20,000 nt of DNA from an uncultured virus (IMG/VR IMGVR_UViG_3300046170_000428) (taxonomy: Duplodnaviria > Heunggongvirae > Uroviricota > Caudoviricetes): the IMG/VR virus record IMGVR_UViG_3300046170_000428; one strand, written 5' to 3'. This document shows, piece after piece, positions 1-20,000 of the stretch (position 1 is its first letter; every line of letters starts with the position of its first letter). Below the pieces are notes generated by a model. That model saw nothing but the letters and a program-made list of their open reading frames with translations, had not been told where the DNA came from and did not search any database. A program made the translations under genes and the position numbers.

Positions 1-2
1 AA

Positions 3-143
3 GGAGAAGGTTGGCAATTACAGTTTGAAAATTGTTTACCATTTTTAGTAAAACCAGGAATGAAATTTGAAATAATTAAAGATGAATATCATAGATTACT
101 TAAAGGCGCAACAGATCTTAAAATAAAGATTGAAAAGCAATGA
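3..143 (+). CDS. 3' end of a conserved T4-like phage hypothetical protein (partial)
   Basis: Frame open from window start: GEGWQLQFENCLPFLVKPGMKFEIIKDEYHRLLKGATDLKIKIEKQ*. The TGA at 141-143 overlaps the next ATG (ATGA coupling). Confidence 0.75.
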   Translation, partial: GEGWQLQFENCLPFLVKPGMKFEIIKDEYHRLLKGATDLKIKIEKQ

Positions 144-442
144 AAACAAAATCAGGAAAAGATGTGATGCCAAACACACAACAAAGACTCGATAGAATCG
201 AGGAAAAAATTGATAAACTATCTGAAGCTATTGTGTCTTTGGCTCGAGCTGAAGAAAGAATAAATTCAATTGCAGATATGCACACGCATCAAACTGAAAG
301 ATTAAATAGATTATCTAATAAAATAGATGATATTGCGGCTCAAACCGCAGATAATGCTAGAACGGTCCAACTTATCAACAAACTGTTCTGGGTAGTAATA
401 GCGGCCGCAACCGCGGCAATTGCTAGTAACATCTGGATGTAG
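140..442 (+). CDS. Hypothetical coiled-coil protein with C-terminal transmembrane helix
   Basis: Heptad-like RLDRIEEKIDKLSEAIVSLARAEERI, then hydrophobic tail LFWVVIAAATAAIAS. The true start may be the ATG at 167, which follows AGGAAAA. Confidence 0.7.
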   Translation: MKTKSGKDVMPNTQQRLDRIEEKIDKLSEAIVSLARAEERINSIADMHTHQTERLNRLSNKIDDIAAQTADNARTVQLINKLFWVVIAAATAAIASNIWM

Positions 443-453
443 GAGTAAAACAG

Positions 454-1272
454 ATGAAAAATATGATAAATGGTGTTCGGGCCGCACTAGAACAAATGGC
501 CGAAGCTAAAACAGCCGAAGGCAATAAATTCACAAAAGAATTAATGGCCGCAAGAAAGAATGGTGATGCTACTTTTACTGTTGCTGGTAAAGAATATAAA
601 GTAGAAGATTTTAAGCATCTTAAAATGGCTCAAAATGTTGCAGAAGCAGAAGTAAAATATCCGCATATGATGTATGATCCAAAAACTGGTAAAGGGGTAG
701 AAGCTAAAACTCCTGAAGATCATGAAAAATTAGCTAAAATGGGTTATACTCATGACAAGCCAAAAAATGATAATGACGACGATGATGATGATAACGAGGT
801 AGATGAAGCAAAACTTGATCCTGTCGGTAAAGCTGATGCTGATATCGATAATGATGGTGATGTTGATGCTTCAGATAAGTATCTTAAAAATAGACGTAAG
901 GCAATAGGTAAAGCTATGAAAAAAGAATCAACAGTTCGTGAAAGATTAACATCTATCTGGGAAGATGCTGCTGGTGCTAAACGCACTATGGGTGCAACTG
1001 ATCCAGAGCCAATGCCAAAAGATGATGAGCGTAGCGCAAAGAAAATGAAAGCAGGTCATCCAGTTGCTAGACCAAACCAAGGTTTTGGTGATGACAACTC
1101 TGATGATATGGAAAAAGCAACTAAGCCTTCACCTACACGTACTGGTGATAAACCACAAGGTGATAAGGCTGCTATAAAATCTGCAACTCCTGATCATCCA
1201 GCAAATAAAACTACAAAAGAGCAATTTGATGCACTTGCTAAAGCTTGGGAAGAGGTAAAAAATGGCAATTAA
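454..1272 (+). CDS. Putative virion internal/head-associated protein; charged and modular, with DxDxDG Ca-binding-like loop
   Basis: RBS AGGAG at 441-445. Contains the motif LDPVGKADADIDNDGDVDASDKYLKNRRKAI and an Asp tract. Several x-x-E|A/G/S sites resemble T4 gp21 cleavage sites. Confidence 0.6.
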   Translation: MKNMINGVRAALEQMAEAKTAEGNKFTKELMAARKNGDATFTVAGKEYKVEDFKHLKMAQNVAEAEVKYPHMMYDPKTGKGVEAKTPEDHEKLAKMGYTHDKPKNDNDDDDDDNEVDEAKLDPVGKADADIDNDGDVDASDKYLKNRRKAIGKAMKKESTVRERLTSIWEDAAGAKRTMGATDPEPMPKDDERSAKKMKAGHPVARPNQGFGDDNSDDMEKATKPSPTRTGDKPQGDKAAIKSATPDHPANKTTKEQFDALAKAWEEVKNGN

Positions 1273-1549
1273 GAGAATCGGCGGAGTAGCTGGTCCAAGT
1301 GGATCCATTCCAACAGCAAAGGGTTGGGTCCATCCAAGAACTGGTGAACTTCTTAAATCACAGCGTATTACTCAAGAACAACTTGATGAGTATAACGGAG
1401 TACAATTATTAGTAGAACCTACAATTGTAGAAGTTGCTACTCCTGAAATCAAGGTTGAGGAAGAAGTTGAAGAGATTATAGAAGCTCCAGCTCCAAAACC
1501 AAAGAAAAAAACAAGGGCAAAAAAGAAAAAGTTTGGATTACTCGGTTAA
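1262..1549 (+). CDS. Hypothetical phage protein (GWVHPRTGELL motif, acidic middle, basic tail)
   Basis: GAGG RBS upstream; overlaps previous stop; 95-aa ORF. Confidence 0.7.
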   Translation: MAIKRIGGVAGPSGSIPTAKGWVHPRTGELLKSQRITQEQLDEYNGVQLLVEPTIVEVATPEIKVEEEVEEIIEAPAPKPKKKTRAKKKKFGLLG

Positions 1550-1567
1550 TATCTGATATATAATTTT

Positions 1568-1936
1568 ATGATGATATTTAATGAATTAACCGAAGAAAAT
1601 TTGTTGTTATATGCAGCAAAAGCATATTACAAACCAAACTTTTCTGACATAGAAGAGTTCCATGAGGACTTAAAGCGTTTTAAATATATTAAGAGATTGG
1701 TAAATCGATATCTTGAGCATGAAGAATTATCTGAAAGATTAATATTAAATCATTTAATCGTAATTTTTAATTCTTTTGGTATCGAACCATCTCTTAAGAT
1801 TTTAAAACTAAAATTAGAAGATAGGCATTGGCCGGTTGTAAAACCATTTTTGATATACTTAAAATATATTAAAGATGATGATATTACTGGTCCTTTAATG
1901 GATCCAACGGTTGTAGATAGGCTAAGACAAATATGA
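1568..1936 (+). CDS. Conserved T4-like phage hypothetical protein
   Basis: Motif EEFHEDLKRFKYIKRL...ERLILNHLIVIFNSFG, recognised as typical of marine T4-like myoviruses; ATGA overlap with next gene. Confidence 0.75.
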   Translation: MMIFNELTEENLLLYAAKAYYKPNFSDIEEFHEDLKRFKYIKRLVNRYLEHEELSERLILNHLIVIFNSFGIEPSLKILKLKLEDRHWPVVKPFLIYLKYIKDDDITGPLMDPTVVDRLRQI

Positions 1937-2517
1937 GTATTCTAAAACGTGGCGCAGATATGATCTATACCTTCCGATTTATTCGGATGCTTGTATTAGA
2001 TTGGAAAAGCTGGGATGCATATAAAGAAGGCCTTATTGATGAAAAAGGCAAAAGGATTAAATCTCAGCCTATGGAGACAGCTGCTCAAAAGGCAGCATAT
2101 ACTCCTTTTATTCGTCTTTGTGCTAATGTCAAAAGATTACTTTCTAAAATTCCACTTGTAGGAACAGCATTGGGATCCTTTGCTGCAGCGTTATTTCTTA
2201 TCAAAGAAAAATATAATTTAGATGATAAAAATCTTGCAAAAATTATGGAAGAGTTTGGATTTAAACCTGAAGACTTTTTAGCAGAAAATAACCAATGGTT
2301 TATGCTAGAAGATGGAACGATTGCTCCAGGTATATATCGCATTAAATCCGCAAAAGTTTGTAATCGTACTTTGGATGAAATTATATTACCTAAAGATCAA
2401 ATAAAAGTAAATAATGGTTCACCAATAGGTGATGTTTTTGGAATAAATGTTTACGAAGCGACCCACGTGCGAACTGGGCAACAATGCTATATATCTACAA
2501 GCGAGATTTATAAATGA
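1933..2517 (+). CDS. Conserved T4-like phage hypothetical protein
   Basis: Motif DMIYTFRFIRMLV...AYKEGLIDEKG...AYTPFIRL...AAALFLIKE; translationally coupled to the upstream gene. Confidence 0.75.
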   Translation: MSILKRGADMIYTFRFIRMLVLDWKSWDAYKEGLIDEKGKRIKSQPMETAAQKAAYTPFIRLCANVKRLLSKIPLVGTALGSFAAALFLIKEKYNLDDKNLAKIMEEFGFKPEDFLAENNQWFMLEDGTIAPGIYRIKSAKVCNRTLDEIILPKDQIKVNNGSPIGDVFGINVYEATHVRTGQQCYISTSEIYK

Positions 2518-2554
2518 GCCGCGTGGGACGAGTTTTAAAGAAAGGTCATGTAAT

Positions 2555-2725
2555 ATGAAAAGGAAACAAACAGAAGAAATAACAACTACTGCAAATATTC
2601 CAAACCCAGCTACTACGGCTATGGGACCTCAAGCATTTCATGACAAAAGACGTAAAAAAGAAAAGTCAATAATGCTAAAGAGATTTAGAGAATATTTCAA
2701 ATCACGTGGTGTAGACATTGATTAG
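2555..2725 (+). CDS. Small hypothetical protein (56 aa)
   Basis: The ATG at 2555, after AAAGG, is more plausible than the ORF-track start at 2447. Sequence MKRKQTEEITTTANIPNPATTAMGP...; the stop overlaps the next start. Confidence 0.6.
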   Translation: MKRKQTEEITTTANIPNPATTAMGPQAFHDKRRKKEKSIMLKRFREYFKSRGVDID

Positions 2726-3224
2726 AATATACGCTTTAATATTTGTTATTGCAATTCTTGGCGGTATAGGCTATGGAGCAAAATATTATTATGATACAAC
2801 TCAAGCAACTATTGCCACTCTTCGTGAAAATAATGTTAAACTAGAATCTGCGGTAGAAACTGCAGAACAATCAGTTGCAACATTAAAAGGAGATTTAGTT
2901 AAGCTTGGTAATCTTAACAAAGAATTAAGTGTTTCATTACAAAAGGCAGAAGCTTATGGTGATGAACTCAGAACTAAATTAAGTAAATTAAATCTTGTTG
3001 TTGAGGCTTTACAAGACTCAAAACAATTAGAAGGAAAGATGAATGGTGCATCAGCAAAACTATGGCGCGGTCTCATGGAAGAGTCTGGCGGTGATGGCAA
3101 GCGTCCTAATCCTAAGTGGTTGCAGCGGGTTCCGGATGCCGGAACCGGAAATCAAAGTAGTGACCAAAGTGGAGAAGGTGCAAATACCGACAGTAGCAAG
3201 GCCAAAACCACTTCAACTCAGTGA
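2718..3224 (+). CDS. Putative inner-membrane spanin (i-spanin, Rz-like)
   Basis: TTG start, single N-terminal TM helix (IYALIFVIAILGGIGYG), long coiled coil, and 3' end overlapping a lipoprotein gene. Confidence 0.7.
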   Translation: MIRIYALIFVIAILGGIGYGAKYYYDTTQATIATLRENNVKLESAVETAEQSVATLKGDLVKLGNLNKELSVSLQKAEAYGDELRTKLSKLNLVVEALQDSKQLEGKMNGASAKLWRGLMEESGGDGKRPNPKWLQRVPDAGTGNQSSDQSGEGANTDSSKAKTTSTQ

Positions 3225-3435
3225 TACTCGAGTCTTTGTAGTTACAAAAGATAATTTTGAAGCTTTTGAAAAAGAGTTTACTGAATTATATGGTGATTTA
3301 GCTTTTGTTGCTTTGAGTATGAGAGACTATGAAAACTTAGCACTTAATATTTCAGATTTACGTAGATTTTTAAACCAACAAAATGAAATTATAGTATATT
3401 ATGAAAAAGCAGTTACAGATACAGAGGAGAAGTAG
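3043..3435 (+). CDS. Putative outer-membrane lipoprotein spanin (o-spanin, Rz1-like)
   Basis: Lipobox VLILSG|C followed by a Pro-containing linker; starts inside the i-spanin gene in another frame. Alternative start at ATG 3094. Confidence 0.7.
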   Translation: MVHQQNYGAVSWKSLAVMASVLILSGCSGFRMPEPEIKVVTKVEKVQIPTVARPKPLQLSDTRVFVVTKDNFEAFEKEFTELYGDLAFVALSMRDYENLALNISDLRRFLNQQNEIIVYYEKAVTDTEEK

Positions 3436-3437
3436 CA

Positions 3438-4034
3438 ATGGATTTCATAATCGAACAACTTATTACATGGTGGCAATTCACCGTGGTGGGAATACTTATT
3501 ATAATTGGTTTTATTATTAATTTTTTTGGAGTAGATCAAGATGAAGATCTTATCGGATTTAAATATAATGTCATGCCAAAATTAAGACCCATAGCAATAC
3601 CTACAGCAGGTAAAGGTTTTTGGGGTGCAATATGGATGTGGCTAACAGGTACACGCCATTGGGAAATTGCAGATGATTGGGCCTTTTCAATTGAAGGTAA
3701 AGATTATGTTATTCCTCAAGGATTTACATTTGATGGCGCATCTATTCCAAAATTTCTACATACATGGTTATCACCAACTGGCGTATTATTAATGGGTGGA
3801 TTAGTGCATGACTATGCATATAAGTATGAAAGATTACTAAAATCAGGACAAAAAGAAGCTTCAGATAAAATGACTCAAAAAGAAGCAGATATAATTTTTA
3901 GAGATATAAACATTGAACAGAATGGATTTCATTTCCTTAACTATTTAGCATATTGGGCATTAAGAATTGGTGGATTTGTAGCATGGAATGGACATCGTAA
4001 AGTTAATGCTAAAATAGAAGGAATAAACGAATGA
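3438..4034 (+). CDS. DUF1353-like protein with N-terminal transmembrane anchor
   Basis: RBS GAGGAG; motifs IPQGFTFDGASIP, GLVHDYAY, QKEADIIF, LRIGG; N-terminal TM helix. Confidence 0.75.
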   Translation: MDFIIEQLITWWQFTVVGILIIIGFIINFFGVDQDEDLIGFKYNVMPKLRPIAIPTAGKGFWGAIWMWLTGTRHWEIADDWAFSIEGKDYVIPQGFTFDGASIPKFLHTWLSPTGVLLMGGLVHDYAYKYERLLKSGQKEASDKMTQKEADIIFRDINIEQNGFHFLNYLAYWALRIGGFVAWNGHRKVNAKIEGINE

Positions 4035-4231
4035 TAGAAGCATTTATAATAAGTTTTATTGCATCATTTATGGTAGATAATATTGAATTTTTAAATATTA
4101 AAAAACAACAGGAAGAAGCTGGATATGTATGGGTTTATAAGCCCAAAGCTAGAGATCCTAATTTACCTGCAGCATTTCCTATTAAAAAACCAGATGGTTC
4201 AGAAAGAGTATTATGGGTTCTTGAAAAATAA
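4031..4231 (+). CDS. Small hypothetical protein with hydrophobic N-terminus
   Basis: ATGA and TAATG coupling on both sides; AAGGA upstream. Confidence 0.6.
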   Translation: MIEAFIISFIASFMVDNIEFLNIKKQQEEAGYVWVYKPKARDPNLPAAFPIKKPDGSERVLWVLEK

Positions 4232-5397
4232 TGTTGCCACCTATTCCGGGTACGACATTTAATTGTTCAGCTAAGCACGGATATCTTTGTATTAAACCCA
4301 TGGGTAATGTATTGCCATGTTGCCGATGGAAAGACTTTGAACCTCCATTAGATATGTTCGAGACTTTTGAAGATATTTTAGATTATTATCAAAGGATTAT
4401 TCATACTCCAAGTAAAGTTTGGCCACAGGGTTGTTCCTCATGTCATCGTGATGCTTCTAGTTCTACATGGAGTATGATGAACACTATAAACAAAACGATT
4501 GAACGAAGTGGTAACACTATTCAGTATTTAGAAATCGGTTTTGATAATGTTTGTAATATGAACTGTGTTATGTGTAGTCCTCAATATAGCAGTCGATGGG
4601 ATAAGATTGTTAAAGATAATAAAGAATTTTTAAGTAAATATAATTTAAAAGAATATAATAGTCCACCTTCAATATATGATAATATTATGCGTTTACTAGA
4701 AAGTAGCGATTTATCGCGACTTAATACAATTAGAATTATGGGTGGCGAACCCATGTATAGTAAAGCTTCATTAAAATTTTTAGAATGGTTTATGGACAAA
4801 GATGTAAGTAATATTGAATTAATGTTTAATACTAATGCTACAGTATTTCCTACGAAATTCGTAGACTTATTTAAAAGATTTAAATGCGTCATTCCAAAAA
4901 CTTCGATTGATAGTGTTTATGAAATCGCCGAATGGGGAAGAAATAGTCCCATACCTTTTAAAAAAATTGAAGAAGTGGTTGGTTCGTGGAATGAATATGC
5001 AAGACAAAATAATAATGTTAAATTAACATGCTTTAGTACAATTACTTTAGCAAATATAGAACATCTTGGTGCTTTGTCAGAATGGTTAAATAATTATGAT
5101 CAATATGTAATTAGACAAATAGGACTTGTTCACGCGAATAATTACATAACACCTTTAGCACTTTCAAGAAAAAACAGACAGCTATTATGGCAAGAACAAT
5201 ATACTCGTTATGATGATATGAAGCTATTTGTAAATTATGAAACATTTTTAAATGCACATCAACTAGAAGGTTATCCAGTAAAAAATATTATTGATTATAT
5301 TGAATGGTGGGATACATTAAATAATAATAAATTTAAAGATCTATCACCAAAAGTATGGAAAGCGATAAATAATCTTTATAAAAAGGAGAACAAATAA
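4231..5397 (+). CDS. Radical SAM protein with N-terminal SPASM/twitch-like Fe-S domain
   Basis: CxxxCxxC motif (CNMNCVMC), GGEP, FNTNAT and SID motifs. N-terminal C...GNVLPCC...CSSC precedes the rSAM core. Confidence 0.85.
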   Translation: MLPPIPGTTFNCSAKHGYLCIKPMGNVLPCCRWKDFEPPLDMFETFEDILDYYQRIIHTPSKVWPQGCSSCHRDASSSTWSMMNTINKTIERSGNTIQYLEIGFDNVCNMNCVMCSPQYSSRWDKIVKDNKEFLSKYNLKEYNSPPSIYDNIMRLLESSDLSRLNTIRIMGGEPMYSKASLKFLEWFMDKDVSNIELMFNTNATVFPTKFVDLFKRFKCVIPKTSIDSVYEIAEWGRNSPIPFKKIEEVVGSWNEYARQNNNVKLTCFSTITLANIEHLGALSEWLNNYDQYVIRQIGLVHANNYITPLALSRKNRQLLWQEQYTRYDDMKLFVNYETFLNAHQLEGYPVKNIIDYIEWWDTLNNNKFKDLSPKVWKAINNLYKKENK

Positions 5398-5831
5398 TGT
5401 ACGAATACGGAGTTGTTGTTACAAAAGTTATTGATGGTGATACTGTTGACATAGATATTGATTTAGGATTTGGCGTTTGGTTAAAAGGTGAAAGAGTTAG
5501 ATTGCATGGTGTAGACACACCTGAATCTCGTACTCGAGATCTTGAAGAAAAGAAATATGGATTAGCCGCAAAAGAATATGTAGAAGAATATTTAAATGCA
5601 GAAGTTATTCTCGGAATATCTCCAGCTAAAGCTATTTTAAGAACAAAACAATATGATGCAAAAGGAAAATTCGGTAGAATTTTAGGTGATTTGTATGTTG
5701 ATGGAAAACCATACACTCTTTGTGAAGGACTATTACGCAATCATCATGCAGTAGCATATCATGGACAATCAAAAGAAGATATTGAAGAAGAACATTTAAA
5801 AAATAGAGAATTAGTTAAACTTAAAGAATAA
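5397..5831 (+). CDS. Staphylococcal nuclease (thermonuclease)-like protein
   Basis: RBS AAGGAG; motifs KVIDGDTVD, RLHGVDTPES, GKFGRILG. Confidence 0.85.
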   Translation: MYEYGVVVTKVIDGDTVDIDIDLGFGVWLKGERVRLHGVDTPESRTRDLEEKKYGLAAKEYVEEYLNAEVILGISPAKAILRTKQYDAKGKFGRILGDLYVDGKPYTLCEGLLRNHHAVAYHGQSKEDIEEEHLKNRELVKLKE

Positions 5832-5883
5832 ATTAATTATTTTTTTTATTTAAAATGAAAAAAAATAAAAAATAATTTTTATA

Positions 5884-5912
5884 TGTACAAACGCATAAAA
5901 ACGATATATAAT
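5884..5912 (+). promoter_or_regulatory. Sigma70-type phage promoter P1 (TGTACA-N17-TATAAT) upstream of RNR
   Basis: TGTACA 5884-5889, 17-nt spacer, TATAAT 5907-5912; A/T tracts upstream (UP-element-like). Confidence 0.8.
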
Positions 5913-5953
5913 ACTACCAATTAATAAATTAAGCAAATATACAGGAGAGTTTA

Positions 5954-8170
5954 ATGGCAACAGGACATGTTGACACACGACAGTTTTTGTCGGAAACAAA
6001 ATTTTATGAAGGTTACTCTCGGTACATAGATGATGAAAAAAGATACGAAACTTGGAATGAAGCCGTAGACCGTGTTATCAACATGCATGCCGAAAACTAT
6101 AAAGAAAAGGGTAATGAATTAGGACCTTTTCTTGATGAAGCTAAAGAAGCTTATAAAGAAAAAAGAGTATTAGCAGCTCAAAGATCATTACAATTTGGTG
6201 GTGAACAATTGTTAAAACACCAAATGAGAATGTACAATTGTACATCATCTTATGCAGATAGAGCAGAATTTTTTGGTGAAGTATTTTATATTTTGCTTTG
6301 TGGTGCAGGTGCTGGTTTTTCAGTACAAAAACATCACGTTGCTAAAATGCCTAAGATTGCATTAAGAACTAAACAAGCAAAAGGTTATATTGTAGAAGAT
6401 TCAATCGAAGGTTGGGCTTCTGCTATCGATGTACTTATGGCCTCCTATTTTGTAGGTGGAGGTAAGTATCCAGAATTTGAAGGTCGTAGAGTATTTTTTG
6501 ATCTTACTCAAATTAGACCAAAAGGTGCAAAGATTTCTGGTGGTTTTAAAGCGCCAGGACCTGAAGGTCTACGTAGATCATTAGATAAAATTGAGCACCT
6601 ACTTCAAACAGCAGTTATTGATCAAAAAGAACCTATTCCACTTAAGCCAATTAATGTATATGATATTACTATGCATGCCGCAGATGCGGTGTTATCAGGT
6701 GGCGTAAGAAGATCAGCAACTATTTGTTTGTTTTCTCCAGACGATGAAGAAATGATGAATGCAAAAACCGGTAATTGGTTTGTTGATAATCCACAGCGCG
6801 GAAGATCAAATAATTCAGCAGTTATCGTTCGTAATGAAGCCGATAAAGAACAGTTTGCCAAACTAATGGAATCTGTTAAATCATTCGGTGAACCTGGATT
6901 TGTATTCGTAGAATCGACTGAACATACAACGAATCCTTGTGTCGAAATTGGTATGTTTCCACAGATTGATGGTAAGTCAGGTTGGCAAGGTTGTAACCTA
7001 ACTGAAATCAATGGTGGTATGTGTAAGACAGAAGAAGACTTTTATAAAGCATGTCGTGCAGGTGCTATTCTTGGTACAATCCAAGCTGGTTATACTGATT
7101 TCAAATTTTTAGGTCCAACATCTAAACAAATTTTTGATCGTGAAGCACTACTTGGTGTGTCTATCACTGGATGGATGAATCAACCTGACATTCTTTTTAA
7201 TCCAAAAGTCCTAGAAAAAGGAGCAAAGATTGTCAAAGAAGTCAACAAAGAAGTCGCTGCGATTTTGGGGATTAACCCTGCTGCTCGGACTACCTGTGTT
7301 AAACCTTCTGGTAACGCCTCTGTATTACTCCAAACAGCTAGCGGTATTCATGCTGAACATTCCCCAACATATATTCGAAATGTTCAAATGAATAAAGAAT
7401 CTGAAATCACTCAAGCAATTATGAAATCAAATCCATACATGGTTGAAGAGTCTGTATGGTCAGCATCTGGAACAGATGTTGTTGTGTCTTTCCCAATCAT
7501 TCCTCATAAGGGATCTTTAATGAAAGATGAATTGCTTGGTGTATCACATTTAGAAAAAGTAAAATTAGCTCAGAAACATTGGGTTGTTGCTGGTACAAAC
7601 GAAGAACTTTGTGCAGATGAAGGTATTCGTCATAATGTGTCAAATACAATTATTGTCGATGACTGGGCTGAAGTTGAAAAATACGTATTCAAGAATAGAC
7701 ATTCCTTTTCAGGTATTTCGTTCTTATCAATGAGCGGAGATAAAGATTATAATCAAGCTCCAAATACAGCAGTTGTAAATGCTAAACAAATGGTAAAACT
7801 ATATGACGAGGCCGCTATTTTTGCATCTGGTCTTGTTGTTGATGCACTCAAAGTTTATAATAATTTGTGGGATGCTTGTTCAACCGCTCAAGGATATGGT
7901 ATAGATATTTCGGTAGAAAGTTCTGAAAATTCAGCACGTAAAGATTGGAATCGTAGGTTTCAAAACTTTGCAGATAACTATTTAAAAGGTGATGTTAAAA
8001 AGGCCGAACATTGTTTAAAGGATTCCTATATATTACATAAATGGAATAAGATCCAGGCTAATTTAAAACCAATTGAATGGAATACTGGATTGACAGCTAA
8101 AAAATATACAGATGTAGATACTTTAGCCGCAGCCGCTTGTGCTGGTGGAGCATGTGAAATTGACTTCTAA
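5954..8170 (+). CDS. nrdJ: Class II (adenosylcobalamin-dependent) ribonucleotide reductase, monomeric RTPR type
   Basis: RBS AGGAG. Motifs YNC, GAGFSVQ, GGVRRSA, catalytic TNPCVE, CNLTE, TTCVKPSG and C-terminal redox pair CAGGAC. No beta-subunit gene adjacent. Confidence 0.85.
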   Translation: MATGHVDTRQFLSETKFYEGYSRYIDDEKRYETWNEAVDRVINMHAENYKEKGNELGPFLDEAKEAYKEKRVLAAQRSLQFGGEQLLKHQMRMYNCTSSYADRAEFFGEVFYILLCGAGAGFSVQKHHVAKMPKIALRTKQAKGYIVEDSIEGWASAIDVLMASYFVGGGKYPEFEGRRVFFDLTQIRPKGAKISGGFKAPGPEGLRRSLDKIEHLLQTAVIDQKEPIPLKPINVYDITMHAADAVLSGGVRRSATICLFSPDDEEMMNAKTGNWFVDNPQRGRSNNSAVIVRNEADKEQFAKLMESVKSFGEPGFVFVESTEHTTNPCVEIGMFPQIDGKSGWQGCNLTEINGGMCKTEEDFYKACRAGAILGTIQAGYTDFKFLGPTSKQIFDREALLGVSITGWMNQPDILFNPKVLEKGAKIVKEVNKEVAAILGINPAARTTCVKPSGNASVLLQTASGIHAEHSPTYIRNVQMNKESEITQAIMKSNPYMVEESVWSASGTDVVVSFPIIPHKGSLMKDELLGVSHLEKVKLAQKHWVVAGTNEELCADEGIRHNVSNTIIVDDWAEVEKYVFKNRHSFSGISFLSMSGDKDYNQAPNTAVVNAKQMVKLYDEAAIFASGLVVDALKVYNNLWDACSTAQGYGIDISVESSENSARKDWNRRFQNFADNYLKGDVKKAEHCLKDSYILHKWNKIQANLKPIEWNTGLTAKKYTDVDTLAAAACAGGACEIDF

Positions 8171-8319
8171 TGGAAGTCAAATCACCTTGCATTAAAGTAT
8201 GTACTATAAAAGATGGTATATGCGTTGGTTGTCATAGAACCGAAACTGAAATCCGTGAGTGGTTTTATGCTACTGACGAACGAAAAGAAGAAATCTTAAA
8301 AAGGATCGCTTATGAATAA
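8170..8319 (+). CDS. DUF1289-like small Cys-rich (putative Fe-S) protein, 49 aa
   Basis: Not in ORF track. MEVKSPCIKVCTIKDGICVGCHRTETEIREW... shows the SPC-xxx-C...C-x-GC-x-RT-xx-EI-xx-W pattern; TAATG coupling to nrdJ. Confidence 0.8.
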   Translation: MEVKSPCIKVCTIKDGICVGCHRTETEIREWFYATDERKEEILKRIAYE

Positions 8320-8470
8320 TTATCTAGTCGAATGTTTTGAGTGTGATGACGAAGTCGTACTTACATGTGCTTCGGATATTCCTTCATTTTGTCCGTATTG
8401 CGGAGGTACCGAGATAGGGGTTATTAAATGTGAAGAGCCTCTTAAATGGGAGTCAGATGAAGACGACTAA
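8312..8470 (+). CDS. Small zinc-ribbon/rubredoxin-like protein, 52 aa
   Basis: Not in ORF track. AAGGA RBS; MNNYLVECFEC...FCPYCGG... with two CxxC knuckles and an acidic tail. Confidence 0.7.
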   Translation: MNNYLVECFECDDEVVLTCASDIPSFCPYCGGTEIGVIKCEEPLKWESDEDD

Positions 8471-8481
8471 TATATATTTGT

Positions 8482-8886
8482 ATGTGGCTATATAATGGAC
8501 AACAATATAATGATACACCAGAAGACTATCAAGGATTTGTTTACGTCATCACAGAGTTGGATACAGGCAAGAAGTATATCGGTAAAAAGAACTTCTGGAG
8601 GCCTAAAACCTTGCCCATTACTAAAACGCGCAAGAGACGAGTACGAACGCGTGTCGAATCTGACTGGCGAAAATACTATGGTTCGAATAATATCGTCAAA
8701 CAGTTGGTGGAATCCAAAGGAGAACAAAATTATAAAAGGGAAATCCTAAAATTGTGTAAGACAAAAGGTGAGATGTCTTATTACGAAGCTAAACTTCAAT
8801 TTGAGAATGATGTTTTATTATCGGATATATATTATAATGAGTTTATCGGATGTAAAATACATTCAAAGCATATAAGGAATAAATAG
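8482..8886 (+). CDS. GIY-YIG-like nuclease domain protein
   Basis: GFVYVIT...KKYIGKK motif, ESDWRKYYGS, and conserved YYEAK and YN motifs. Confidence 0.75.
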   Translation: MWLYNGQQYNDTPEDYQGFVYVITELDTGKKYIGKKNFWRPKTLPITKTRKRRVRTRVESDWRKYYGSNNIVKQLVESKGEQNYKREILKLCKTKGEMSYYEAKLQFENDVLLSDIYYNEFIGCKIHSKHIRNK

Positions 8887-8890
8887 TATT

Positions 8891-9307
8891 ATGTTAAATG
8901 TACATGAAGTAATTGATCAAGTGAGAAAAGCCCGCACTAAAGATAAAAAGGTTGAACTTTTGAAAAAGCATGAAACCTGGGCTTTAAAGGATATTTTACG
9001 TGGAACATTCGATTCCACTGTTGAATGGAATCTTCCAGGTGGAGAACCTCCATATACACCAAATGATAATCATTCAGCACCTGCAAATCTAATTAAAGAG
9101 CATAAGAAATTTGTATACTTCGTGAAGGGATTGCGCGAATCAAATCGCCTAACACCTGTAAAACGCGAAAGTATATTTCTCGGTTTGATAGAGGGCATTG
9201 ACCCTGAGGACGCCAAGCTCGTCATTAATATGATAAACAAAGAAAAACCTAACGGAATCACTCGACCAGTGATTGAGGAGGCGTTTCCTGGATTACTGCA
9301 AGATTGA
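8891..9307 (+). CDS. Conserved T4-like phage hypothetical protein
   Basis: AAGGA RBS; motifs WNLPGGEPPY, KRESIFLGLIEGIDPEDA, EEAFPGL. Confidence 0.75.
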   Translation: MLNVHEVIDQVRKARTKDKKVELLKKHETWALKDILRGTFDSTVEWNLPGGEPPYTPNDNHSAPANLIKEHKKFVYFVKGLRESNRLTPVKRESIFLGLIEGIDPEDAKLVINMINKEKPNGITRPVIEEAFPGLLQD

Positions 9308-9328
9308 TCCATAACCATGGAGCACTAA

Positions 9329-9478
9329 ATGCCAGCATTACAACTCGAAAGACTTTTAAATGACATTTCTCAATTAGACCAGTACATTGCTAAGTTAAAA
9401 GAGAGAGGTGATTTAGATCGAGTGACGAAGTTTATAAAAAAGAAAACGTTTATGCAAGAAAGGTTAGCTCTAAATTAA
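9329..9478 (+). CDS. Small hypothetical protein, 49 aa
   Basis: Not in ORF track. GGAG RBS at 9319-9322; MPALQLERLLNDISQLDQYIAKLKERGDL...*. Confidence 0.6.
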   Translation: MPALQLERLLNDISQLDQYIAKLKERGDLDRVTKFIKKKTFMQERLALN

Positions 9479-9481
9479 CTG

Positions 9482-9510
9482 TGTACATTTCCCCTACTTT
9501 GTGGTATAAT
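9482..9510 (+). promoter_or_regulatory. Promoter P2 (TGTACA-N17-TATAAT, extended -10)
   Basis: TGTACA 9482-9487, TATAAT 9505-9510, preceded by TGn. Confidence 0.8.
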
Positions 9511-9534
9511 TATATTATCATTCACAAAGTAGGG
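9492..9534. repeat. Perfect 12-bp inverted repeat spanning the P2 -10 box and the downstream RBS
   Basis: CCCTACTTTGTG (9492-9503) and CACAAAGTAGGG (9523-9534). Confidence 0.85.
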
Positions 9535-9542
9535 ATTTTATT

Positions 9543-10103
9543 ATGAATTTGTTTATTTTACACGAAGACCCAATCATTGCTGCACAAATGCAGTGTGACA
9601 AACACGTCGTTAAAATGATTGTAGAGTCAGCACAAATGTTGTCTACTGCTCATCGTGTTCTTGATGGAACAGTTGAAAATGCTCCATCTAAATCTGGTAA
9701 AACAATGCAAAAGCATTATCGTCTTCTCGAAGATCCCGAAATGGATCAAATACTTTACAAAGCTGTACATCGTGGTCATCCATGTACTATATGGACTATG
9801 GAATCATCAAGCAATTATGAATGGCATTGGAAACATTTTGATGCACTTTGTGAAGAATATACATACAGATATGGAAAGACTCATGCAACAAGTCATCTTA
9901 AATATCCATTGTGGTCATTACCGACTAACATTCCAAAAGGTAAGATGACGCCATTTAAATTAGCAATGAAATCAAACCCAGAGTGTATGGTAGGAGATCC
10001 AGTAGAATCATATCGTCTCTTTTATCAAACAAAACAATCACGTTTTAAGATGAACTGGTCAAAACGTGAGCAACCACGGTGGTTTAAAAATGAAGTACAC
10101 TAA
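9543..10103 (+). CDS. denV: Pyrimidine dimer DNA glycosylase / endonuclease V-like protein
   Basis: Motifs MNLFIL...CDKHVVKMIVESAQMLSTAHR, HPCTIW, EYTYRYGKTH, YRLFY. Confidence 0.7.
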   Translation: MNLFILHEDPIIAAQMQCDKHVVKMIVESAQMLSTAHRVLDGTVENAPSKSGKTMQKHYRLLEDPEMDQILYKAVHRGHPCTIWTMESSSNYEWHWKHFDALCEEYTYRYGKTHATSHLKYPLWSLPTNIPKGKMTPFKLAMKSNPECMVGDPVESYRLFYQTKQSRFKMNWSKREQPRWFKNEVH

Positions 10104-10260
10104 ACTTGATACAGTAAATATATTAAAAAAAGAAATTGAACATGCTAAAAGTTGTTTAATGCCTGAAGATACGGGGCATATTCATACAAGTATAAATTGG
10201 ATGACACAACGTGTCGATGAATTAGAGGAAGAAATTAATGCCTATTTACACACTACGTGA
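10090..10260 (+). CDS. Small hypothetical protein (DTGHIHT motif)
   Basis: ATG 10090 is in frame with the ORF-track call and overlaps both neighbours. Confidence 0.6.
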   Translation: MKYTKLDTVNILKKEIEHAKSCLMPEDTGHIHTSINWMTQRVDELEEEINAYLHTT

Positions 10261-10462
10261 TCCTGCAGATGGTAGAGAATGGGACGTAAATTGTACATAT
10301 GAACAGTTACAAAACATTTTATCTGCCGGCGTTAAACGCGTCTATAAACCAAATAATTTTATAACACAATCTGGTAGTGTTATGAGTCGGACTGATACCG
10401 ACTTTAGAAGTCATTTAAAAGCTATCAAAAAGAAATATCCAGGAAATACAGTCAATGACTAA
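10238..10462 (+). CDS. Small hypothetical protein with FmdB-like MPxY N-terminus
   Basis: GAGGA RBS; MPIYTL... and C-terminal LKAIKKKYPG; sits directly upstream of phoH. Confidence 0.65.
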   Translation: MPIYTLRDPADGREWDVNCTYEQLQNILSAGVKRVYKPNNFITQSGSVMSRTDTDFRSHLKAIKKKYPGNTVND

Positions 10463-11129
10463 ATCTGCGATAAAAGCATCAGATCTTAATGCCATAGAAC
10501 CAATGACAGGCAATCAAGATAAAGCTTTTCAACTTTGGGATGAAGGTGAAAATCTTATTCTTGCAGGATCTGCAGGAACCGGCAAAACATTCCTTGCTCT
10601 TTATTTAGCTTTAGATGAAATGTTAAATGAACCTGAGTATGATAAAATTATTATTGTACGATCAGTGGTAGCAGTCAGGGAAATTGGATATTTGCCTGGT
10701 AAGCTAGAAGAAAAAACTGCGGTATTTGAAACACCGTATAAAATGATATGCGAAGAACTTTTCGAAAGTAATGCAGCATATAATAAGATGATAAATAGTC
10801 ATCAGATCCAGTTCGAAACAACATCATATATTCGAGGCAAAACATTTGACCGAGCTATTATTGTTGTTGACGAAATGCAAAATCTTAATTTTCATGAACT
10901 TGATTCTATCATGACACGTGTTGGCGAACATTGTAGAATTATTTTTGCAGGAGATTATCTTCAATCAGATTTTAAATCTGATGGAGAAAGAGACGGGCTT
11001 ATGAAATTTCTTAACATTATAGAAAGAATGAATCAATTTTCAATGGTCCAATTTGGATGGGACGATATTGTTCGTTCTGGAATTGTTCGTGATTATATAA
11101 TGACGAAAGAAATGATAGGAGTCAAGTAA
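10455..11129 (+). CDS. phoH: PhoH-family ATPase
   Basis: Walker A GSAGTGKT; IGYLPGKLEEK, YIRGKTF, DEMQN, TRVGE, GDYLQSD, DIVRSG. Confidence 0.93.
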   Translation: MTKSAIKASDLNAIEPMTGNQDKAFQLWDEGENLILAGSAGTGKTFLALYLALDEMLNEPEYDKIIIVRSVVAVREIGYLPGKLEEKTAVFETPYKMICEELFESNAAYNKMINSHQIQFETTSYIRGKTFDRAIIVVDEMQNLNFHELDSIMTRVGEHCRIIFAGDYLQSDFKSDGERDGLMKFLNIIERMNQFSMVQFGWDDIVRSGIVRDYIMTKEMIGVK

Positions 11130-11470
11130 TGAAAAAATTACTAATAAGTCTAATTCTCTTTATGAGCTATATAAGTGTAGCATACGCTGAATTTGAAGTT
11201 GAATGGCATAGAAAGCCAGTTCAATGTGCAGAAACTATGCTAATTTTAGATGAAGTTGAAAAATCTAAAATGTTACCCCTTTTACAGTTGCTTGGTACTA
11301 CAAGAATTGGAGATGTAGGTAAAATAGTTCCTTATGTAATATATTATAATAAAGATGATGAAAGCTGGCTTATGGTAGAATTTCTAGAAACTGAATTTGC
11401 ATGCATGATTGCCTTAGGTCAAGGTGTAAATTTTAATGTTGGTACAAGTTTAGAAAAAGACACTTTGTAG
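11129..11470 (+). CDS. Hypothetical exported protein (signal peptide)
   Basis: AGGAG RBS; signal peptide MKKLLISLILFMSYISVAYA|E; KPVQC...AC Cys pair. Confidence 0.7.
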   Translation: MKKLLISLILFMSYISVAYAEFEVEWHRKPVQCAETMLILDEVEKSKMLPLLQLLGTTRIGDVGKIVPYVIYYNKDDESWLMVEFLETEFACMIALGQGVNFNVGTSLEKDTL

Positions 11471-11499
11471 TGTACAAATCGTAAAAAACGTGATATAAT
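11471..11499 (+). promoter_or_regulatory. Promoter P3 (TGTACA-N17-TATAAT, extended -10)
   Basis: TGTACA 11471-11476, TATAAT 11494-11499. Confidence 0.8.
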
Positions 11500-11525
11500 G
11501 AATATTACAATTGAAAAAGGAATAT

Positions 11526-12206
11526 ATGATGGAGTTTATCCATGAAAAAATTGATATGGGATATGTGGACTTGGATCGACGAGACAGCGAAGACGGACGA
11601 CGGTACGTTACGCTTGATGGGAACGCTTACCCTTCTGTTACTACTATACTTTCTATCTTAAGCGAAGAATCTATTGCAAAATGGCGAGCTAAAGTTGGTG
11701 AAGAAGAAGCTAACAAAGTAAGCTTACGTGCAACTACACGTGGTACAGCGGTTCATGCTATTATTGAAAAGTACATGAACAATGATCCAAACTATGCTGA
11801 AGGTTATCTACCTCACGTAGTGCAATCTTTAGAAAATCTTAAACCATTATTGAACAAACATGTCACAAAGGTTTATGCGCAAGAAGTGCCATTATATTCT
11901 GACCATCTTCAAATGGCAGGAACATGTGATGCTGTAGTTGAATGGGATGGAGTACCAACAATAGTAGATTGGAAAACTAGTCGAAGACCAAAGAAAAAAG
12001 CCAATATTGGAAATTACTTCATGCAATTAGCAGCGTATGCTGTCATGTGGGAAGAACGTACAGGTATGCCCATTCAGCAGACTCGTATTGTAATGGACGT
12101 AGATGACTTTCATCCGGTTATGTATAAAGAAACACGTGATGCATGGATTGATAAGATGATTGAAACACGTGATGAATACAATAGACGTAAGTTATTTCAC
12201 GGCTAA
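11526..12206 (+). CDS. PD-(D/E)XK exonuclease (T4-like phage type)
   Basis: Motifs YPSVTTIL, RGTAVH, QEVPLYS, AGTCD, IVDWKTS, YFMQLAAYA. The ATG at 11526 follows AAAGGA (ORF track starts at TTG 11511). Confidence 0.85.
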   Translation: MMEFIHEKIDMGYVDLDRRDSEDGRRYVTLDGNAYPSVTTILSILSEESIAKWRAKVGEEEANKVSLRATTRGTAVHAIIEKYMNNDPNYAEGYLPHVVQSLENLKPLLNKHVTKVYAQEVPLYSDHLQMAGTCDAVVEWDGVPTIVDWKTSRRPKKKANIGNYFMQLAAYAVMWEERTGMPIQQTRIVMDVDDFHPVMYKETRDAWIDKMIETRDEYNRRKLFHG

Positions 12207-12220
12207 ACAAAAAAAAAATA

Positions 12221-12246
12221 AACTATTTTACTAAGTCATTGATTTT
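12221..12246. repeat. 26-bp direct repeat, copy 1, containing an IHF consensus site
   Basis: AACTATTTTACTAAGTCATTGATTTT; the minus strand reads AATCAATGACTTA, matching WATCAANNNNTTR. Confidence 0.75.
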
Positions 12247-12263
12247 CAATGACTTTTTTTTTT
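12233..12263 (+). terminator. Putative intrinsic terminator after the exonuclease gene
   Basis: AAGTCATTGA-ttt-TCAATGACTT (10-bp AT-rich stem) followed by a T run; overlaps an IHF-consensus site. Confidence 0.5.
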
Positions 12264-12283
12264 AAATAAAATGAAAAAAAGTA

Positions 12284-12312
12284 TGTACAAAGCCGAAAAA
12301 ACAGTGTATAAT
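12284..12312 (+). promoter_or_regulatory. Promoter P4 (TGTACA-N17-TATAAT)
   Basis: TGTACA 12284-12289, TATAAT 12307-12312. Confidence 0.8.
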
Positions 12313-12318
12313 ATACTT

Positions 12319-12562
12319 ATAAAATGAAAAAAGGAGATAACAAAATGACATAGCGATAGTAACCACCAAGGTTCGTGATGGAAAAGTTGAGCATTTGAAA
12401 GATTATGTAAGTCTCAGAGTTAGAAGCGGATCGGGATTTACAGGTCAGGATCGACCCAGGGAATCATCGGTGGAGTATAAACAGATCCCCTTATCTTCCG
12501 CGGAGGGGTATACCTATGGAAGATAAGGATGTGTTAGAGAGCCCCTCCACCCCACTTTTTTT
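12319..12562 (+). ncRNA. Candidate structured non-coding RNA or leader with a Met-Thr-stop minigene
   Basis: Lies directly downstream of P4 and has no long ATG-initiated ORF. Visibly GC-richer than its flanks, with several complementary segments, and ends in a T run. Confidence 0.5.
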
Positions 12563-12576
12563 ATGAGGAGAGAATA

Positions 12577-12690
12577 TTGAGATTTATAGTTGTAACATTT
12601 TTAATTTTAGGTTGTTTTGCTGTTGTAGGTATGATTGAAGATCCATGTATTACTGAAGGTTTACCCGCTAACTGTATGGTGCAGAAATAA
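12577..12690 (+). CDS. Small membrane protein, 37 aa
   Basis: GAGGAG RBS at 12565-12570 and TTG start; MRFIVVTFLILGCFAVVGMIEDPCITEGLPANCMVQK*. Confidence 0.6.
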   Translation: MRFIVVTFLILGCFAVVGMIEDPCITEGLPANCMVQK

Positions 12691-12797
12691 TGATTAATTT
12701 TTTATTTGGACTTACGATTGGTATACTATTAGCTTATCATCAACCAGACATGGTTGCTGCTGTCGGTCAGTGGTTTATATCGATTATTCCAAAATAG
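12690..12797 (+). CDS. Small membrane protein, 35 aa
   Basis: TAATG coupling; MINFLFGLTIGILLAYHQPDMVAAVGQWFISIIPK*. Confidence 0.55.
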   Translation: MINFLFGLTIGILLAYHQPDMVAAVGQWFISIIPK

Positions 12798-12814
12798 TTA
12801 CTTTACATGTTAAG

Positions 12815-12840
12815 AACTATTTTGCTAAGTCATTGATTTT
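12815..12840. repeat. 26-bp direct repeat, copy 2, containing an IHF consensus site
   Basis: AACTATTTTGCTAAGTCATTGATTTT, 25/26 identical to copy 1. Confidence 0.75.
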
Positions 12841-12866
12841 GTTGAATAAAAAAACGCATTTTTTTG

Positions 12867-12895
12867 TGTACAAACGCGAAAAACTGCTGTATAAT
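12867..12895 (+). promoter_or_regulatory. Promoter P5 (TGTACA-N17-TATAAT)
   Basis: TGTACA 12867-12872, TATAAT 12890-12895; downstream RBS GAGGAG. Confidence 0.8.
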
Positions 12896-12938
12896 GGTAC
12901 CATAAAATGAAAACAAAAACTAAATTGAGGAGAATATT

Positions 12939-13232
12939 ATGAAAGTTTATGTTACACATCAATCAAAGATTCCATACGGTGCCGCTATCGTAGATGCACC
13001 GACAACTAATGTCATGGAAGCTTTAGAGTACGCATTTAGGTGGACTCAAAACATCGAAGGTTCTTGGTCAAACAAGATCGGTTCAGATGCTAATGACAAT
13101 GTCGCTGTATGTCATTATCACAATAGTGGTATGGGTGTCAGAAGCTCAATGGTTGGCGATGAGTTCGCCATAGAAGATGGAGACACATACATATGTTCTC
13201 CAATAGGTTTTGAAAAGAAGGAGGCTATATAA
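12939..13232 (+). CDS. Hypothetical protein (RSSMVGD motif, YodL-like)
   Basis: Strong GAGGAG RBS; TQNIEGSW...RSSMVGD...GF. Confidence 0.7.
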   Translation: MKVYVTHQSKIPYGAAIVDAPTTNVMEALEYAFRWTQNIEGSWSNKIGSDANDNVAVCHYHNSGMGVRSSMVGDEFAIEDGDTYICSPIGFEKKEAI

Positions 13233-13753
13233 TGACTATATATTTAGATATGGATGGCGTGATTGCCGACTTCTTTAAATCATTTGCAATGAGAAATGGT
13301 GTTGATCACTGGAAATCAATCAAAGAAAAAGAAAAAGCTTTAGTTGATCTTCACAACACTGACTTCTTCTTAAACATTTTACCATTCGGTGCATGGGGTA
13401 ACACGACCCAAGCAATTGTTCGAAAGGTAAAACACATTGCATCCGTCAACGATTCTGATTGGGGAATATGTTCATCACCTTTACGTGGTGATCATAATAA
13501 CTCAGCATATTGGAAACGTCAATGGTTGGAGAGACATAACTGTATGCCAGAAGTTGAGAATTGTATTTTCACTTCAAGTAAGCATAAATATGCAGTAAAC
13601 AAATTAACAGGAAGACCAAACATTCTTGTTGATGATAAGATCGATAACATCAAAAAGTGGGAAGCCGCTGGTGGTATTGGTATCTTGTTTCAAACGGATC
13701 AAGATGATATTAATGACTTATTTAATAAATTGGAGAATGCATGTCGCTCGTAA
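13232..13753 (+). CDS. HAD-family 5'(3')-deoxyribonucleotidase-like protein
   Basis: HAD motif I IYLDMDGVIADF; ICSSP; K..W; ILVDD...NIKKWEAAGGIGI. Confidence 0.85.
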   Translation: MTIYLDMDGVIADFFKSFAMRNGVDHWKSIKEKEKALVDLHNTDFFLNILPFGAWGNTTQAIVRKVKHIASVNDSDWGICSSPLRGDHNNSAYWKRQWLERHNCMPEVENCIFTSSKHKYAVNKLTGRPNILVDDKIDNIKKWEAAGGIGILFQTDQDDINDLFNKLENACRS

Positions 13754-13971
13754 GTATGTTGGTTTTAAGAACTGAATTTGAAGAATTAACACAAGATTTC
13801 AATATGCCAGAAGGATCTCATATAGATAGTATAGACTGGTTTTTAGAGAATGGCCATAGGTCAAACTCGCTTCGTAATGGTTTTGTTAAAGCAAAAGAAA
13901 TTGCAACAGACATTAAGGAGTACTATAATGAGTGCAAAAGGAAAAACCCTACAACCGGGATCTATTTTTGA
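13741..13971 (+). CDS. Hypothetical protein
   Basis: GGAG upstream; 76-aa ORF filling the gap between neighbours. Confidence 0.6.
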   Translation: MSLVSMLVLRTEFEELTQDFNMPEGSHIDSIDWFLENGHRSNSLRNGFVKAKEIATDIKEYYNECKRKNPTTGIYF

Positions 13972-14299
13972 AGAATTAGACAAAGATGGTGATGGAATTG
14001 TTACAGATGAAGAAATGGCGAGGGCTAAAGAAATAGCTGAATTTGAACACAAACGTGCAATGCAAGAAAATGAAGATAAAAAAGAAGATCAGATCAGACA
14101 GATGGCTTGGTTTGCTCTTTGGGGTATGTTAATTTATCCTGCATTAATACTCATAACTTCTATGTTAGGTTATGAGAAAGCTGCAGGTTTAATTAGTGAC
14201 ATTGCTCCTACGTATTTTGTTGCTATTGCTGGCTTGGTAGCTGCATTCTTTGGTGCAAATGCTATGGCAAAGAAAAATGGAAATGGTGTAAAAAAATGA
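13928..14299 (+). CDS. EF-hand-containing membrane protein with two TM helices (holin-like topology)
   Basis: AAGGAG RBS at 13915-13920 places the start at 13928. Canonical EF loop DKDGDGIVTDEE; two hydrophobic helices; basic C-terminus. Confidence 0.7.
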   Translation: MSAKGKTLQPGSIFEELDKDGDGIVTDEEMARAKEIAEFEHKRAMQENEDKKEDQIRQMAWFALWGMLIYPALILITSMLGYEKAAGLISDIAPTYFVAIAGLVAAFFGANAMAKKNGNGVKK

Positions 14300-14415
14300 T
14301 ACAATGGCTTATAAATCTTTTTAAATTAAAAGAACCTAAAATCCCAGGATATTTAGGTAGAGACTTAAGTCAACACAGGGTACATTCAGTAAAATACGAC
14401 GATCTCTGTAAATAA
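14296..14415 (+). CDS. Small hypothetical protein, 39 aa
   Basis: ATGA coupling; MIQWLINLFKLKEPKIPGYLGRDLSQHRVHSVKYDDLCK*; fills the gap exactly. Confidence 0.55.
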   Translation: MIQWLINLFKLKEPKIPGYLGRDLSQHRVHSVKYDDLCK

Positions 14416-14417
14416 TT

Positions 14418-15218
14418 ATGAAAAATTTATTATTGCAATATTATATTCCGTATGAATCTTTTGATGCGGATATGGGTGGAGTGGAATTACCAGATTGGGC
14501 CAAGGCTGGATCAGAGTGTGCCAAAAGGTATGCAGAATATTGCGGTGCCGAATATGAGCTCGCAAATAATAGGTATTTCGAACATATCGATCCACGCCTT
14601 GACTCATTAAGAATATTTTACGATCCTCAATACGAAAAATATGACAATATCTTGACACTTGATTTAGATATGCTTATTCATACGAATGATAATATCTTTG
14701 AATCTTTTGATAGTACAAAAGATGTTGCTATGGTGCACGAAACAGGTGTACATACTGGTGGTCCAGCAGGTTGGATGAAACGTGTGATGGACGTTCCGCA
14801 ATGGCAACGTGGTATTATCGCATATGGTAAACAACTCTTTGGTAAAGATTGGATATTTCCAAAATCATCTTTATATCCAAAAGAAAGATTCAGATATTTA
14901 AATGGTGGTTTACAACTATGGACAAAGCATGGTAGAGAAAAAGCAAAAGAACATTTTACAAGTGTAGATCATTATGTATTACATACAAGATACACAGAAC
15001 AAATGTATGTAAATCTTCAATTAAGCCGATCAAAATTTAATGTTTATGAATTAGATACATATTGGAATAGAATGCCATATCAATGGCATAGTGCACAACC
15101 GGACGGTAAAATAAATCATTTTCTTGCAAGAGAAAAGTTTAATATGCCTAAATTATGGGAAGGAATGAAGAATGGCAAGATATCTCGAGATTGCAGCTGG
15201 TGCAAAACGAGGGCTTAA
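14418..15218 (+). CDS. GT-A fold glycosyltransferase (GT8/GT34-like)
   Basis: Motifs YAEYCGAEY, YDNILTLDLD (DxD), YLNGGLQL, EQMYVN, WN, INHF. Confidence 0.75.
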   Translation: MKNLLLQYYIPYESFDADMGGVELPDWAKAGSECAKRYAEYCGAEYELANNRYFEHIDPRLDSLRIFYDPQYEKYDNILTLDLDMLIHTNDNIFESFDSTKDVAMVHETGVHTGGPAGWMKRVMDVPQWQRGIIAYGKQLFGKDWIFPKSSLYPKERFRYLNGGLQLWTKHGREKAKEHFTSVDHYVLHTRYTEQMYVNLQLSRSKFNVYELDTYWNRMPYQWHSAQPDGKINHFLAREKFNMPKLWEGMKNGKISRDCSWCKTRA

Positions 15219-15789
15219 CTGGGACGCATTTCGTGATGTAGGTGATTCTGCTAAAGGTGTTGTAGAATATGACATGCGTAATTTGCCAATACGTGGTGTA
15301 TGGCCAGATACATATGATGGTGCATATAGCGAACACTTTATCGAGCATCTAACTGCTGATGAAGGTATGGCATTTCTAAAAGAAATGTTAAGAGTACTTA
15401 AACCAGGTGGAACACTTCGTACCGTTTGGCCTCCTCATGAATTTATCGATAAACTTTTATCAAACGAAAAATTAACAGCAGATCAAGAAATGTTTTGTGC
15501 ACACTATCATAATTTCTATGTAGTGAGGCATGGCTTTTGCCCAAAAGAACACAGAAATAAATCAATACGTGAACAATGTGCACATGGTTTATTATGGCAA
15601 AATGGTGAACATAAGTATGTATGGTATGAATCTGAACTTATTGAAACTATGAAAGAATTAGGATTTGTTATGGTTAAAACTCACAAATACCAAGAAAGTA
15701 GAGTTGCAGACTTTAGAGGTATTGACACTCCTGGACAAATTAGAGCATTGCATTCTGCAGTTATAGAGGCACAAAAACCATGGTCATAA
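15172..15789 (+). CDS. Class I SAM-dependent methyltransferase
   Basis: Motifs LEIAAG, YSEHFIEHL, LKEMLRVLKPGGTLR. Confidence 0.8.
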   Translation: MARYLEIAAGAKRGLNWDAFRDVGDSAKGVVEYDMRNLPIRGVWPDTYDGAYSEHFIEHLTADEGMAFLKEMLRVLKPGGTLRTVWPPHEFIDKLLSNEKLTADQEMFCAHYHNFYVVRHGFCPKEHRNKSIREQCAHGLLWQNGEHKYVWYESELIETMKELGFVMVKTHKYQESRVADFRGIDTPGQIRALHSAVIEAQKPWS

Positions 15790-16097
15790 TTTCAACATTT
15801 GTGGGTGATCAAAAAGCATTTAACAGGGCTTGGTGTCCATTAATGTATAAACATCAAGAATGCCAGTTTTTTATTACTGCAGTACCAAACTTTGTATATC
15901 CTAAAGATTTAAATAATCTTCACATTAATAAAGTATTACATAATACTTCAAAAGATGGACCGATTCTTAAATGTCCAATCGAAATCATTCCTACATATCG
16001 TGGAATGATTGAACTACAATCTAAACCTACAAATTGGATTGGTAGGCCTGATGATTTAGGTCAACAACATTTTTACAAATTGGAGCAGATTCTTTGA
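15780..16097 (+). CDS. Hypothetical protein
   Basis: GAGG RBS; overlaps both neighbours. Confidence 0.6.
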   Translation: MVIISTFVGDQKAFNRAWCPLMYKHQECQFFITAVPNFVYPKDLNNLHINKVLHNTSKDGPILKCPIEIIPTYRGMIELQSKPTNWIGRPDDLGQQHFYKLEQIL

Positions 16098-17099
16098 GAA
16101 TATTAGTTGTCGGTGCCGGATTTAGTGGTGCAGTTATTGCTCATGAAATGCATAAAGCAGGACATGATGTGTTAGTCATTGATGAGAGAGATCATATTGG
16201 CGGTAATGCATATGACTACACAAATGAACACGGTATTCGAGTGCACAAATACGGTCCTCACTTATTTCATACAAATAATAAAAAAGTAAATGATTATATT
16301 ACTCAATTTGGTGAATGGGTACCATATCAACATAAAGCTAAAGCTATACTCAAAGATGGTACTTATGTGCCGTTTCCTGCTAATGCAAAAACTCGTGATG
16401 TCATTGGACCAGATAATATTATCGATGTACTATTCAGACCGTATACACGTAAAATGTGGGGTGTGGAACTTGAAGAATTAGATCCATCAATCATCAAAAG
16501 AGTACCAGTTAAAGAAGACGATTGTGAATTATACTTTCCAAATGACACATATCAAATGTTGCCAAAAGATGGATATACAGCAGTTTTTGAACAACTATTA
16601 GATGGTATTGAGGTTAAACTTAAAACAAAGTTTAATCCATGGATGGAAGATTCATTTGATCATATTTTTAATTCAATGCCAATTGACGTTTATTTTAAAC
16701 TACAGCGTGGGCCATTACCATATCGATCACTTAAATTTCACACAGTGACTTTACCCATGCCGAGAGCATTACCAGCAACAACAGTTCAATTTTACACATA
16801 ATGGTCCATATACTCGAATGACTGAATGGAAAAATATGCCAGAGCATGGTATAAATGATGAATATACAACAATCACATATGAAGAGCCGTGCGATTATAC
16901 ACAAAACAATCATGAAAGATATTATCCAGTCAAAGATATTAGTGGGCTAAATAGAAAAATATATGAAGAATATAAATCAATGGTTGGTGACAATATGACA
17001 TTTATTGGTCGATGTGGAATGTATGTCTATATTGATATGCATCAGGCAATCAACAGTGCACTTACAACCGCAGAGAAATTTTTGGAGAAAAACAAGTGA
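16094..17099 (+). pseudogene. glf: UDP-galactopyranose mutase, split by a +1 frameshift near 16785-16793 (true lesion or sequencing error)
   Basis: Motifs VVGAGFSG, HIGGNAYD, HKYGPHLFHT, YTRKMWG, LPYRSL, then RMTEWK, ERYYP, GRCGMYVYIDMHQAI. Removing one T restores FTHNGPYTRMTEW (~334 aa). Confidence 0.88.
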
Positions 17100-17962
17100 A
17101 AAATATAATTTATCAATATTGGCAAGGTGATCTAAAACCAGGTGTTGTGTATAGCACAAAGCTTATGAAAGAATATGCAGACAGGATTGGAGCTGAATAC
17201 AGATTCGATCATAATATTAACATTGCATCTAAATTTGTAAATGTGCCGATTTATTATGAGCCTGCAAATCCATTAGTTGATTCATCATTTGATGAGTATG
17301 ATAATGTTGCATTAGTGGACATTGATGTGTATCCGATAGATGGATTAACTGAAAACTTATTTCATCTTGATGGTGAAGATGCAGGTATTTGCACAGAACC
17401 AAAACAACCGTATTTTAGACAAATTTATAATGTTGCAGGTATTACAAATGAAAACGACCATCGATGGTGTAAATTATTAAAAAGAAAATTTGGTATTGAA
17501 TATTCTTTTGATCAGGAAAATCGTCCAATGGTATATAACACTGGTGTTGTGGTTATTTCAAAAGCAGGATTGCAGAAAATGAAGATGGATTGGCCATCAT
17601 TCCAGCAATATGTAAATGAAATGGATGGGTTTCCAAAGTTTTACAGACTGTTTCAAGACTATTTCTCTGCAATGATTCACATGCCTGACTTTAATTTCAA
17701 AGCAATGGATAATGGATGGAACTGTTATATGCATAAAGTAGGATCGCATCCAAATGCAACTATTGGCGATAATCGTGGAGCAAATCCTAAATTAGTACAT
17801 GTCATGTTTAGAACTGCAGATGATTGGCCAGAAGCTGCACTTAACGATGTGGTAAATAAACCAGTAGATTCATGGAAGTTGCCTGTACATAAAGGATGGC
17901 CAAATGATGAGGTCAAATCAAGTAACCCATTATTAAATGAATTAAATAGGATTAATACATGA
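17096..17962 (+). CDS. GT-A fold glycosyltransferase (GT8/GT34-like)
   Basis: GTG start after GGAG; YADRIGAEY, YDNVALVDID, YNTGVVV, QDYF, WN, LVH. Confidence 0.75.
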   Translation: MKNIIYQYWQGDLKPGVVYSTKLMKEYADRIGAEYRFDHNINIASKFVNVPIYYEPANPLVDSSFDEYDNVALVDIDVYPIDGLTENLFHLDGEDAGICTEPKQPYFRQIYNVAGITNENDHRWCKLLKRKFGIEYSFDQENRPMVYNTGVVVISKAGLQKMKMDWPSFQQYVNEMDGFPKFYRLFQDYFSAMIHMPDFNFKAMDNGWNCYMHKVGSHPNATIGDNRGANPKLVHVMFRTADDWPEAALNDVVNKPVDSWKLPVHKGWPNDEVKSSNPLLNELNRINT

Positions 17963-18528
17963 TTAACTCAAAATTAGATCATTGTAAAACAGTTGAAGAG
18001 TTTTATGAGTCAATTCGATTGCAGCAAGAACAAGCACATGGCGCAGACTACTGCAAAATGCACGATGCGATTAACGAATTAGCAAAAGATTGTACGTCAT
18101 ATAAAGAGCTTGGTGTGCATCAAGGTGGCACACTTGCAAATGCACTCTTACAGCCTACATTAAAATATGTAGAGGGTATCGATATTTCTCTTGAAAAGTA
18201 TAACGCATTTCTCAAACCACTTGCAGAAGCATATATAAAAGAAAATAAAAAAGTATTTAAGATGAGAGAATGTGATTCAACAGGTATTGAATCATTAGGT
18301 TTTTCAACAGACATTCTTATGATCGATAGCCTACATAAATCATTTCACATGCAAAAAGAATTAGATCGTCATGGGCAGTATGTAAAGAAATACATTGTTG
18401 CACATGATACACATATGCCAAATGATTCGCTTTATTGGTGTCTCACTGATTGGGGTGCAGATAATGGATGGAATTGCATTATCAGAAACAAAGAAAATGT
18501 AGGATTTACAGTATTGGAAAAGCGATGA
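17959..18528 (+). CDS. Class I SAM-dependent methyltransferase (Methyltransf_24-like)
   Basis: Motifs ELGVHQGGT, GID, DILMIDSLH, YIVAHDT. Confidence 0.75.
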   Translation: MINSKLDHCKTVEEFYESIRLQQEQAHGADYCKMHDAINELAKDCTSYKELGVHQGGTLANALLQPTLKYVEGIDISLEKYNAFLKPLAEAYIKENKKVFKMRECDSTGIESLGFSTDILMIDSLHKSFHMQKELDRHGQYVKKYIVAHDTHMPNDSLYWCLTDWGADNGWNCIIRNKENVGFTVLEKR

Positions 18529-19197
18529 ACATCATCTTGCAACATATGGATGGTGATTTACGTCCACTCGATAAGCTATCAATGCAAAACATGCAGCAAT
18601 ATGCACAAATGGTTGGTGCAGACTATGAACTTGTAACAGGGCAGACCATTTCGAAAGCATCTCACAGGCGCATGTCAAAAGGTTTACATGCTCGATGAGA
18701 AGTATGATGCATATGATCAGGTATTGATGGTTGACATCGACATGTTTGCACCAAAGGGAATGACAGAAAATGTGTTCGAGCTGCGAGGTGTAGGCCTATA
18801 TGCAGACACTCAGATCATGTTACACAAAAAGATTGCAAATCACAATCCCATGTTTGCATCAATCGCACATGCATATTGGGGTGGTGCGATATACAAGATG
18901 GATAAACAGCTGCGACAACGACTCAGACGACATTTTGGTGGCGATGAATCATGGATGTTGCCATATAATAAGGCATATCAGTTCGAAGATGAAGGTATCA
19001 TGCACACACTTGCGACACTATCAGGCATTCGACACACAAAAGAACAGTATCTTGATCGCAAATGGTGTCAATGTTCGTTCTTGCCAAATCCAGAAAAGGC
19101 AGGATTCATTCACATTCGCACAAAAATCACACCAACAGGTCCAAAACGTGAGAAAATAGACAACTATAATGCATTAGTTACAGAAGGAATACTATAA
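18525..19197 (+). pseudogene. GT-A glycosyltransferase paralogue, split by a +1 frameshift at GGG 18639-18641
   Basis: MNIILQH...YAQMVGADYELVTG; removing one G gives RPFRKHLTGACQKVYMLDEKYDAYDQVLMVDID (~223 aa). ATGA coupling at the start. Confidence 0.75.
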
Positions 19198-19198
19198 T

Positions 19199-19896
19199 AT
19201 GATTGATTGTTATGTCATATGCATTCAAGATGATCCAATCTCAGAAGCCGCTTGTGCGAGACTTGCCGACAGTATGCCGAGTAATGCAAATTTGCACAGC
19301 TTTGATGCAGTGACTCCAGAACGCGTTTTCGCGCGCGAGCGAAACGGTTGAACCTGGTATGGAATTATCCATGGTCAGGGGCTGAAATGGACGTAAAAAG
19401 CGGTCTTAAAAAGACTGCATATCCAACAGTTGTCAAAGAGAAGCGTGTTGCCTGCTTCTTGTCTCATTATGGCCTATGGGAATGGTGTCTTGAGACAAAT
19501 AAGTCAATCATCATACATGAGCATGATGCAGTATATCGTAGTCAGAAGCCATTACCAATCGAATCATTTGAGGAATCACCGTATGATATCATTGGATTGA
19601 ACAATCCATTTGGCGCAACAAGACGTGCAGGCGATTATGATCGTGTTGTACAAGAGTCAGCCGGTGATATTGTGAAAGCACCACGCATTGATGAGATATA
19701 CGTACCTCAGGGTCTTGCAGGTAACAGCGCATATTACATGAAGCCAACAGGTGCAAAGAAGATGATTGATTTGACAGCAGAGTATGGTATGTGGCCAAAT
19801 GATGCACTCATGTGTCGTCAACTCGTACCAACACTCGGACAGACAAAAACATACTATACATATGTACAAGGAACAGAGAGTACGACATCATTATGA
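19199..19896 (+). pseudogene. Glycosyltransferase family 25, split by a frameshift at the (CG)4 tract 19330-19337
   Basis: MIDCYVICI...FDAVTP, then ACFLSHYGLW, IIIHEHDA, GNSAYYMKP.GA, PND. Removing one CG unit gives VFARAKRLNLVW (~231 aa). Confidence 0.75.
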
Positions 19897-20000
19897 GAGC
19901 ATTTGTGATAACAATTCAACACAATGAGAAGAGTGTTGCAGCGGCCAAACGTTGTATCGAATCAGGTAAGAAGTTCAATCAACATGTCGAAATGTGGAAG
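19893..20000 (+). CDS. Probable second GT25 glycosyltransferase, 5' part (runs off window)
   Basis: ATGA coupling; MRAFVITIQHNEKSVAAAKRCIESG resembles the N-terminus of the preceding GT25. Confidence 0.6.
   Translation, partial: MRAFVITIQHNEKSVAAAKRCIESGKKFNQHVEMWK

Follow-up and report, generated by a model that had tools for sequence, protein, structure and literature searches.

An uncatalogued pseudoknotted RNA of uncultured marine T4-like myophages and its possible link to translation of the downstream gene

The window analysed here is a 20,000-nt stretch of an uncultured virus of the Caudoviricetes (IMG/VR record IMGVR_UViG_3300046170_000428), and a gene-free stretch in its second half is confirmed to encode a real structured RNA. 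Positions 12336-12555 belong to a family of RNA domains, each of about 190 nt, that is not catalogued and is carried by uncultured marine T4-like myophages. An earlier sequence-only reading of the window had drawn attention to this region, proposing a stem and a pseudoknot and asking for homologues from marine viromes and for covariation. Both were found, as 78 distinct relatives were collected in which compensatory changes keep the stem and the pseudoknot. From the setting of the RNA we infer that it may act in cis, linked to translation, on the gene that follows it.

The window consists of a block of plus-strand phage genes, including those for a ribonucleotide reductase, a PhoH-like protein and a PD-(D/E)XK exonuclease, and its closest cultured relatives are T4-type myophages. 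The reductase shows 63.7% identity to its counterpart in a Rhizobium phage. The exonuclease (11511-12206, plus strand), whose gene lies immediately upstream of the RNA region, has its best exonuclease match in the homologue of the Kyanoviridae phage C48C1, with 52.8% identity. A gene-free gap of about 370 nt separates this gene from a small ORF that starts with TTG at 12577. As the sequence-only reading had noticed, this is the longest such stretch in the ORF list, 12207-12576 being free of any overlap with an ORF of at least 60 aa, and the region is richer in GC than its surroundings (0.43-0.48 inside vs. 0.20-0.33 in the flanks, in windows of 120 nt). Every string named in that reading was found at the position assigned to it.

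The gap begins with a terminator-like site detected by a terminator scan on the plus strand (12233-12255), that is, a stem-loop of 10 pairs followed by a T-run, and a similar box is found again near 12825. This stem-loop is predicted to end the exonuclease transcript and to form the first half of a terminator-plus-early-promoter cassette. An early-type, sigma-70-like promoter follows on the same strand (12284-12312; TGTACA, 17 nt, TATAAT, with TG upstream of the -10), matching at 10 out of 12 positions. It is located directly upstream of the region, in agreement with the earlier suggestion that the RNA has its own promoter, and a promoter precedes the RNA in all 39 relatives that could be aligned from the -10.

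The sequence that follows (12319-12336, plus strand) is an A-rich early leader with the Shine-Dalgarno (SD) sequence AAGGAG (12331-12336). Contigs from RNA libraries share positions 12303-12336 with the window and then run into unrelated genes. This is an indication that the first 18 nt with the SD constitute a generic early leader and that the family-specific part starts from about 12337. Two further contigs from such libraries extend over the element, one of 928 nt in library X17 (12306-12680) and one of 245 nt in library X18 (12307-12540); being assembled contigs, they can neither show transcript ends nor exclude DNA, and nothing about transcripts follows from gaps in their coverage. Libraries X15 and X16 contributed only pieces of the element or of its relatives, again as assembled contigs.

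The search for relatives with an exact 20-mer from the stem returned 14 IMG/VR loci, the flanks of which are unrelated to the window. A two-part core motif retrieved 62 viral loci, three of which (L022, L023 and L067) were judged false by eye, leaving 59 true ones. The same motif also retrieved 86 metagenome loci and three loci in a genome collection, only one of the latter, on a Balneola MAG contig, being true. After the removal of duplicates, 75 distinct sequences composed the alignment A2, from which the covariance model R1 was built (198 positions and 28 nested pairs). The two pseudoknot helices described below, PKa and S2, were left out of the structure of this model.

R1 matches 78 distinct sequences from marine viromes and metagenomes at E <= 2.8e-25. 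In the window it gives a full match at 12336-12555 on the plus strand (160.2 bits, E = 8.2e-38), which is its only significant match there, and three viral contigs of 69-82 kb carry one copy of the RNA each. Three loci that had been found by the motif only (L093, L094 and L168) were all rejected by the model as members. Among cultured phages, R1 found no match in phage C48C1, and blastn of three versions of the element (those of the window, L021 and L019) found none in 50,697 phage records. The record nearest to the window, G001, stops just short of the RNA element.

The sequence-only reading had recognised no known family in this region, and in Rfam 15 no family reached its gathering score anywhere in the window. 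When three divergent members (the window, L021 and L116) were searched against Rfam at E values up to 10, chance-level or unrelated hits alone were obtained. Several other likenesses were dropped, either for want of a model match or because the sequence departed from the consensus. These were SRP RNA (UUUAC-AGGUCAGG), two-piece tmRNA, the helix order of group I introns, a kink-turn in P2, -1/+1 frameshift sites, the bypass of T4 gene 60 and RegA operators.

In the literature on pelagimyophage noncoding RNA and on structured RNAs of phages, no account of this motif was found. For pelagimyophages, the relevant passages of PMC7029224 state that no riboswitch was detected with Riboswitch Scanner. 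Related marine myophages carry glutamine riboswitches and two-piece tmRNAs according to the parts of PMC9004378 that deal with them, and these are RNAs different from the present element. The candidate structured RNAs reported from IMG/VR by Fremin et al. (2023, PMC10690425) share their source of data with the present element, and part of them, placed 5′ of phage genes, are candidates for cis-regulation; as described in that survey, they are unnamed and 29-151 nt long, in contrast to about 190 nt for the present element. The survey may nevertheless include a fragment of the motif.

The RNAalifold consensus together with inspection led to one fold, which is composed of a three-way junction, a 3′ H-type pseudoknot and a second pseudoknot, PKa. 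The junction domain (12363-12473, plus strand) was obtained from RNAalifold, with 91.5-100% pairing per helix and 10 of its 21 pairs varying on both sides. In the consensus, P1 joins 12363-12367 with 12469-12473, and thus corresponds to the pairing of CCACC with GGTGG that had been pointed out earlier. P2 (12370-12376 with 12426-12432) encloses a variable arm (12377-12425), and P3 (12435-12439 with 12461-12465) is extended by P3a (12443-12446 with 12453-12456). PKa (12448-12488, plus strand) is formed between the P3a loop, GGATC (12448-12452), and GATCC (12484-12488) in the linker; 98.4% of its alignment cells are paired and three of its five pairs vary on both sides.

The H-type pseudoknot occupies 12489-12548 on the plus strand and is supported by covariation and by the helices of the individual sequences. 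Its first stem, S1, is the perfect 11-bp stem of the sequence-only reading, CCTTATCTTCC (12489-12499) with GGAAGATAAGG (12518-12528). S1 cells are paired in 93.4% of cases, eight of the 11 pairs vary on both sides, and at least eight contiguous pairs are present in 78/78 sequences through 21 different strand pairs. The second stem, S2, which had likewise been anticipated as the pseudoknot helix, joins GGAGGGG (12502-12508) with CCCCTCC (12542-12548). Here 91.6% of the cells are paired, five of the seven pairs vary on both sides, and all 78 sequences form at least six pairs, with 15 different strand pairs. The connecting loop contains an invariant GATG...TGA.

For the seven helices together, 95.2% of the 3109 cells in A2 (75 sequences) are in standard pairs. 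Column shuffles gave 81.7% paired, with 0/500 reaching the observed value, and sliding the partners by one to three columns gave 33.6-48.5%. Variation on both sides was seen in 26 of 44 pairs, and the covariation score was 0.353 versus 0.136. For instance, one pair of P3 is A-U in 45 sequences and G-C in 30, with no exception, while PKa is formed by strand pairs such as GGAUC/GAUCC, GGAAC/GUUCC, GAAAC/GUUUC and GGAGC/GUUCC. As the model structure contains neither PKa nor S2, the support for these two helices does not depend on the alignment fitted to the model. Some 50 alignment columns are invariant, and they lie mostly in junctions and loops. Single-sequence folding of the window is unremarkable (z = -1.83, with 11/200 shuffles folding as well), and for this reason the case for a structured RNA rests on the comparison with relatives.

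Between the leader and the fold lies a mini-ORF, consisting in all lineages of an SD, an ATG with one to three further sense codons (two to four in all) and a stop 5-9 nt upstream of P1. In the window, the core ATG ACA TAG (12345-12353) is in frame with an ATG at 12324, which produces nine codons (12324-12353, plus strand), and the stop is placed 9 nt before P1. A script detected the mini-ORF in 84 of the 88 true contexts in eight spellings, including ATGACATAG, ATGTTGTAG, ATGGATTACGGATAG, ATGAGGCGATAA and ATGACTTGGACATGA; a ninth spelling and the remaining lineage, which has ATGCGGCAATAA or ATGCGGCGATAA, are visible in the alignment. This persistence is weak evidence, because chance alone would place a stop soon after an upstream ATG in two of the three frames, and over about five independent spellings it is weakly significant (about 0.13 by our own estimate). 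The fixed distance between the stop and P1 suggests, from the known footprint of the ribosome, that a terminating ribosome would sit against or into P1.

A different configuration is found in 41 of the 88 true contexts, which have a longer leader. In these, an ATG close to where the transcript is predicted to begin opens an ORF of 80-85 codons (the long uORF) that spans the entire fold. In all 32 contexts with enough flank, the end of this uORF falls within -5 to +5 nt of the ATG of the next gene. The junctions follow three designs before three different genes, namely ATGCCTAG (29 contexts), ATGA (2) and TAATTATG (1). A stop placed in this way at the next start is the signature of translational coupling. 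The window itself has no long uORF and therefore no coupled junction.

Between lineages, the indels in structural elements (-1, -1 and +8 nt; also -1 and -5 nt) add up to multiples of three, so that the long uORF is retained. Among 40 distinct long uORFs, the variable columns are distributed over the three codon positions as 39, 41 and 44 of 77, and 55 of the 63 variable codon columns alter the amino acid. The product matched nothing in Pfam or PHROG. Codon-like conservation, which the sequence-only reading had named as evidence against a structured RNA, is thus not seen, and selection appears to act on translation itself rather than on the peptide of the uORF.

The first gene after the RNA in the window is the TTG-started ORF of 37 aa (12577-12690), recognised by translation and preceded by the SD GAGGAGAG (12565-12572), the two together covering 12565-12690 on the plus strand. 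Its product is predicted to be a small signal-peptide or lipobox-like protein, and related products are encoded downstream of the element in three more loci (L026, L062 and L077). In 42 of the 59 true viral loci, the same protein with two transmembrane segments (MPSPSEIQ..., 61-82 aa) starts 23-40 nt after S2. Similarly, in most loci an ORF of at least 30 aa begins 100-118 nt past the core motif, that is, about 23-40 nt after S2. The element is always in the same orientation as a downstream gene and near it. These genes belong to at least five unrelated families of small ORFs (MPSPSEIQ, a secreted or lipoprotein-like family and three more). The small proteins had no match in Pfam or PHROG, and tblastn of two of them against the 50,697 cultured-phage records found none.

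The 3′ boundary differs among lineages. A T7 run is indeed present in the window 7 nt after S2 (12556-12562, plus strand), as had been described, but the run is confined to the window's own lineage and is absent from most relatives. No intrinsic terminator was called at 12556-12562, the scan giving terminator-like sites only at 12233 and 13255. In the L025 lineage, the RNA is followed by about 170 nt of additional structured non-coding sequence, with a T-run and another promoter ahead of the next gene. A helix closing the leader to the spacer was not found (mean z = -0.24, with 5/68 below -2). Neither was an expression platform, as the downstream SD lies outside the fold and no conserved alternative helix was detected.

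The reading that we favour, with somewhat less than even confidence, is a leader that works in cis on the next small gene and is linked to translation. Its position behind the promoter, the mini-ORF before P1 and the coupling of the uORF to the gene all count for it. Ribosomes would load on the strong 5′ SD/AUG. In the form of the window they would then terminate while their front edge touches the foot of P1, and in the long-leader form they would have to read through the entire fold, terminating right over the start codon of the following gene. The double-pseudoknot fold, either free or bound to a ligand or factor, could in this way control the number of ribosomes, or the amount of intact transcript, that arrive at the gene for a small membrane or secreted protein (in the window, the one with TTG at 12577). 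Against the cis leader stand the lack of an expression platform, of a closing helix and of conserved alternative helices, and also the existence of at least five unrelated downstream ORF families. Moreover, two lineages set the RNA apart from the next gene, the window's by T7 and that of L025 by its stretch of about 170 nt with T-run and promoter.

A more specific form of regulation is improbable: ribosome transfer that depends on a short ORF, in a phage (bacterial-type) version, or else a gate through which ribosomes translate. The ribosomes of the two-to-four-codon ORF would stop at the double pseudoknot and would then be handed past it (short form) or would melt the fold (long form), with the fold, possibly switched by a ligand or factor, setting the yield. 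To our knowledge, control of this kind is undescribed in bacteria or phages.

The main competitor of the cis leader, unlikely but well ahead of the others, is a stand-alone early phage sRNA acting in trans. The fold itself would then be the product and might bind or sequester, for example, the ribosome or a protein of host or phage; the SD and mini-ORF would only stabilise or protect the transcript, and the downstream gene would merely share the promoter. The promoter in every aligned copy fits this, as does the fact that the promoter-plus-RNA unit precedes at least five unrelated genes. The T7 run of the window's lineage and the T-run with a fresh promoter in that of L025 point in the same direction. 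Additionally, some 50 invariant positions and two pseudoknots exceed the needs of a simple leader, and the 245-nt RNA-library contig over 12307-12540 is a weak hint, assembled as it is. On the contrary, in most lineages a terminator is lacking and the next gene begins 23-40 nt past S2, and even the T7 run of the window was not called as an intrinsic terminator. The inclusion of the whole fold in a gene-coupled ORF in 41 of 88 contexts is also hard to square with a stable free RNA.

A classical metabolite or ion riboswitch, with the junction-plus-pseudoknot core as aptamer and a ligand altering downstream expression, seems improbable. The fold is complex and covarying, it is rich in invariant nucleotides of junctions and loops and it lies in a 5′ leader, as expected of an aptamer. 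Known aptamers include RNAs of this size and of pseudoknotted architecture. However, none of the three divergent members matched an Rfam riboswitch even at E up to 10, the downstream genes are tiny, without family and without apparent functional coherence, and no alternative terminator or anti-SD pairing was found.

Far less probable is an RNA that cleaves itself or is otherwise processed, whether as a ribozyme or as an RNase entry site, so that the leader is cut off from the message behind it. In favour of this explanation, a double-pseudoknot fold with an invariant core is characteristic of self-cleaving ribozymes. In many lineages, a semi-conserved A(C/A)AGAAUUU follows S2, and we take it to resemble an RNase E-type site. 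Yet no Rfam ribozyme family was matched and no sign of cleavage was seen in the data, which are assembled contigs, where ends cannot be observed.

The interpretation offered by the sequence-only reading, in which the RNA is a switch or attenuator with two states or else mimics tRNA-His and ends in CCA, is hardly credible and is contradicted by the comparative data. The complementary segments on which it was built do occur in the window. Of the proposed alternative helices, GGTGGAG (12469-12475) with CTCCACC (12545-12551), closing a hairpin of 86 nt, has 51.8% of its cells paired across the relatives. The pairing of GGTTC with GAATC (within CCACC-aa-GGTTC, 12363-12374, and GAATC-atc-GGTGG, 12461-12473) reaches 69.1%. 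Both remain near the level of slid controls (33-51%), and the mutually exclusive folds are not borne out, as these helices are without conservation across relatives. Covariation instead pairs GGTTCGT with GCGGATC in P2 and GAATC with GATTT in P3, and the segments in question are taken up by P1, S2, P2 and P3. The CCA (12552-12554) is also specific to a lineage, since relatives read ACAGAA or AAAGAA after the pseudoknot, in place of CCCCA-C. ARAGORN, the use of which had been advised, returned no tRNA or tmRNA in the window and none at the element in 20 related loci (16 + 4). With helices near the controls, CCA and T7 restricted to a lineage and ARAGORN empty, neither the switch nor the mimic is supported.

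The least credible explanation is a degenerate or unusual protein-coding gene. In its favour, one frame stays open over 12341-12526 in the window, and over the full element in 41 contexts. In the window, however, this frame has no start codon and meets a TAA inside S1, 1-nt indels between lineages shift the reading frame, the even codon-position variation, the prevalence of residue-changing codons and the unmatched uORF product speak against a protein, and the exception-free covariation in P3 cannot stem from coding constraint.

With the element, a large RNA fold in which over half of the pairs are supported by covariation joins the few complex phage RNAs outside the catalogued families, and its carriers are abundant uncultured myophages of the ocean. 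Because one fold is found both behind a tiny ORF and inside a coupled uORF, it offers a natural system for studying how tertiary RNA structure and ribosomes affect each other during early gene control in phages. In practice, R1 with the two pseudoknot helices allows annotators to label a gap of about 370 nt that is otherwise empty in such genomes.

Among known systems, the operator of the T-even gene 32 mRNA is likewise a pseudoknot in a T4-type 5′ leader tied to translational control. It consists of a small 5′ H-type pseudoknot of about 30 nt followed by an unstructured region to which gp32 binds. Compared by description, the present element differs in being a multi-domain fold of 190 nt located before unrelated tiny genes.

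The upstream part of the locus resembles the PeSL cassettes of T4-type phages, in which a stem-loop terminator (here 12233-12255) is followed by an early promoter (here 12284-12312). As presented in the relevant sections of PMC2839356 and PMC4122927, PeSLs are regulatory or recombination modules at the DNA level, without a long structured RNA. Shuffling of PeSL-type cassettes would explain the presence of the promoter-plus-RNA unit in varied gene contexts.

With respect to the mini-ORF, the ribosome shunt of plant pararetroviruses (CaMV and RTBV), as outlined in PMC2241666, shares a short ORF ending near the base of a stable structure, a landing region and a main ORF. The shunt depends on eukaryotic scanning and on one long hairpin joining both ends, whereas P1 of the phage element closes the 5′ domain only, and the likeness may be regarded as a functional analogy only. 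A bacterial parallel is offered by the LEE1 leader of Escherichia coli, where, according to the part of PMC3262186 concerned with it, a two-codon minigene is translated and needed for optimal downstream expression. That account describes no conserved double-pseudoknot domain and concerns a single chromosomal locus rather than a phage family, and translation of the phage mini-ORF is a prediction. Both leaders are long and contain a strongly initiating AUG, one sense codon and UAG, and in LEE1 it matters where the stop lies with respect to the following gene; by analogy, the LEE1 minigene of PMC3262186, as far as it is described there, would be the nearest functional precedent for the mini-ORF.

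In the short-leader relatives of the RNA, the alignment shows that the first ATG of the leader is replaced by TTG, which opens an ORF of six codons (e.g., the region 1590–1634 on the minus strand of the related locus L020). In the same alignment, the TAA of this ORF overlaps the ATG of the mini-ORF, the Shine-Dalgarno-led frame of 2–4 sense codons, as TAATG. This overlap is a hint, at the level of sequence, that the tiny ORFs of these relatives may be coupled to each other and form a cascade.

Two tiny coupled ORFs are also located 3′ of the RNA in the window (12577–12797). The first (12577–12690) starts with TTG and encodes 37 aa, the second (12690–12797) starts with ATG and encodes 35 aa, and their junction is again a TAATG overlap. 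The 37-aa product carries LILGC, which resembles a lipobox, and the motif EDPCxTEGLxxxC at its C terminus, features which are common to the products in the related loci L026, L062, and L077. Searches with this product against Pfam, PHROG, and cultured phages gave no match.

In the lineage of L025, a second GC-rich noncoding stretch of ~170 nt is found 3′ of the element (L025 1230–1413, minus strand; also in L050 and L121). This stretch can form a long hairpin (GCAGAGTAACG / CGTTACTCTGC), contains a T-run ahead of the next promoter, and may be a further structured RNA.

Among 185,579 species genomes, the sole match was L092, the contig PCAT01000110.1 of a Balneola MAG. L092 shares its lineage with the viral loci L032 and L036, and the same tRNA-Arg(TCT) is found ~1 kb away. 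The contig is therefore probably of phage origin and was assigned to this MAG during binning.

The relationships of the window genes are mosaic: the best cultured relative of the ribonucleotide reductase is a Rhizobium phage (63.7%), whereas that of the exonuclease is a Kyanoviridae phage. The reductase is of class II type and adjoins a radical-SAM protein with a weak QueE-like match (window 5954–8170 and 4231–5397, respectively).

In L012, a close relative of the window (93–97% identity), an additional cassette of ~220 nt (780–999), which carries a duplicated promoter, separates the RNA from the exonuclease gene. In the window itself, cassettes consisting of a terminator stem-loop and an early promoter are repeated at 12233–12312 and 12825–12895, and resemble the PeSL cassettes of T4-type phages.
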